A stretch of 64,000 bases of DNA from positions 1,664,001 through 1,728,000 of the forward strand of contig CAWFXA010000002.1 in assembly GCA_963819655.1 (NCBI GenBank). Direction: 5' to 3'. Of this stretch, positions 1 to 64,000 are shown piece by piece. The notes beneath the pieces were generated by a model. That model saw nothing but the letters and a program-made list of their open reading frames with translations. It did not search any database and was not told the DNA's origin. Numbering within the stretch: position 1 is the stretch's first letter; each line of letters opens with the position of its first letter. The translations under genes and the position numbers were made by a program. The DNA comes from an uncultured Chloroflexia bacterium. Its GTDB lineage: Bacteria; Chloroflexota; Limnocylindria; Limnocylindrales; CSP1-4.

Positions 1-352
1 GCGACTCAAGGTGGCCGACAACACCGGCGCCCGGAGCATCCAGTGCATCCGGGTGATGGGTCGCTCCCTCAAGACGACGGCGGGCGTCGGCGACGTCATC
101 GTCGCCAGCGTCAAGCAGGCGATCCCCAACGCCGCCGTCAAGAAGGGCGACGTCGTGCGTGCCGTGATCGTCCGCACCAACAAGGAATACGGTCGCGCCG
201 ACGGGAGCTACATCCGCTTCGACGAGAACGCCGCGGTCCTTATCAACAACCAGGGCAACCCGCGCGGCACGCGCATCTTCGGACCGGTCGCCCGTGAGCT
301 GCGGGACAGGAACTACATGAAGATCGTGTCCCTCGCCCCGGAGGTGCTGTGA
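1..352 (+). CDS. rplN: 50S ribosomal protein L14 (5' truncated by window edge)
   Basis: VADNTGA...RFDENAAV...[13 protein letters not shown]...IVSLAPEVL signature. Confidence 0.98.
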
Positions 353-792
353 TGGCCGTCCGGACAGTCGTCCCCAAGGCACCCAAGGTGCCTGAGATCC
401 GCAAGGGCGACACCGTCGTGGTCCTGTCCGGCAGGGATGCCGGCAAGCGTGGCACGGTGGAGCGCGTGATCCGCCGCCAGGCGGCGCCGCGCGGTGGCCG
501 GAGCGTCTTCCGGCGCGGCTCGGCCGCAGGTGGCGTGAGCGTCGTCGTCGAGGGCGTGAACATCGCCAAGCGCCATACGAAGGCCCGCCAGACGTCGAGC
601 TCGACCGATCGCATGCCCAAGATCCAGCAGGGCGGCATCCTCGAGATCGCCCAGCCGCTGCCGATCGGCAAGGTCATGGTCGTGTGCGGCAGCTGTGGCA
701 AGCCGACCCGCATCAGCCACCGCACGCTCGACAACGGTCGACGGGTCCGGGTCTGCAAGAACTGCGGCGAGCAGCTCGAGGTGAAGGCATGA
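352..792 (+). CDS. rplX: 50S ribosomal protein L24
   Basis: KOW motif [26 protein letters not shown]; position after rplN. Confidence 0.96.
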
Positions 793-1514
793 CCAGCCGC
801 CTCCGCGAGCGCTATGCGGCCGAGGTCGTGCCGGCGCTGCAGAAGCAGTTCGAGTACCACAACCCCAACCAGGTGCCGCGTCTGTCCAAGATCGTGGTCA
901 ACATCGGTCTCGGCGAGGCGCTCACCAACGCCAAGGCGCTCGACGCCGCGCTCGGCGACCTGAGCACGATCACCGGCCAGAGGCCGATCGTGACGAAGGC
1001 CAAGCGCTCGATCGCCCAGTTCCGTCTCCGGACCGGCAACTCGATCGGTGCCAAGGTGACCCTCCGCGGCGAGCGGATGTGGGACTTCCTGGACCGGTTG
1101 ACGACATTGGCCCTGCCACGCATCCGCGACTTCCGGGGCGTGCCCGGGAAGTCGTTCGATGGCCGGGGCAACTATTCGCTCGGGATGCGCGAGCAGCTCG
1201 CGTTCCCCGAGATCGACTACGACAAGGTGGACCGTCTCCGCGGGCTGGAGATCAGCATCGTGACGACGGCGAAGACCGACGAGGAATCGAAGAAGCTCCT
1301 CGAGCTCCTCGGCATGCCCTTCGCTCATGGCGTCCGCGATGTTCGCTTGCATCTCATCCGCTCGGACGGCCCCGGCCTGCGTGGTGCCTCCGCGCGTTCA
1401 CTCACGCACACTCCGAGTGCGCCTCGTGCTCGGCACCGCCTTGGCCGGAGGTCGCCCACGCGGCGATCTGCGGCGCCTTTCGGGATCGGCTCAGGCGAGG
1501 AGAAACATGGCTAA
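789..1514 (+). CDS. rplE: 50S ribosomal protein L5, reading on for about 60 extra codons past the usual GMPF end
   Basis: [38 protein letters not shown] motifs; ATG at 789 overlaps rplX stop; first in-frame stop at 1512-1514. Confidence 0.95.
1372..1448 (+). repeat. Palindromic repeat family A, copy 1 (inside rplE extension)
   Basis: ccggcc-tgcgt-ggtgcc...ctcacgcac...gtgcgc...tgctc-ggcacc-gcctt-ggccgg; same skeleton as copies at 5956, 10822 and 12607. Confidence 0.8.
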
Positions 1515-1692
1515 GAAGTCGATGATCGCCAAGGCGGCGCGCAAGCCCAAGCACAAGGTGCAGGCGTACCACCGCTGTTTCGTGTGCGGGCGACCGCGCG
1601 CCTTCATGCGACGGTTCGCGCTGTGCCGCATCTGCTTCCGGGAGCGAGCGCTCCTGGGCGAGCTGCCCGGCGTCACGAAGTCGAGCTGGTAG
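1507..1692 (+). CDS. rpsN: 30S ribosomal protein S14, zinc-binding type Z (61 aa)
   Basis: RCFVCGRPR...LCRICFRE...PGVTKSSW; RBS gagga upstream. Confidence 0.97.
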
Positions 1693-1700
1693 GAACACCG

Positions 1701-2099
1701 ATGAACATCTCCGACCCGATCGCGGACATGCTCACGCGCGTTCGAAACGCGTCACGGGCGCGCCACACCGATGTTGTCGTGCCGGCGTCGCGCACGAAGC
1801 GCGAGATCGCCCGCATCCTCAAGGATGAGGGCTTCATCGCCGACGTCCAGGAGGAGCAGGCCGGGCCCGCCGCGGTCCTGCGCCTGACCCTCAAGTACGT
1901 CGATGGGAAGGCCCCCGTCGTGTCAGGCCTCAAGCGCATCAGCAAGCCCGGCCTGCGTGTCTACGCACGCAAGACGGACATCCCGCGGGTGCTCGGCGGC
2001 CTGGGCATCGTCATCGTCAGCACGAGCCAGGGCATCATGACCGGCCAGCAGGCGCGCCAGGCGCAGCTGGGCGGCGAAGTCCTCGCGTACGTCTGGTAG
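1701..2099 (+). CDS. rpsH: 30S ribosomal protein S8
   Basis: [30 protein letters not shown]. Confidence 0.98.
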
Positions 2100-2108
2100 G
2101 CGGGCACG

Positions 2109-2660
2109 ATGTCGCGTATCGGACGATTGCCGATCACCGTTCCGTCTGGCGTCGATGTGACGATCGCGGGGCGGGAGGTCACGATCAAGGGGCCCAAGGG
2201 CACCCTGAGCAGGTCCCTGCACCCGGACATGTCCGTGAAGCAGGAGGACGGCTCGATCCTCGTGACCCGGCCGACCGAGCAGAAGACCCACAAGCAGCTC
2301 CACGGCCTGACGCGGACCTTGGTGAACAACATGGTCGTCGGTGTGACCGACGGCTACCGCAAGGGGCTCGAGATCACCGGTGTGGGCTATCGCGCCGCAC
2401 TGAGCGGCAGGAAGCTCACGCTCAACCTCGGCTACAGCCACCCGATCGAGATCGACCCGCCCGAGGGCATCAGCTTCGAGCTCGAGAACCCGACCCGCCT
2501 GGCGGTGATCGGCATCGACAAGGAGCTGGTCGGCCAGGTCGCCGCGCAGGTGCGCGCGACGCGCAAGCCGGAGCCGTACAAGGGCAAGGGCGTGCGCTAC
2601 GCCGGTGAGCAGGTCCGCCGCAAGGCGGGCAAGGCCGGCAAGATCGGCGCCAAGAAGTAA
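2109..2660 (+). CDS. rplF: 50S ribosomal protein L6
   Basis: [23 protein letters not shown]. Confidence 0.98.
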
Positions 2661-2688
2661 AGCCGAACCACACGAAGGATCGACGACT

Positions 2689-3051
2689 ATGACGCAGCTC
2701 GCCAGCCGAGGCGCCGCCCGACGCAAGCGCCACGACCGGATCCGCCTCTCGATGGCGGGCTCGGCCGGGCGGCCGCGTCTGGCCGTTTTCCGCAGCCTCA
2801 ACCACATCTACGCGCAGGTCATCGACGACGCGTCCGGCAAGACGCTCGTCGCCGCCTCGACGCTGGAGAAGGAGCTTCGCGGCTCCAAGTCCAGCAAGGC
2901 GGAGGAGGCCGCCACCGTCGGCCGCCTGGTCGCCGAACGGGCGAAGGCGGCGGGGGTCGAGCGCGTGGTCTTCGATCGAGCCGGGTTCCGGTACCACGGG
3001 CGCATCAAGTCGCTCGCCGATGCCGCCCGCGAGGCCGGTCTCGACTTCTGA
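2689..3051 (+). CDS. rplR: 50S ribosomal protein L18
   Basis: [39 protein letters not shown]. Confidence 0.97.
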
Positions 3052-3063
3052 TCCGGAGGAACC

Positions 3064-3600
3064 ATGGCACGTATCGACCCGAACAAGCTCGCGCTCGAGG
3101 AGCGCGTGGTCCAGATCAACCGAGTAGCCAAGGTCGTCAAGGGCGGCCGCCGCTTCAGCTTCAGCGCGGTCGTCGTCGTCGGTGACGGCGCCGGTCACGT
3201 CGGCGCGGGCCTCGGCAAGGCCGGTGAGGTCCCAGAGGCGATCCGCAAGGGCGTCGAGGACGCCAAGAAGAACATCATCAAGATCCCGATGGTCGGCACG
3301 ACGATCCCCCACGAGGTCAGGGTCGAGTTCGGCGCCAGCCGGGTCATGCTCAAGCCGGCGTCGCAAGGCACTGGCGTCATCGCCGGCGGCTCCGTGCGCG
3401 CGATCCTCGAGGCGGCCGGGGTCCGGGACATCCTCTCCAAGATCTACGGATCGACCAACCCGGTGAACGTCACCCGCGCGACCATCGAGGCGCTGCGCGA
3501 GCTGCATTCCGCCGAGGAGCTGTCGGCACGTCGAGGCGTGAGGCTCGTCAGCCACATCTCAGGCCAGCCGGCGCCCGTCATGGAGGGCGTCGATGGCTAG
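3064..3600 (+). CDS. rpsE: 30S ribosomal protein S5
   Basis: [24 protein letters not shown]. Confidence 0.98.
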
Positions 3601-3919
3601 GTTGCGCATCACCCAGACCAGGTCGACGATCAGCCACATCGCCCGCAACCGGGCCACGATCAAGGCCCTCGGCCTGCACGGCATCGGCAGCACGACCGAA
3701 GTCCCGGACAACGACGCTATCCGGGGCATGGTTCGACAGGTCCGTTTCCTCGTCTCGGTCGACGAGATCAGCGACGGCGCCGGCACGTCCGGCTCGCGCA
3801 GCCGAGCGGGCGGCCGCTCCGAGGCCCGAGGCTCCGCGGGAGGCCGCTCCGAGGCCCGAGGCTCCGCTCCCGCGAGCCATCGGTCCGAGGATTCCGAGGA
3901 TTCCGAGGAGAAGGAATGA
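3593..3919 (+). CDS. rpmD: 50S ribosomal protein L30 with repeat-derived C-terminal extension
   Basis: First ~58 aa are L30-like ([20 protein letters not shown]); position between rpsE and rplO; remaining ~50 aa are repetitive. Confidence 0.93.
3806..3909 (+). repeat. 30-bp tandem duplication overlapping repeat family B copy 1 (3847-3894), inside rpmD
   Basis: gcggg(c/a)ggccgctccgaggcccgaggctcc x2, then cccgcgagccatcggtccgaggattc and a repeated ccgaggatt. Confidence 0.85.
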
Positions 3920-4656
3920 AGCTCCACGATCTGCGCCCCGCCGAGGGTTCGCGCAAAGAGCGCACTCGGGTCGGCCGCGGCATCGCGGCAGGGAAGGGCA
4001 AGACCGCGGGCCGCGGAACCAAGGGTCAGAAGGCGCGCGCCGGCGGCTCGATCCCGCCCTGGTTCGAAGGCGGCCAGACGCCGCTGCACGTGCGCATCCC
4101 CAAGCTGCGCGGCTTCAAGAACCCATTCAAGGTCCAGTACGAGGTCGTGAACGTCGGCGACATCGCGGCGGCGGTCGAGCGCGGCGCTCTCGAGGCCGAA
4201 GCTCCGCCGAAGGCCAAAGGTCAGGCGAAGGCCGGTGGCCAGATCACGGTCAACCAGGACATCCTGCGCGCCGTCGGGCTCGTGCGCAGTCTGAACAAGC
4301 CTCTCAAGATCCTCGGTTCCGGCGAGCTCGGTGCGCCGCTGTTCGTCGTGGCCGACGCGTTCACGGCGTCGGCGCGCTCGAAGATCGAAGCGGCGGGGGG
4401 CACGGTCTCCGTCCTCGAGGTCCCGACCAAGCCGCTCAAGGCGATCGGGGTCGAGACGACCGACGATGCGCCGCCGTCGGCCGCGGAGCCGAAGCCCGCC
4501 CGACGCCCGAAGTCGAAGGCGACAGCGGAAACCGCCGTCGAGCCGGAGTCCGCGCCCCCATCCGATACGGAGACCGAGGCGGCCGACGCGGCCAGCGGCG
4601 AGACCGCCGACGCAACCACCGACGATGGCGAGTCATCGCCCAACGACGACGCCTAG
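3916..4656 (+). CDS. rplO: 50S ribosomal protein L15 with acidic low-complexity C-terminal tail
   Basis: [35 protein letters not shown]. Confidence 0.97.
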
Positions 4657-4662
4657 CCGCCC

Positions 4663-5943
4663 GTGTTCGAATCCCTGCTGAACGCCTTCCGGGCGCCGGA
4701 CATCCGGCGCCGGATCCTGGTCGTCCTCGGCCTGCTCATCGTGTTCCGGTTCCTGGCTGCTGTGCCGGTGCCGGGCATCAACCGCGATCAGCTCGCCACT
4801 TTCCTCGAGGGCAACCCGATCTTCGGGCTGCTGAACCTGTTCTCGGGCGGCGGGTTGTCGAACTTCTCGGTCGTGGCATTGGGCTTGAACCCCTACATCA
4901 ACGCGTCGATCATCATGCAGTTGATGCAGGGCGTCGTGCCCTCGCTCCAGGCGCTCAGCCGCGAAGGTGAATACGGGCGCAACAAGATCACCCAGTACAC
5001 GCGCTACCTGTCGGTGCCGCTGGCGCTGCTGCAGGCATACGGGTTCCTGGCCCTGCTCAACAACAGCAATGTGCTGATCGGCGGCTTCGACCTCGGCAGC
5101 TTCGACACCCTCACCCAGATCGCCACGCTGACCGCCGGCTCGGTCGCCCTGATGTGGATCGGCGAGCTCATCACCGAGCGCGGCATCGGCAACGGCATCA
5201 GCTTCATCATCTTCGCCGGGATCGTGAGCCAGGCGCCGACGGCGATCGGCGCGTTCACGCAGAACCCGAACATCGCCGCGCTCATCGCCTTCGCCCTGGT
5301 GGCGATCGCCGCTGTCGCCGTGATCATCTACATCCAGGAGGGCCAGCGCCGCATCCCGGTCCAGTACGCCAGCCGCGTCCGCGGCCGGCGGATGTACCAG
5401 GGTGGCCAGACATTCCTGCCACTCCGCGTCAACCAGGCAGGCGTCATCCCGATCATCTTCGCCGTCAGCATCCTGCTCTTCCCGGTGCAGCTCGCGTCGT
5501 ACTTCACGGCGTCCGAGATCCCGATCGTCAAGAGCATCGCCGACGGGATCGTCTTCCTGCTCAACCCGACGTCCGCCTTGTACATCGTCCTGTACTTCCT
5601 GCTCACGGTCGGCTTCACGTACTTCTACACGGCGTTCACGTTCAAGCCCGATGAGACGGCCGAGCAGCTGCGCAAGAACGGCGGGTTCATCCCGGGCATC
5701 CGGCCGGGGCGCCCGACGCAGGACTACCTTGCCCGCGTCGTGTCCCGCATCACGTTCGCCGGGGCGATGTTCCTGGCCATCGTCGCGGTGTCGCCGACGA
5801 TCGTCGGCGCGGCGTTCCCGGACCTCGGGGCGATCGGCCTCGGCGGGACGAGCCTGCTGATCGTCGTGTCGGTCGTGGTCGAGACGATGAAACAGATCGA
5901 GGCGCAGTTGATGATGCGCAACTACGAGGGATTTATCCGATGA
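4663..5943 (+). CDS. secY: Preprotein translocase subunit SecY
   Basis: Multi-TM; PYINASII, GIGNGIS, GVIPIIFA, IPGIRPG, GGTSLLIVV. Confidence 0.99.
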   Translation: MFESLLNAFRAPDIRRRILVVLGLLIVFRFLAAVPVPGINRDQLATFLEGNPIFGLLNLFSGGGLSNFSVVALGLNPYINASIIMQLMQGVVPSLQALSREGEYGRNKITQYTRYLSVPLALLQAYGFLALLNNSNVLIGGFDLGSFDTLTQIATLTAGSVALMWIGELITERGIGNGISFIIFAGIVSQAPTAIGAFTQNPNIAALIAFALVAIAAVAVIIYIQEGQRRIPVQYASRVRGRRMYQGGQTFLPLRVNQAGVIPIIFAVSILLFPVQLASYFTASEIPIVKSIADGIVFLLNPTSALYIVLYFLLTVGFTYFYTAFTFKPDETAEQLRKNGGFIPGIRPGRPTQDYLARVVSRITFAGAMFLAIVAVSPTIVGAAFPDLGAIGLGGTSLLIVVSVVVETMKQIEAQLMMRNYEGFIR

Positions 5944-5955
5944 CGTCCCCCGCCC

Positions 5956-6100
5956 TGGTGGCGCATCCCCGCGTTGCAATCTGCGGGCGGTCGCTCACGC
6001 ACACCGCCCCGAGGTCTGAGGCGACGCCCCGCGAGCCATCAGCCCGAGGGTTCGTAGCGCTCGCTCCTGTCCTCGATTGCGCCGTGGCCTGCGCTCACCA
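5956..6100 (+). repeat. Repeat family A copy 2 with family B copy 2 (6006-6053) nested in its central loop
   Basis: gcgttgcaatc...cgctcacgcacacc[gccccgaggtctgaggcgacgccccgcgagccatcagcccgagggttc]gtagcgctcg...gattgcgcc. Confidence 0.8.
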
Positions 6101-6131
6101 TCGCCGGTGACGAGGTTGCGCAAGAACGGCG

Positions 6132-6800
6132 ATGACGGTCGTGGTGCTCCTCGGTGCGCCGGGAGCAGGCAAGGGGACGCAGGCCGAACTGCTCGCGGAG
6201 CGGCTTGGCATCCCGCACGTCGCGACCGGTGACCTCTTCAGGGCAGCGGTGCGCGATGGCTCCCCGATCGGCCTCGAGGCGCGCCGGTTCATGGAGCGCG
6301 GTCAGCTCGTGCCCGACGACATCACGATCCGGATGTTGCTCGACCGCCTCGACCAGCCCGATGCCGCGGACGGGGCGATCCTTGACGGGTTCCCGCGCAC
6401 CGGCGCGCAGGCGTTCGCGCTCGACGAGGCCCTGCGCGAGCGGGGCGATCAGGTCGATCTCGCAGTCGATATCGAGGTCCCGGTCGACGAGCTCATCGGG
6501 CGCATGTCCGGCCGCTGGGTCTGCGAGGAGTCCGGGCACGTCTACAACGAGTCGACGAACCCGCCGCAGGTCCCCGGTGTGTGCGACATCGATGGATCGC
6601 CCCTCATCCAGCGCGAGGATGACAAGGCCGACACGATCCGTGCGCGAATGGACACCCAGCTGGTCAGCCTTCGCGAGGTCATCGACCACTACCGACGAAC
6701 GGGGGTCCTGCGCTCAGTCGACGGTCTCCGGCCGATCGACACTGTCGCCGACGACGTCCTCGCGGTCGTGCGGGACGAGCCGAAGGGCACGGGCGTCTGA
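6132..6800 (+). CDS. adk: Adenylate kinase
   Basis: P-loop GAPGAGKGTQ, TGDLFR, LDGFPRT, QREDD. Confidence 0.98.
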   Translation: MTVVVLLGAPGAGKGTQAELLAERLGIPHVATGDLFRAAVRDGSPIGLEARRFMERGQLVPDDITIRMLLDRLDQPDAADGAILDGFPRTGAQAFALDEALRERGDQVDLAVDIEVPVDELIGRMSGRWVCEESGHVYNESTNPPQVPGVCDIDGSPLIQREDDKADTIRARMDTQLVSLREVIDHYRRTGVLRSVDGLRPIDTVADDVLAVVRDEPKGTGV

Positions 6801-6801
6801 G

Positions 6802-7566
6802 GTGGTCACGCGCAAGTCCCGCGCCGAGATCGCGCGCATGCGCCAGGCCGGGCGCGTGGTCGCCGAGGTCCTCGCGCTCGTCGAGAGCGAGCTCAAGCCG
6901 GGCATCACGACCGCACACCTCGACCGGCTGGCCGAGGCGCATATCCGTGCCGCCGGCGCGACCCCGTCCTTCAAGGGCTATCCCGGGATCAACCCGCGCC
7001 GGCCGTTTCCGGGCAGCCTGTGCATCTCGCTCGATGACGAGATCGTCCACGGGATCCCCGGGGAGCGGATGATCCGCGATGGCCAGATCGTGTCGGTCGA
7101 TGCCGGGGCGATCATCGAGGGCTGGCATGGCGACGGCGCCCGGACGTTCTTCGTCGGCGTCCCGCCGGAGCCCGTCCGGCGCCTGATCGAAGCGACCCAG
7201 GAGGCGATGATGGCCGGTATCGCGGCTGCGGTCCCGGGCAACCATATCGAGGACATCTCGGCTGCGGTCGAGGACGTCGCCAGGCCGTACGGGTTCGGGA
7301 TCATCCGCCAGTTCGTCGGTCACGGGATCGGCACCGAGATGCACGAGGAGCCGCAGGTCCCCAACTATCGGACGGGCCGTCGCGGGCGCAAGCTCGAGCC
7401 CGGCCTGTGCCTCGCCATCGAGCCCATGTTCACACTCGGCGACTATCGCGCACACGTCCTCGACGACGACTGGACGGTCTCGACCGTCGACGGCTCACTG
7501 GCCGCCCACTTCGAGCATTCGATCGCGATCACGGAAGCCGGGCCGGAGATCCTGACCAATGTCTGA
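6802..7566 (+). CDS. map: Type I methionine aminopeptidase
   Basis: IVHGIP, WHGDGART, GHGIG...HEEP, AIEPM, AHFEH; GTG start after adk stop. Confidence 0.97.
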   Translation: MVTRKSRAEIARMRQAGRVVAEVLALVESELKPGITTAHLDRLAEAHIRAAGATPSFKGYPGINPRRPFPGSLCISLDDEIVHGIPGERMIRDGQIVSVDAGAIIEGWHGDGARTFFVGVPPEPVRRLIEATQEAMMAGIAAAVPGNHIEDISAAVEDVARPYGFGIIRQFVGHGIGTEMHEEPQVPNYRTGRRGRKLEPGLCLAIEPMFTLGDYRAHVLDDDWTVSTVDGSLAAHFEHSIAITEAGPEILTNV

Positions 7567-7670
7567 GGCCCTGGCGGTTGCCTCGAACGGCGACTTTTGA
7601 TACGCTACGCGTTCGTGTGTCGGTCCGTCCGGGCCGGCACTCCCCATGAGAGAGGGAAGCACACCAGCCT

Positions 7671-7889
7671 GTGGCCAAGAAGGATGCGATCGAAGTGGAG
7701 GGAACGGTGATCGAGCCGCTACCCAACACGATGTTCGCTGTGGAGCTCGAGAATGGCCACCGGGTGCTCGCCCATATCAGCGGCAAGCTACGGATGAACT
7801 TCATCCGCATCCTGCCGGGTGACCGGGTCCGCGTCGAACTGTCGCCGTACGACCTCACCCGTGGCCGCATCACCTACCGACTCAAGTAA
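7671..7889 (+). CDS. infA: Translation initiation factor IF-1
   Basis: 72 aa; [35 protein letters not shown]. Confidence 0.99.
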
Positions 7890-7923
7890 CAAGACACGCA
7901 CGAAACACACGATCGAGGATCCG

Positions 7924-8037
7924 TTGAAGGTCAGAGCTTCCGTTAAGGCGCGCTGCGATAACTGCAAGGTCATCCGGCGCCATGGCACGGTGATGGTCAT
8001 CTGCAGCAATCCCAAGCACAAGCAGCGGCAGGGGTAA
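7924..8037 (+). CDS. rpmJ: 50S ribosomal protein L36
   Basis: TTG start; MKVRASVK..CDNC...[13 protein letters not shown], 37 aa. Confidence 0.97.
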
Positions 8038-8040
8038 CCG

Positions 8041-8412
8041 ATGGCACGTATCGCTGGTGTCGATATCCCGCGCGAAAAGCGCGTCGAGATCGCGCTCACG
8101 TACGTCTATGGCATCGGCCTGCCCACGAGCCAGAAGATCCTCACCCAGACGAACATCAACCCGGACACGCGTGTCCGCGACCTCACTGAGGAGCAGGTCA
8201 ACCGCCTGCGGGAGCTGATCGATCGCCGCTACAAGGTGGAGGGTGACCTGCGCCGCGAGACGGCGCTCAACATCAAGCGCCTCATCGAGATCGGCTCGTA
8301 CCGCGGCGTCCGCCACCGGCGCAACCTGCCCGTCCGCGGCCAGCGCACCAAGACCAACGCTCGCCAGCGACGCGGACCGAAGAAGACGGTCGGCATCCGG
8401 CGCAAGAAGTGA
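8041..8412 (+). CDS. rpsM: 30S ribosomal protein S13
   Basis: [23 protein letters not shown]. Confidence 0.99.
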
Positions 8413-8429
8413 CGAGGGACTGACCAGGC

Positions 8430-8825
8430 ATGGCGGAGCGCAAGAAAGCGGTCAAGCAGCGTCGGCGGGAGAAGAAGAACGTCCCCCAGGGGCACGTCCA
8501 CATCCAGGCCACGTTCAATAACACGATCATCACGATCACCGACCTCAACGGCGCGGTCATCAGCTGGGGCTCGGCCGGCGTGGCCGGTTTCAAGGGCTCC
8601 CGGAAGAGCACGCCCTATGCGGCAGCCCTGTCGGCTGACGGCGCGGCGAAGCGTGCGATGGAGCACGGCATGCGCCAGGTCGAGGTCTACGTGAAGGGCC
8701 CGGGCGCCGGCCGCGAGCAGGCAATCCGCTCCCTGCAGGCCGCCGGCCTCGAGGTCAGCGCCATCACAGACGTCACTCCAATCCCGCATAACGGTTGCCG
8801 CCCCCCCAAGCGGCGCCGCGTCTAG
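8430..8825 (+). CDS. rpsK: 30S ribosomal protein S11
   Basis: [31 protein letters not shown]. Confidence 0.99.
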
Positions 8826-8836
8826 CCCGGAGTTCC

Positions 8837-9463
8837 ATGGCTCGTTACACCGATTCCGTTTGCCGGATCTGCCGGCGCGAGGGCGCCAAGCTCTTCCTGA
8901 AGGGCTCGCGTTGCTATACCAAGAAATGCGCATTCGAGCGGCGGCCGTCGCCTCCCGGCCAGCACGGCGTCCGCCGTCGCAAGGTCGGTGAGTACGGCCT
9001 GCAGCTGCGCGAGAAGCAGAAGGTTCGCAAGACCTACGGCGTTCTCGAGCGGCAGTTCCGCAACTATTTCATCGCTGCCGAGAACCGGCCTGGCGTGACC
9101 GGCGAGAACCTGCTCCGGTCGCTCGAGATGCGCCTGGACAACGTCGTGTACCGGGCTGGCTTCGCTCCGTCCCGCGCCGCCGCCCGCCAGCTGGTCACGC
9201 ACGGCCATTTCGCGGTGAACGGTGTCCCGACCAACATCCCGTCGTACCAGGTCAAGCCGGGCGAGAAGATCGAGGTTCGAGAGACCCGTCGCGCCCGTGA
9301 GCCGTTCAAGGTGGTCAAGGAGACGCTCCGCAACCACCAGGCGCCGCAATGGCTGTCCATCGATGCCGGCACGCTGTCCGGCTCCGTCGTCACGCCGCCC
9401 AGCCGCGACCAGATGCCGCTCGATCTCAACGAGCAGCTCGTGGTCGAGTACTACTCGAGGTAA
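8837..9463 (+). CDS. rpsD: 30S ribosomal protein S4 (Cys-containing N-terminus)
   Basis: [32 protein letters not shown]. Confidence 0.98.
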
Positions 9464-9472
9464 CTGGCCCAC

Positions 9473-10462
9473 ATGATCGAACTCGAGAACCCGCAGATCG
9501 AGCCCGTCGAGGAAGTCGGCACGTACGCGAAGTACGAGGCCGGTCCTCTCCAGGCCGGGTACGGCGTGACCCTCGGCAATGCGCTGCGGCGCGTCCTGCT
9601 GTCGTCCCTCGAAGGCGCGGCGGTCACAAGCATCCAGATCCGCGACGTCTACCAGGAGTTCTCCACGATCCCCGGCGTCAAGGAAGACGTCACGCAGATC
9701 GTCCTGAACGTCAAGAAGCTTCGCCTCAAGAGCTTCGCCGCGCACCCCGTCCAGCTCCGGCTCATCAAGAGCGGTGCCGGTGCGGTGACCGCTGCCGACA
9801 TCGCCGAGTCCGCCGACGTCGAGATCATCAACCAGGACCTCGTCCTCATGACGATCGATACCGACGACGTGACGATCGAGATGGACCTGACCGTCGAGCG
9901 CGGCGTCGGCTACCTCGGTGCCGAGCGGGCCGAGGCGCTGCCGATCGGCGTGATCGCGGTCGACGCGATCTTCACGCCGGTCCGCAAGGTCAACTATTGG
10001 GTCGAGAGCATGCGAGTCGGTCAGATGACCAACTTCGACAAGCTCACGATCGAGATCGAGACCGACGGCACCATCGGGCCCGAGGAGGCGCTTAGCCGCT
10101 CGGCCGAGATCCTCGTCAACCAGTTCCGGCCGTTCGTGACGGTCGGCATGGCCGCCGTTCCGGCGGCGGCTGTGACGGGTGTCGCGGCACTCCCGCCGAA
10201 CATGCTCGACATGCCGATCGAGGAGCTCGACCTCCCGATGCGGGCGTACAACTCGCTCAAGCGCAACAACATCGTCAAGGTGGGGCAGCTGCTCCAGCTC
10301 AAGGACGACGACCTCCTGCGCATGCGCAACTTCGGCAAGAAGTCGCTCGACGAGATGAAGGAGCGACTGCGCATGCGCGGCTTCATCGTCCCGGAGACCG
10401 AGGGTGACGGACTCGACGATCTCGACGGTGAGGAGCCGTTCGAGGACGAGCCCGAGGCCTGA
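9473..10462 (+). CDS. rpoA: RNA polymerase alpha subunit
   Basis: GYGVTLGNALRRVLLSS, DAIFTPV.KV, NFGKKSL. Confidence 0.99.
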   Translation: MIELENPQIEPVEEVGTYAKYEAGPLQAGYGVTLGNALRRVLLSSLEGAAVTSIQIRDVYQEFSTIPGVKEDVTQIVLNVKKLRLKSFAAHPVQLRLIKSGAGAVTAADIAESADVEIINQDLVLMTIDTDDVTIEMDLTVERGVGYLGAERAEALPIGVIAVDAIFTPVRKVNYWVESMRVGQMTNFDKLTIEIETDGTIGPEEALSRSAEILVNQFRPFVTVGMAAVPAAAVTGVAALPPNMLDMPIEELDLPMRAYNSLKRNNIVKVGQLLQLKDDDLLRMRNFGKKSLDEMKERLRMRGFIVPETEGDGLDDLDGEEPFEDEPEA

Positions 10463-10465
10463 TCC

Positions 10466-10819
10466 ATGGCCCATCGGATCGGCGGTCGCAAGCTCAGTCG
10501 CAAGACCGGACCGCGCATGAGCCTGTTCAAGAACCTGACCGTGTCGGTCCTGCGCTATGAGCGCGTCAAGACGACCGAGGCCAAGGCCAAGGAGATCAGC
10601 GGGCGCGTCGAAAAGGTCATCACGCTGGCGAAGCGCGGTGACCTGGCGGCACGTCGCGCGGTCGTCGCCCAATTCCCGAACGAGCCGCTCGTCGTGACCA
10701 AGCTGTTCGACGAGATCGCGCCCAAGTACGCCGACCGAACGTCGGGCTTCACCCGCATCGTCCGCATCGGACAACGCCGCGGGGACGCCGCGGAAATCGT
10801 CCAGATCGAATTGGTCTGA
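10466..10819 (+). CDS. rplQ: 50S ribosomal protein L17
   Basis: TTEAKAKE, GFTRI, RRGDAA. Confidence 0.97.
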   Translation: MAHRIGGRKLSRKTGPRMSLFKNLTVSVLRYERVKTTEAKAKEISGRVEKVITLAKRGDLAARRAVVAQFPNEPLVVTKLFDEIAPKYADRTSGFTRIVRIGQRRGDAAEIVQIELV

Positions 10820-10821
10820 TG

Positions 10822-10941
10822 GTCGCCGTTGATCCGGCCCATGGCCGCGTTGCCGTCTCCGCTCCGGCGCTCACGCACCGCAAGGTGCGCTCGCGTCCGG
10901 TGCTCGACGGCGCCTTGCCCTGAGCTCGGCTGAACGGCGAC
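10822..10941 (+). repeat. Repeat family A copy 3 (rplQ-truA junction)
   Basis: gtcgccgtt...gcgttgccgtc...cgctcacgcaccgcaaggtgcgctcg...tgctcgacggcgccttg...aacggcgac nested inverted repeats. Confidence 0.85.
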
Positions 10942-10973
10942 AAACCAGTTCGCCAGTAAAGGCGTCCGAGAGG

Positions 10974-11750
10974 ACGCCCCCAACGCGCTTTCGCGCACGG
11001 GTCGAATACGATGGGACGGACTTCGCTGGGTTCCAGGCAAATCCTGGGAAGCGGTCCGTCCAGGGGGTCCTGGAAGACGCGCTGGCGCGCCTCGGCGACG
11101 GGGTCGTCCGGCGGGTCGACGGGGCCGGTCGAACGGATGCCGGTGTCCACGCCACGGGACAGGTGATCGCCTTCTCGTATGGCGGGCGACTGTCGGCGAC
11201 CGAGCTCGGAGCGGCGCTCGAGGCGATCCTGCCACGGGACGTCGCCGTCCGAGACGTGCGCCGAGCGCCGGACGGCTTCAACCCCCGCTACGCGGCGCGG
11301 TACCGGGAATACCGCTACACCGTCTGGAACGGGCCGCCCAGCCCGCTTCACGAGCGCACCGCGCTCGGGGTGCGGGACCCGCTCGACACCGCCGCGATGG
11401 CGCGGGCCGGGTCGGCCTTCATCGGCCGGCGCGACTTCAGGGCCTTCGGGGCGGGGGACCGATCCCCGGTCCGGACCGTCACCGCGGTCCGGGTCAGACG
11501 ATCGGGCCGGCTCGTCACGATCGACGTCCGGGCCGACTCGTTCATACGGGGCCAGGTCCGACGGATGGTCGGCCTCCTCCTGGAGGTCGGTCTGGCAAAG
11601 ACGGATATCGACACGGTCCGGGCGGCATTGGCCGACCCGGGATCCGCGGCCAAGGGGCCGGCAGCCCCGGCCAAGGGCCTGTGCCTCCGGCACGTCGCCA
11701 TCGGGCGAACGACCGGCAGCCAAGCGAACGGAGAACACGAGGAACGATGA
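10974..11750 (+). CDS. truA: tRNA pseudouridine(38-40) synthase TruA; start codon unresolved
   Basis: In-frame VEYDGTDFAGFQ...SVQ...GRTDAGVHA lies upstream of the first canonical start (GTG 11163); C-terminal APAKGLCL. Confidence 0.9.
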   Translation, partial: TPPTRFRARVEYDGTDFAGFQANPGKRSVQGVLEDALARLGDGVVRRVDGAGRTDAGVHATGQVIAFSYGGRLSATELGAALEAILPRDVAVRDVRRAPDGFNPRYAARYREYRYTVWNGPPSPLHERTALGVRDPLDTAAMARAGSAFIGRRDFRAFGAGDRSPVRTVTAVRVRRSGRLVTIDVRADSFIRGQVRRMVGLLLEVGLAKTDIDTVRAALADPGSAAKGPAAPAKGLCLRHVAIGRTTGSQANGEHEER

Positions 11751-12178
11751 ACGCGAAGACCATATCGGTCCGTGAGAGCGAGATCGAGCGACGCTGGTAC
11801 GTCGTCGACGCGACGGACGAGACGCTCGGCCGTCTTGCGTCGCGTATCGCCCGCGTCCTCGTGGGCAAGCACAAGCCGACCTACCAACCGAACCTCGACT
11901 CGGGCGACCACGTGATCGTGCTCAACGCCGGGCGCATCGCGGTTACCAGTGACAAGCTCGAGAGCAAGGTCTACGCCCGCCATAGCGGCTACCCGCAAGG
12001 CTTCAAGGAGGAGACCCTCGGTCATCTCCTGGAGCGCCGGCCGGAGGAGGTCATCCGCCGTGCCGTCAAGGGCATGGTGCCGCACACGCGACTCGGCGCC
12101 CAGCAGCTACGCAAGCTGAAGATCTACGCCGGATCCGACCACCCCCATCAGGCTCAGCAGCCTGAGCCGCTCGCCTGA
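11747..12178 (+). CDS. rplM: 50S ribosomal protein L13
   Basis: WYVVDA...LGRLAS, GKHKPTY, HSGYP, AVKGM. Confidence 0.98.
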
Positions 12179-12195
12179 CGAGGAGCGAAATCCAG

Positions 12196-12594
12196 ATGTC
12201 CATCCCCGCTTTCTACTCCGGGACCGGCCGCCGCAAGACGGCCATCGCGCGCGTCCGGCTCCTGCCGGGCGAGGGCGAGATCGTCGTCAACGGCCGATCG
12301 CTCGATGAACACTTCGGCAATGCCGTCAACGAGGCCGAGGTTCGGATGCCCTTCCGGGTCACCGGGACCGAAGGTCGCTTCAACGCGATGATCAAGGTCG
12401 AGGGTGGCGGCGTGCACGGCCAGGCCGGCGCCATCCGCCACGGCATCGCGCGCGCCCTGCTCGAAGTGGACGAGGACGCCAACCGCCTTCCCCTCCGGCA
12501 AGCCGGACTCCTCACACGGGATCCGCGCATGAAGGAGCGCAAGAAGTACGGTCTCAAGCGTGCCCGGAAGGCCCCGCAGTACACGAAACGTTAG
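12196..12594 (+). CDS. rpsI: 30S ribosomal protein S9
   Basis: [39 protein letters not shown]. Confidence 0.99.
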
Positions 12595-12606
12595 CGTGCA
12601 CGCCTC

Positions 12607-12717
12607 CGTCTGAGCGGCCCATGCGTGCGTTGCCGGACTCCGCGCGCTCGCTCACGCACCTTGGGGTGCGCTCGCTCACGTGCTCGCCGGCGCCTTCGCC
12701 TGTACCGTCATCCGGAC
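12607..12717 (+). repeat. Repeat family A copy 4 (after rpsI)
   Basis: gcgttgccgg...cgctcacgcaccttggggtgcgctcg...tgctcgccggcgcctt. Confidence 0.85.
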
Positions 12718-12763
12718 GCGAACCACGATCCATCGCGCAGCCGGAACCACTGGCGCCAGGGCG

Positions 12764-13720
12764 ATGACGACGACGACATCGACGCTGGTCGGGCGGGATC
12801 TGCTCAGTGCGGCGGATCTGTCTGCGGTCGAGGTCGAGCGGGTCTTCGAGACGGCCGCGCTCCTCAAAGCCGAGTTCCGGGCACGCCGCCGGCACGAGCT
12901 GCCGCTGCTGGCCGGCCGGACGCTGGCGATGCTCTTCCAGAAGCCGAGCCTGCGAACTCGCGTGACATTCGAGGCCGGGATGACCCAGCTCGGCGGCGCG
13001 GCCATCTACCTCCCGGAAGACGCAGTCATGGGTGCACGGGAGGCCGTGCGCGACGTCGCCCGCAACCTCGAACGATTCGTCGACGCGATCGTGGCGCGCA
13101 CCGGGCCGCACGAGGTCGTTCTCGAGCTCGCCGCCCAGGCATCGGTTCCCGTCATCAACGGGCTGACCCTGCGCGAGCACCCGTGCCAGGCGCTCGCCGA
13201 CATCTTCACGATCCGCGAGCACCTCGGCCGCCTCGAAGGCGCCGTCGTCACGTTCGTGGGTGATGGCAACAATGTCTACCACTCGCTCGCGCTCGTCGGC
13301 GCTGCCTTCGGGATGGAGGTGCGGCTCGCCCATCCGCGTGGCTACGCGCCAGACCCACGGATCGTCGCGCTCGCCGAGGAGCGTGCGACGGAGTCGGGCG
13401 GCCGGCTCGTCTTCGGTCAGGATCCCGTCGAGTTGGTCCGCGGCGCCGATGTCGTCTACACCGACGCGTGGACCTCGATGGGCCAGGAGGTCGAGACGGA
13501 AGCGCGCCGCGACGCGTTCGCGGCGTATCGCATCGACGACGCGTTGATGTCAGCGGCCGGTCCGAACGCGGTCGCCATGCATTGCCTTCCGGCGCATCGT
13601 GGCGAGGAGATCACCTCGTCCGTCATGGATGGCCCGCGAAGCCTGATCTTCGAGCAGTCCGAGAATCGATTGCATGTCCAGAAGGCGCTCCTCGTGGAGC
13701 TGATCGGCGCGGTCGGATGA
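12764..13720 (+). CDS. argF: Ornithine carbamoyltransferase
   Basis: FQKPSLRT, HPCQ, DAWTSMG, HCLP, ENRLH motifs. Confidence 0.92.
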   Translation: MTTTTSTLVGRDLLSAADLSAVEVERVFETAALLKAEFRARRRHELPLLAGRTLAMLFQKPSLRTRVTFEAGMTQLGGAAIYLPEDAVMGAREAVRDVARNLERFVDAIVARTGPHEVVLELAAQASVPVINGLTLREHPCQALADIFTIREHLGRLEGAVVTFVGDGNNVYHSLALVGAAFGMEVRLAHPRGYAPDPRIVALAEERATESGGRLVFGQDPVELVRGADVVYTDAWTSMGQEVETEARRDAFAAYRIDDALMSAAGPNAVAMHCLPAHRGEEITSSVMDGPRSLIFEQSENRLHVQKALLVELIGAVG

Positions 13721-14604
13721 GCGAGGCCCTCTACGAGCGCTACAAGGAGGCGCTGCGCCGCGGCCACGTCGCCAGCCAGCGCGCCCGCTTCGACGAGGCG
13801 CTCGACGCCTACGGTGAGGCGGCCAGGGTCGCCCCGGACCGGGCACTGCCGCTCGTCGGCATCGGTCTGGTCCTCACCCGGCTCGGCAAGTCCGCCGAAG
13901 CGTTGTCGGCCTTTGACCTGGCCTTGGATCGCGCCCCGACCGACGAGACGGCCCTGCGCGGCCGAGTCGATGCCCTGCTCGCGCTGGGCGATCGAGTCCA
14001 CGCGGCCGAGACCCTCGACCGGCTCGTCACGATCCTGGACGCCACCGACCGGCAGTCGGAGGCACTCGACGCCGCCGGCCGTGCGCTCGATCTCGCGGAG
14101 GCGCGGAGTCGACGTGAGGGCCTGCGCGCGATGGTCGATCGCATCGAGGCCGACCCGGCTGCCGTGTCGGCCGTCGGCGACGCACTCGTCCGCGCGGTCG
14201 CCCTCCTCGAGGGCCCGCTCGGCCCGGAACCCGAGCCTGCGCCACCGCCGTTCGATCCGGCCGCCGCGATGGCCGCCGTCGAGGACGCCGCTGCGACCGG
14301 CGATGCCGAGGCGACCCGGGCCGCCGCCCTGGCGGCCGCCCGAGGCCATCGGGCGGCGGGCCAGCTCCACGCCGCGATCGATGCGTGCTATCAGGCGCTC
14401 GCCACCAACCCTGCGGATCCCGCGCTGCACCTCGCCCTCGCCGAGCTCTACGTCGACCGCGGCTGGCGCACCGCGGCCGCCGACAAGCTCGTCCTGCTGG
14501 CCCGGCTCGTCGATCTCGGCGATGACCCGGCGACACGGGAACGGCTGTGCGGCCTGGCGACACGCCTCCCGGACGACCCGCGGCTGGAGGCGATCTGCGC
14601 CTGA
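13717..14604 (+). CDS. Tetratricopeptide repeat protein
   Basis: Ala/Leu-rich helical repeats (AFDLALDRAP, CYQALATNPADPALHLALAELY); start overlaps argF stop. Confidence 0.75.
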   Translation: MSEALYERYKEALRRGHVASQRARFDEALDAYGEAARVAPDRALPLVGIGLVLTRLGKSAEALSAFDLALDRAPTDETALRGRVDALLALGDRVHAAETLDRLVTILDATDRQSEALDAAGRALDLAEARSRREGLRAMVDRIEADPAAVSAVGDALVRAVALLEGPLGPEPEPAPPPFDPAAAMAAVEDAAATGDAEATRAAALAAARGHRAAGQLHAAIDACYQALATNPADPALHLALAELYVDRGWRTAAADKLVLLARLVDLGDDPATRERLCGLATRLPDDPRLEAICA

Positions 14605-14660
14605 CCCGACGGGCCGCCGAACCGGGTCGGAAGGGGGAGCGATGCTACACTCGGCGAACG

Positions 14661-15521
14661 ATGTCGGAGCTCCTCGGATCGATCCTCGAACAGGTCCGCT
14701 TGACGACCCTCCTCGACATCGCGATCACCTCCCTGCTGATCTATTGGCTGTTCAGCCTCATCCGCGGCACACGTGCGGTCCGGCTGGTCATCGGCGTGAG
14801 CGTGTTGATCGTGGTCTACCTGCTGGCGGTCGCACTCGGGCTCGAGTTGCTGACCCGCATCCTGCAGGGCGGGGCCGTCGTCGGGCTGTTCGCGCTGGTC
14901 GTGATCTTCCAGCCGGAGATCCGCCGCGCACTCGAGCGGATCGGGCGGGTCGGCTCGTTCGGCTGGATGCTGTCGGGCGCGGACTCGCGCGCGGTGGACC
15001 ACGTCGCGAAAGAGGTCGCGCGTGCCGCGGCCGAGTTGTCGGCGGAGGGCCACGGCGCACTGATGGTCCTCGAGCGGGAGACGGGCCTGGAGGACACCGC
15101 TGAGACCGGCGTCATGATCCACGGCGACGTCTCCGCCGACCTCATCCGCACCATCTTCGCGCCACGCACGGCGCTCCACGATGGGGCCGTCATCGTCCGC
15201 GGCGAGACGATCCTGGCGGCCGGGGTCCTGTTGCCCCTTGCCGAGACGACCGTGCAGGTCGAGCGGTTCGGCACGCGCCATCGCGCAGCGCTCGGCATCG
15301 CCGAGCAGACCGATGCGATCGTCATCGTGGTGTCCGAGGAGAACGGGCAGATCAGCCTCGTGGAGCGGTCGCGCATCGTGCGCAACCTGAACGAGGCACA
15401 GCTCGCGCGGACCATCCGCCAGCTGCTCGATCCGACCCATGGCGGGCGCCGCCGGCCCCTCGGCAGCTGGCGATCGTCGCCGGAGCCCGCGTCCACGTCG
15501 GCCGTACGAGCCCCGCGGTGA
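14661..15521 (+). CDS. cdaA: Diadenylate cyclase CdaA
   Basis: Three N-terminal TMs, FQPEIRRAL, LHDGAV, GTRHRAA, VSEE. Confidence 0.96.
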   Translation: MSELLGSILEQVRLTTLLDIAITSLLIYWLFSLIRGTRAVRLVIGVSVLIVVYLLAVALGLELLTRILQGGAVVGLFALVVIFQPEIRRALERIGRVGSFGWMLSGADSRAVDHVAKEVARAAAELSAEGHGALMVLERETGLEDTAETGVMIHGDVSADLIRTIFAPRTALHDGAVIVRGETILAAGVLLPLAETTVQVERFGTRHRAALGIAEQTDAIVIVVSEENGQISLVERSRIVRNLNEAQLARTIRQLLDPTHGGRRRPLGSWRSSPEPASTSAVRAPR

Positions 15522-16735
15522 CCCGAGCCCTCGGGGTCCTCATCCACAACTGGCCCCTCAAACTCGCGGCAGTCGGACTGGCCACGCTCCTGTATGGCGG
15601 TCTCGTCCTGTCACAGAGCTCGGCGACTCTGACCGATGTCGTTCCCGTCGATGTGGTCGGCCAGCCGGCCGACACATTCCTGCTCCAGACGATCCGGCCG
15701 GTGACCGAGATCCGCTACTTCACGCCGTCGAACGTGCGGCCGATCGCATCCGACTTCGACGCGTGGGTCGACCTGACGAACGTCGTCCCAGGGAGCGGAC
15801 CGCAGAGCGTGCCGATCCAGCTCCGCTCGGTCGATCCGCGCGTGCGCGTGCTCGGGTTCGAGCCGCAATCGGCGACGATCGATCTCGACGTCGTCGCCCG
15901 CAAGACCGTCCCGGTCCAGGTCGAGCGGGGTGACGTCCCGTCCACCCTCACGGTGGGGGAGGTGACGGTCCAACCGACGGAGGTCCAGGTCGTCGGACCC
16001 AGGTCTGTGCTCGATCGCGTCGTCGCGGCCCGGGCGGACGTGATCGTGCAGCCGTTGGGCATCGACGTGGACCAGGATGTCGAGCTCGTGCCGATCGACA
16101 GCGTCGGCGATGCGGTCGCTCAAGTACGGCTCGATCCCGCGACCGCGCGCGTCACGATCCCGATCTTCTCCGATCGACAGACACGCACCCTCCCCGTCAG
16201 CCCTCAGATCACCGGCTCGCCGGCCGCCGGATTCGAGCTCAGCTCGGCGACGGTCACGCCGCCGTTCCTCACTGTCCTGGGCGACCTCGACGACCTGGAG
16301 GCGATGACCAGCGTCGACACGCAGCCGATCCCGGTCACCGGTTACTCGACCTCGCGCACCCTGGAGGTCGGGCTCGCGCTGCCGACCGGGGTCGTCGCGA
16401 CAGGCGCCCAGGAGGTGAGCGTGACGATCGGCGTCCGCCCCGTGACCGGGACGCGCTCGTTCGAGGTCGGTGTGCGGATGGTCGGCGTCCAGCCGGACAT
16501 GTCGTATAAGGCGGCGGTCGATCGCGTGCTCATCACGGTCGGCGGCAGCACCGCCGAACTGGATCGGCTCATCGGCTCGACGCTGGCCGTGGACCTCGAC
16601 GTCTCGACACTCGGCCCAGGGACGAGCAACGTCACCGTCACGGCTGCGCTGCCGGCAGGCGTCACCCTCGTGGCAGCCAGTCCGCCGCAAGTCCAGGTGA
16701 CGGTCACCGCCCGCTCGACACCCGCGCCCTCCTGA
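15518..16735 (+). CDS. cdaR: CdaR/YbbR-domain regulator of CdaA
   Basis: N-terminal TM (NWPLKLAAV), repeated beta-rich P..V.V.G units; sits between cdaA and glmM. Confidence 0.88.
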   Translation: MTRALGVLIHNWPLKLAAVGLATLLYGGLVLSQSSATLTDVVPVDVVGQPADTFLLQTIRPVTEIRYFTPSNVRPIASDFDAWVDLTNVVPGSGPQSVPIQLRSVDPRVRVLGFEPQSATIDLDVVARKTVPVQVERGDVPSTLTVGEVTVQPTEVQVVGPRSVLDRVVAARADVIVQPLGIDVDQDVELVPIDSVGDAVAQVRLDPATARVTIPIFSDRQTRTLPVSPQITGSPAAGFELSSATVTPPFLTVLGDLDDLEAMTSVDTQPIPVTGYSTSRTLEVGLALPTGVVATGAQEVSVTIGVRPVTGTRSFEVGVRMVGVQPDMSYKAAVDRVLITVGGSTAELDRLIGSTLAVDLDVSTLGPGTSNVTVTAALPAGVTLVAASPPQVQVTVTARSTPAPS

Positions 16736-16737
16736 GC

Positions 16738-18069
16738 GTGGGACGCCTCTTCGGGACCGATGGCATCCGCGGTGTGGCCAACGTCGACCTGAAGCCGACC
16801 GTGGCGTATGCGCTCGGGCGGGCGACCGCCAAGCGTCTGGCGGCACCCGGTGCCGCGATCGTCGTCGGCCAGGACACGCGCCGATCGGGGGACATGTTCG
16901 TCGCCGCCATCGTGGCCGGGGCGACCAGCCTCGGTGTCGACGTCCATGTCGTCGGCGTCGTGCCGACGCCTGCGCTCGCCTACCTCGCGGGGTCCGGGGA
17001 GTACAGGGCCGGGATCATGGTCTCGGCCTCGCACAACCCCGCCGACGACAACGGCCTCAAGGTCCTCGACGCCAACGGCCTGAAGCTCGATGACTCCGTC
17101 GAGGACGAGCTCGAGGCGCTGATCTGGCGGGAAGGGGAGCTCCCCGGCGTCGGTAACGCGACACTCGGCCGCCGGATCGACGCGACCGATTCGATCGAGC
17201 GCTATCTCGTGCATCGACGCGGGCTCGCCGGTTCGATCGACGCGAGCGGCCTGCACATCGTGCTCGATGGGGCGAACGGGTCCGGCGGGGCGGCGGGTCT
17301 CGAGATCCTGTCCGCGACGGGTGCCCGGGTCGAGGCGATCCACGTCGAGCCGGACGGGGTCAACATCAACGTCGAGTCGGGCGCCACGTCGCCGGGGTCG
17401 CTGGCGCAGGCCGTCAAGGAACGCGGTGCCGACGTCGGCTTCGCGCTGGACGGCGACGCCGACCGCCTGATCGCGGTCGATGGGCAGGGTCGCATCGTCG
17501 ATGGTGACCAGGTCCTCGGGATCCTCGCCCTCGAGCGGCTCGGGCGCGACGCGCTGCCCGGCGGTCTGGTGGTCTCCATCCTGTCCAACGGCGGGCTGCA
17601 GGGCGCGGTCGAGGCGGCCGGCGGCGAGGTCGTCCGGACGCCGGTCGGGGACAAGTACATCCTCGAGGGGATGCAGGTGGCCGGCGCGATGCTCGGCGGC
17701 GAGAAGTCGGGGCACGTCATCGTTCTCGAGCACACCACCTCGGGTGACGGGATCGTCACCGCGCTCGAGGTCCTGCGCGTCATGACCGGACGGCGCAAGC
17801 CGCTCGCGGAGCTGGCCGAGGCCATCACGCTGTTGCCACAGCAACAGCGCGCCGTCAGCGCCCGTCACAAGGATCAATGGGAGGGCGATCCGACCCTCCG
17901 GCGCGCCATCGCCGCTGCCAGCGCACGGCTCGGCAGCGCCGGGCGGGTGCTCGTCCGGCCGTCCGGGACCGAGCCCGCGTTGCGGGTGATGGTGGAGGGC
18001 CCGGACGAGACCCTGGTCGCGGAGCTGGCCGACGCGCTCGCGACCCTCGCGGGGGAGCGTCTAAACTAG
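16738..18069 (+). CDS. glmM: Phosphoglucosamine mutase
   Basis: FGTDGIRG, SASHNP, DGDADR, GGEKSGH, RPSGTEP. Confidence 0.97.
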   Translation: MGRLFGTDGIRGVANVDLKPTVAYALGRATAKRLAAPGAAIVVGQDTRRSGDMFVAAIVAGATSLGVDVHVVGVVPTPALAYLAGSGEYRAGIMVSASHNPADDNGLKVLDANGLKLDDSVEDELEALIWREGELPGVGNATLGRRIDATDSIERYLVHRRGLAGSIDASGLHIVLDGANGSGGAAGLEILSATGARVEAIHVEPDGVNINVESGATSPGSLAQAVKERGADVGFALDGDADRLIAVDGQGRIVDGDQVLGILALERLGRDALPGGLVVSILSNGGLQGAVEAAGGEVVRTPVGDKYILEGMQVAGAMLGGEKSGHVIVLEHTTSGDGIVTALEVLRVMTGRRKPLAELAEAITLLPQQQRAVSARHKDQWEGDPTLRRAIAAASARLGSAGRVLVRPSGTEPALRVMVEGPDETLVAELADALATLAGERLN

Positions 18070-18076
18070 CTTCGGT

Positions 18077-18126
18077 GAATCCTCGGGTGGATGGCTCGCG
18101 GAGCGTCGCCTCCGCCCTCGGAGGGG
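18077..18126 (-). repeat. Repeat family B copy 3 (glmM-glmS spacer, reverse orientation)
   Basis: Reverse complement reads cccctccgagggcggaggcgacgctccgcgagccatccacccgaggattc. Confidence 0.85.
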
Positions 18127-18205
18127 CACGTGGGCTCCGCCATCGGAGAGCCACGAGCCCTTATGCGGACCTCCCGCGATGCAGACTGAACGGAGATCAA
18201 CGCTG

Positions 18206-20035
18206 ATGTGCGGCATCGTGGGCTATACGGGACCCCGGGAAGCGGGTCCCATCCTCATCGAGGGACTGGCCCGCCTCGAGTACCGCGGATACGACTCGGC
18301 GGGTATCGCACTCGTCGACGACGGTGGGGACCTGTTCGTCGAGAAGAAGGCCGGCAAGCTCGCCAACCTGCGCGCGGCGATCGCCGACCGGACCCCGCAT
18401 GCGGCCATCGGCCTGGCCCACACGCGCTGGGCGACACATGGCCGACCGAATGACCTGAACGCCCATCCGCACCAGGACTGCACGGGTGACATCACGGTCA
18501 TCCACAACGGGATCATCGAGAACTTCCGTGAGCTCCGCGACGGCCTCGAGGAACGCGGCCATCGCCTGACCTCCGAGACGGACACAGAGGCGCTGGCCCA
18601 CCTCGTCGAGGAGGCCTATCAGGGCGACCTCGCCGAGGCCGTCCGCGCCACGCTCCGCCAGGTCGAGGGCGCGTACGCCATAGCGGTCATGCATCGCGGG
18701 GAGGGGGATCGCCTCGTCGGCGCCCGGAAGGACGTGCCGCTCGTCGTCGGTCTTGCCGACGGCGAGTCGTTTCTTGCCAGCGACGTCGCCGCCATCCTCG
18801 CCCACACCGACCAGGTCCAGTTCCTCGAGGACGGCGATGTCGCCGACCTGCGCCCGAGCGGGGTCACCATCACCGACATCGATGGCACCCCCCAGGAGCG
18901 CTCGATCACGACCATCGACTGGACGACGGAGGCGGCCGAGAAGGGCGGCTACGAGCATTTCATGCTCAAGGAGATCCACGAGCAGCCCGAGTCGCTCCGC
19001 CAGGCCATCGCGGGTCGTGTCACGCGCGAGGACCACATCTGGCTCGAGGAGCTCGAAGGCTTCGGGGACACGCTCGCCCAGATCGATCGGGTCGAGCTGA
19101 TCGCCTGCGGAACGGCGTATTACGCCGCGCTCGTGGGCGCGGCCGCGATCCAGGACTGGATCGGCATCCCGGCCCGGGCCACGGTCGGATCGGAGTTCCG
19201 CTACAGCCCGCCGCCGATCGACGGCAAGACACTCGTGATCGCGGTGACGCAGTCGGGTGAGACCGCCGACACCATCGCCCCGACCCGCCTCGCCCGCGAA
19301 CGCGGGGCGCCGATCATCGCCGTCACGAACACGGTCGGCAGCGCGATCACACGCGAAGCCCATCGCGTCCTGTTCCTCCAGGCAGGTCCGGAGATCGCGG
19401 TCGCCGCCTCGAAGACGTTCGTGGCACAGGTCACGACGCTCGTCATCCTGGCCGCGGCCATCGCAAAGTCACGGGGCGCACTCGGCCTCGAGCAGGAGCA
19501 AGAACTCGGCGCGGCGCTCCACGCGCTGCCTGCGGCTGCCGCGAAGGCGCTCGAGAACGCATCGGGCGTGGCGGATCTCGCCCGCCGGTACGTCAATTCG
19601 CGCGGCTTCATGTTCGTCGGCCGCGGCTACACCTATCCGACCGCGCTCGAGGGTGCCCTCAAGCTCAAGGAGGTCAGCTACGTCCACGCCGAGGGCTACG
19701 CTGCCGGTGAGATGAAGCACGGGCCGATCTCGTTGCTCGACGCGGAATGTCCGCTCGTGGCCGTCGCGACCCGGTCGTCCGTCTACGACAAGCTCATGTC
19801 GAACGTGATGGAAGGTCGGGCGCGAGACGCGCGGGTCATCGCCGTGGCCACCGAGGGCGACTCCCAGATCGAGCGCTTCGCCGACGACATCTGCTGGGTG
19901 CCCGACACCCACGAGGCGCTCAGCCCGGTCCTCGCGATCATCCCGCTCCAGCTGTTCGCATACCACGTCGCGATCGCCCGCGGCACCGACGTCGACCAAC
20001 CGCGCAACCTGGCGAAGTCGGTCACGGTCGAATAG
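18206..20035 (+). CDS. glmS: Glutamine-fructose-6-phosphate transaminase
   Basis: MCGIVG, LEYRGYDSAG, HTRWATHG, QSGETADT, PRNLAKSVTVE. Confidence 0.99.
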   Translation: MCGIVGYTGPREAGPILIEGLARLEYRGYDSAGIALVDDGGDLFVEKKAGKLANLRAAIADRTPHAAIGLAHTRWATHGRPNDLNAHPHQDCTGDITVIHNGIIENFRELRDGLEERGHRLTSETDTEALAHLVEEAYQGDLAEAVRATLRQVEGAYAIAVMHRGEGDRLVGARKDVPLVVGLADGESFLASDVAAILAHTDQVQFLEDGDVADLRPSGVTITDIDGTPQERSITTIDWTTEAAEKGGYEHFMLKEIHEQPESLRQAIAGRVTREDHIWLEELEGFGDTLAQIDRVELIACGTAYYAALVGAAAIQDWIGIPARATVGSEFRYSPPPIDGKTLVIAVTQSGETADTIAPTRLARERGAPIIAVTNTVGSAITREAHRVLFLQAGPEIAVAASKTFVAQVTTLVILAAAIAKSRGALGLEQEQELGAALHALPAAAAKALENASGVADLARRYVNSRGFMFVGRGYTYPTALEGALKLKEVSYVHAEGYAAGEMKHGPISLLDAECPLVAVATRSSVYDKLMSNVMEGRARDARVIAVATEGDSQIERFADDICWVPDTHEALSPVLAIIPLQLFAYHVAIARGTDVDQPRNLAKSVTVE

Positions 20036-20686
20036 ATGGCGGAGCCGGGCGACCGGAACGAGACCCTCCGAGGGCCGAGGCGACGCCCCCGCGAGCCATC
20101 GGCCCGAGGATTCGACATCGCCACGCGGCTCCCCGACGGCCTCGAGGCCGCACAGGCGACCACGGAGCTCGGCATCGACATCATCCGCGTCGAGCGCATC
20201 CGGGCGTCGCTCGAACGCTTCGGCGATCGCTTCACGAACCGGGTCCTGACGCCGGCCGAGCAGCGCTACGTCCGCGGCCGGCCGGAGACGATGGCCGGCC
20301 GCTGGGCGGCCAAGGAGGCGGTCTCGAAGGTGCTCGGGCTCGGCGTCCGCGGCATCGGCTGGCGTGACATCGAGATCGAGCGGCTGCCGACCGGCCAGCC
20401 CAGCGTGCGCCTCCACGGCCGTGCCGCGGCGCGCGCCGAGCAGCTCGGCATGGGTCGTATCGCGGTCTCCATCACGCACGAGTCCGACTACGCGGTGGCG
20501 ATGGCATTCGGCGTCCGCACGGCGGGCGGCAGGTACCTTTTCCCGCCGGACATCGAGGATCGGCTCGACGATCGCGAACGCCGCATCCTCGCCCGCATCG
20601 AGCGGCTGCGCGTCCAGGCTGAGGCGAACGGGGCCGCCGCCCTCGCAACCGACGCGCCGAATGCCGGGGAGCCACCCCGTGCCTGA
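20036..20686 (+). CDS. acpS: Holo-ACP synthase with N- and C-terminal extensions
   Basis: LGIDII, AGRWAAKEAVSK, G.P, VSITHE. Confidence 0.93.
   Translation: MAEPGDRNETLRGPRRRPREPSARGFDIATRLPDGLEAAQATTELGIDIIRVERIRASLERFGDRFTNRVLTPAEQRYVRGRPETMAGRWAAKEAVSKVLGLGVRGIGWRDIEIERLPTGQPSVRLHGRAAARAEQLGMGRIAVSITHESDYAVAMAFGVRTAGGRYLFPPDIEDRLDDRERRILARIERLRVQAEANGAAALATDAPNAGEPPRA
20064..20113 (+). repeat. Repeat family B copy 4 (within predicted acpS N-terminal extension)
   Basis: ccctccgagggccgaggcgacgcccccgcgagccatcggcccgaggattc. Confidence 0.85.
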
Positions 20687-21770
20687 GCGGCGGGCGCTCG
20701 GCTTCGGCCGCCGAGCGGATGAAGGGATCGAGGGTTCGGCGGGTGGGTCCGACGAACGCCCCTGGCCGGAAGGCGTGCCGAAGCTCGACGAGGACGCGGC
20801 CATGGCGCTCCTGCCGCCGCGGCCCGCGCGCGGGCATAAGGGTTCGTTCGGAAAGCTCCTGGTCATCGCCGGGTCGCTCGACTACGCCGGCGCCGCCCTG
20901 CTGGTGTGTCGCGCCGCGGGTCGGACCGGGGTGGGGCTCGTGACGCTGGCCGTGCCTGAGACGCTCCAGCCGCTCTTCGCGGCGAAGGTCATCGAGGCGA
21001 CGACGATGGCGTTGCCCGAGGACGATGTCGAGGAGCTCGACCCGGAGCCGGCACTCGCGCGCATCTTCGATCACGAGCACGACGCGTTGGTGGTGGGACC
21101 CGGACTCCGGCCCGGTCTCGCCACGGCCGAGCTCGTCCGCCAGCTCATCGACGCCGGCGGCGAGGAGCGGCCGCCGCTCGTCCTCGACGCGGAGGCCCTT
21201 CGGTCGCTGGCCTCCATGGACGCCTGGTGGGAGGGCGACCGGCGGGCCGCCGTCCTCACGCCGCACACCGGCGAGTTCAAGCGGCTGCGCGCGGGTAGCG
21301 GCGTCGAGACGGACGCCGACGGCGACCTGAACGACGACGACGTCGCGCGGGTCGCGGCGGCCAAGGATGCGGCCACGAGCTGGCACCAGGTCGTCGTGCT
21401 CAAGGGCGCCCGCACCGTCATCGCAGCACCGGATGGCGAGGTCGTCGTCGCACCGTTCGAGAACCCGGCCCTTGCCACCGGAGGCACCGGCGACGTCTTG
21501 GCCGGGACGATCGGGTCGCTCCTGGCCCAGGGCCTGACCCCGTTCGCGGCGGCGCGGCTCGGCGTGTACCTCCACGGGATCGCCGGCGAGGGCGCCCGCG
21601 AGCGGTTCGGTGACGCCGGCCTGCTCGCCTCGGACCTGCCCGATGGCCTGGCGATCGCCCGTCGCCGCCTGGCGGCTCTCGCGGAGCGACGCACGAGCAA
21701 CAAGCGACTCGGGTTCCGGGTCGGGGAGCCTGCGCGACCCGCCGAGGAACCCGACGCGACTCCCGCGTGA
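20679..21770 (+). CDS. nnrD: NAD(P)H-hydrate dehydratase (no epimerase domain seen)
   Basis: HKGSFG..LVIAGS, VGPGL, LDAEAL, LTPH.GE, LATGGTGDVLAG. Confidence 0.92.
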   Translation: MPERRALGFGRRADEGIEGSAGGSDERPWPEGVPKLDEDAAMALLPPRPARGHKGSFGKLLVIAGSLDYAGAALLVCRAAGRTGVGLVTLAVPETLQPLFAAKVIEATTMALPEDDVEELDPEPALARIFDHEHDALVVGPGLRPGLATAELVRQLIDAGGEERPPLVLDAEALRSLASMDAWWEGDRRAAVLTPHTGEFKRLRAGSGVETDADGDLNDDDVARVAAAKDAATSWHQVVVLKGARTVIAAPDGEVVVAPFENPALATGGTGDVLAGTIGSLLAQGLTPFAAARLGVYLHGIAGEGARERFGDAGLLASDLPDGLAIARRRLAALAERRTSNKRLGFRVGEPARPAEEPDATPA

Positions 21771-21798
21771 CCGCGACCACCGGCCAACGTCCAGCCTC

Positions 21799-23058
21799 GT
21801 GACGGCTGCCACTGAGCCTGCGATCGAGACCCGTCTCGCGCGCGCGGGCCTGCCGCCGCTGCCCCGGCTGGCGTGGCTCGAGCTCGACCTCGATGCGCTC
21901 GTCGGCAACGTCGCGGCGCTGCGACGCCTCGCCGGCGGGGCATCGGTCCACCCGGTGGTCAAGGCCGACGCCTACGGTCATGGCGCGGTCCCGATCGCAA
22001 ACGCGCTCGCCGCTGCCGGGGTCGACGGCCTGTGCGTCGCAACCATGGACGAGGCGGTCGAACTGCGCGCCGCCGGGATCGACCTCCCGATCCGTGTCCT
22101 CTACGCGATCCCGCCCGCGCTGGTCCCCGAGGCGACCCGCCACGGGATCACGGTCGCGGCCGGCGATCGCGGAAGCCTCGAGGAGGTCCTGACCGCAGCG
22201 GCGGAAGTGCTCGACGACTCGACCGGCCCGACCGCGGCTGACCGCCTCCTCATCGAGATCGAAGTCGAGACCGGGCTCGGGCGCGGCGGCGCCAGGCCGG
22301 CCGACGTCGTCGGGATGGCCGAACGGATCGCGGCTTCGGACGTCGCGTCGCTCGTCGGCGTCTGGACACACCTCCAGGCGAGCGACGATGCGGTGATCAC
22401 GGCCCGCCAGCTGAAGCGGTTCGATGCCGTCTCGGACGCGCTCGGCGCGGCCGGCCACACGACGCCGCCACGGCACGTCGCCGCGAGCGGCGGGCTGCTG
22501 ACCGGCGTGGCCGGCTACACAGGCGTCCGGCCCGGCCTGTCGACCTACGGGATCGTGCCCGACGAGTTGGAGGGTCGCGACCTGCGCGATCGGGGCGGAG
22601 ACGGGTTCCGACCGGTGATGTCGCTGCACGCGCGGCCGGTGCGCGTCGCCGACCTCCCGGCGGGCCATGGTGTGAGCTACGGCCCCACGTTCACGACGAG
22701 CCGTCCCAGTCGCATCGCCACGTTGCCCCTCGGGTATGGCGACGGGTACGCCCGAGCCAACGCGAATCGTGCCGAGGCCCTCGTCCGCGGGCTGCGCGTC
22801 CCGGTCGTCGGCAACGTCACGATGGATGCCCTGATGGTCGACGTGACGGACGTTCCCGGACCGCCGGTCGGGCCGCTCGACGAGTTCGTCCTTCTCGGCC
22901 CCCAGGGCTCCGAACGGATCACGGCGGAGGACCTGGCGCGGCTGCGCACCACCAACACCTGGGAGGTCGTGACGGCGATGTCCGGCCGTCTTGCCCGGGT
23001 GTACCATGCCGCAGCCGAAGTGAAGAGCCTGCGGACGTTGAGCGGGTGGAGAGGGTAG
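21799..23058 (+). CDS. alr: Alanine racemase
   Basis: VVKADAYGHG, ETGLGR, VRPGLSTYG, VSYG, GYGDG, VTMD. Confidence 0.96.
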   Translation: MTAATEPAIETRLARAGLPPLPRLAWLELDLDALVGNVAALRRLAGGASVHPVVKADAYGHGAVPIANALAAAGVDGLCVATMDEAVELRAAGIDLPIRVLYAIPPALVPEATRHGITVAAGDRGSLEEVLTAAAEVLDDSTGPTAADRLLIEIEVETGLGRGGARPADVVGMAERIAASDVASLVGVWTHLQASDDAVITARQLKRFDAVSDALGAAGHTTPPRHVAASGGLLTGVAGYTGVRPGLSTYGIVPDELEGRDLRDRGGDGFRPVMSLHARPVRVADLPAGHGVSYGPTFTTSRPSRIATLPLGYGDGYARANANRAEALVRGLRVPVVGNVTMDALMVDVTDVPGPPVGPLDEFVLLGPQGSERITAEDLARLRTTNTWEVVTAMSGRLARVYHAAAEVKSLRTLSGWRG

Positions 23059-23592
23059 TTGGCACGCATCGAGCTGTGGAACGGCGATATCTGCGACCTC
23101 GAGGTCGACGCGATCGTCAACCCTGCGAACCTGTCCCTGTGGATGTCGACCGGCGTGTCCGGCGCGATCAAGCGAGCAGGCGGTGACGCGATCGAGTTCG
23201 CCGCGGTCCGCCAGGCACCGGTCCCCCTCGGCGAGTCCGTCGTGACCGACAGTGGCAACCTCGCGGCACGCGCCGTCATCCACGCCGTGTCGCTCGATCG
23301 CGATCGACGGACGAGCGGGCCGGTGATCGAGGCGGCCGTGCGCAGCGCGATGGCGCGCGCCCGAGAGATCGGCGCGACCAGCGTGGCGTTCCCAGCGCTC
23401 GGCACCGGGGTCGGTGGCTTCCCGCTCGAGGATGCGGCGCGGATCACGGTCGAGACCGTCCGTGAGGAGCTGGAGCAGTCGCCGGCGATCGAGCACGTGA
23501 CCTTCGCGCTCCGCGGCGCCGTGGCCTACAAGGCGTTCCAGACCGCCATCGCCGGGCTTGCGCCCGTCGGCCAGGCCGGCGCGGTCACGTGA
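23059..23592 (+). CDS. Macro domain (ADP-ribose-binding) protein
   Basis: GDI...DAIVNPAN...GVSGAI...VIHAV...FPALGTGVGG; TTG start abutting alr stop. Confidence 0.92.
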   Translation: MARIELWNGDICDLEVDAIVNPANLSLWMSTGVSGAIKRAGGDAIEFAAVRQAPVPLGESVVTDSGNLAARAVIHAVSLDRDRRTSGPVIEAAVRSAMARAREIGATSVAFPALGTGVGGFPLEDAARITVETVREELEQSPAIEHVTFALRGAVAYKAFQTAIAGLAPVGQAGAVT

Positions 23593-23879
23593 GCTTCCCG
23601 CACGAGCCGAGCGAGGAACAGCGCAACGACCTGGTCGAACAGGTCGCGCGGGAGATCCAGCTCCGCGGGCTCACATCGTCCGCCGTCCATTTCCTCGAGG
23701 CCAGCCGGCCGTACCGCGCGCTCGGGGCCAACGCGATGCTGTTCTTCGACCCGGTCCTGCGTGGCGTGTTCGGGGGCGACCTCGCCTCGGCGACCGAGAT
23801 CCTCGCCGACGACACGGGCATCGAGTTGCTCATCGCGAGGCTCGAGGAGCTCGACGACGAGCTCGTCTGGGACGGTTGA
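23589..23879 (+). CDS. Hypothetical protein (96 aa)
   Basis: Overlaps macro gene stop; typical codon usage; FLEASRP motif. Confidence 0.75.
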   Translation: MSFPHEPSEEQRNDLVEQVAREIQLRGLTSSAVHFLEASRPYRALGANAMLFFDPVLRGVFGGDLASATEILADDTGIELLIARLEELDDELVWDG

Positions 23880-23901
23880 TCGCGCACGACGGCTGATCGA
23901 C

Positions 23902-23934
23902 GAGTCGGCCGGTCCGGCCGACTCCGGGTAGCAT
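23902..23934 (+). promoter_or_regulatory. Perfect 11-bp inverted repeat followed by -10 (TAGCAT), 6 nt before GTG
   Basis: gagtcggccgg-t-ccggccgactc at 23902-23924; tagcat at 23929-23934. Confidence 0.5.
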
Positions 23935-23940
23935 CTGACG

Positions 23941-25563
23941 GTGACGCCGCAGCCGCACGCATTCCTCACGATCGACCATGGTTCCGCCACGGTGTCGGTC
24001 GCCCTCGTCGGCCGTGCCGGCGGGGCATGGCGGCTGATCGGCAGCCTGTCGATCCCGACCGGCGGCGACCTCGATCCCGCCGTCGATCTTCTCCTGGAAC
24101 GGACTCGCGCTGCCGACGCTGCGCTCGCCGACGCGATCGGCATCGCCGGGCTCCATCGCGACCAGTTGCCGAGGCTCGAAGTTCGCAGCCGGAGACCCCG
24201 TCGCATCGCCGTCGTCGCCGGCTCGGAGCGGACGCTCGCGGGGCTGGTCGCGACGGCGGGTCGGAGCGGCTGGCGGACGACCGGCGCGAGTGCCGAGACC
24301 ACGGACCCGCTCGCGATGTCGCGCCTCCTGCTCGACCGCGACATCGCCGCGATCGTGGTGGGCGCCGGTGACCCGCCGCGTGCAGACGAGCGCGGGGCGA
24401 TCCGCGAGCTCGCGACGCTCGTCGCGGCGGTCGCGATCCGGCGTCCGGAGATCCCGATCATCCTGTCCGGGTCGATGGCGGAGGGTCTCGACGTCTTCGG
24501 TGACGTCGCCGCCCGACCGGGCGAGGTCATGCTCGCGCCTGCCGCGGCCAAGGCAAGCGCCGGTAGCGATCCCGACGCCGAGGATCCGCTCGCCGACCTC
24601 CTGCTCGAGCTGGCCCTGCCGGCCGACGATCCACGACGGGCGCTCGGGGCGGGCACGCGCGCCCTCGCCGACGTGCTCGACCGTCGCGTCGAGGCCATCG
24701 TGCTGGGCCACGACGCCGGTGCCCGAGCGGTCGCGATCCCGGCCGCGGGCGGTCGACCCTCCTCGGTCCGGCTCGCGGTCGTGCCGTCCGCCGCGGTCGC
24801 GCCGGACGACCCCGACGATGCCGTCGTCGATGGCGTTCTCATGTGGATCACCGTGCCGGCCGATCGTCACCGGGTCCGCGACCGGATGCGCGAGCTCCGG
24901 ATCGCACCGTGGTCCGACGCGGCCGGCGAGGGCTCCGCGCTCCGGATGGCCGCCGCGCGGGCGGCACTGGTCAGGCTCGGCGCCGCGACGACCCGCTTCG
25001 ACGACGGCCCCGTGCCCGATCTCATCGTCGTCGCGAGCGGGGTCTGGACATCGGTCCCGGCGCCGGCGGTCTCGCTCGCCCACATCGATGTGCTGCGGCG
25101 TCCCGGGGCCAGCCTGTACGCGCTCGACCACGCCCGTCTCCTCGGTGCGCTCGGAGCGATCCCCGACGCAGGCGAGCGACGCGTTCTGTTCTCGGATCTC
25201 GTCGACGACCTGCTGGCCCCGCTGGGGAGCGTCGTGACGCCGGCCGGGCTGCGGGCGGGCAGATCGGCCGGGAGCGTCGTGGTCCACGCGTCGGACGGCA
25301 CGAACGAGCTGGAGCTCATGCCAGGCGGGCTCGAACTGGTTGACCTGCCGCCCGGAGCAACGGCGGTCGCCGAGTTCATGTTCCGCGACCGGGTCCGGCT
25401 CGGTGGCCGCGGTCGTCACTTCGCGGTCGACGTCGCGGGCGGGCTCGGTGGCCTCGTGGTGGATCTGCGCGACGTGCCACTGCGCCTGCCGGATCGGGCC
25501 GATCGACGGCGCGACCTGCTGGCCGCCTGGCAGGCGTCGTTGTGGGCCGGGTCCGAATCGTGA
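23941..25563 (+). CDS. GlmL/MutL(glutamate mutase L)-like actin-fold ATPase
   Basis: N-terminal LTIDHGSAT (phosphate-1-like); C-terminal GGLGGLVVDLR..PL.LP...RR....WQ recalled as typical of this family. Confidence 0.65.
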   Translation: MTPQPHAFLTIDHGSATVSVALVGRAGGAWRLIGSLSIPTGGDLDPAVDLLLERTRAADAALADAIGIAGLHRDQLPRLEVRSRRPRRIAVVAGSERTLAGLVATAGRSGWRTTGASAETTDPLAMSRLLLDRDIAAIVVGAGDPPRADERGAIRELATLVAAVAIRRPEIPIILSGSMAEGLDVFGDVAARPGEVMLAPAAAKASAGSDPDAEDPLADLLLELALPADDPRRALGAGTRALADVLDRRVEAIVLGHDAGARAVAIPAAGGRPSSVRLAVVPSAAVAPDDPDDAVVDGVLMWITVPADRHRVRDRMRELRIAPWSDAAGEGSALRMAAARAALVRLGAATTRFDDGPVPDLIVVASGVWTSVPAPAVSLAHIDVLRRPGASLYALDHARLLGALGAIPDAGERRVLFSDLVDDLLAPLGSVVTPAGLRAGRSAGSVVVHASDGTNELELMPGGLELVDLPPGATAVAEFMFRDRVRLGGRGRHFAVDVAGGLGGLVVDLRDVPLRLPDRADRRRDLLAAWQASLWAGSES

Positions 25564-26603
25564 CCGACGTGCAGGACAACGACCACAACGGCCACGTGCC
25601 GGATGCTCCACCGCCCTCGCTGGATGAAGCCATCTCGACGGGCGAGCCGGCCGCCGACCTCGGTCTCGTCCGGCTGCGGCGCCTGGTCGAGGGTCCGGTC
25701 GACGTCACCTTCCCACTGGCGCCGGGGGACCGCGCGCTGGTCGCCGTCGGCGAGTCCGTCGTGCCGGGGGCCCCGATCATCGAACGCGTGCGCGACCCGC
25801 GCCTGCTCGATGTCGTCATCCCGGAGTCGTCGGCACCGGAGCCGGGCGGCCACATCGCCGACGGTGAATTGCTGTTCGACTGGCGCGGCCGCTGGCGCGT
25901 CGCCGGCGGCGACGTCAGCGAGCCGATCGACAGCCCGATCGCAGGGATCGTTCGGGAGGTGCACCCAGGGACAGCGATCGTCGTGAAGGCGTCGGGTCAG
26001 GCGCTGCGCGCCATCGTCGCGCTCGGTGGGCCGACCAGGGGCCAGCTCCACGTCGCCTCATGGGTCGAGGGCGAGCTGCGCAGCGCCTCCGTCAACGTCG
26101 GGCTGGCCGGAAAGATCCTCGTCGTCGGGTCGCGGATCGACGCCGAGACGCTCACACGTGCGCGGGCGATGGGTGTGCGCGGGATCATCGTGGCGGGGCT
26201 CGCGAGCAAGGAGCGGCGCGATTTCCTCGCGTCGGAGGATCGACAGAAGGCCGCGCTGCACCGCCTTCCGCCATTCGCGGTCCTCGTCCTCGAGGGTGCG
26301 GTCCGGCGACCGTTGGCAGGGCCGGTCATGGATGTGCTCGACGCGCTCGAGGGACAGGATGTCGCGATCGTCGCGGACCCGCCGATGCTGATGTTCGACC
26401 TGCCGGAAGTCGCGATGCCGGTCCCGCGACCCGACCACGTGCGGGTGCGCGCGGGGCAGCTGTCCGGTCGCGAGGGCACCTGGACCGGTCTCGTGGGGCC
26501 GCGGCGGTTCGCCGGTGGCGTCCACCTCGAGGCCGGGACCGTCCGCTTCGAAGACGGCTCGACGGTCGCGGTGCCGCTCGGCGATCTCGAACGGTTCGGA
26601 TGA
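25560..26603 (+). CDS. Hypothetical protein with barrel-sandwich-hybrid-like and swivel-like segments
   Basis: VAVGESVVPGAPI...SPIAGIVREV; RARAMGVRGIIVAG; coupled to neighbours by overlapping start/stop codons. Confidence 0.7.
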   Translation: MTDVQDNDHNGHVPDAPPPSLDEAISTGEPAADLGLVRLRRLVEGPVDVTFPLAPGDRALVAVGESVVPGAPIIERVRDPRLLDVVIPESSAPEPGGHIADGELLFDWRGRWRVAGGDVSEPIDSPIAGIVREVHPGTAIVVKASGQALRAIVALGGPTRGQLHVASWVEGELRSASVNVGLAGKILVVGSRIDAETLTRARAMGVRGIIVAGLASKERRDFLASEDRQKAALHRLPPFAVLVLEGAVRRPLAGPVMDVLDALEGQDVAIVADPPMLMFDLPEVAMPVPRPDHVRVRAGQLSGREGTWTGLVGPRRFAGGVHLEAGTVRFEDGSTVAVPLGDLERFG

Positions 26604-27082
26604 CAGCGATGACCGTCCCGACCGCCGACCAGCGCGTCGTGATCTGCCCCGACCCGGCCGCGACGAGCGCTCTCGGCCGCGTGCTGGGCGCCGTCGCCGA
26701 GGCGGGCGATCTCGTGTGCCTGTGGGGGGACCTCGGTGCCGGGAAGACACACCTCGCCAAGGCATTCGGCGCGGCACTCGGCGTCACCGAGACCATCATC
26801 TCGCCGAGCTTCATCCTGATGGCCGAGTACGAGGGGCGACTGCCGCTCTTCCATATCGACCCGTACAGGCTGGCGAGCGCCGAGGACGCGCTCGCGGGCG
26901 GGCTCATCGACGAGCGCCAGGCGAGCGGTGTCACGCTCGTCGAGTGGCCGGAGCGGCTCGGCGACGCGCTGCCGCTCGATCGGCTCGACGTCCGGATCGA
27001 CGGGACGGGGGACGAGCCGCGCACGATCACACTCGTGGCGTGGTCGGATCGCTATCGACGCTACCTGGAGGCCGCCGGATGA
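26600..27082 (+). CDS. tsaE: t6A biosynthesis ATPase TsaE
   Basis: GDLGAGKT, SPSF, HIDPYRL, VEWPE. Confidence 0.96.
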   Translation: MTAMTVPTADQRVVICPDPAATSALGRVLGAVAEAGDLVCLWGDLGAGKTHLAKAFGAALGVTETIISPSFILMAEYEGRLPLFHIDPYRLASAEDALAGGLIDERQASGVTLVEWPERLGDALPLDRLDVRIDGTGDEPRTITLVAWSDRYRRYLEAAG

Positions 27083-27756
27083 CTCATGACGGCCGCCGGC
27101 CGGCCATCCTTGCCATCGACACCGCGACGACCCGCATCGTGATCGCGACGGGCTCGCCGGCGGGCGTCGCTGACGGGATCTCGACCTGGCCCGCCGGGCA
27201 CCGCCACGGCGAGACGCTGCTGCCCTCGATCGCCCGGTTCCTGGGCGAACAGAACATACGACGATCGCGGCTCAGCGGTATCGTCGTCGGCACGGGGCCG
27301 GGCGCGTTCACCGGGCTGCGGGTGGGCATCGCCACCGCCAAGGGGCTGGCGCATGGGCTGGGCATCCCCATCGCTGGGGTCTCGACCGCCGAGGCGCTGC
27401 TCGCCGCAGCGGGCGTCCAGAAGGCCGTGCTTCTGCTCCCCGCCGGGCCGTCCGACCGACTGATCGTGCGCCCCGGTCGCCACGCTGAGCCACTGCCGGC
27501 AGGGGCCGAGCCCATGCTCGATGCGTCGGAGACGCTGGTCGCTCTCGATCTCGAGGGCCGTGCGCCGACCGAAGCCCTTGAGCGGGGCGAGCACGCCCGT
27601 GCCAGGCTCGGACACGAGCTCATCAGGCTCGGCGCCGATCGGCTGCGGGTAGCGGGGCCGAGCGAGCTCGAGACGCTCGTGCCCGATTACGTCACGTTGC
27701 CGCGCGGGGTCCGCGCCGCAGATGGATCGATCGTATGGTCGCGCGACCACCTGTAA
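27079..27756 (+). CDS. tsaB: t6A biosynthesis protein TsaB
   Basis: ILAIDTAT, GPGAFTGLRVG. Confidence 0.95.
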   Translation: MTHDGRRPAILAIDTATTRIVIATGSPAGVADGISTWPAGHRHGETLLPSIARFLGEQNIRRSRLSGIVVGTGPGAFTGLRVGIATAKGLAHGLGIPIAGVSTAEALLAAAGVQKAVLLLPAGPSDRLIVRPGRHAEPLPAGAEPMLDASETLVALDLEGRAPTEALERGEHARARLGHELIRLGADRLRVAGPSELETLVPDYVTLPRGVRAADGSIVWSRDHL

Positions 27757-28346
27757 GGATCGTCATCGAGCCGATGCGGCTCGAGGACCTGACGGCCGTC
27801 CACGCGATCGAGCTCGCGAGCTTCGCCGCGCCGTGGCCGCCACACGCCTACCGCAGCGAGCTCGAGTCGAACCGCCTCGCCCACTATCTGGTCGCCCGGG
27901 CGGGTGACGCGGTCGCGGCATACGGCGGCATGTGGCTGATGGTCGACGAGGCGCACATCACGACGTTTGCGGTCCACCCGGCGTGGCGCCGTCAGCGCAT
28001 CGGGGAGCGCCTGTTGCTGGCCTTCCTCGACCTCGCCATCGACCGCCGCGCCCACGAGGCGACGCTCGAGGTTCGGCTGTCGAACCTGGCCGCCCGCAAG
28101 CTCTACGAGAAGTACGGGTTCCGGCCGGTCGGCCTGCGGCCGCGCTACTACACCGACGATCACGAAGACGCCCTGATCATGACGACCTTGCCGCTCGACG
28201 ACGCGGCCATGCGCGTCCGGATCGAGCGGCTGCGCACCGAGCTCGACGCGTCGCCCGCGCCGACCGAGCCAGCACCCTCGACCGAGCTCGAGGCGCCGAC
28301 CGAGACGGAGGCGCCGACCGATCCCCACGTGGACCACGGCGGGTGA
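27735..28346 (+). CDS. rimI: Ribosomal-protein-alanine N-acetyltransferase
   Basis: EAHITT.AVHP..RR..IG, TLEVR.SN..A..LY.K.GF, YY...EDALIM. Confidence 0.93.
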   Translation: MVARPPVRIVIEPMRLEDLTAVHAIELASFAAPWPPHAYRSELESNRLAHYLVARAGDAVAAYGGMWLMVDEAHITTFAVHPAWRRQRIGERLLLAFLDLAIDRRAHEATLEVRLSNLAARKLYEKYGFRPVGLRPRYYTDDHEDALIMTTLPLDDAAMRVRIERLRTELDASPAPTEPAPSTELEAPTETEAPTDPHVDHGG

Positions 28347-29416
28347 GCGGGCCGCTCCTGCTGGCGATCGAATCGTCGTGCGATGAGACGGGCATCGCGC
28401 TCGTCGAGGATGGTCGGCGCATCCTCAGCAACGTGGTCGCATCACAGGTCGCGCTCCACGCGCCGATGGGTGGGATCGTGCCCGAGCTCGCGGCCCGCGC
28501 GCACCTTCGTTGGATCGTCCCCACGCTCGACGAGGCGTGGGCGACGGCCGGCGTCGACTGGCGCGATATCGACGGCATCGCCGTCACGTACGGGCCCGGG
28601 CTGGCCGGATCGCTCCTGGTCGGGATCAATTTCGCCAAGGCGCTGTCATGGGTGCACGACACGCCGCTGATCGGGGTCAACCACCTCGAGGGGCACGTCT
28701 ACGCGGCGTGGCTATACGATCCGGGCGAAGATGTGGCCTCGAAGCCGGAGCCGGTCTTCCCGCTCGTCGCGCTGGTCGTGTCGGGCGGTCACACGTTCCT
28801 CGCGGAGATGACCGATCACCTGACGTACCGGCTGCTGGGCACGACCGTGGACGACGCCGCGGGCGAGGCATTCGACAAGGTCGGGCGGCTGCTCGGCCTC
28901 GGCTACCCGGGCGGTCCGGCGATCCAGCGCGCGGCCGAGGACGCGGTCCGGCGGGACATCCGGTTCCCACGGGCGTGGATGGGCGACTCGTACGACTTCA
29001 GCTTCTCCGGCCTGAAGACCGCGGCTCGCCGGATCGTCGCCGACGCGCGGTCCGCGGAAGGCCTGCCGCCGGACGACACGACCACGCCGTTGTCCGCGGC
29101 CACGACAGCCGAGCTTGCGTGGGGTTTCCAGGAGGCCGTGGTCGACGTGCTCGCGACGAAGACCGCGCGGGCGGCGCGCGAGATCGGCGCTCGCTCGATC
29201 GTCCTCGGCGGGGGCGTGGCCGCGAACAGCTGCCTGCGGGAGCGCCTGGCCGCGGAGGCGGGTGAGCTCGGTCTGCCGCTGATCGTGCCGCGACCCGGTC
29301 TGTGTACCGACAACGGCGCGATGATCGGGGCTGCCGGGGCACGTCGCTTCGAGGCGGGGGAGCGAGCCGGTCTCGACCTCGACGCCCGTCCGTCGTTGCC
29401 GCTGGCACAGCGATGA
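28343..29416 (+). CDS. tsaD: t6A transferase TsaD
   Basis: IESSCDET, VPELAAR.H, NHLEGH, SGGHT, GEAFDKVGR, TDNGAMI. Confidence 0.98.
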   Translation: MSGPLLLAIESSCDETGIALVEDGRRILSNVVASQVALHAPMGGIVPELAARAHLRWIVPTLDEAWATAGVDWRDIDGIAVTYGPGLAGSLLVGINFAKALSWVHDTPLIGVNHLEGHVYAAWLYDPGEDVASKPEPVFPLVALVVSGGHTFLAEMTDHLTYRLLGTTVDDAAGEAFDKVGRLLGLGYPGGPAIQRAAEDAVRRDIRFPRAWMGDSYDFSFSGLKTAARRIVADARSAEGLPPDDTTTPLSAATTAELAWGFQEAVVDVLATKTARAAREIGARSIVLGGGVAANSCLRERLAAEAGELGLPLIVPRPGLCTDNGAMIGAAGARRFEAGERAGLDLDARPSLPLAQR

Positions 29417-29456
29417 GCCCGCGGCTCGCGAGCCGGTCCCCCGCGAGTCCCGGACC

Positions 29457-30338
29457 ATGAGCCCGTCCGCCGCGATAGACGCCGCCCAGGTCCGTGCCAC
29501 ATTACGAGCGGCCGGCCTTCGCGCCCGCCATGCGCTGTCGCAGAATTTCCTGGCGGACCCAGATGTGCTCTCCGCGATCCTCGACGAGGCCGACCCGCGA
29601 CCGGGCACCCGCGTCCTGGAGATCGGTCCAGGGCTCGGGCTGCTGACCGGCGGTCTGCTCGACGCGGGCGCAGCGGTGACGGCAGTCGAGCTCGATCGTG
29701 GACTCGCGGCGTTCCTGCGCGAGCAATTCGAGCCGGCTCTCGAGGCCGGACAGCTGGCGCTCGTCGAAGGCGATGCCCTCGACCAGGACCTCGTCCGGCT
29801 CATCCCCGAGCCGTACGACGTCGTCGCGAACCTGCCGTACCACATCACGTCGCCGATCCTGCACGCGTTGCTCGGGGCAGCGCCGCGACCGCGCCGGCTC
29901 GTTCTGATGGTCCAGCGCGAGGTCGCGGAGCGGATCGCCGCCCCGGCCGGGAAGATGAGCTACCTGTCGGTGTTCGTGCAGTACCACGCTCGGGTCCGGA
30001 TCGCGTTCAATGTGCCGCCCGAGGCGTTCGAGCCGGAACCGGCCGTGGAGTCCGCCGTCATCGTGGTGGAGCCGTATGACGCCGACGACCGCCTCGGCCC
30101 GGACGATGAGGACCAGCTGTGGCGGCTGGTGCAGGCGGCATTCCGTGAGCGGCGAAAGATGATCCACAACGTGCTCGCGCGGCAGCTCCCCGTCGACGCG
30201 GGGCGCGTGGCGGCCGCCCTGGAGGCAGCGGGCATCGCACCGGACCGACGTCCGCAGACGCTCGCGGTCGGCGAATGGCTCGTGCTGCGCGAGGCGCTCG
30301 GGCCGATCGGCCAGGATCGACGAGGCCGTCGGGAGTGA
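29457..30338 (+). CDS. rsmA: 16S rRNA dimethyladenosine transferase
   Basis: QNFL, LEIGPGLG, ANLPY, MVQREVAER. Confidence 0.96.
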   Translation: MSPSAAIDAAQVRATLRAAGLRARHALSQNFLADPDVLSAILDEADPRPGTRVLEIGPGLGLLTGGLLDAGAAVTAVELDRGLAAFLREQFEPALEAGQLALVEGDALDQDLVRLIPEPYDVVANLPYHITSPILHALLGAAPRPRRLVLMVQREVAERIAAPAGKMSYLSVFVQYHARVRIAFNVPPEAFEPEPAVESAVIVVEPYDADDRLGPDDEDQLWRLVQAAFRERRKMIHNVLARQLPVDAGRVAAALEAAGIAPDRRPQTLAVGEWLVLREALGPIGQDRRGRRE

Positions 30339-31339
30339 GCCCGGCTGGGCCGGAGTCCGTCCACCTGACGCCGGTCGTCCGGCTGGCGCCGGCCAAGCTC
30401 AACCTGACGCTCGCGGTGGTCGGGCGACGGGCAGATGGGTTCCATGACCTCCATTCGGTGTTCGTGCCGCTCGCCCTGCACGACGTGCTGACCCTCGCGC
30501 CGTCGGGACCCGCTGGACGCGTCGACACGCTCCACGTCAGCGGCCTCGACGCCGGCCCGACCGACGACAACCTGGTGCTCCGGGCGATCGCCGCGGTCCG
30601 GGACGCGATCGGCGCCGGGCCAGGGCGCCCGCCGACGCCGGCGCTCGCTGCCCGTCTCGAGAAGCGGATCCCGGTCGCGGCCGGGCTGGGCGGCGGTTCG
30701 TCCGATGCGGCAGCCGCCTTCGATGGCGCTCTCGAGGCGTGGGGGGTCGATGATCTCGACGCGGGCCGGCGTCTCGCGGCCGGCGCAGGGGTCGGCTCGG
30801 ACGTGCCGTTCTTCCTGGCGGGCGGGCCGGCCCTGGTCGAAGGCCGCGGCGAGCGGGTGACGCCCCTGACCGGTGTGCACGGCCACCCCGGCGTCCTCCT
30901 GGTCACGCCCCGCATCACGGTCCGGACGGCGGACGTCTTCGCCGTGTTCGACGGGGCCCGCGGCACCGGCGACGGCTCGGTCAGGATGACGTCCGCGCAC
31001 CTCGCCCAGGAGCTGGGCAACGGGTTGTCCACGACCGATCTCATCGCTCGGGCGGGTGTGCTCGCGTCGGCCAACGATCTGCTCGCGGCGGCGATCCTGG
31101 TGGTCCCTGAGCTGGTCGGCGTCCGCCGCGCGCTCACGCGCGTGCTGGGTCAGCCGATCGGCATGTCCGGGTCGGGGCCGACGCTGTGGACGCTCTATCC
31201 TTCGCTCGGCGAGGCCGAAGCGGCCGCGGCGGTCGTCGCGGCGGCCGTCGATGACGGCACGATCCCATCGATCGGCGACGGTCCGCCATCGATCATCGCG
31301 ACCACCATCCGCACGGGACACGAGGGAGAGGCGACATGA
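30335..31339 (+). CDS. ispE: 4-diphosphocytidyl-2-C-methyl-D-erythritol kinase
   Basis: APAKLNL, KRIPVAAGLGGGSSDAA, GSDVPFF, MSGSGPT. Confidence 0.95.
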   Translation: MSPAGPESVHLTPVVRLAPAKLNLTLAVVGRRADGFHDLHSVFVPLALHDVLTLAPSGPAGRVDTLHVSGLDAGPTDDNLVLRAIAAVRDAIGAGPGRPPTPALAARLEKRIPVAAGLGGGSSDAAAAFDGALEAWGVDDLDAGRRLAAGAGVGSDVPFFLAGGPALVEGRGERVTPLTGVHGHPGVLLVTPRITVRTADVFAVFDGARGTGDGSVRMTSAHLAQELGNGLSTTDLIARAGVLASANDLLAAAILVVPELVGVRRALTRVLGQPIGMSGSGPTLWTLYPSLGEAEAAAAVVAAAVDDGTIPSIGDGPPSIIATTIRTGHEGEAT

Positions 31340-31719
31340 CGCGTGAGGCCATCTCGACGACGAACGCGCCGGCGGCCGTCGGGCCGTACAGCCAGGCCAT
31401 CGTGGTCGGCGATCTCGTCTTCTGCGCCGGCCAGGGCGCCATCGACCCCGTGACGCAGGACGTGCGGCACGGAACCGTGGAGGAAGAGACCGAGCGCACG
31501 CTCCAGAACCTCGGGGCGGTGCTCGACGCGGCCGGTGCGAGCTTCGCCGACGTGGTCAAGACCACGGTCTTCCTCGTCGACATCGATGACTTCGCGGCGA
31601 TGAACGGCGTGTACGCCCGGTTCTTCCCGGATCCGCCGCCGGCGCGCACGACCGTCGAAGTCGCGGCACTGCCCAAGGGCTTCAAGGTCGAGATCGAGGC
31701 GATCGCGCGGCGCCCGTAG
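31336..31719 (+). CDS. ridA: RidA family enamine/imine deaminase
   Basis: APAAVGPYSQA, PPARTTV, VEIEAIA. Confidence 0.93.
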   Translation: MTREAISTTNAPAAVGPYSQAIVVGDLVFCAGQGAIDPVTQDVRHGTVEEETERTLQNLGAVLDAAGASFADVVKTTVFLVDIDDFAAMNGVYARFFPDPPPARTTVEVAALPKGFKVEIEAIARRP

Positions 31720-31746
31720 CGCGGCCAGTGCGACCTCGCCCCTCGC

Positions 31747-31775
31747 TTGACGCTCCACTCAGGCGCCCATACCAT
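31747..31775 (+). promoter_or_regulatory. Sigma70-type promoter upstream of glmU
   Basis: TTGACG-17 nt-TACCAT. Confidence 0.7.
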
Positions 31776-31902
31776 CCGGCGGACCGACTGATGAACCTAC
31801 CCTTCCGCCCGTCGGGCTTCGGATGCAGCGTGGGCGACCACCGCCCCGCGCACGCCCGGCGCCGCGCATGAACCCCCCACGTCCCGACCCTCAGGCGCAC
31901 GC

Positions 31903-33362
31903 GTGAGCGCTCGGACCGGCCGGACGACCGCCGTCGTCTTGGCCGCGGGCCTCGGCACGCGCATGAAGTCGGCCCTGCCCAAGGTCCTCCACCCACTGTG
32001 CGGGCGGCCGATGCTGGCGTATGTCCTCGACGCCTGGTCGGAGGCTGCCGGCGAGCCCGAGGGCGCGGGTGCGACTCGCCCGGTCGTCGTCTACTCCCCG
32101 GCCGTCGACGCCATCCGCGAACCGTTCGCCGATCGGGCCGATTTCGCGCTCCAGGACGAGCCGCGCGGCACGGGCGACGCGGTGCGGGCCGCCCTGGCGG
32201 CGGTCCCCGACGACCCGGCCGAGATCCTCGTGCTGTCCGGCGACGTCCCGCTGGTGACCAGCGAGGACCTGCGGGCGATCCTCGACGCGCGCCGGGAGGA
32301 CGACGCAGCGATCGCCCTCGCGACGTTCTTTGCCGCCGACCCGGATCGGCTCGGCCGTGTCGTTCGCGGCGAGTTCGGCACGGTCGAAGCGATCGTCGAG
32401 GCCAAGGATGCGACCGACGAGGAGCTCTTCAACAACGAGGTCAACGCCGGGCTGTACGTCTTTGACGCTGCCTGGCTCCGGCGCCGGATCGGCTCCCTCG
32501 AGCCGTCGTCGACGACCGGCGAGCTGTACCTGACCGATCTCGTCCGACTCGCCCGGGAGGACGGGCGGCTCGTCATCGCCGTCGCGTTCGAGGACGACGG
32601 TCGCTTCGATGGCATCAACGACCGGTCGCAGCTCGCCGCCGCCGAGTGGAACCTGCGTGTGCGCCGAAACGAAGAGCACATGCGCGACGGTGTGACGATG
32701 CGCGACCCATCCACGGTCTATCTCGACTGGGACGTGCTGCTCGCGCGCGACGTCACCATCGAGCCGAACGTGGTCCTGCGCGGGGCGACGTCGGTCGGCG
32801 AGGGGACTGTCATCGGTGCAGGCAGCCAGATCGTCGACTCCGCTATCGGACGAAACACGCGCGTCTGGGCGTCGATCGTCGAGTCCTCGACGGTCGAGGA
32901 CAACGCGTCGGTCGGCCCGTTCAGCCACGTCCGGCCCGGCAGCGTCGTGGGCAGGGGTGCGGAGGTCGGCAACTTCGCCGAGCTCAAGAACGCCCACCTC
33001 GGCGCGGGATCGAAGCAGCACCACATGAGCTACCTGGGGGACGCCGAGATCGGCAAGGGCGTCAACATCGGCGCGGGCACCGTCACCGCCAACTACGACG
33101 GGACGCGCAAGACCCGGACGACGATCGGCGATGGTGCGTTCATCGGGGTCGACACGATGATCGTCGCGCCGCGCGACATCGGGAAGGGCGCCCGAACCGG
33201 CGCCGGGGCGGTCGTAACGAAGGACGTCCCGCCGGGCAAGCTCGCGGTCGGGGTACCGGCACGCATCCGCGAACCGCGCCCGAAACCTCCGCCGGATGTG
33301 GCGGCCGACGCCGACGCCACGGCCGGGGCCGACGCCACGACCGCTGACGGTGACGCCCCCAC

Positions 33363-33366
<4 letters not shown>
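31903..33366 (+). CDS. glmU: Bifunctional GlmU
   Basis: LAAGLGTRMKS, GTGDAV, GELYLTD, hexapeptide repeats, SYLGDA, NYDG. Confidence 0.97.
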
Positions 33367-34696
<1,330 letters not shown>

Positions 34697-34700
<4 letters not shown>

Positions 34701-35722
34701 GCCGAGATCACCCCGACGATGATCTCCTCGAGGCGCGCTCGGGCCGCGGGCTCGACCACCCCCGCCGCGTCCAACTCGGCCAGCGCATCGTCGCGATAGC
34801 GGCGCGCGGTGTCACGCGTGTAGTCGCGCGCTCCGACCCGCTCCAGGATCCGCACGATCTCGGCGAGCTCCTCCTCGGACGGCCCCTTCGTCGCGTACAG
34901 CTCGAGCAACCGTGCCCGATCCTCCGGGCCGGCGTGCTCGACCGCATAGATGACCGGCAGCGTCTTCTTCTTGTGGGCGACGTCCGACGGTTCCTTGCCG
35001 GTCGTCTGTTCGGCGCCCCAGATCCCGAGCAGGTCGTCGTTGAGCTGGAACGCGATCCCGAGCGCCCAGCCGAACGCCCGATAGCGGCCGATGACCGCCT
35101 CGTCGTCGGTCGCCAGCAGCGCGCCGGCCTCGATCGAGGCGGCGATGAGCGCCGCTGTCTTCCGGCCGATCATGTCGAAGTAGGCGTCGACCGACATGAC
35201 CTCGTCCGACTCGCTCGTCGCGATGTCGATGTACTGCCCCTCGCACAGCGCCAGGCACGTCTCGTCGAAGAGGCGCATCAACCGGATGACCTTGGCGTCC
35301 GAGAAGCCGAGATCGGTCAGTCGATGGAGCGCGATCCGGGACAGGCTGAACAGCGTGTCGCCGGCGTTGATCGCCTGCGGGATGCCGTGGATCGACCACA
35401 GCGTGGGTCGATGGCGGCGCTCGGTGTCGCCGTCCTCGATGTCGTCGTGGACCAGGCTGAAGTTGTGACCGAGCTCGACCGCTGCCGCGCCGGGGAGTGC
35501 CTGGCGATGGTCGCCGGCGATCGAGGCATAGGCGAGCAGGCCGAGCAGCGGCCGCACCCGCTTGCCGCCGTTCGCGCCCTTCCCGTCAAGCGCCAGGTGG
35601 TAGCGGACCATCTCGTACAGGCCGTGGGTCGATGCGTCGCGATCGCGGACGAGCCGGACGATCTCGCCTTCCGTGTCGGCGATGAGGTCGTCGAGGTCCA
35701 GGTCAGGCGATGCGGTCGTCAT
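34697..35722 (-). CDS. Polyprenyl diphosphate synthase
   Basis: GGKRVRP, SLVHDDIED, GQYID, FQLNDD, KKTLP. Confidence 0.94.
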
Positions 35723-35946
35723 CGCGACCAGTGTACACCGAAACATGTCCGCCGGAAGTAGCCTGTTGATTGGGGGCGATATGACGCTCGGCGGGCACGG
35801 ATAAGCGCCGGTACGGGGGACGCGACCGTACCGGCGCCTGATTCGGATACGCAGCCGATGGCGATCCGGATGAATGGGAATTTCGGCTGTCGTGGGATAG
35901 GCCGAACGGCCGGATCCGCGCCGGTGGTGCTACCGTCCGGAGCGAG

Positions 35947-36711
35947 ATGCCCGTCCCCCGTCGCTACACCACGGACGCCATCGTCCTGTCGCGCTTCGAC
36001 CTCGGTGAGGCGGACCGTGTCCTGACCCTGATCACCCCTGGCGGCGGCAAGCTCAAGGCGATCGCCAAGGGCATCCGGCGACCCACCTCGCGGCTGGGCG
36101 GCAGCCTCGAGCCGTTTGCGGAACTGACGGTCGCGCTCGCGCGAGGACGAACGTTCGACGTCGTCACCCAGGTCAGCGTCGGGCATGCGTGGCTCAGGCT
36201 TCGCGACGACCTCGAGAGCGCCGCGACCGCCTGGTACCTGGCCGAGCTCGCCGACCGCTCGCTCGAGGAACGGCACGCCGCCGAGCCGCTGTACGCGCTC
36301 TTGCGCCGTGCCTACGAGCTACTCGACGCGGGCATGGCCCCGGGACGGGTGGCGCGCTGGTTCGAGATGCATCTGCTCGACGAGCTGGGCGTCCGCCCGG
36401 AGGTCGATCGCTGCGTCGAATGTGACCGGGTGCTGGAGTCCGACGAGCGTTTCCGCTGGGTGCCCCCACTCGGCGGCATCGTGTGCGAGCGCTGTCCAGG
36501 CCCCCCGCATGATCGGACCGGCGTCAGCCTCGAGGCGCTCAAGCTGCTCAAGGCCTACCAGCGCCTCGACATCGAGGCTCTCGCTGGTCTGCGCCTGACG
36601 GCCGCGGTGGAACGCGAGAGCGAGACTGCGCTGCGCGACTTCGTTCGCCACGTCCTGGAGCGGGAAGCGCGCTCGCTGGCTTTCCTCGACGAGGTTCGCG
36701 CCGTCACCTGA
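35947..36711 (+). CDS. recO: DNA repair protein RecO
   Basis: LGEADRV, AKGIRR..SRLGGSLEPF, C..C...C..C zinc motif. Confidence 0.95.
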   Translation: MPVPRRYTTDAIVLSRFDLGEADRVLTLITPGGGKLKAIAKGIRRPTSRLGGSLEPFAELTVALARGRTFDVVTQVSVGHAWLRLRDDLESAATAWYLAELADRSLEERHAAEPLYALLRRAYELLDAGMAPGRVARWFEMHLLDELGVRPEVDRCVECDRVLESDERFRWVPPLGGIVCERCPGPPHDRTGVSLEALKLLKAYQRLDIEALAGLRLTAAVERESETALRDFVRHVLEREARSLAFLDEVRAVT

Positions 36712-37000
36712 CCCGGCACGGACCACGCCAGCGTCCCGCCGGGTGAGCCAGGACCAACGGGCCATGACCATGTGGTGCGCGGATGCACCACAAGTTGTGA
36801 CGGGTTTGGAGGGGTCGAGGCCGCATCCGTTAGGTCCGGGGCGGTCGAAATTGACGGAGAGATTACGCTTGATAGCGCATTCGTACTAGACCGGGGGGTC
36901 CCTCGCTGCCATGATGCGCGCGTCTCATTCGAGTCGATTCAGGGGGAATCCGCTGAGCGGCTCACGACCCGGGGATGCCCCGGAGCTTCAGGAGGTCCTC

Positions 37001-37837
37001 ATGCGGGGGTTTTCGACCGTGAAACGTCGACATCGTTCACCGACCCGGATCGCGCTCGTTGCGGCGACCGGTGTCCTTCTTCTGACGGCGGCGTTCGTGC
37101 CCGCCTCCCTGCTGGCCGCTGCGCCGACTCCGGCTGCGGGGTCCGCGACGGTCGATGGCAACACAGGCGATTGGTCGCTCGGCGCCGACTTCTTCGGTGA
37201 CATGAACGACGGCGTGGACGGCCATCCGGTCCGCGCCAAGTTCTACGCCAAGTACGACTGCGACGCAGAGGTCCTGTATGGCCTCGTCCTCGTCCAGGGC
37301 GATGAGAAGGCGCGTCAGGATCGACCGGACGAGGCCTACATCACGATCGACGGCAGCGGCAAGCTGACCGACCCGAGCGATGGCAACGACGGCACGCCCC
37401 CGGACTTCGCGTGGGTCAACGGTAACGGCACCCTGGCCGACGGGTGGGAGGCTTCCGGGCCGCTCGCTCCGGGTAGCTACACGATCCGCGTCCACGTCCT
37501 GGTCGCCGACGACAGCGCCGACGGCTACACGCCGATGGACCTGATCGGGCGCAACGTGCCGCTCGTGATCGAATGCGGCGGCGTCGCGCCGACGCAGGGC
37601 ACGCGCACCCCGACGCCGGATCCGCCCGGCGGTGGCGTCGCTCCGACGACGGGCACGCGTCCCGTGAACACCCTGCCGCCGACCGACACGATCGAGGGGT
37701 CCGCGACGAGCGGACCGGGCGGTGCCGGACTCGTGCTGCTGTTCCTCGGTCTGGGCTCGTTCGTCAGCCTGGTCGCGACCCGCGGTCGCCGCCGGCCTGC
37801 AGCGATCGAGGTCAAGGAGGACATCGACCGGCGATGA
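37001..37837 (+). CDS. Secreted protein with C-terminal LPPTD-TM-basic tail
   Basis: GGAGG RBS, signal peptide, Asp/Gly-rich domain, Pro/Thr linker, TLPPTDT, hydrophobic helix, RGRRR. Confidence 0.8.
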   Translation: MRGFSTVKRRHRSPTRIALVAATGVLLLTAAFVPASLLAAAPTPAAGSATVDGNTGDWSLGADFFGDMNDGVDGHPVRAKFYAKYDCDAEVLYGLVLVQGDEKARQDRPDEAYITIDGSGKLTDPSDGNDGTPPDFAWVNGNGTLADGWEASGPLAPGSYTIRVHVLVADDSADGYTPMDLIGRNVPLVIECGGVAPTQGTRTPTPDPPGGGVAPTTGTRPVNTLPPTDTIEGSATSGPGGAGLVLLFLGLGSFVSLVATRGRRRPAAIEVKEDIDRR

Positions 37838-37847
37838 CCCTCTAGCG

Positions 37848-39041
37848 GTGGCGCGCCTGACCCGCGCCGCCGCGATAGCAGCGGGGGCGGTCGCGTCCTC
37901 CGCCGCATTCCTGGCCGGCGCCGCCGCTCTCGGTGGCGCCGCGTCCGGACTCATCGAACGCCGCCGTAACCGCGTCCTCCAGCCCGGTCCGTACCACGCG
38001 TCGGGCCGGGCTCTCGCTGTGCACCGTGGGCTGACCGTCGTCGACCTGCACGCCGACTCCCTGTTGTGGGGTCGCGACCTCCGCCGCCGCGCGTCGTTCG
38101 GGCACGTCGACGTGCCGCGCCTGGTCGAGGGCGGCGTCGCGATCGTCGGGATGGCAGCCTCGACGAAAGTGCCGCGTCGGGTGAACCTCGACCGCAACGA
38201 CGATCGGACCGACGACGTCACCCTGCTCGCACTCGCCCAGCGCTGGCCGAGGGCGACCTGGAGCAGCACACTGGCTCGGGCCGTCTATCTCGCGTCCCGA
38301 CTCCGAACGATGGCCGCCGGATCCGCCGGCGCCCTGACCCTGATCGAAACACGTGCCGACCTGGACGCCTACCTCGCTCGCCGGGCGATCGACCCCGCGA
38401 TCACGGCCGCGTTCCTCGCGATCGAAGGCGCGCAGGTGCTCGAGGACGACATCGCGAACCTCGACATCCTCGTCGCCGCCGGCTACCGGATGCTGTCGCC
38501 GGCCCACTTCTTCGACACGGCGTATGGCGGTTCCGCGCATGGCATGGTCAAAGGCGGGTTGACGCCGGCGGGGCGCGATCTCCTGTCGCGCATGGAAGCG
38601 AGCGGCGTGATCATGGACGTCGCGCACGCGTCGTCGGCGACGATCGACGACATCCTGTCGATCGCCGTGAGGCCGATCGTCGCCTCGCACACCGGTGTGC
38701 GCGCGGCGGTCCCGGGTGTCCGGAACCTCCCCGACGACCAGGTCCGCGGGATCGCCGCGACCGGCGGGCTGCTCGGTATCGGGTTCTGGCCCGTTGCCTC
38801 CGGCGGCGATGACGTCGCCTCGATCGCGCGGTCCATCGTCAGCGCCATCGAGCTCGCCGGCGTCGAGCACGTCGGGCTTGGTTCCGACTTCGACGGCGCC
38901 GTTCCGACGCCTTTCGACGCGACCGGGATGCCATTGCTCACCGAGGCGCTGCTAATCGAGGGGCTATCCGAGGAAGACATCGGCGCAGTCATGGGCGGCA
39001 ATGCCATCCGCGTGCTCGCCGCGACGCTGCCGACTGATTGA
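37848..39041 (+). CDS. Membrane dipeptidase (peptidase M19)
   Basis: DLHAD, IEG, DVAH, SHTG, GLGSDFDG. Confidence 0.9.
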   Translation: MARLTRAAAIAAGAVASSAAFLAGAAALGGAASGLIERRRNRVLQPGPYHASGRALAVHRGLTVVDLHADSLLWGRDLRRRASFGHVDVPRLVEGGVAIVGMAASTKVPRRVNLDRNDDRTDDVTLLALAQRWPRATWSSTLARAVYLASRLRTMAAGSAGALTLIETRADLDAYLARRAIDPAITAAFLAIEGAQVLEDDIANLDILVAAGYRMLSPAHFFDTAYGGSAHGMVKGGLTPAGRDLLSRMEASGVIMDVAHASSATIDDILSIAVRPIVASHTGVRAAVPGVRNLPDDQVRGIAATGGLLGIGFWPVASGGDDVASIARSIVSAIELAGVEHVGLGSDFDGAVPTPFDATGMPLLTEALLIEGLSEEDIGAVMGGNAIRVLAATLPTD

Positions 39042-39145
39042 TCAGCGCATCACCTGCCGGTCCGCCACGTCACGCGAACGTTCGTCCCGCACGCATCGAC
39101 CCGACCCGTCGATCAGCCCGGCTGCCGTCGAGCGCGGGGGCCCGG

Positions 39146-40804
39146 TTATCGCGCGGCCGCGGCTGGGCTCGGGGCGACCTCGGCCGGGGCGGCCTCCGCC
39201 CGACTCGAGTAGGCCATGCTCTGGATCGAAGCAAACCCGCCGACGTGCGCGGAGACGATAACCACCACACGATCAGAAGAGGCTGCAATGTCTGAGCCGA
39301 TGTACTCATCCGCATCCGGCATCGTGGGCAGACCGCTCTCCCGTCGCCAGGCGACACCGTCGTCGCTCCGCCACAGCTCGAGATCGAACGCTCCTTGGCT
39401 TTGATCCACTCTCGTGCCGATCGCGAACTGTTGCCCGCGGCTGGATGCGATCGCCTCCAGAGCGGGTGCTCCTGTCACGGCGACCGACGTCCACCCGGTG
39501 CCTTCAGTGGATGTCACGGCGACACCTAAGCAGTCTGGCTGGCAGATCGAGCCGACGGCGATGAGTCCAGCTGCGCCGACCGCGACACCAGACAGGTAGC
39601 CGTCGAAGTCCAGTCCCGCATCCGCGCGACGCCACGTCAGGCCATCGAGCGAGGTCCAGGCCGCAGCCCGACCCGGGCCGGCGGCACCGTTCATGGCCCG
39701 GCCCACGGCGACGAAGCCCGTAGGCGTGGACGCGACATCGAGCATCCCGCCACAGGTCGGCTCTTCGCCCGTGTCGAAGCACAGCCCGACGTCCATGTCA
39801 TCGGAGTCCGTGGCACGGGTCCAGTCGACGCCGTTGGGTGAGGTCCACGCCGCAGCGTGCGCCGGCCCCAGTTGCCCATCCCCAGCAAGCGTCTGCGCGT
39901 AGCCGGCCATGACGTAGGCCCGATCGTCTGCCGTGATCGCGACGATCGGGCTGGAGAACCGATCGATGATGCCCGGCCCGAGATCGAGATGGACGCGCTC
40001 CCAGATCTGCCCATCGGCCGATCGCCAGACCGCCGGACCGCTCGTACAGGGGGCGACGGCACAGGCGGAACGTGGCGGGTTGTAGTCATATCCAACGGCG
40101 ACGAGGCCGGCCGGACCGTTCGCTACGTCGTAGATGGACCTCTCCGGCCCGCTTGTCGGCACCGAGAGGCCCATCTCGAGGCCGGGCTGGTTGGGGGCGG
40201 CGGTCCAACCCGCGCCGCCCACATCCGTCCAGGCGGCTCCGTAACAGGCGGTCGGGTCGCTGAAGTTCGGGAGGCATTCACCGCGGCCTACACCGACAAC
40301 GGTGGTTCCAGCGATGGTGACAGCCGAGATGTAGCGCCCCGTCCCACTGTCCTCGATCCCATGCGCCTCCCATGTCTCGGCGATCGTGGCCGTGGGAGCC
40401 GCGGGCCGGGGAGTGACGACGGCCACCGGCGGCGTCCGTATCACCGTCGTCGGCGGGTCGTTCTCAGCCGCGCGCCGGAGATAGGAGCCGACGGCGCTGG
40501 CCCCGAGGATCGCTACGAGGGCGAGGACCGCGGCGGCCAGGAGGACGTACCGCTGGGACCTGCCGCTCTGGCGGGAGATCGTAGCCGCGACCGCCTGATC
40601 GACCCGGCGGCTGGGCATCAAGTCGAGCGGCTGGGCGAGATCGAAGGCGTCGGTCCGCATCGCAGCTGCGGTGCGCGCGCAGGCGGGACACCCGGCGAGG
40701 TGGGTCTCGAGCTCGGCGGCCTGTGACGCCGTCAATGGGCCATCGATGGCGCTCGCAGCGAGCTCCAGCGTGCGGTCGTGGATGCGGCGATCAGCGAGAG
40801 TCAT
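39146..40804 (-). CDS. Zinc-finger (HxxxCxxC) anti-sigma factor with extracellular beta-repeat domain
   Basis: HLAGCPAC, single TM, repeated W.S.DG..W motifs; coupled to ECF sigma. Confidence 0.82.
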   Translation of the reverse strand: MTLADRRIHDRTLELAASAIDGPLTASQAAELETHLAGCPACARTAAAMRTDAFDLAQPLDLMPSRRVDQAVAATISRQSGRSQRYVLLAAAVLALVAILGASAVGSYLRRAAENDPPTTVIRTPPVAVVTPRPAAPTATIAETWEAHGIEDSGTGRYISAVTIAGTTVVGVGRGECLPNFSDPTACYGAAWTDVGGAGWTAAPNQPGLEMGLSVPTSGPERSIYDVANGPAGLVAVGYDYNPPRSACAVAPCTSGPAVWRSADGQIWERVHLDLGPGIIDRFSSPIVAITADDRAYVMAGYAQTLAGDGQLGPAHAAAWTSPNGVDWTRATDSDDMDVGLCFDTGEEPTCGGMLDVASTPTGFVAVGRAMNGAAGPGRAAAWTSLDGLTWRRADAGLDFDGYLSGVAVGAAGLIAVGSICQPDCLGVAVTSTEGTGWTSVAVTGAPALEAIASSRGQQFAIGTRVDQSQGAFDLELWRSDDGVAWRRESGLPTMPDADEYIGSDIAASSDRVVVIVSAHVGGFASIQSMAYSSRAEAAPAEVAPSPAAAAR

Positions 40805-41376
40805 GCCTGATCCTCCGCGGCATCGAGGAGCTTACGCAGCTGGACCCGGGCGCGGCACATGAGTGTCCGGGTGGCGCCCTCGGTCCGGCCGATCGAGGCG
40901 GCGATCTCACTGCCGGCGAAGCCATGGGCGGCGAGTAGCAGGGCCGCTCGTCCGTCTGGCGCGAGAGCCGCCAGGGCGACGTGGAGCTCGGAGTCCCCCT
41001 CGACCCGGAGGGTCTCGCCCTCCGGGCGTATTGGCTCGCTGCGATCGACGAGACGTGGCAACAAACGGGTCAGACTTGCCCGGCGGCGTGAGCGGCTGAT
41101 CGCTGCGTTGGAGGCCGTCCGGTAGAGCCATGGCCGAATCCGATCGGGCATCCGTCCGGCACGGGCCTCGCCGATCAAGCTGATGAAGGTCTCCTGGAGG
41201 ATGTCCTCAGCCGCCTCACGGTCGCGCGTCATCCGGAAAAGAAAGCCAAGGATCTCTGATCGGCTGTCCTCGTAGACGGCAGTCAGGGTGAGGTCATCGG
41301 CGCGCCCGCCCCGCCGCGGCCGCTCGAGGGCCGGTCGCTGTTCGGCGGGCTTCACGGGCGCCGGCATCTCGGTCAC
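40801..41376 (-). CDS. ECF RNA polymerase sigma factor
   Basis: AEDILQETF, WLYRTASN, EIA...GATRTL..RAR. Confidence 0.92.
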   Translation of the reverse strand: MTEMPAPVKPAEQRPALERPRRGGRADDLTLTAVYEDSRSEILGFLFRMTRDREAAEDILQETFISLIGEARAGRMPDRIRPWLYRTASNAAISRSRRRASLTRLLPRLVDRSEPIRPEGETLRVEGDSELHVALAALAPDGRAALLLAAHGFAGSEIAASIGRTEGATRTLMCRARVQLRKLLDAAEDQA

Positions 41377-41383
41377 GCACCTA

Positions 41384-41410
41384 GAACGAGCAGGTGGATC
41401 ATCTTGTTAC
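41384..41410 (-). promoter_or_regulatory. ECF-type promoter of the sigma gene (probable autoregulation)
   Basis: Minus strand GTAAC-17 nt-CGTTC, 7 nt before the GTG start. Confidence 0.65.
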
Positions 41411-41530
41411 CGGCGATCATCGGAAAAGAACCCTTGCTCCTTGCCATTGCGACCGCTCGCTACTGGTAGCATCGGGTTTCACCCATCCCGCGCGGCCATG
41501 CCACGGTCGCGTATCAGCGGAGACCCTCCC

Positions 41531-42943
41531 GTGACCACACGTATCGTCGATCCGGACGACGTCGCCCCGGCCGTCGCCGACCTCGACACGATCGTGTCGC
41601 TATCGAAGCGACGCGGCTTCATCTATCCATCGTCCGAGATCTACGGCGGCATCAACGCCGTGTGGGATTACGGGCCGCTCGGTGTCGAGCTCAAGAACAA
41701 CGTCAAGAGGGCGTGGTGGCGTGCCATGGTCCAGGAGCGCGACGACATCGTCGGGCTCGACGCCGGCATCCTCATGCACCCCCAGGTATGGGTGACCTCC
41801 GGGCACGTAGGCTCGTTCAGCGACCCGCTCGTCGAATGCCAGACCGACCACCGGCGATTCCGCCTCGACGAGCTGCCGGGTGCCGAGGGCTTGTCCGCGT
41901 CGGAGCTGCAGGACCCGGGGATCGTCGAGCGGCTCGGTTTGCGCTGCCCCGTGGACGGCGGGCCCCTGTCTGCCCCACGGCGCTTCAACCTGATGTTCAA
42001 GACGTTCATGGGGCCGGTCGAGGACGAGGCAGCGGTCATCTACCTGCGGCCCGAGACGGCGCAAGGCTCGTACGTCAACTTCAAGAACGTCCTGCAGTCG
42101 TCGCGCAAGAAGCTGCCGTTCGGCATCGCCCAGGTCGGCAAGTCGTTCCGCAACGAGATCAGCCCGGGCAACTTCGTCTTCCGGATGCGCGAGTTCGAGC
42201 AGATGGAGATGCAGTACTTCGTCCGGCCCGAGGCCGAAGCCACTGCCGCATTCGAGACTTGGCTGCCCGCGCGACGCGCATGGTACGAGCGGCTCGGGGT
42301 CGACCCGTCACGCCTGCGGCTGCGCGAGCACGCGCCCGACGAGCTCGCGCACTACGCGAAGAAGGCGGTCGACGTCGAATACCGCTTCCCGTTCGGGTGG
42401 AAGGAGCTCGAGGGCGTCCACAATCGCGGCGATTTCGACCTTTCGCGCCACTCCGAGGCGAGCGGCGAGAAGCTCGAGTACTTCGACCAGGCGACTGGCG
42501 AGCACCTGATCCCGTGGGTGGTCGAGACGGCGGCCGGCGCCGACCGTGCCGCCTTCACGTTCCTCATCGACGGGTACCGCGAGGAGGAGGTCCGCGGCGA
42601 GACGCGTGTGTCACTCGCGCTCCACCCGGAGCTCGCGCCCTACAAGGTCGCGGTGCTGCCGCTGCTCAAGAAGCGCCCCGAGATCGTCGAGCTGTGCCAC
42701 AGGATCAAGGCCGACCTGCAACGGCACACCATGGCCGTCTACGACGACACCGCCGCGATCGGCAAGCTGTACCGCCGCCAGGACGAGATCGGCACGCCGT
42801 GGTGCGTCACGGTCGACGTGGAGTCGCTGGAGGATGGGGCGGTGACGGTGCGCGACCGCGATTCGATGGAGCAGGAGCGCGTGCCGGTCGAGGGCGTGAC
42901 GCGGCTCATCCTCGATCGGCTCGAGGCGGCGCGCGCGGGATGA
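41531..42943 (+). CDS. glyQS: Glycine-tRNA ligase, homodimeric type
   Basis: EIYGG, DYGPLG, FNLMF, LRPETAQG, FRNEI.P, REFEQME, YRRQDEIGTP. Confidence 0.97.
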   Translation: MTTRIVDPDDVAPAVADLDTIVSLSKRRGFIYPSSEIYGGINAVWDYGPLGVELKNNVKRAWWRAMVQERDDIVGLDAGILMHPQVWVTSGHVGSFSDPLVECQTDHRRFRLDELPGAEGLSASELQDPGIVERLGLRCPVDGGPLSAPRRFNLMFKTFMGPVEDEAAVIYLRPETAQGSYVNFKNVLQSSRKKLPFGIAQVGKSFRNEISPGNFVFRMREFEQMEMQYFVRPEAEATAAFETWLPARRAWYERLGVDPSRLRLREHAPDELAHYAKKAVDVEYRFPFGWKELEGVHNRGDFDLSRHSEASGEKLEYFDQATGEHLIPWVVETAAGADRAAFTFLIDGYREEEVRGETRVSLALHPELAPYKVAVLPLLKKRPEIVELCHRIKADLQRHTMAVYDDTAAIGKLYRRQDEIGTPWCVTVDVESLEDGAVTVRDRDSMEQERVPVEGVTRLILDRLEAARAG

Positions 42944-43917
42944 CCGCGGCCGACGCGATCAGCCGGTCCGTTGGCGCGTGGCTGGAGACGCTCGATCGCG
43001 ACCAGCGGTCGCGAGCCGTGTTCCCGTTCGACACCGGCGAGCGCATGATCTGGGCGTACACCCCCGGAGAGCGCGCGGGCCTCGCGCTGGCGGACATGCG
43101 ACCCGGTCAGCGAACTGGCGCCATGCGGATCGTCGCCGCGGCCATGAGCGAGCGCGGCGCACGGGAGGTCGCGGACATCATCGCCCTCGAGACGATCCTC
43201 GGGGCGCTCGAGCAGGAAGGGGGTCGCGGCGGCTGGCTGCGGCGCGACCCGGAGAAGTACTGGTTCGCCGTCTTCGGCGACGCGGCGGGCGACGAGCCAT
43301 GGTCGTGGCGGATCGGCGGGCACCATATCGCGATCCAGCTGACGCTCCTCGGGCAGCGGGTCGTCGGCAGCACACCGTCGTTCCTGGGCGCCAACCCGGC
43401 GGTCGTCCCGAGTGGCCCTCGTTCTGGCGCGCGAGCGCTCACCGGGGAGGAGACACTCGCCCGCGAGCTGTTGCTGAGCCTGCCGCCGGATGTGCGGGCC
43501 ATCGCGGTGGTCGATCCCGTCGCACCGCCGGACATCATGAGCGGCAACGGCGCGCGCGCCGACATGCGCTCGATCCCGAGCGGGATCCGCTACGACGCAC
43601 TCGGGCGCGCCGAACAGGAAGGGCTGGAACGGCTGATCGGCCTCTACGTCGGGCGCGTGGCGGAGGACATCGCTGCGGCCGAGTGGGCGCGGATCGAAGA
43701 AGCGGGGCTCGGCGCGACGACGTTCGCGTGGGCGGGCCCGGCGGAACCGGGTCGCGGCCACTACTACGCGATCCGCGGGCCCGAGTTCCTGATCGAGTAC
43801 GACAACACCCAGAACGACGCGAACCACATCCACGCGGTCTGGCGCGACCTGACGAACGACTGGGCTGCAGACGCCTTGGCGGCGCACTACGGTTCGCATC
43901 ACGCGCGCGGCTCATGA
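42940..43917 (+). CDS. DUF3500-like protein
   Basis: WSWRIGGHH, FLGANP, IEYDNTQNDANHIHAVWRD recalled for this family. Confidence 0.8.
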   Translation: MTAADAISRSVGAWLETLDRDQRSRAVFPFDTGERMIWAYTPGERAGLALADMRPGQRTGAMRIVAAAMSERGAREVADIIALETILGALEQEGGRGGWLRRDPEKYWFAVFGDAAGDEPWSWRIGGHHIAIQLTLLGQRVVGSTPSFLGANPAVVPSGPRSGARALTGEETLARELLLSLPPDVRAIAVVDPVAPPDIMSGNGARADMRSIPSGIRYDALGRAEQEGLERLIGLYVGRVAEDIAAAEWARIEEAGLGATTFAWAGPAEPGRGHYYAIRGPEFLIEYDNTQNDANHIHAVWRDLTNDWAADALAAHYGSHHARGS

Positions 43918-44009
43918 CGTTGGCACTCAGGTCGTAGACTCGGTTCCGGTCTGCGGCTCTCCGCGCGGTGCCTACCGTTCGGATCGGCCTCGGACGAGGG
44001 AGGTATGCC

Positions 44010-44294
44010 ATGTTCGGGATCTTCGGGGCGATCCTGCCCAGGTTCGCGTTGCTGGCCGGCTGGTACAACGATCCAACCTATTGGAACGCCGTCTTCGGTT
44101 CGCAGCTGTTCCTGCTGCTCGGCTTCGTCGCGCTGCCCTGGACGACGCTCATCTATGGCCTGGTCTCCCCGAACGGCCTCGGCATCGTCAACATCATCTT
44201 CCTTCTGCTGGCCGTGCTGGCCGACCTCGGCACCTGGGGCATCGGCATCTTCGCGGCGCGCAAGCAGACCTCGAGTTCGTACCGGGGGACCTGA
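44010..44294 (+). CDS. Small membrane protein (94 aa)
   Basis: GGAGG RBS; hydrophobic; PR...LGFVALPWTTL motif. Confidence 0.75.
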   Translation: MFGIFGAILPRFALLAGWYNDPTYWNAVFGSQLFLLLGFVALPWTTLIYGLVSPNGLGIVNIIFLLLAVLADLGTWGIGIFAARKQTSSSYRGT

Positions 44295-44368
44295 CCCGCG
44301 ATCGGCCAGCCGGGGCGACGGGTCATCCGCCGGCCGCGCGCTTCTTGGTCCCGCCGTACCATCCGCTG

Positions 44369-45912
44369 ATGCTTGGCGGTGATCGTCCTGGGTCGCCCTG
44401 CTGACGCGGATCCCGCTGCACCCGCTCCTGTTCGCCGCGTACGCGGTCCTGTTCCTCTATTCCGCGAACCTCGCCCTGGTTCTTCCCGTCGACGCGGCCG
44501 CGCCGGTGGCTCGGGCCGTGATCGCTGCCGCGTCTCTGACCGCCTTCATGGGGCTGGTCCTCCGCGACGTCCGTAAGGGGGCGATCGTCGCGTCGGCGGT
44601 CGTGATCGCGTACTTCGTGTTCGGGCACGTCCGGGGGTTCCTGTCCGGTCTCGGCCTGGGTGACGCGGCCCAGCTCGGACTGTGGGGCGTCGTCGTGGCC
44701 GTGACGCTCTTCCTCGCCGCGCGCGCGTCGGCGAGATTGCCGCAGGCGACCGCTGGACTCAACGTATTCGCGATCGTCCTCGTGGTCATCGCCACCGCGA
44801 CGATCCTGCCGTACGAAATCACTCGTGCTCGTCGGGAGCCGATCGCACACGCGGCCCCCATCGCCGCCGCAACCGGCGCCGCGCCGGGGCGTGACATCTA
44901 CTTCCTGGTCTTCGACCGATACGGCTCGGCAGACGCCCTCGAGCGCCGCTTCGACATCACCGACAACGACCTGTACGGCTGGCTCGAGGAGCGCGGGTTT
45001 CACGTCCCGTCGAGCAGCCACGCGAACTATCGGGCCACGGACTTCTCACTGGCAGCCACGCTCAACATGCAGTTGTTGGACAACCTGACCCGCGAAGTCG
45101 GCCGCGACTCCGACGATCGGACGGCGGCGCAGGACATGATCCGGGAGCACGAGGTTGGCCGCTTCCTGAAGTCGCAGGGATATCGCTACTACCAGATCGG
45201 ATCCTGGTACGGCCCGTCCCGTTCGATCGAGATCGCCGATGAGAACCTCGTGTACGGCGTGGCCAGCGAGTTCGAGTCCGTCTTGAACGACCTGACCATC
45301 ATGCCCGCGATCGACCGCGTCCGTGGGGTGGTGAGCCGCGAGCCGACGTTCCGCGACCGCCATCGGGAGGGAAGCTTGTTCGCGTTTCGTCAGTTGCGCC
45401 GGGTGGCGACTGCGCCGGGCCCGAAATTCGTGTTCGCGCACATCCTCCTGCCACACGACCCTTACGTGTTCAAGGCCGACGGCTCGCCACTGTCCGAAGA
45501 GGAAGCAAACGGCGCGCCGGAGCCACAGCTCTACGCCGATCACCTCGCGTATGCCAACTCGCAGATCAAGCAGATCGTCGGCCAACTGCTCGCTGGCCCC
45601 GTGGAGACCCGGCCGATCGTGATCATCGAGGGCGACGAGGGGCCGTTGATGTGCCGGTCCGTGGACTGCGTGACGAGCACGGGGGAATATCTGCGGATCC
45701 GGCTCGGGAACCTGGTCGCGATGTACCTGCCGGGCGTGGACGCAGTGATTCCCGACACGTTCACCTCGGTCAACACCTTCAGGGTCGTGTTACGTGAATA
45801 CTTCGGCGCCGAGCTTGAGCCACTTCCCGATCGCAGCTTCACGTGGCCCGACAACGATCACATCTACGACTTCAGGGACGTGACCGACCAGATCGTTGCA
45901 TCGGGCGAGTGA
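44369..45912 (+). CDS. Membrane-anchored alkaline-phosphatase/sulfatase-superfamily protein (NoeB-like); 5' end apparently frameshifted near 44396
   Basis: About five TMs from HPLLFAAY (44401+), then YFLVFDRYG, NY..T..SL, HILLPHDPY, GDEG; in-frame stop at 44380 and no canonical start until 44506. Confidence 0.78.
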
Positions 45913-45972
45913 TGCGAATTCCTTTCCCGCGGTATCCTCCGGTCCTTCCAGATCCGAGCCTGGAGGTCCGAG

Positions 45973-46156
45973 CATGTCCCCATTCCTGGCGTACATCGAC
46001 CCCGGCTCAGGCAGCCTGATCATCCAGGCGGCAATCGCGGCCGTTATCGCCATCCCGATCTTCTTCCGCTCGCAGATCGCTCGCGCGATACGGGCGCTTC
46101 GGCGCTCTGAGGAGCGCGAGCCAACAAGCGGGGATGACGCTGCCACCAAGCCTTGA
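45973..46156 (+). CDS. 60-aa single-TM micro-protein with AYIDPGSGS motif
   Basis: GGAGG RBS; MSPFLAYIDPGSGSLIIQ + hydrophobic helix + basic stretch. Confidence 0.85.
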
Positions 46157-47577
46157 CCTGCACGACGCCGTCGCGCGGCACGTCGTCGGCACATCTGACG
46201 GTCGTGACGGGGCGTCGTTCCGTGATCCGAGTGGGTTCGTCTTCTGGCGCGATGGTCAGCCATACCGCCAGATCCAGCGAACATTCGCGACCGAGTGGGA
46301 TGCGTTCGAGGCAAGCGCGCTCAAGCCGCGGCTCATCGACCAGCGACGGCTGATCGGGCATGAGCCGGCTGGTCTCGACCTTGCGGCGGCGCCAGGCGCA
46401 CACGCGGTCATTCGACCCGAGCGGATCGAGTTCATCAGTTATCCCTACGAGTGGACGTTCGGCGAGCTGCGCGAGGCCGCGCTACTGACGCTCGATATCC
46501 AGCTCGAGGCCATGGCTGTCGGCTGGACCCTCAAGGATGCGTCGGCCTACAACATCCAGTTCCACGAGGCCCGCCCGATCCACATCGATTTCGGCGTCGT
46601 TCGAACCGCTCGACGATGGCGCGCCGTGGATCGCCTACCGCCAGTTCTGCGAGCAGTTCCTGGGGCCGCTCGCGCTTGCCGCAAGGCGCGATGTTCGGCT
46701 CTCGGACCTGCTCCGGCTCGGCCCCGACGGGATCCCGCTCGATCTGGCGAGCCGGCTGCTGCCGTGGCGGACGCGGTTCGAGTTCGGGCTCCTCTCGCAC
46801 GTGCATCTCCATGCTCGAGCCCAGATTCGTCACGCCGCGAACCAGGAAGAGAACGGGCGGCAGGCGCGGAACGCCCGACTCCCCCGGGCGCGCCTGGAGG
46901 GGCTCATCCGGAATCTCCGCTCGACCGTCGCGGGGCTCGACTGGCACCCAGGCGGGACGGAGTGGGCCGACTACGCCGAGCACACGAGCTACGGCGACCG
47001 GGCGGCGGCGGACAAGGACCGCCTGGTCGACGGGTTCGTGCGCGAGGTGCCAGGACCGCGCATGTGGGACCTCGGCGCCAACACCGGTCGCTTCAGCCAG
47101 ATCGCGGCCGACGCGGGCAAGCGCGTCGTCGCCTTCGACATCGATCAAGCGGCTGCCGAGCGTCACTTTCGGGCGGTCCGCCAGGCGGGGCGAACCGATA
47201 TATTGCCGCTCGTCGCCGATATCGCGAACCCGAGCCCGGCACTCGGCTGGGCCGGACGCGAGCGGCGCTCGCTCCTCGAGCGCGCCGACGCGGATGCGAT
47301 CCTCGCGCTCGCCCTCGTCCACCACCTCGCGATCGCCCGGAACGTGCCGCTGCCGATGGTGTTCGACCTGTTCGCAGACCTTGCTCCGTGGGCGATCGTC
47401 GAGTTCGTGCCCAAGGACGACCCGATGGTCCGGCGGCTCCTGGCGACGCGACGTGACGTCTTCGCCGGCTACGACCTGGACGGGTTCCGTGTGGCCGCGG
47501 CGACTCGTTTCGTGATCGTCCGAGAGGCGCCCATAGCGGACAGCGTCCGAGTGCTGTTCCTGCTGCGCCGCCGCTGA
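46134..47577 (+). CDS. NoeA-like kinase-fold/SAM methyltransferase fusion, split by one extra base near 46590
   Basis: First frame: SFRDPSGFV, SYPYEW, LKDASAYNIQF, HID; second frame: SFEP..W.AYRQFC, WDLGANTG, ALVHHL, EFVPK. Confidence 0.82.
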
Positions 47578-47657
47578 TCCCGCGACAGGCCGATCGGCAT
47601 GGAACGTTCAGACCCCCACCGACGACTACTAGCTAAGCGCGAGAAACCGCCGCGCCG

Positions 47658-48545
47658 CTATTCGTCCTCGGCAGCCGCCGCCGCGTCCGCTGCGCCGGCC
47701 ACGCCACGAGGTTCCTTGCCCTTCGGCCAATACAGCTCCTTCTTGACCGCGGTCTCCGGGAGACCGAGCCCGAGCAGGGTTTCCTCGGCGGCAAGGATCA
47801 TGTCCGGGTTGCCGCACAGGTAGGCGATCGTGTCGTCGGGCCGGAGGCCCAGGTCCGCGAACACCGGCGCGACAACGGACTCGGCACGGCCCGTGCGTCC
47901 GGTCCAGTCCGCATTGGACGGATCAGTCGGTCGCGAGACGGTCGGCACGAACGTCACCGGGTACTCCCCGCTGGACTCCCAGCCCTCCAGCAACTCCCGG
48001 TAGCCCAGATCGCGGACGTGGGACACGCCATTGATGAACACTGCTCGTCGCGGCGTCCCGTCGGCCAGCATCTGACGCATCATCGACACGAACGGCGCGT
48101 TGCCCGTCCCCGATGAGATGAACAGGTGCGTCCGGTCGTCATCGGGCTCGAGCAGGAACTTGCCCTTCGGCCCGATCATCCGCATCCGCTGGCCGGTCGG
48201 CAGGTCCCACAGCACCGGAGTGAACGTCCCGCCCTGGACGAGCCGCAGATAGAACTCATAGCCGGTCGACCCGGCCGCGTTCGGCGGCGACGCGACCGAA
48301 TACGGCCTCTGGACGATCTTCCCGTCGACGAAGACGCCGATCGTCATGTATTGCCCGGGCTCGAACGGCGTGGGGTTCTCGTCGAACTTCACCCAGAAGT
48401 AGCCGAGGCTGTCGTGCTGATCGACGCGATCGATGAGCGTCGCGTTGTAGCGCTCGTCATCGGTCGCGATCTCACCGGTCGGAGCGTCGCTCGGGGCTGC
48501 GGCTGTGGCGGCGTCTGGGGCTGTGGTCGGGGCCGTCTCGGTCAC
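47658..48545 (-). CDS. Ferredoxin-NADP+ reductase family flavoprotein
   Basis: FEPGQY, RPYSVAS, SGTGNAPF, YLCGNP, ELYW. Confidence 0.92.
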   Translation of the reverse strand: MTETAPTTAPDAATAAAPSDAPTGEIATDDERYNATLIDRVDQHDSLGYFWVKFDENPTPFEPGQYMTIGVFVDGKIVQRPYSVASPPNAAGSTGYEFYLRLVQGGTFTPVLWDLPTGQRMRMIGPKGKFLLEPDDDRTHLFISSGTGNAPFVSMMRQMLADGTPRRAVFINGVSHVRDLGYRELLEGWESSGEYPVTFVPTVSRPTDPSNADWTGRTGRAESVVAPVFADLGLRPDDTIAYLCGNPDMILAAEETLLGLGLPETAVKKELYWPKGKEPRGVAGAADAAAAAEDE

Positions 48546-48704
48546 GCGACGGATGGTACCCGGCCGAGCGGCGCGAACGCGGGCAGGGCTCCGAAGCTCG
48601 CCACGCACCCGCGGCTGAGAGGCACGGACGGCGACGGTACAATCGCGGAACCCTCGTGACCCTCGCGGGCTGTTCGCCCGCCGCCCCCGGAGGACCCGTC
48701 GACG

Positions 48705-51497
48705 ATGACCACCACCACGCCACGGCCGGAGACTGCCGACCGGCCCCACACGGCGGCCAAGCGCTACATCTATGCCTGGGGTGATGGCGGCGCCGAGGGG
48801 AACGCCCAGATGCGCGACCTCCTGGGCGGCAAGGGGGCCGGCCTCGCCGAGATGACGATCGCGGGGCTGCCCACCCCGCCGGGCTTCACGATCACGACCG
48901 AGGCCTGCAACGACTACTTCGCCAACGGCGAACGCTTGCCCGACGGGCTGTGGGACGACGTCCTCGAGGCGGTCACGGAAGTGGAGCGAAGGACAGGCAA
49001 GGGCTTCGGCGATCCCGCCAACCCACTCCTTGTGAGCGTACGGTCCGGTGCCAAGTTCTCGATGCCCGGGATGATGGACACGGTCCTCAACCTGGGCCTC
49101 AACGAGAAGACGTCGCAGGGTCTCATCGCGCTGACCGGCAACGAGCGGTTCGGGTGGGATGCCTACCGGCGTTTCATCCAGATGTTCGGGCGGATCGTGA
49201 TGGAGGTCAGCGGCGAGCGCTTCGACCACGCCCTCGAGGCGGCCAAGGGGAAGCACGGCGCACAGCAGGACACGGACCTCGACGCCGCCGCGCTGAAGGA
49301 TCTCGTCGCCGAGTTCAGATCGATCGTGAAGGCCGATACGGGCCGCGACTTCCCGGAGGACCCGTCCGAGCAGCTCGATCTCGCGATCAAGGCCGTGTTC
49401 GCGAGCTGGTTCGGCAAGCGCGCCCGCGATTACCGCAAGAACCAGGCCATCCCCGACGACCTCGGCACGGCGGTCAACGTCGTGACGATGGTCTTCGGCA
49501 ACATGGGTGACGACTCCGGGACGGGCGTCGCGTTCACGAGGGACCCGAACACGGGCGAGAAGGTCCTCTTCGGCGAGTACCTCACCAACGCCCAGGGCGA
49601 GGACGTCGTCGCCGGCATCCGGACCGCCCCGAAGATCGCCCAGATGCAGACCGAGATGCCGGAGGTCTACGCCGAGTTCCAGCGCATCGGCCAGCAGCTC
49701 GAGTCCCATTACCGCGACGTCCAGGACCTCGAGTTCACGATCGAGCGCGGCCGCCTGTACATGCTCCAGACACGGTCCGCGAAGCGGACGGCGGCCGCGG
49801 CGGTGCGCATCGCCGCCGACATGGTCGCGGAAGGCACGATCACCAAGGAAGAGGCGATCGCCCGGATCGAGCCTGCCCACGTCGACCAGCTGCTGCGCGA
49901 TCAGTTCGACCCGGGCGGCCTGCAGGCGGCCACCAGGATCGCCAAGGGCCTCAACGCCTCGCCGGGGGCCGCCGTCGGCCGTGCCGTGTTCAGTGCCGAC
50001 ACCGCCGTCGAATGGGTCGAGCGCGGTGAGAAGGTCATCCTCGTCCGCATCGAGACGTCGCCCGACGATTTCCACGGGATGGCCGTCGCGCAGGGGATCC
50101 TGACCGCCCGCGGCGGTGCCACCAGCCACGCCGCCGTCGTCGCCCGCCAGATCGGCAAGCCGTGCGTGGCCGGCTGCGCGGAGCTCATCATCGACTACGG
50201 CGCGAAGACCGCTCGCAGCTCCGACAGCGGCGTCACGTTCACTGAAGGCGACGCGATCAGCCTCGACGGTGCGACCGGCACGGTCTACCAGGGCGCGATC
50301 CCGACCGTCAGCGCCCGTTTCGAGGACCAGCCCGAGCTCCAGAAGGTGCTCGGCTGGGCCGACGAGATCCGTCGGATGGAGGTCTGGACCAACGCCGACA
50401 AGCCCGAGGAGGCCGCCCAGGCACGCGGCTACGGGGCGCAAGGCATCGGGTTGTGCCGCACCGAGCACATGTTCCGCGAGGGTGAGCGATTGGAGATCGT
50501 GCGTGACGCGATCCTGGTCGCGAGCCAGGCCACCCGGGCCAAGGCCAGGAAGGCAGCCGGCGACCCGCTGAGCGACGACGACACCGAGGCGATCGGCCGC
50601 TTCGACGCCGCGATGACCAAGCTCGAGGCCCTCCAGCAGGGCGACTTCGAGGGCATCTTCCGGGCGATGGATGGCCTGCCCGTCGTCATCCGGTTGATCG
50701 ACCCGCCGCTGCACGAGTTCCTGCCCAACCTCGAGGAGCAGCTCGTCAAGGTCACCCGGGCCGAGGACGCCGGCGGCGCCAGCGAGGAGGACAAGGAGCT
50801 CCTCGCGACGATCAAGTCGCTGCACGAGCAGAACCCGATGCTCGGGCTGCGTGGTGTCCGCCTCGGCCTGATGTTCCCGGACTTCGTGAAGGTCCAGACC
50901 CGGGCGATCCTCAACGCCCAGATCGCGGTCAAGCGAGCCGGCGGCAACCCGATCGCCAAGATCATGATCCCCCTCGTCGGCCACGCCAACGAGCTCAAGC
51001 GGACCAAGGAGCTGCTCGAGGCGGAGGTCGAGGCCGTCGAGGCCGCGGCCGGCGGCGTCGATGTCGACTACAAGTTCGGCACGATGATCGAGGTGCCACG
51101 CGGCGCCCTGACGGCCGACGAGATCGCGAAGGACGCGGCGTTCTTCAGCTTCGGCACGAACGACCTGACTCAGATGACGTTCGGCTACAGCCGGGACGAC
51201 GCCGAGGGCGGATTCCTCCTCAAGTACGTCGAGGAAGGCATCCTGCCGGTCAACCCGTTCCAGACCCTGGACGACGCGGTGGCCGGCCTGATGAAGGTCG
51301 CCGTCGACAAGGGCCGCGCGACCCGGCCGGATCTCGAGATCGGGATCTGCGGCGAGCACGGTGGCGACCCAGCGTCGATCTTCAAATGCGAGGCGCTCGG
51401 GCTCGACTACGTATCGTGCTCACCGTTCCGCGTCCCCATCGCCCGTCTGGCCGCGGCGCAGGCGGCACTGACCGCGGCCGCCGAACGGGACAAGTGA
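48705..51497 (+). CDS. ppdK: Pyruvate, phosphate dikinase
   Basis: LLGGKGAGL, SVRSGA..SMPGMM, GGATSHAA, GLCRTEHM, SFGTNDL, ICGEHGG. Confidence 0.99.
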   Translation: MTTTTPRPETADRPHTAAKRYIYAWGDGGAEGNAQMRDLLGGKGAGLAEMTIAGLPTPPGFTITTEACNDYFANGERLPDGLWDDVLEAVTEVERRTGKGFGDPANPLLVSVRSGAKFSMPGMMDTVLNLGLNEKTSQGLIALTGNERFGWDAYRRFIQMFGRIVMEVSGERFDHALEAAKGKHGAQQDTDLDAAALKDLVAEFRSIVKADTGRDFPEDPSEQLDLAIKAVFASWFGKRARDYRKNQAIPDDLGTAVNVVTMVFGNMGDDSGTGVAFTRDPNTGEKVLFGEYLTNAQGEDVVAGIRTAPKIAQMQTEMPEVYAEFQRIGQQLESHYRDVQDLEFTIERGRLYMLQTRSAKRTAAAAVRIAADMVAEGTITKEEAIARIEPAHVDQLLRDQFDPGGLQAATRIAKGLNASPGAAVGRAVFSADTAVEWVERGEKVILVRIETSPDDFHGMAVAQGILTARGGATSHAAVVARQIGKPCVAGCAELIIDYGAKTARSSDSGVTFTEGDAISLDGATGTVYQGAIPTVSARFEDQPELQKVLGWADEIRRMEVWTNADKPEEAAQARGYGAQGIGLCRTEHMFREGERLEIVRDAILVASQATRAKARKAAGDPLSDDDTEAIGRFDAAMTKLEALQQGDFEGIFRAMDGLPVVIRLIDPPLHEFLPNLEEQLVKVTRAEDAGGASEEDKELLATIKSLHEQNPMLGLRGVRLGLMFPDFVKVQTRAILNAQIAVKRAGGNPIAKIMIPLVGHANELKRTKELLEAEVEAVEAAAGGVDVDYKFGTMIEVPRGALTADEIAKDAAFFSFGTNDLTQMTFGYSRDDAEGGFLLKYVEEGILPVNPFQTLDDAVAGLMKVAVDKGRATRPDLEIGICGEHGGDPASIFKCEALGLDYVSCSPFRVPIARLAAAQAALTAAAERDK

Positions 51498-51616
51498 GGG
51501 GCTCGCCGCGCGCCTGATACCCGGGGAGCGCAGCCCCGAATCACGAACTGCCCCGAATCTCGATTCCGTGGGTCACACCGGTGTAGTCCGGTGTAGTCTA
51601 AGGATGTGCAGGGGGC

Positions 51617-52249
51617 GTGAGCGTGCAATTCGACTTCGGCGCATTCATCGAGACCGTGAGAGCGGGCATCGGGATAATTCCGCCCGTGCTGATCGCGATC
51701 GCGTTGCTCGGCGGACCGACGCTTGGCTGGCTCCTCTATAGATTTGCGGTGCAGCCGCGCACCAGGCGCATGCGCGGACTGGACCCGGCGACGATGTGGG
51801 TGTGCCCCAGCTGCCGGTCCGTGAACGCGTTGCGCAACGCCCGCTGCTATCGGTGTGACTCGCCGCCCGTCGAAGAAGAGCTCGAGGTCATCCACACCGA
51901 ACCCGCGAGCCCGATCCGCCTGGCCCCAGTCGGGCCCGGCCTGAATCTCGGAGGGCCTGGTCAGGTCGCCGGTGATCCGCGACCCATCTCCCGGATCGAG
52001 CGAGCCCCCGAGGTCTGGGTCGAGGAAAGCGACGAATGGGAAGGCTGGCAGCAGGAGGAGTTCGAGGAGGACCGCGCGGCACTCCCCGACCTGGCCGCCA
52101 TGACCGAGGTCGTCGAAGCACCCGGCCGTCAACGCTCGCGACCAGGTGGACCGGTCCCCGTCGGACCGGGTCGCCCGGCCGTCGCTCCACCGCGTCGCGC
52201 CATCGCAGCAGGCGAGAGACCCGGTCCTGACGGCACGCCCGCGGCGTGA
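51617..52249 (+). CDS. Membrane-anchored protein with RanBP2-type zinc finger
   Basis: TM, then WVCPSCRSVNALRNARCYRC, then Pro/acidic tail. Confidence 0.7.
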   Translation: MSVQFDFGAFIETVRAGIGIIPPVLIAIALLGGPTLGWLLYRFAVQPRTRRMRGLDPATMWVCPSCRSVNALRNARCYRCDSPPVEEELEVIHTEPASPIRLAPVGPGLNLGGPGQVAGDPRPISRIERAPEVWVEESDEWEGWQQEEFEEDRAALPDLAAMTEVVEAPGRQRSRPGGPVPVGPGRPAVAPPRRAIAAGERPGPDGTPAA

Positions 52250-53928
52250 CGGACGGCCTACCGGCTCGGGCCGACGGCCCACCACAGGCCCCAGCACCAC
52301 TGGCCGACGGGCCACAACCCAGGGCTCGACACCGCGTCCTGATCGTCGGCGGCGGCTTCGGCGGCCTGTACGCTGCCCGGAACCTGCGGAGCGACCCCGA
52401 GGTCGCGGTCACCCTGCTCGACCGCAGGAACTTCCACCTGTTCCAGCCGATGCTGTATCAGGTCGCCACAGGCGCCCTGTCCCCGGGCGAGATCGCGCAG
52501 CCCCTGCGCTCGATCCTCGCCCGCCAGAGGAACGTGACGGTCATCCTCGGCGAAGCTGTCGGCATCGACGTCGACCGCCGCGAGGTCCAGCTCTCGGACG
52601 GCGGTCCGATCGCCTACGACACGCTGATCGTGGCGACCGGTGCACACCACACGTTCTTCGGGCACGACGACTGGGCCGCCCACGCCCAGGGGCTCAAGAC
52701 CATCGAGGACGCCATCGAGGTCCGACGGCGCATCCTCATCGCGTTCGAGGCCGCGGAACGGGAAGCTGATGCGGAACGGCGTCGCGAGTGGATGACCTTC
52801 GTGCTCGTCGGTGGCGGGCCGACAGGCGTCGAACTCGCAGGCTCGCTCGGCGAGATCGCGCGCGACACGCTCAAGCGCGATTTCCGGGCGATCGACCCGG
52901 CCGACGCCCGGATCATCCTCATCGAGGCGATGGACAGGGTCCTGCCGACGTTCCCGCCGGGCCGCTCGGCGTCTGCCAGGAAGCAGCTCGAGCGACTCGG
53001 GGTGACGGTTCGCGTCGGCACGACGGTCACGCACATCGATGAGGAGTCGGTGCGGCTCAGGCCTTCCGCCGACCGCAACGCCCCGGAGGAGACGATCCCG
53101 ACACGCACCGTCCTGTGGGGCGCCGGTGTCATCGCCTCATCGTTCGCGCGCAAGGTGGCCGACGCTGCCGGTGCGACGACCGATCGGAACGGGCGCGTCC
53201 TGGTCGAGCCCGACCTGACCGTGCCTGGGCATCCCGAGATCTTCGTGGTCGGCGATGCCGCCGTGCAGCCCTGGAAACCCGGGCGGCCGACACCCGGCGT
53301 CGCACAGGGCGGTATCCAGGGCGGCTCGTATGCCGCCAAGGTCATCCGGCGGCGCATCCTCGGCCGCCCGTGGGAGCCATTCCGTTACAGCAACCATGGC
53401 GACGTGGCGGTCATCGGCCGGCTGTCCGGGGTCACCGACATCCCGTGGATGGGCCCGTTCGGACAGCAGGGCGGCTTCACGGCCTGGCTGCTGTGGCTGG
53501 GCATCCATATCGCTTACCTGATCGGCTTTGCCAATCGGATCGTCGTGCTGGTGCGGTGGGCGTGGTCGTTCATGACCCACGGCCGCGGCACGCGCCTCAT
53601 CACCGGCGGCCCGCTGCTACCCCCGATCGAGGAGCCCGAGCCCCCCGTGATGGCGCCGCCAGACGGTGATGTGGACCTGGTCGTCGCACCCTTGGGGCGT
53701 TCGGAGCCGCTGCAGTTGCAGTCGAAGCGATCCGAGCCCGAAGAGTCCGCCTCCACGTATCCAAACCCCGACTCGACGGACTCCAACCCCCCGGACGCCA
53801 TTCCGTCGGACGACGAGCGCTCGGACTCAGAGCAGCCCCACAAGAAACAACCCGGCAAGAAACAACCCGGCAAGAAACAGCCCGGCAAGAAACCGCAGGG
53901 CAAGGAGCAGTCCCGCTCCAAACGTTGA
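52246..53928 (+). CDS. ndh: Type II NADH dehydrogenase-like FAD oxidoreductase with long disordered tail
   Basis: GGGFGG, FQPMLYQVATG, GGGPTGVELAG, WGAG, GD. Confidence 0.9.
   Translation: MTDGLPARADGPPQAPAPLADGPQPRARHRVLIVGGGFGGLYAARNLRSDPEVAVTLLDRRNFHLFQPMLYQVATGALSPGEIAQPLRSILARQRNVTVILGEAVGIDVDRREVQLSDGGPIAYDTLIVATGAHHTFFGHDDWAAHAQGLKTIEDAIEVRRRILIAFEAAEREADAERRREWMTFVLVGGGPTGVELAGSLGEIARDTLKRDFRAIDPADARIILIEAMDRVLPTFPPGRSASARKQLERLGVTVRVGTTVTHIDEESVRLRPSADRNAPEETIPTRTVLWGAGVIASSFARKVADAAGATTDRNGRVLVEPDLTVPGHPEIFVVGDAAVQPWKPGRPTPGVAQGGIQGGSYAAKVIRRRILGRPWEPFRYSNHGDVAVIGRLSGVTDIPWMGPFGQQGGFTAWLLWLGIHIAYLIGFANRIVVLVRWAWSFMTHGRGTRLITGGPLLPPIEEPEPPVMAPPDGDVDLVVAPLGRSEPLQLQSKRSEPEESASTYPNPDSTDSNPPDAIPSDDERSDSEQPHKKQPGKKQPGKKQPGKKPQGKEQSRSKR
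53839..53913 (+). repeat. 15-bp tandem repeat encoding KKQPG, about five copies
   Basis: caagaaacaacccgg x2, caagaaacagcccgg, then two degenerate copies. Confidence 0.9.
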
Positions 53929-54140
53929 TGTCCATTTTCTGCGCCGGCGTCGACCACCCCTTGCTGATGCGCATGGGCCGCATCAACCGCGGTCAACCCG
54001 CGCGATGCCGGAGTCAATCAACGCGGAGTGGATGCGTGAGGATGTCGCCCGGAGGAAGTGAACGCGGTCTTCACGCGCGTTGATGCGGCCGGTGCGCATC
54101 AACGAACAAAGGTCCGGTCGGACGTGGAATATGTGCATCA
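53926..54140. repeat. Repeat family C: inverted pair of 60-bp units (53926-53985, 54081-54140)
   Basis: Each unit is bounded by tgatg...catca and contains a tgatgc-N9-gcatca hairpin. Confidence 0.85.
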
Positions 54141-54174
54141 GGGCGAGGCGACGGAGCTGCAGAGGAGAGGCCGG

Positions 54175-55269
54175 TCAGAACGTGATGACCTGCCGGACGT
54201 AGCGGCCCGCTCGCATCGCCACAAAGGCATCTTCGATGTCGTCGAGGGCGATCCGCCGGTCGATCAGGCGATCCACCGGCAGTCGACCCGAGACCACCCA
54301 CGAGGCGTAACGCGGAAAATCGACCGCCGGCTCTGCAAAGCCATAGTTGGAGCCCAGGATCCGGCGCGAGCCGTCGACGAACGGGTAGACCTCGAACGAG
54401 GCACGCTCCCCGATCGGGGTCATGCCAACCAGCACGGCGGTCCCGCCCACAGGCAGAGCGGCGATGGCAAGCTCGGCGGTCGATGACCGGCCGATCGCTT
54501 CGAAGACGAAATCGGGACCACCGTCGGTCAGCTCGCGCAGCGCCTCGACCGTGGCCGCGGCATCGTCATCGGCGAGCAGCCCGTTCGTGGCCCCGACCGA
54601 TCGCGCGACATCCAGCTTCGATGCCACGCGGTCGATAGCAACGATCTGCGACGCACCCGCGATGACCGCACCCATCACGCACGACAGCCCGACGCCGCCC
54701 AGGCCGATCACGGCGACCGACGATCCCGTGGGCACGTTCGCGGTCTTGAGGACGGCCCCGACGCCCGTCGTCACGCAACAGCCGATCAGCGCGGCCGTCG
54801 CCGGATCGACGCCGTCGGGGAGGGGTATCGCGGCGGCGGCCGGCACGACGGATGCCTCGGCCATGGTCCCGATCGCACAGTAGGACCGGACGCCACGGAA
54901 CGCCGTCTCACCGTCCAGCAGCGTGTGCCGATACGACGGGGAGTCGGGACATGCCCAGATCTGCCCGCGGCGGCACGAGCGACACACACCGCAGGGGATC
55001 AGCCACGACAGCGCAACGAGCTGGCCGACACGGGGCGTGGTCACGCCCGGACCGACGGCCTCGACGATCCCCGCCCCTTCGTGGCCCATGACGATCGGGG
55101 TCGGTCGATCCCACTCGCCGTCGCGGACGTGGAGGTCGGAGTGGCACACACCGGACGCCAGCATCCGGACGCGGACCTCCCCGGCGCGCTGATCGATCAG
55201 CTCGAGCTCCCGAACGACGGCCGGTCGACCGACCTCCTCGAGCACGACGGCACGGACCACAGACGTCAT
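54175..55269 (-). CDS. Zinc-dependent alcohol dehydrogenase (MDR family)
   Basis: GVCHSDLH, GHEGAG, C..C..C...C, GCCVTTG, GLGGVG. Confidence 0.94.
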   Translation of the reverse strand: MTSVVRAVVLEEVGRPAVVRELELIDQRAGEVRVRMLASGVCHSDLHVRDGEWDRPTPIVMGHEGAGIVEAVGPGVTTPRVGQLVALSWLIPCGVCRSCRRGQIWACPDSPSYRHTLLDGETAFRGVRSYCAIGTMAEASVVPAAAAIPLPDGVDPATAALIGCCVTTGVGAVLKTANVPTGSSVAVIGLGGVGLSCVMGAVIAGASQIVAIDRVASKLDVARSVGATNGLLADDDAAATVEALRELTDGGPDFVFEAIGRSSTAELAIAALPVGGTAVLVGMTPIGERASFEVYPFVDGSRRILGSNYGFAEPAVDFPRYASWVVSGRLPVDRLIDRRIALDDIEDAFVAMRAGRYVRQVITF

Positions 55270-55345
55270 GTCTCGCTCGACCGACGCCGCTCGGCGGGGC
55301 GAGCCGGCACATACAGGGGGCGCACAGCGCCAGTATCGTTGGGCG

Positions 55346-56197
55346 ATGGACCCCTTGCCCCCCGGTTTTCGCTGGCCCGACGGCATTCGCGCGGCCGCCA
55401 TGTTCACGTTCGATGTCGACGCCGAGGCGGTCATGTTGACCGACCACCCCGAAGTCATCGACTACCTCGATGTCATCGGACATCAAAGGTATGGGCCGCA
55501 GGTCGCCGTACCCCGCTTGTTGCGCCTGCTCGACCGCCGGAAGCTGCGCACGACGTTCTTCGTCCCGGGCTGGGTTGCCGAGACGTGGCCGGCGGTGGCG
55601 CGGTCGATCCGCGATGCCGGCCACGAGATCGGCCACCACGGCTACATGCACGAGAGCGTGCGCGGCAAGGACGAGGCGACCGAAGAGGGCTACCTCGTGC
55701 GCGGCCTCGAAGCGCTCGACTCCGTGCTGGGCATCAGGCCCATCGGGTATCGACCGCCGTCGTGCGACATGAACTTCCGGACCCCTGCCCTGTTGGCTCG
55801 GCACGGCTTTGCGTACGACTCCGGGATGATGGATTCGGATCATCCGTACCGCTGGGCGTCGGGCCTGATCGAGTTGCCGATGCATTGGAGCCTTGACGAC
55901 TGGAACCGATACAACTACGTGCCCGGCTATGCGTCGTCGCCGATCATGCGTCCGAGCGAGGTCTGCGACGGCTGGGCCGAGGAGCTCGATGCGATCGCCG
56001 AGGTCGGTGGCTTGTTCGACCTGACGATGCACCCGTTCATCAGCGGGCGACCGGCACGTGCCGCGGCGCTCGAGCGGCTGATCGAGCGAGCCCAGTCGTT
56101 GGACGGCGTGTGGGTGGCCGCCGGCGACGAGATCGCCGCGTGGGTCGCGGGGCTGGACTTGCAAGGGGTCGTGCACGAGCCACCGGTCGTCGGATAG
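55346..56197 (+). CDS. Polysaccharide deacetylase (CE4, PuuE/HpPgdA-like)
   Basis: FTFDVD, TFFVPG, HEIGHHGY.H, GYRPP, YDS, TMHP. Confidence 0.9.
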   Translation: MDPLPPGFRWPDGIRAAAMFTFDVDAEAVMLTDHPEVIDYLDVIGHQRYGPQVAVPRLLRLLDRRKLRTTFFVPGWVAETWPAVARSIRDAGHEIGHHGYMHESVRGKDEATEEGYLVRGLEALDSVLGIRPIGYRPPSCDMNFRTPALLARHGFAYDSGMMDSDHPYRWASGLIELPMHWSLDDWNRYNYVPGYASSPIMRPSEVCDGWAEELDAIAEVGGLFDLTMHPFISGRPARAAALERLIERAQSLDGVWVAAGDEIAAWVAGLDLQGVVHEPPVVG

Positions 56198-56215
56198 CGG
56201 GCGGCGGTCGATCGC

Positions 56216-56283
56216 GGCCGTGGATACCGGCCGTGGACCCAGGCCGTGGACCCCGGCCGTGGACCCCGGCCGTGGACCCCGGC
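56216..56283 (+). repeat. 13-bp tandem repeat, five copies
   Basis: ggccgtggacccc units (first two with single variants). Confidence 0.92.
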
Positions 56284-56285
56284 GC

Positions 56286-56637
56286 TGATGCATATTTCCG
56301 GCCGCAGACTCGACTTCTTCGTGGAGATGCGCATGGCCCGCATCACCAACGGATGAGGTGGGCACCGGGGACGAGGTGGCCACCGGCCCAGCGGCCCCTG
56401 ATGCGGCCAGTGCGCAGCAGTCGGCGACCGGCGGAGGCGGCACGGGCGCAGCAGCCGCTCTGATGCGGCCCATGCGCATCAGCAGACGATCGGCGACGGA
56501 GCGCCGCCGAATATGCATCAGCCTGGCCGCTTGGAGCGGCTCTAATGCGGCCCATGCGCATCAGCAGACGATCGGCGACGGAGCGCCGCCGAATATGCAT
56601 CAGCCGGCCGGCGACGCAGCGCGCCGAATATGCATCA
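56286..56637. repeat. Repeat family C cluster: 60-bp units at 56286-56345 (reverse), 56461-56520 and 56543-56602, plus degenerate/half units
   Basis: tgatgcggcccatgcgcatca...gaatatgcatca; last catca supplies the cupredoxin stop codon. Confidence 0.9.
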
Positions 56638-57087
56638 GCCGGCCGGCAGCACCCGCAACACGCCCACCATCCCGTAGGCCTCGTGACCCGGGAGGTGGCA
56701 GATGAACCGGTACGCCCCGGGTGTGTCGAACACAACGGTCGTCGTCGCCCGCGTCCCAGCCGGCAGCGTGACCTCGGTCGGGCGCAGGCCGTGCTGGGGC
56801 TCCGTGCCCGTTCGATGGCGCTCGTGGAACGCCTCGTCGCCGACGAGCCACTCGTGGTCGATCGGGTCGGTGTTGACCAGCGTGACCGTGATCGGGACAC
56901 CGGCCGTGGCGACCACCTCGGTCGGCCTGAATGCAGAGAAATGGATATCGATCCGGGCCGTGGTCGTGGCCCGGTCCAGGCCCGGTGCCCGGACCCACGC
57001 CGCAGCGATGCCGGCCAGTCCCAGCGACAGAGCGATCCCGCCGAACAGGGCGAGACGCCCTGGCCGGCGGGTCAATCGCGGATCCAT
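56635..57087 (-). CDS. Exported cupredoxin (type 1 copper)
   Basis: N-terminal hydrophobic anchor; HEW; FICHLPGHEAYGM ligand loop. Confidence 0.88.
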   Translation of the reverse strand: MDPRLTRRPGRLALFGGIALSLGLAGIAAAWVRAPGLDRATTTARIDIHFSAFRPTEVVATAGVPITVTLVNTDPIDHEWLVGDEAFHERHRTGTEPQHGLRPTEVTLPAGTRATTTVVFDTPGAYRFICHLPGHEAYGMVGVLRVLPAG

Positions 57088-58157
57088 CAGGCGGGTCGGA
57101 GGCCCGACCCCATCTGGTGCCGTGCGATCAGCACGAGGATGCCCCCGATGCCGACCGTCACGAAGGACACGCCCGCGAACCAGCGGAGGGCGGCCATCAT
57201 GGTCGGGTCGGTGGCGCCCGGAAGGTCAAGGCCGGCTGCGACACGAGACGGCGCGCCGGCACCGGAGGCATCGACCGCGAGGTCGTAGCCGAACTGCGGC
57301 GCGGTCCCATCGAGCGCGATCTTGGTCAGCCATGCCTTGTCGGGCACCCACTCCATACCGCGGTCGGACCGCAGATCGGAGAGCAGCCCATCGTTTGCGG
57401 CGGCCGAGTGCTCGAGCGTCATCCCGTTGAAGCCGTCCGGGTGCGGCAGCATCGCCGGGGCCCGATCGGTCAACAGGTACACGTCCGCCTCGACGACCTC
57501 GCTCTCGCCCTTGCCGAGGGCCAGGATGCGGAGCGGCACCCAGGGATTCTCGGTCGGGATCGTGATGTGGACCGGCGTCCCATCGCCGACGTTCTGGCCG
57601 CGGGCCGCGGCCGCCTCGCCGTCGAACGCGGCCGCGAGGAAGATCTGGCTGCGCTGCGCGTAGAACTCGAGGACTTCGGGCGCGTCGGGCGGGAGGCGGA
57701 AGCCGTGATCCGTCGCCCACGTCCCGACCTCGGCGGCACCGCCGCGCAGGACCGTGATGTCGAGCGCGTCGATCGTGACTTCCATGAGGACCTCGGCGCT
57801 CGCCGCAGGGACCGCCGCACCTAGCGAGAAGAGGGCTGCATCACGGCTCACCGGATCGGTCTCGCGGAGGAGGCGCTGGAGCGTCCAGTCCCCGCCCTTC
57901 TCGACACTCGTCGGTATGCCGGGGAGTGGCGTCAGGCTGCCGAAGGAGCCCCCGCCGCCGGCGAATTCGAACGAGGTCACATAGTGCTCGACCCCGTCGT
58001 GGTAGCCCGCGAACGTCGTCGTTCGCAGGAGGTTGACCGCCCCGTTGGGACCGATGAGCCCGCCGCAGGCTAGAGCGGGGGCCGCGCTGAAGGCGACCAG
58101 GAGAAGGCCGGCGACGAGGGCGATGGTCCGCCTGCTGGCCCGGGTGATCGATCGCAT
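57087..58157 (-). CDS. DUF2330-like exported protein with C-terminal TM
   Basis: GGAGG RBS, signal peptide ending ALA-CGG, PWVPLRIL; family assignment from recall. Confidence 0.7.
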   Translation of the reverse strand: MRSITRASRRTIALVAGLLLVAFSAAPALACGGLIGPNGAVNLLRTTTFAGYHDGVEHYVTSFEFAGGGGSFGSLTPLPGIPTSVEKGGDWTLQRLLRETDPVSRDAALFSLGAAVPAASAEVLMEVTIDALDITVLRGGAAEVGTWATDHGFRLPPDAPEVLEFYAQRSQIFLAAAFDGEAAAARGQNVGDGTPVHITIPTENPWVPLRILALGKGESEVVEADVYLLTDRAPAMLPHPDGFNGMTLEHSAAANDGLLSDLRSDRGMEWVPDKAWLTKIALDGTAPQFGYDLAVDASGAGAPSRVAAGLDLPGATDPTMMAALRWFAGVSFVTVGIGGILVLIARHQMGSGLRPA

Positions 58158-58224
58158 CGAACGATCCTCCTGTGGAACGGCCAGCCCTCGAAGCATCTTG
58201 GGGTCCGGTCCGTTTGGGGTGAGA

Positions 58225-58265
58225 CTCCGGAACGTCCGCGGATGTTCCGCGGACGTGTGCCGGAG
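58225..58265. terminator. Strong hairpin downstream of the PadR operon
   Basis: acgtccgcgga-tgt-tccgcggacgt with flanking ctccgg/ccggag. Confidence 0.5.
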
Positions 58266-58285
58266 CGCACCTCCCGGTCGAGTCG

Positions 58286-59281
58286 TCAGCGGCGGGACGC
58301 CGCGTACGCCTTGCGAAAGCCATCGATGGCGTCCCAGGCGACGATCGCGACGACGGTCACCGCGATGACGATGCCCGTGACATCCAGCCAGGTGCCGCCC
58401 GTCGCCGACCCGACCGCCGACACGAGGGCCGGGTTGAACAGCAGATCGTTCTGGAGCAGCCACACGGCCGGGATGGCGAACGCCGCGCCTAGCACCGCGT
58501 TGATCGTCGCGAAGCCCCATGTCCAGCGACGGCGCAGGTACAGCGCGATCGTGAACCCGATCTCCAGCAAGGTGACGATGAGGAAGTAGGGCAGCCAGAA
58601 CGACCAGAGGGCGGGGTCGAACAGCGGGAAGGACTGGCCGTCGACCACGATCGGCGGTTGCAGCTGGACCCACAGGATGGCGGCGACCACGAACACGTTC
58701 GCGGCGACCGTGCTGGCGGCCTCGAGGATGCCGATGCGGCCGTCGTCGGGCAACTCCGGCAGGTCGTCGACGCTCCATGGCTTGCTCTTGATCGCGTTGG
58801 GGCTGGTCGCCCGCTCGATCACCGCGAAGACCAGGGTCACCCAGAAGAGCGTCTGGAGGGTGACCGTGATGGCCGTCCCGATTCCGGCCGTGATCGCCTG
58901 GCCGACCGTGTTGCCGGACAGCAGGTTGGCCGCGAGGACGACGATCGACACGATCGGCACGACGATCGGCAGGATGAGCGTCAGGAGACGCCGCCACTCG
59001 GGGAAGAAGGTCGGGCCGATGAGGTAGTTCGGCTGCTCGGAGTACCGCGCGGCAAGGAGCCCCGGATCGCCGAGCTCGGCCAGGGCCGCGCGCTCCGCGG
59101 CCTCCGTGGCCTCGGCGGCATCTCCGGTTGGTGCCGATCCTCCGTCGGGTGACGGTTGCCCGTTCCGTGCCTCGATCGCGTCGGCAACGAGGGCTCGGAT
59201 CTCGGGCTCCAGCTCGGTCCGTTGGGAGCGTGGCACCGCGCGGAGCACGGCCCACACGTAACGGTCGGTCAGGGCGGTCAT
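58286..59281 (-). CDS. Membrane protein with N-terminal HAAS/permease-prefix-like domain
   Basis: TDRYV.AV...ALAELGDP..LA..Y...LIGP, multiple TMs; coupled to padR. Confidence 0.8.
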   Translation of the reverse strand: MTALTDRYVWAVLRAVPRSQRTELEPEIRALVADAIEARNGQPSPDGGSAPTGDAAEATEAAERAALAELGDPGLLAARYSEQPNYLIGPTFFPEWRRLLTLILPIVVPIVSIVVLAANLLSGNTVGQAITAGIGTAITVTLQTLFWVTLVFAVIERATSPNAIKSKPWSVDDLPELPDDGRIGILEAASTVAANVFVVAAILWVQLQPPIVVDGQSFPLFDPALWSFWLPYFLIVTLLEIGFTIALYLRRRWTWGFATINAVLGAAFAIPAVWLLQNDLLFNPALVSAVGSATGGTWLDVTGIVIAVTVVAIVAWDAIDGFRKAYAASRR

Positions 59282-59619
59282 CGTTGATCTCCTTGGTCAA
59301 GGGCGCGGATCGAGGCATCGAGCCGCTTCCAGTCGTCGAGGAGCTCCGCGGCGAAACGGTCGCCGTCGGAGCTGGTCCGATAGAACTTGCGCGGCCGGGA
59401 CTCCTCGGTGTTCCACTCGCTGGTCAGCACACCCTGCGACTCCAGGCGCCGGAGGAGCGGGTAGAGCGTGTTGGCATCGACGCTGAACCCGAGGTCGCGC
59501 AACCGGTCGAGCAGCGCGTAGCCGTAGCCCGGTCGACGGAGCAGGAGCAGGCATGCGAGCACGACCGTGCCGCGTCGCAGTTCCTGTCGTCCGCCGGCCA
59601 GGAGTTCGGTGAGGTCCAT
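59278..59619 (-). CDS. PadR family transcriptional regulator
   Basis: ELRRG...L, YGY, TLYPLLRRLE..G, RPRKFY. Confidence 0.93.
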   Translation of the reverse strand: MDLTELLAGGRQELRRGTVVLACLLLLRRPGYGYALLDRLRDLGFSVDANTLYPLLRRLESQGVLTSEWNTEESRPRKFYRTSSDGDRFAAELLDDWKRLDASIRALDQGDQR

Positions 59620-59626
59620 GTCCGGC

Positions 59627-59655
59627 ACTATAGTGTGTGTCACACACTATTGCAA
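59627..59655 (-). promoter_or_regulatory. padR promoter with perfect palindromic operator
   Basis: TTGCAA-17 nt-TATAGT on minus strand; atagtgtgtg-t-cacacactat at 59630-59650. Confidence 0.8.
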
Positions 59656-59755
59656 GTGGCACACCACCTTCGCGCCCGAGCGCTGGCGGTCCCGGCGCGG
59701 GCTAGGTCCATCGCGGGGGTGACGTGGCGTTGGTCGACCCGTCAGACTGGCCGCC

Positions 59756-61330
59756 ATGCGCGCCATTCCCGCCGCCCTTGCCGGTCTCCTGCTGCTCGCC
59801 ACTGCTGCGCCCGTCGCCGCTGGGTTCCCCTCGAAGGACGCCCGGTACCACGACTACGCCGAGATGGTGGCCGAGCTCAACAAGGCGGTCGTCGACCATC
59901 CCGCGATCGTGCAGAAGTTCTCGATCGGCGAGAGCTACCAGCACCGCCAGATCTGGGCCGCGAAGATCTCGGACAACGTCGCGACCGACGAGAACGAGCC
60001 CGAAGTCCTCATCGATGCCCTGCATCATGCCCGCGAACACCTGACCGTCGAGCAGGCACTGGCCGCGCTGCGCTGGCTATCAGACGGCTACCCGTCGAAC
60101 TCGACGGTCAAGAGGTTGGTCGACACCCGCGAGATCTTCATCGTGTTCATGGTCAACCCCGACGGCGGGGAGTACGACATCGCCGGTTCCACGTACCGAG
60201 CCTGGCGCAAGAACCGCCAGCCGAATGCTGGGACCACGAACGTCGGCACCGACCTCAATCGTAACTACGACTACCACTGGGGCTGCTGCGGCGGGTCGTC
60301 CGGTGCGAAGTCCTCGAGTACGTACCGCGGCCCGAGGGCCTTCTCCGCGCCAGAGACGCGGGCCATGCGCGACTTCATCAACAGCCGCGTGGTCGGTGGC
60401 CGCCAGCAGATCAAGGCCGCGATCACGTTGCACACGGCAGGCGAGCAAGTGCTATGGCCGTATGGCTACACCAGGGCCGACGTCCCGGCCGACATGACCG
60501 CCGATGACCAGGCGGCGCTGCGCACGATAGGTGGACGGCTGGCCGGCAAGAACGGCTACACGCCGATGCAGTCGAGCTCGCTGTACATCACCGACGGCGA
60601 CGAGATCGACTGGGCCTATGGGCGCCACCGGATCTTCATGTACACGTTCGAGCTGTACCCGCGAGGGGTCACCTCGCTGAGCCGGTTCTACCCGCCGGAC
60701 GAGGTGATCGGCCGCGAGACCGAGCGGAACAAGTCGGCGATCCTGTACCTGATCGACGTCGCCGGCTGCCTGTACGCGCCGATCGGCAAGACCCAGACCC
60801 ACTGCGGCCCGCTCAACGACGACTTCGAGGTGAGCCGCGGCTGGGCGGTCGACCCGCTCGGCACCGATACCGCGACTGGTGGTGTCTGGCAGCGCCTCAA
60901 CCCCGCCGGGACGAACTACCAGGCGAATACGGTCACGTCCGGATCGATCGCGCTCGTGACGGGCGCTGCGGCCGGGTCGACGTCGAGCGCCAACGACGTC
61001 GATGGGGGCGCCACCTCGGTCCGCTCACCGGAGATCGCGCTGCCGAGCGCGGTCGGGCGGCTGACCTTCCGCTATTACCTCGCGCATGCCTCGAACGCGA
61101 GCGCCGCGGACACCTTCCAGGCATTCGTCGAGGAGTCGGATGGGACGCGCACGCTGGTCCGCGCCGAGGCCGGTGCCGCGAACACCGACCGCGCGGCGTG
61201 GGCCTCGACATCGGTGCCGCTGACGCCATGGGCCGGTCAGACGGTCCGGATCGTGTTCGTGGCGACCGACGGCGGCCCCGATTCGCTGGTCGAGGCCGCG
61301 GTCGACGACGTGAGGATCACCCGACCATAG
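59756..61330 (+). CDS. Secreted M14 zinc carboxypeptidase (carboxypeptidase T-like) with C-terminal beta domain
   Basis: HHARE, VNPDG, WRKNR, DLNRN, FSAPET, TLHT, FEL. Confidence 0.93.
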
Positions 61331-61401
61331 GCGCGTCGCGAAGGGGCTCGCGCGCCGGGCCCAGGGCGCTCGGACCCTGGGGCACCGGCGCTCGAACCGG
61401 T

Positions 61402-62370
61402 TTACTGCATCGGCTCGGTCTGACCGTAGATCTTCGGGCTGATCTGGTAAGCGTGCTGCTCGAGGTCGATCGCGAGATTGTCGAACTTTCGGAGAGCTGA
61501 TGACTGGAGTGTCGCGGTCGACTTGAGCTCCAGTTCCTCGCGCGTCTCTGCCTCTCCGCGCCACCCGACACGGATCTCGCCGACGCCCTTCGCGTACGAC
61601 TTGAGCTGGAAGATGCCGGCCTCGCCGTCGCTCGACTCGGCGAACCGATCGACGTTGTTGAAGCAGCCTGCGACGACACAATCGCTGAGCCCGAACTCAT
61701 CGATCCGACCGAAGTCAGACCATTCGACGGCCGGTCCCCAGCCCTGGTAGTAGCTCTGCGTGTGAGTCGAGGGATCGGCGAACATCTTGATCCCGGGCCT
61801 AGCGTCGTCGAAGCCGGCGAGCCAGGTCGGCGCAGCGACGAACTCGCCGTCCTCGTACTCCTCTGGATGCTCACCGAAATACCAGACGGTGCCATCGTCG
61901 TCCTGCGCATAGAACGCGATCTCCACCTCGACCAGCTGGCCGTCGCTGAAGTCCTCGACCCACGCCACGGCCGTCTGGACGCCGGCGATGCGCTTGGTCA
62001 GGTGGGTAACGGTGAAGGTGATCCGGTGCGGGATCCGTTCCCCGCCCTCGAGCGTGACACCGTCTTCGATCCAACGGCGACCGGGCTGTAACGGCAGCCA
62101 CTCGTTCGTGATCGTCGCGCCGTTCGAGAAATGGGAGGGGTCGAACTCGGCGAAGGCCGGAACGGATGGATCGAGGGTTGGTGTGGGCTCCGCCGTGGGT
62201 GCCACGCTCGGGGCAGGAGTCGGGCCGACATTCCCCGTATCGGGTAACGGCGGGGCCGTCGCGGGCGGTGGGCTGGCGGCGGCCTGACTCGCAGGCGCGC
62301 GACTACACCCGACCGTGGCGACCAGAACCAAGGCAGCGGCGCACAAGGCGCCCGCGCTCGACCAACGCAT
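61402..62370 (-). CDS. Putative lipoprotein
   Basis: Lipobox-like TVGC, Pro-rich linker, YAQDDDGTVWYFGE motif. Confidence 0.78.
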   Translation of the reverse strand: MRWSSAGALCAAALVLVATVGCSRAPASQAAASPPPATAPPLPDTGNVGPTPAPSVAPTAEPTPTLDPSVPAFAEFDPSHFSNGATITNEWLPLQPGRRWIEDGVTLEGGERIPHRITFTVTHLTKRIAGVQTAVAWVEDFSDGQLVEVEIAFYAQDDDGTVWYFGEHPEEYEDGEFVAAPTWLAGFDDARPGIKMFADPSTHTQSYYQGWGPAVEWSDFGRIDEFGLSDCVVAGCFNNVDRFAESSDGEAGIFQLKSYAKGVGEIRVGWRGEAETREELELKSTATLQSSALRKFDNLAIDLEQHAYQISPKIYGQTEPMQ

Positions 62371-62492
62371 GACGGAAACCCCCAATAACCCCTCGACCGC
62401 CCCCAGCGGTATACGAATAGTACTTTGGTACCGGGAACCTCGGTTCGCACTATGTTGGAATGCGAAGTGGTGCGTTCTCGCACCACGGAAAA

Positions 62493-63614
62493 TCAGATCG
62501 GGAGGCGGACGCGGAACGTGGTACCGGCACTCCCCGTGGATTCGACCTCCAGATCGCCCCCGTGGGCCGCCACGAGATAGCGCGCGATCGCCAATCCGAG
62601 ACCCGATCCAGTGGAGCCGGCGCCCTTCACGAATTGGTCGAAGACATGGGGGAGGAGAGCGGCATCGATGCCTGGGCCAGTGTCCGCGACGCGGATCACG
62701 AGGCGGTCGCCCGCCACCTCCCCACGGACGACGACCGTGCCGCCGGATGGGGTGTGGCGGACCCCGTTCGCCACGAGATTGGCGAGCACCTCCCGGATCC
62801 GGACCGGGTCGACGTCGACGATCGGAAGATCGGACGGGACATCGGCCGTGACGGTCACCCCGGCCGTGCCAGCCGAGCCCGCGAACGACCGCACGACCTC
62901 ATCGATGAGAACGTCCGGGTCGGTCGGCTCCCGATGCAGCTGGAGCGTGCCGGCCTCCGACAGAGCCACCGTCCGCAGGTCGTCGATCAGGCGTTCCATG
63001 ACCCGCGTCTCCTCGAGGATCGCGGTGAGGTGCGCCTCGTCGGCCGCGTGGACGCCATCGATCATCGCCTCGAGGTTGCCGGCGATCACGGTCAGGGGCG
63101 TCCGCAGCTCGTGGCTCACATCGTTGAGCAACGTCCGCCGCTGGTCCTCGTCGCGTTGGAGCCGCTCGACCATCGTGTCGAAGCCGCGGGCGAGCTGGCG
63201 CACTGGTCGCATGCCCCGCTCGGGCACGGGAACGCGGACCGAGTAGTCCCCGGCCTCGACGCGAGCGGTCGCATCCAGCAGGGCATCGAGCGTTCCGGCC
63301 GACCGACGCAGCCCACGGCTCAGTGCCACGAGAGCCGCGACGACGACGATGACGGCGATCGCCCCTGCGACCGGCCCGAGCTGGGAGAGTGCCGTGGCCG
63401 TCGCCGCCACGAGCGCGCCCGCCACCACAAGGAAGATGATCCCGAACACGCAGCCGAAGCCGCGCCACGGACCGCCGCGCCACGGCCCACGGCGCTGACC
63501 CCACTCACCTGCGCGGCGCCGACGCCACATCTCGCGGCGATAGGCGCGCCAATCCTCGGGGCCCTCGGGCCAGGGCGGGCCGCCGCGTTCCGGGGAACCG
63601 CCACGCTCACTCAT
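62493..63614 (-). CDS. HAMP sensor histidine kinase (BaeS-like)
   Basis: Two TMs, HAMP, SHELRTPL, NLVANG, DTGPGI, GLGLAI. Confidence 0.95.
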   Translation of the reverse strand: MSERGGSPERGGPPWPEGPEDWRAYRREMWRRRRAGEWGQRRGPWRGGPWRGFGCVFGIIFLVVAGALVAATATALSQLGPVAGAIAVIVVVAALVALSRGLRRSAGTLDALLDATARVEAGDYSVRVPVPERGMRPVRQLARGFDTMVERLQRDEDQRRTLLNDVSHELRTPLTVIAGNLEAMIDGVHAADEAHLTAILEETRVMERLIDDLRTVALSEAGTLQLHREPTDPDVLIDEVVRSFAGSAGTAGVTVTADVPSDLPIVDVDPVRIREVLANLVANGVRHTPSGGTVVVRGEVAGDRLVIRVADTGPGIDAALLPHVFDQFVKGAGSTGSGLGLAIARYLVAAHGGDLEVESTGSAGTTFRVRLPI

Positions 63615-64000
63615 CGATCGTCCGCCAGGCGATAGCCCACGCCGTACACGGTCAACACGTACCGAGGTTGCCGGGGATCGGGCTCGAGCTTGCGGCGCAG
63701 GTTCTTGACGTGCGAGTCGATCGCGCGCTCGTAGCTCTCGAACGCGACCCCGTGCAGCGCATCGAGCAACTGGCTCCGGGTGAAGATCCTGCCCGGCTCG
63801 CGCGCGAGGGTAGCAAGGAGCGTGAACTCGGTCGGGGTGAGGTCGACGGACGTGCCGGCCACCTCGGTCCGCATCCGTGGCACGTCCAGCGTCAGGTCGC
63901 CGACCCGCATGACGTCCCCGGCACCGACCGGGCGATCGGCACGCCGCAGCACAGCCTTGACCCGCGCAACGAGCTCGCGCGGCGAGAACGGCTTCGTGAG
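63611..64000 (-). CDS. OmpR-family response regulator (5' part beyond window)
   Basis: KPFSPREL, LTPTEF, IDSHVKNLRRK, TVYGVGY. Confidence 0.95.
   Translation of the reverse strand, partial: LTKPFSPRELVARVKAVLRRADRPVGAGDVMRVGDLTLDVPRMRTEVAGTSVDLTPTEFTLLATLAREPGRIFTRSQLLDALHGVAFESYERAIDSHVKNLRRKLEPDPRQPRYVLTVYGVGYRLADDR

Follow-up and report, generated by a model that had tools for sequence, protein, structure and literature searches.

A Chloroflexia copy of the NoeA/NoeB nodulation-gene module and its overlooked membrane microprotein

The rhizobial genes noeA and noeB have been known as host-range genes since 1995, and no biochemical function has been assigned to them. The phenotype recorded for them concerns host range only, with no chemistry (PMC9048898, PMC4053727), and in a genome paper published in 2022, the modification of Nod factors by NoeA and NoeB was still "hypothesized" (PMC9048898). 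A survey of the pan-kinome of Legionella from 2022 paired NoeA with Lani_1194 and NoeB with Lani_1195 as homologues and placed NoeA/NoeB relatives in more than a thousand species; the Lani_1194 family was described as having a kinase-like plus methyltransferase architecture with an alkaline phosphatase (AP)-fold neighbour, and its conserved same-strand neighbours were Lani_1193 (65%) and Lani_1195 (38%) in 816 neighbourhoods (PMC9758233). The main text of that survey does not state the identity of Lani_1193, and a 60-aa protein is not described there. We infer that Lani_1193 is the microprotein analyzed in this study. The pair of large genes is already in print, and the microprotein is the new part.

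This study analyzed a 64,000-nucleotide stretch of DNA from an uncultured Chloroflexia bacterium (hereafter, the window), in which a sequence-only reading had singled out three consecutive same-strand genes as a candidate envelope-modification system. The coordinates were checked, and all three genes were present on the + strand: gene 1, encoding a NoeB-family membrane protein (open frame 44383-45912, 509 codons from stop to stop); gene 2, encoding a microprotein of 60 aa (45974-46156); and gene 3, encoding a NoeA-like protein, in two pieces (46134-46589 and 46591-47577, with the stop at 47577). Every motif quoted in that reading was found in the window sequence. A Shine-Dalgarno-like GGAGG, read from the sequence, lies at 45962-45966 (+), 7 nt before the ATG of gene 2, and genes 2 and 3 overlap by 23 nt. 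The homologue counts went beyond chance, with 406 of 408 candidates for the peptide, 816 for gene 1, and 6,996 of the 8,000 candidates scored for gene 3. The window neighbours of the module are housekeeping genes (a tRNA synthetase, an FNR-like reductase, and PPDK), so the acceptor pathway is not visible in the window; glycan genes were found as neighbours in other genomes (Capsule_synth, GT2, and a TagF-like gene). This locus carries a copy of the NoeA/NoeB nodulation-gene module, which is widespread, and the microprotein is its overlooked, almost constant third partner. With a probability of roughly 0.5, the module is a conserved three-part machine that puts a phosphate-containing group on an envelope glycan or lipid, with the microprotein as its membrane-spanning subunit.

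The sequence-only reading had likened the two large genes to NoeA and NoeB. For gene 3, we used P0001, an intact 480-aa homologue that is 95% identical to the window gene, as a stand-in. The results of a tblastn search revealed that NoeA of Sinorhizobium meliloti matched P0001 with 38% identity over residues 23-479 of 480 (95% of the length; E 4e-61), which is real full-length homology, and 57 of the 65 records matching P0001 were Sinorhizobium plasmids. The AF2 model of P0001 had a pLDDT of 91.9 and gave 871 Foldseek matches at E <= 0.001; the matches listed were all methyltransferases, many of which had E values of 3e-8 to 1e-6, and WbdD (4azs) ranked fourth (E 1.2e-7, 226 columns). These fold matches supported the assignment of the C-terminal half of gene 3 to the class I methyltransferases. 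Its DLGANTG lies at 47068-47088 (+), and D312, G314, N316, and G318 of methyltransferase motif I were invariant in the NoeA-like alignment. The Pfam model Methyltransf_12 reached an E of 3.3e-5 on gene 3, under its cut-off, and all other Pfam methyltransferase models likewise stayed under theirs.

The N-terminal domain of gene 3 carries DASAYN at 46536-46553, an ID..SF stretch around 46584-46602, and D152 at 46587-46589 (all +). D135, N140, R30, and R45 were invariant in 87 NoeA-like sequences, in which D152 was conserved in at least 90%, and D135, N140, and D152 were all invariant in the 59 N-domains of alignment A6. In the P0001 model, these three residues follow a long helix and are arranged around a beta-hairpin. 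A D-x4-N loop combined with a putative metal-binding-type Asp is consistent with a kinase but is not specific to one. When the N-domain was compared with the APH and Pkinase alignments by using hhalign, the probability was 0.1-0.2%, in a setting where the APH-versus-Pkinase control itself reached only 22.9%. A profile search of the PDB with the N-domain returned no match, and Pfam searches of the 59 members returned chance-level matches only (RIO1 in 1/59, E 0.12; Pan3_PK in 1/59, E 0.14). That the N-domain is kinase-like was proposed in the published family analysis (PMC9758233), and the invariant D-x4-N...D pattern is a further ground for this proposal.

Gene 3 had been described as a fusion of a kinase-like domain and a methyltransferase. 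Both regions are encoded, but not in a single open frame, and the gene is split in the window sequence by an extra T. Residues 1-152, which belong to the proposed kinase-like domain, are encoded in the first piece; the second piece, one frame over, encodes what remains of the N-domain and then the class I SAM methyltransferase domain. The break falls at a TTT run at 46589-46591 (+), which is TT in intact homologues such as P0001. The base at 46589 was missing from every covering contig of the short-read runs X1, X5, and X6, which come from three studies, and one covering contig had only 2 other differences from the window in 179 letters. Similar breaks were found elsewhere in related few-contig assemblies (L002, L007, and G170). 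Because the short-read contigs of relatives do not carry the extra base, the frameshift is most likely an assembly error, and the module is therefore probably intact in the organism; should this strain really carry the extra T, its gene 3 would be broken.

Position 44357, given in the sequence-only reading as the beginning of gene 1, is not a start codon, and no canonical in-frame start that keeps all of gene 1 was found. The first canonical in-frame start is the GTG at 44506, and a start there would cost gene 1 its conserved first membrane helix. The ATG closest to 44357, at 44369, is the start of an 11-codon frame of the ML-GDRPGS type ahead of gene 1 (44369-44404, +). This upstream frame is -1 relative to the main frame, and its TGA overlaps, as TGACG, an ACG codon in the front part of the gene 1 frame (44404-44406); this overlap may represent coupling or a non-AUG restart site. 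The same arrangement was present in the short-read MAGs L017 and L021 and in the long-read MAG L023, and because it is common to all three, it is not an assembly error. In relatives with this arrangement, the protein sequence encoded by the upstream codons is conserved; the upstream stretch is fused in frame in some homologues, such as P0244, and homologue P0242 has M at the ACG position as its start.

Both defects stand in the deposited sequence, as would be expected of a decaying locus in which gene 3 is truly frameshifted, the start of gene 1 is lost, and the module is non-functional. The absence of the extra T from all the covering contigs of the three runs, the similar breaks in related assemblies, and the gene 1 start arrangement that is common to relatives, with its upstream codons conserved as protein, argue against decay, which we regard as the least probable of the alternatives considered.

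The likeness of gene 1 to rhizobial NoeB was missed by tblastn at E 1e-5, but a profile comparison revealed that it is real homology: S. meliloti NoeB matched the gene-1 profile in hhalign with a probability of 98.8% (E 8.7e-17, 359 columns), in an alignment that takes in the Thr as well as the FAH..PH.P and GD[HE]G blocks. Gene 1 begins with five membrane helices (about 44410-44829, +), which appear as five hydrophobic segments in the sequence and as five long helices in the AF2 model (pLDDT 92.8). The results of the Foldseek search revealed that this model matched MCR-1 (9nww_B) over its full length (E 4.7e-7, 576 columns) and EptA (5fgn) over 582 columns, with further matches to EptC, YejM, LtaS, and sulfatases; the TM-scores against EptA/MCR-1-type structures were 0.37-0.45, at 10-15% identity. 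The Foldseek matches and the N-terminal membrane helices bore out the AP-superfamily fold that had been read from the motifs, with an LtaS/EptA-type build. The Pfam model Sulfatase scored 20.8 bits on gene 1, under its 25-bit cut-off, and a pattern search of gene 1 found no C/S-x-P-x-R motif of type I (formylglycine) sulfatases.

The motifs of gene 1 are DRY at 44914-44922, Thr219 at 45037-45039, PHDP at 45451-45462, and GDEG at 45631-45642 (all +). T219, H353, D418, and G420 were invariant across the gene-1 family alignment of 62 sequences. T219 aligned with a Thr of NoeB in hhalign, and it probably occupies the nucleophile position, where it is placed by motif order rather than by superposition. 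The window and the consensus of the 62 sequences have GDEG at the site where NoeB of S. meliloti and most AP transferases have GDHG; this replacement may change how metal is bound, or it may abolish catalysis. Loss of catalysis has been proposed for some members of the family.

Gene 2 belongs to a very large family, with 14,205 representative clusters or more, and among the curated small-protein families of Pfam and NCBIfam we found no model for it, with no family matching more than 4 of 64 peptides (best E 0.011). The family signature, Y-[IL]-D-P-G-[ST]-G-S-x3-Q, comprises 12 residues and is nearly invariant. In the 150 best of the 14,205 representative clusters, a sample that favours the best matches, Y, D, the second G, and Q were each found in 150, P and S in 149, and the first G in 147. 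The window peptide, which is the first row of peptide profile A5, has the signature, the one membrane helix, and the basic tail of the family, the members of which are about 50-110 aa long. Its YIDPGSGS motif lies at 45992-46015, the invariant Gln18 at 46025-46027, and the single membrane helix at ~46016-46072, followed by a basic and then an acidic tail (all +). In Gram-negative-type members, the Tyr motif directly follows a signal-peptidase-like A-x-A site. The predicted topology of the peptide is N-out, C-in, with the Tyr motif at the outer membrane face and the basic tail in the cytoplasm, and the conserved membrane helix, which carries an invariant Gln, suggests a protein that stays in the membrane. 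Of the 166 peptide matches, none shared an open reading frame with a NoeA-like or AP-like match, a result that is neutral evidence.

A Tyr that is invariant in all the 150 best clusters, within a fixed 8-residue motif at the membrane surface, recalls DltX, whose invariant Tyr shuttles D-alanine between DltB and DltD (PMC12148441), and the sequence-only reading had listed a carrier among the possible roles of the peptide. In a shuttle of this type, the Tyr or a Ser/Thr of the motif would transiently carry a phospho-group from the donor side to the AP enzyme. The predicted topology disfavours a covalent carrier, because the motif is predicted outside the membrane and the kinase-methyltransferase inside, so that the ATP- and SAM-using enzyme would be out of reach once the peptide had been inserted. 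Moreover, AP-family transferases already form a phospho-Thr intermediate of their own, and the motif is unlike that of DltX and stands at the opposite end of the peptide. We consider the shuttle improbable.

We then examined the linkage of the three genes across genomes. In 80 genome loci collected through their NoeA-like genes, the peptide gene lay directly upstream on the same strand in 73; in the others it was directly downstream (1), in the order peptide-AP-NoeA (1), absent (3), or not assessable (2), and it was therefore absent from 3 of the 78 assessable loci. No peptide match was found elsewhere in these loci among 12,245 ORFs. When 121 Chloroflexota genomes were drawn evenly, 10 had a NoeA-like gene, and in every one of these the peptide gene was directly upstream of it; genomes of other phyla contained exactly one peptide gene, at the NoeA locus, in 5/5. 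An unnamed 71-aa ORF between nodL and noeA on pSymA of S. meliloti carries the peptide motif and overlaps noeA by 23 nt, the same as genes 2 and 3 of the window. In a metagenome sample collected through the peptide, 59 of the 67 assessable loci had a NoeA-like gene directly downstream and 4 had an AP-family gene; an AP-like gene stood further on, on the same strand, in 28 of the 31 loci with enough sequence. The co-occurrence of the peptide with these enzyme families was very tight from both starting points; the sequence-only reading had named a lack of it as grounds for refutation, and on this check that reading stands.

An AP-family gene was located within 4 kb of the NoeA locus in 53 of the 80 loci, and none was present within the fetched flanks in the remaining 27. 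The genomes without an adjacent AP gene had a NoeB-like gene elsewhere in 5/5; four of these genes were full-length, and that of G170 was in pieces, with stop codons. In genomes where the AP gene is located away from the locus, the peptide gene is still found beside the NoeA-like gene. This behaviour, the tighter linkage to NoeA-like genes (73/80 versus 53/80 for AP genes), and the 23-nt stop/start overlap with gene 3 and with noeA favour a microprotein that is a membrane recruiter only, whose tail would hold the soluble NoeA-like enzyme at the membrane as its sole job; the NoeB-like enzyme would act in the same pathway untouched, and the outer motif would serve insertion, dimerisation, or another partner. 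BcsF of E. coli is the precedent, as it recruits cytosolic BcsE through its cytoplasmic tail and does not touch BcsG, the AP-family enzyme (PMC11470070). However, the predicted outer motif, not the tail, is the most conserved part of the peptide, and peptide genes stand directly before AP-family genes in genomes that have no NoeA-like gene (L009, L011, and L152-L155). A predicted peptide-AP complex, described below, also weighs weakly against a recruiter-only role, which we consider fairly unlikely.

The position of a small gene directly upstream of, and overlapping, the gene of a modifying enzyme is likewise the arrangement of a precursor peptide and its tailoring enzyme, and the Ser/Thr/Tyr-rich conserved motif could be a modification site. 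The microprotein would then be a substrate, to which the NoeA-like enzyme adds phosphate, methyl groups, or both ahead of export. Yet in some loci the peptide gene has as neighbours only AP-family, TagF-like, or nucleotidyltransferase-methyltransferase genes, and its membrane helix with the invariant Gln suggests a resident protein. This reading appears highly improbable.

The predicted complex of gene 1 and the peptide scored 0.59 (0.61, 0.57, and 0.59 in the individual runs), and the best of three controls scored 0.00; the runs agreed in at least 73% of contacts, with a partner pLDDT of at least 68. Among solved complexes, 58 of 80 reached the mark for this score, as did 2 of 110 mismatched pairs, and only 7 of the 80 solved complexes, together with both passing mismatches, did so at 0.60 or below, counts that hold only roughly because our own alignments were used as input. 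For the band that includes 0.59, the tool warns that predictions are wrong more often than right, except where the pairing was already likely on other grounds. The model thus weakly suggests that the peptide is a subunit that contacts the gene 1 enzyme.

In the three-part machine that we prefer, the microprotein would be a structural subunit across the membrane, with its tail holding the NoeA-like enzyme at the inner face and its outer motif and helix packing against the NoeB-like enzyme. Gene 3 would be cytoplasmic, and the AP-fold domain of gene 1 would face outward. The NoeA-like enzyme would phosphorylate and methylate a lipid-anchored substrate or make a lipid-borne phospho-donor, and the NoeB-like enzyme would move the phospho-group to an outside acceptor through a phospho-Thr intermediate.

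A broader reading holds that the microprotein is an unrecognised general third subunit of extracytoplasmic AP-superfamily transferases, with its Tyr motif in the active site or carrying the phospho-group. It further supposes that signal-peptidase cleavage exposes the Tyr motif at the outer membrane face and that the invariant-Gln helix and the tail couple the transferase across the membrane to a donor-making cytoplasmic enzyme, which may be a NoeA-like kinase-methyltransferase, a nucleotidyltransferase-methyltransferase, or a TagF-like enzyme. Taken jointly, these suppositions are rather doubtful. If they were true, they would provide a new transmembrane coupling principle for the phospho-modification of envelope polymers and a mechanism for host-range genes that have been known for 30 years.

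These findings add to the module a third component, nearly always present, which goes unnamed in annotation pipelines and also travels with other AP-superfamily enzymes. They provide a handle on the noeA/noeB question in the form of a 60-70-residue gene, a short motif, and a defined three-protein set. If the microprotein is a subunit of EptA/LtaS-type enzymes, it would bear on the trans-membrane coupling of envelope phospho-modifications.

Compared with nodL-noeA-noeB on pSymA of S. meliloti, the window locus shares the full-length homology of NoeA, the profile homology of NoeB, and a microprotein gene upstream of noeA. The gene order is peptide-noeA-noeB in S. meliloti and AP-peptide-NoeA-like in the window, and nodL and the nod box are absent from the window locus, unlike in S. 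meliloti. The rhizobial peptide has a signal-peptide-like leader that ends in A-H-A before the Tyr, whereas the leader of the window peptide has 6 residues. The tie of the window module to Lani_1194 and Lani_1195 runs through NoeA only.

WbdD, the chain terminator of E. coli O9a, is a single protein that carries both a kinase and a class I methyltransferase, the combination proposed for gene 3, and its logic of phosphorylation followed by methylation is the model that the sequence-only reading had applied to the window module. No sequence homology to WbdD was found beyond the SAM-binding motif, and the WbdD chains matched only profile positions 296-330 (E 0.5-0.75). The domain order is reversed between WbdD and Lani_1194, and we know of no partner microprotein or AP-family enzyme for WbdD. 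The domain arrangements of Lani_1194 and WbdD have been compared, with a coiled coil shown, according to the legend of Fig. 6D in the Legionella survey (PMC9758233).

EptA, MCR-1, EptC, and LtaS resemble gene 1 in having N-terminal membrane helices, an outward AP-fold domain, and a Thr at the nucleophile position; they differ in having GDHG where gene 1 has GDEG. To our knowledge, none of them needs a microprotein or a cytoplasmic kinase-methyltransferase. DltX is a membrane microprotein in a three-protein complex, with an invariant Tyr in a short outer-face motif, FXYXXF, that is C-terminal and carries the acyl group (PMC12148441). This motif was not found in the window peptide, whose only conserved motif is N-terminal and different; the partners of DltX are an MBOAT and an SGNH protein, and no sequence relation between DltX and the window peptide was seen.

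In the E. coli operon for phosphoethanolamine-cellulose, BcsE-BcsF-BcsG, a cytoplasmic protein is encoded together with a single-pass microprotein and a membrane transferase of the AP family (PMC11470070). Pfam gave no family for the peptides, BcsF included, and BcsE is a c-di-GMP sensor rather than an enzyme pair, unlike the NoeA-like gene 3. In architecture, BcsE-BcsF-BcsG is the closest solved analogue of the window module.

The NoeA-like genes, the microprotein genes, and the alkaline-phosphatase-superfamily (AP-family) genes represented in the cassette travel together across genomes. The sequence-only reading had set co-occurrence of the 60-aa peptide with its enzyme families as a test, and the proposed linkage was borne out by surveys starting from either side. 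The NoeA-first survey used one genome per species and the best 80 of at least 589 NoeA-like loci. The results revealed that the peptide gene immediately preceded the NoeA-like gene, with both on one strand, in 73 of the 80 loci, directly followed it in one, and lay two genes upstream in another (order peptide-AP-NoeA); it was missing from three loci, and two were too short to tell. No peptide matches were found elsewhere in these loci among 12,245 ORFs. An even draw of 121 Chloroflexota genomes contained 10 with a NoeA-like gene, all 10 with the peptide directly upstream. On S. meliloti pSymA, the peptide is an unnamed 71-aa "hypothetical protein" encoded between nodL and noeA, and its ORF overlaps noeA by 23 nt, the same overlap as in the window.

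The peptide-first survey scanned metagenomes by the motif AYLDPGTGS alone; 80 of 522 confirmed loci were used, and assessment was limited to the 67 in which the downstream sequence was 400 nt or longer. A NoeA-like gene followed directly in 59 of the 67, and a sulfatase-family membrane protein took its place in four. The remaining four carried a nucleotidyltransferase-methyltransferase fusion (L195, 2298-3969) and a TagF-like CDP-glycerol glycerophosphotransferase (L223, 4923-6390), both replacing the NoeA-like gene, as well as a GmrSD fragment and a transposase. Where peptide-first loci were long enough, an AP-like gene came next in 28 of 31, as in the S. meliloti order.

An AP-family gene was present within the flanks examined in 53 of the 80 NoeA-first loci. 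In five of five genomes lacking one near the NoeA locus, a NoeB-like gene stood elsewhere, unaccompanied by a peptide gene of its own; four of these remote genes were full-length, and the copy in the relative's genome G170 was in pieces with stop codons. Five genomes of other phyla each contained exactly one peptide gene, at the NoeA locus. Six peptide matches in Chloroflexota lay away from any NoeA-like gene: two beside NoeB-like genes, two weak and devoid of the motif, and two representing a Y-I-D-P-x-x-G-G variant. This variant microprotein begins M-Y-I-D-P-x-x-G-G and is encoded, in a genome with no NoeA-like gene, directly 5' of Phosphodiest (PF01663) and Sulfatase (PF00884) genes (L154, 3980-6001; L155, 4034-8199), which are other branches of the AP superfamily. 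In two loci of the window's own genus, the peptide gene immediately preceded a distant AP paralogue. The linkage of the peptide is tightest to the NoeA-like gene, yet the peptide can accompany AP-family enzymes alone. The genes adjoining the module elsewhere include Capsule_synth and GT2, and the context of the module in other genomes is glycan synthesis. In three Anaerolineae-type loci with no adjacent AP gene, the NoeA-like gene was followed on the same strand by a protein of approximately 340 aa that has no Pfam match (L051, 4063-5076; L071, 5363-6385; L078, 5423-6472), and L066, L080, and L096 carried same-strand ORFs of 341-347 aa at the corresponding place.

Searching 1.84 billion proteins with a profile built from 64 peptides retrieved 14,205 representative clusters at E <= 0.001; for 5,422 of these, the E-value was 1e-10 or lower. 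The best 150 clusters were all 52-161 aa long and shared the signature Y(150)-[LI]-D(150)-P(149)-G(147)-[ST]-G(150)-S(149)-x-[ILV]-[LIF]-Q(150), where the numbers are counts among the 150. A leader of at least 15 residues preceded the motif in 114 of them, its last residue being mostly Ala, often within A-x-A; the leader of the other 36 was 2-14 residues, and microproteins starting with M-Y were present in the genome loci. A basic stretch followed the membrane helix in the best 150. Judged from these features, the leader is probably a signal peptide with its cleavage site immediately ahead of the Tyr; the motif would then lie at the outer face, and the tail would be cytoplasmic. No Pfam or NCBIfam model matched the family, a full-text literature search for the motif returned nothing relevant, and no fusion of the peptide with a NoeA-like or AP enzyme ("Rosetta stone") occurred among 166 peptide matches in the loci examined. 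Of the representative sequences, P0364 (161 aa) comprised two full motif-plus-helix units in tandem, and P0361 (78 aa) contained a partial extra copy of the motif.

In the window, the three genes were confirmed on the forward strand, and every motif that the sequence-only reading had listed was found at verified coordinates. Gene 1 is an open frame (44383-45912) encoding five hydrophobic segments and then a large domain; gene 2 encodes the 60-aa protein (45974-46156), with GGAGG 7 bases 5' of its ATG; and gene 3 (46134-47577) begins within gene 2, which it overlaps by 23 nt. Wherever the source names them, the nearest homologues of all three genes belonged to Candidatus Limnocylindrales (Chloroflexota). 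The G+C of the window is approximately 69%. Because its neighbours are housekeeping genes, namely those of a class II tRNA synthetase, of pyruvate phosphate dikinase, and, on the opposite strand, of an FNR-like reductase, the cassette stands alone in the window. A scan of 43800-47900 revealed no promoter-like sites and one terminator-like hairpin (45896-45917, at the 3' end of gene 1 and 5' of the peptide gene), which is not evidence because 1.4 such sites were expected from shuffles, so that one lies within chance. Immediately 5' of the cassette, 43968-44294 contains a hydrophobic ORF of 108 aa that matched no Pfam family; its C-terminal residues are identical in the related locus L017, and it was not seen beside the cassette in other phyla. 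Farther away, the reverse strand encodes an ECF-type sigma factor (Sigma70_r2/r4_2) and, after it, a 551-aa protein carrying a zf-HC2 anti-sigma motif (39146-41376).

The earlier likening of gene 1 to NoeB held in a profile comparison: S. meliloti NoeB matched the gene 1 profile with an hhalign probability of 98.8% over 359 columns, including the conserved Thr, the FAH..PH.P block, and the GD[HE]G block. Pfam returned only a Sulfatase match below its cut-off, NCBIfam added nothing further, and a PDB sequence search with the profile returned a single chance membrane match. The predicted structure (pLDDT 92.8) matched sulfatases and the periplasmic domains of EptC, YejM, and LtaS; against full-length MCR-1 and EptA, 576-582 columns aligned, spanning membrane and soluble regions alike (E about 1e-6, TM-score 0.37-0.45). 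These resemblances agree with the AP-superfamily reading of the gene. Thr219 was invariant in the alignment. Because gene 1 lacks a formylglycine motif and its conserved residue is this Thr, we reject a sulfatase and read the product as a Thr-nucleophile phosphotransferase. It differs from the usual AP-family enzymes in having GDEG in place of GDHG.

The head of gene 1 has an arrangement that the sequence-only reading did not notice. The sole nearby ATG (44369) opens a conserved 11-codon frame, -1 relative to that of gene 1; in the sequence TGACG, the TGA stop of this short frame shares bases with an ACG codon of gene 1, and the whole arrangement spans 44369-44406. Translation from GTG at 44506, the first canonical in-frame start, would remove the conserved first membrane helix. 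The arrangement is real and not an assembly error, because it is common to the window, L017, L021, and L023 (two short-read MAGs and one long-read MAG), short-read contigs over the head contain no insertion or deletion, and in other homologues the short frame runs on into gene 1 in frame or, in one case, the start Met falls exactly at the ACG position. We favour a putative stop/restart overlap at TGACG; the arrangement suggests either stop/restart coupling or a non-AUG start. A programmed -1 frameshift was considered and set aside, as no slippery heptamer was visible by eye in 44383-44401.

Gene 3 had been likened to NoeA, and a tblastn search with P0001, an intact 480-aa homologue, agreed: the annotated matches were noeA (38% identity, residues 23-479, E 4e-61), and 57 of 65 matching plasmid records were from Sinorhizobium. 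Pfam methyltransferase models matched the C-terminal part of gene 3, all below cut-offs; neither the N-terminal domain nor the peptide had a Pfam match, and NCBIfam added nothing. The P0001 model (pLDDT 91.9) supported the methyltransferase reading, the matches listed being methyltransferases throughout, with the methyltransferase domain of WbdD at rank 4. A PDB sequence search with the NoeA profile matched the SAM-binding stretch alone.

The gene 3 frame shifts after Asp152, a break that had also gone unnoticed. The window reads GAT TTC GG, whereas P0001 (95% identical) implies GAT TCG G. We compared this stretch with contigs from four short-read metagenome runs, and every contig covering 46589 (three runs, three studies) had one base fewer there; one of these differed from the window by just 2 other letters in 179. 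Similar breaks occurred elsewhere in NoeA-like or NoeB-like genes of L002, L007, and G170, relatives assembled into very few contigs. Because the covering contigs lack the extra T and few-contig relatives are similarly broken, it most likely arose as an assembly error in a homopolymer. NoeA-like, NoeB-like, or peptide genes were in pieces or had stop codons in L002, L007, L022, L085, and G170:C7:49260-50744, which fits frequent indel errors in these assemblies, some of them of very few contigs. In the spacer 5' of gene 1, one G of a run at 44312 is missing from L017 and from the X1, X5, and X6 contigs that cover it, and is probably another such error.

A kinase-like N-terminal domain had been proposed for gene 3. 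Among 87 aligned NoeA-like sequences, D135 and N140 (D-x4-N), R30, and R45 were invariant and D152 was conserved in at least 90%; D152 was invariant in an alignment of 59 N-terminal domains. Against the secondary structure of the model, D135, N140, and D152 appear to be placed as a kinase catalytic loop and metal-binding Asp. No usable signal emerged from profile-profile comparison with APH and Pkinase alignments built from relatives, from a PDB profile search with the domain alone, or from a Pfam scan of the 59 domains. An ESM Atlas search for the kinase fold returned unnamed clusters only, and methyltransferase matches dominated a Foldseek search with the whole model.

In the proposed arrangement, the peptide would cross the membrane, its tail facing the cytoplasm and its conserved motif the exterior. 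The NoeA-like enzyme would work inside the cell, because it requires ATP and SAM and lacks an export signal, and the AP domain of gene 1 would work outside, because it follows five helices with basic loops on alternate sides. The simplest reading is that the peptide is a subunit reaching both membrane sides. The predicted complex of gene 1 and the peptide scored 0.59 (runs 0.61, 0.57, and 0.59) and 0.00 in three of three controls, with at least 73% contact agreement between runs and a partner pLDDT of at least 68. Of 80 solved complexes, 58 reached the score mark, as did 2 of 110 mismatched pairs; seven of the 80 and both passing mismatches reached it with scores of 0.60 or under, and all these counts are only rough here because we used our own alignments. 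The prediction lends weak support to a complex as a whole rather than to any meeting of the motif with the active site. The main rival is that the peptide may, similar to BcsF, bind a cytoplasmic partner only, as the solved E. coli BcsE-BcsF-BcsG module (PMC11470070) indicates for a microprotein of such an operon. A covalent shuttle similar to DltX (PMC12148441) and a role as substrate are possible but agree less well than the subunit reading with the predicted topology and with the alternative neighbours. By analogy with WbdD, the transferred group could be methyl-phosphate, or it could be something else.

The pair of large genes and the kinase-like reading are already in print. According to PMC9758233 (2022), the only full-text source found to mention Lani_1194, this Legionella protein comprises a kinase-like N-terminal domain and a methyltransferase domain, NoeA is its homologue, and NoeB, with a predicted AP fold, is a homologue of the neighbouring Lani_1195. 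The same paper reports that the two-domain architecture is retained in 94% of about two thousand homologues, with two conserved same-strand neighbours in 65% and 38% of 816 neighbourhoods. The microprotein, which may be Lani_1193, is not described in the main text of that paper. The window copy is an ordinary member in a new phylum. Compared with this literature, the new elements are the microprotein family with its size and signature, the occurrence of its gene in the classical nod operon, the almost constant linkage of this gene to a NoeA-like one, and its wider association with AP-superfamily enzymes.
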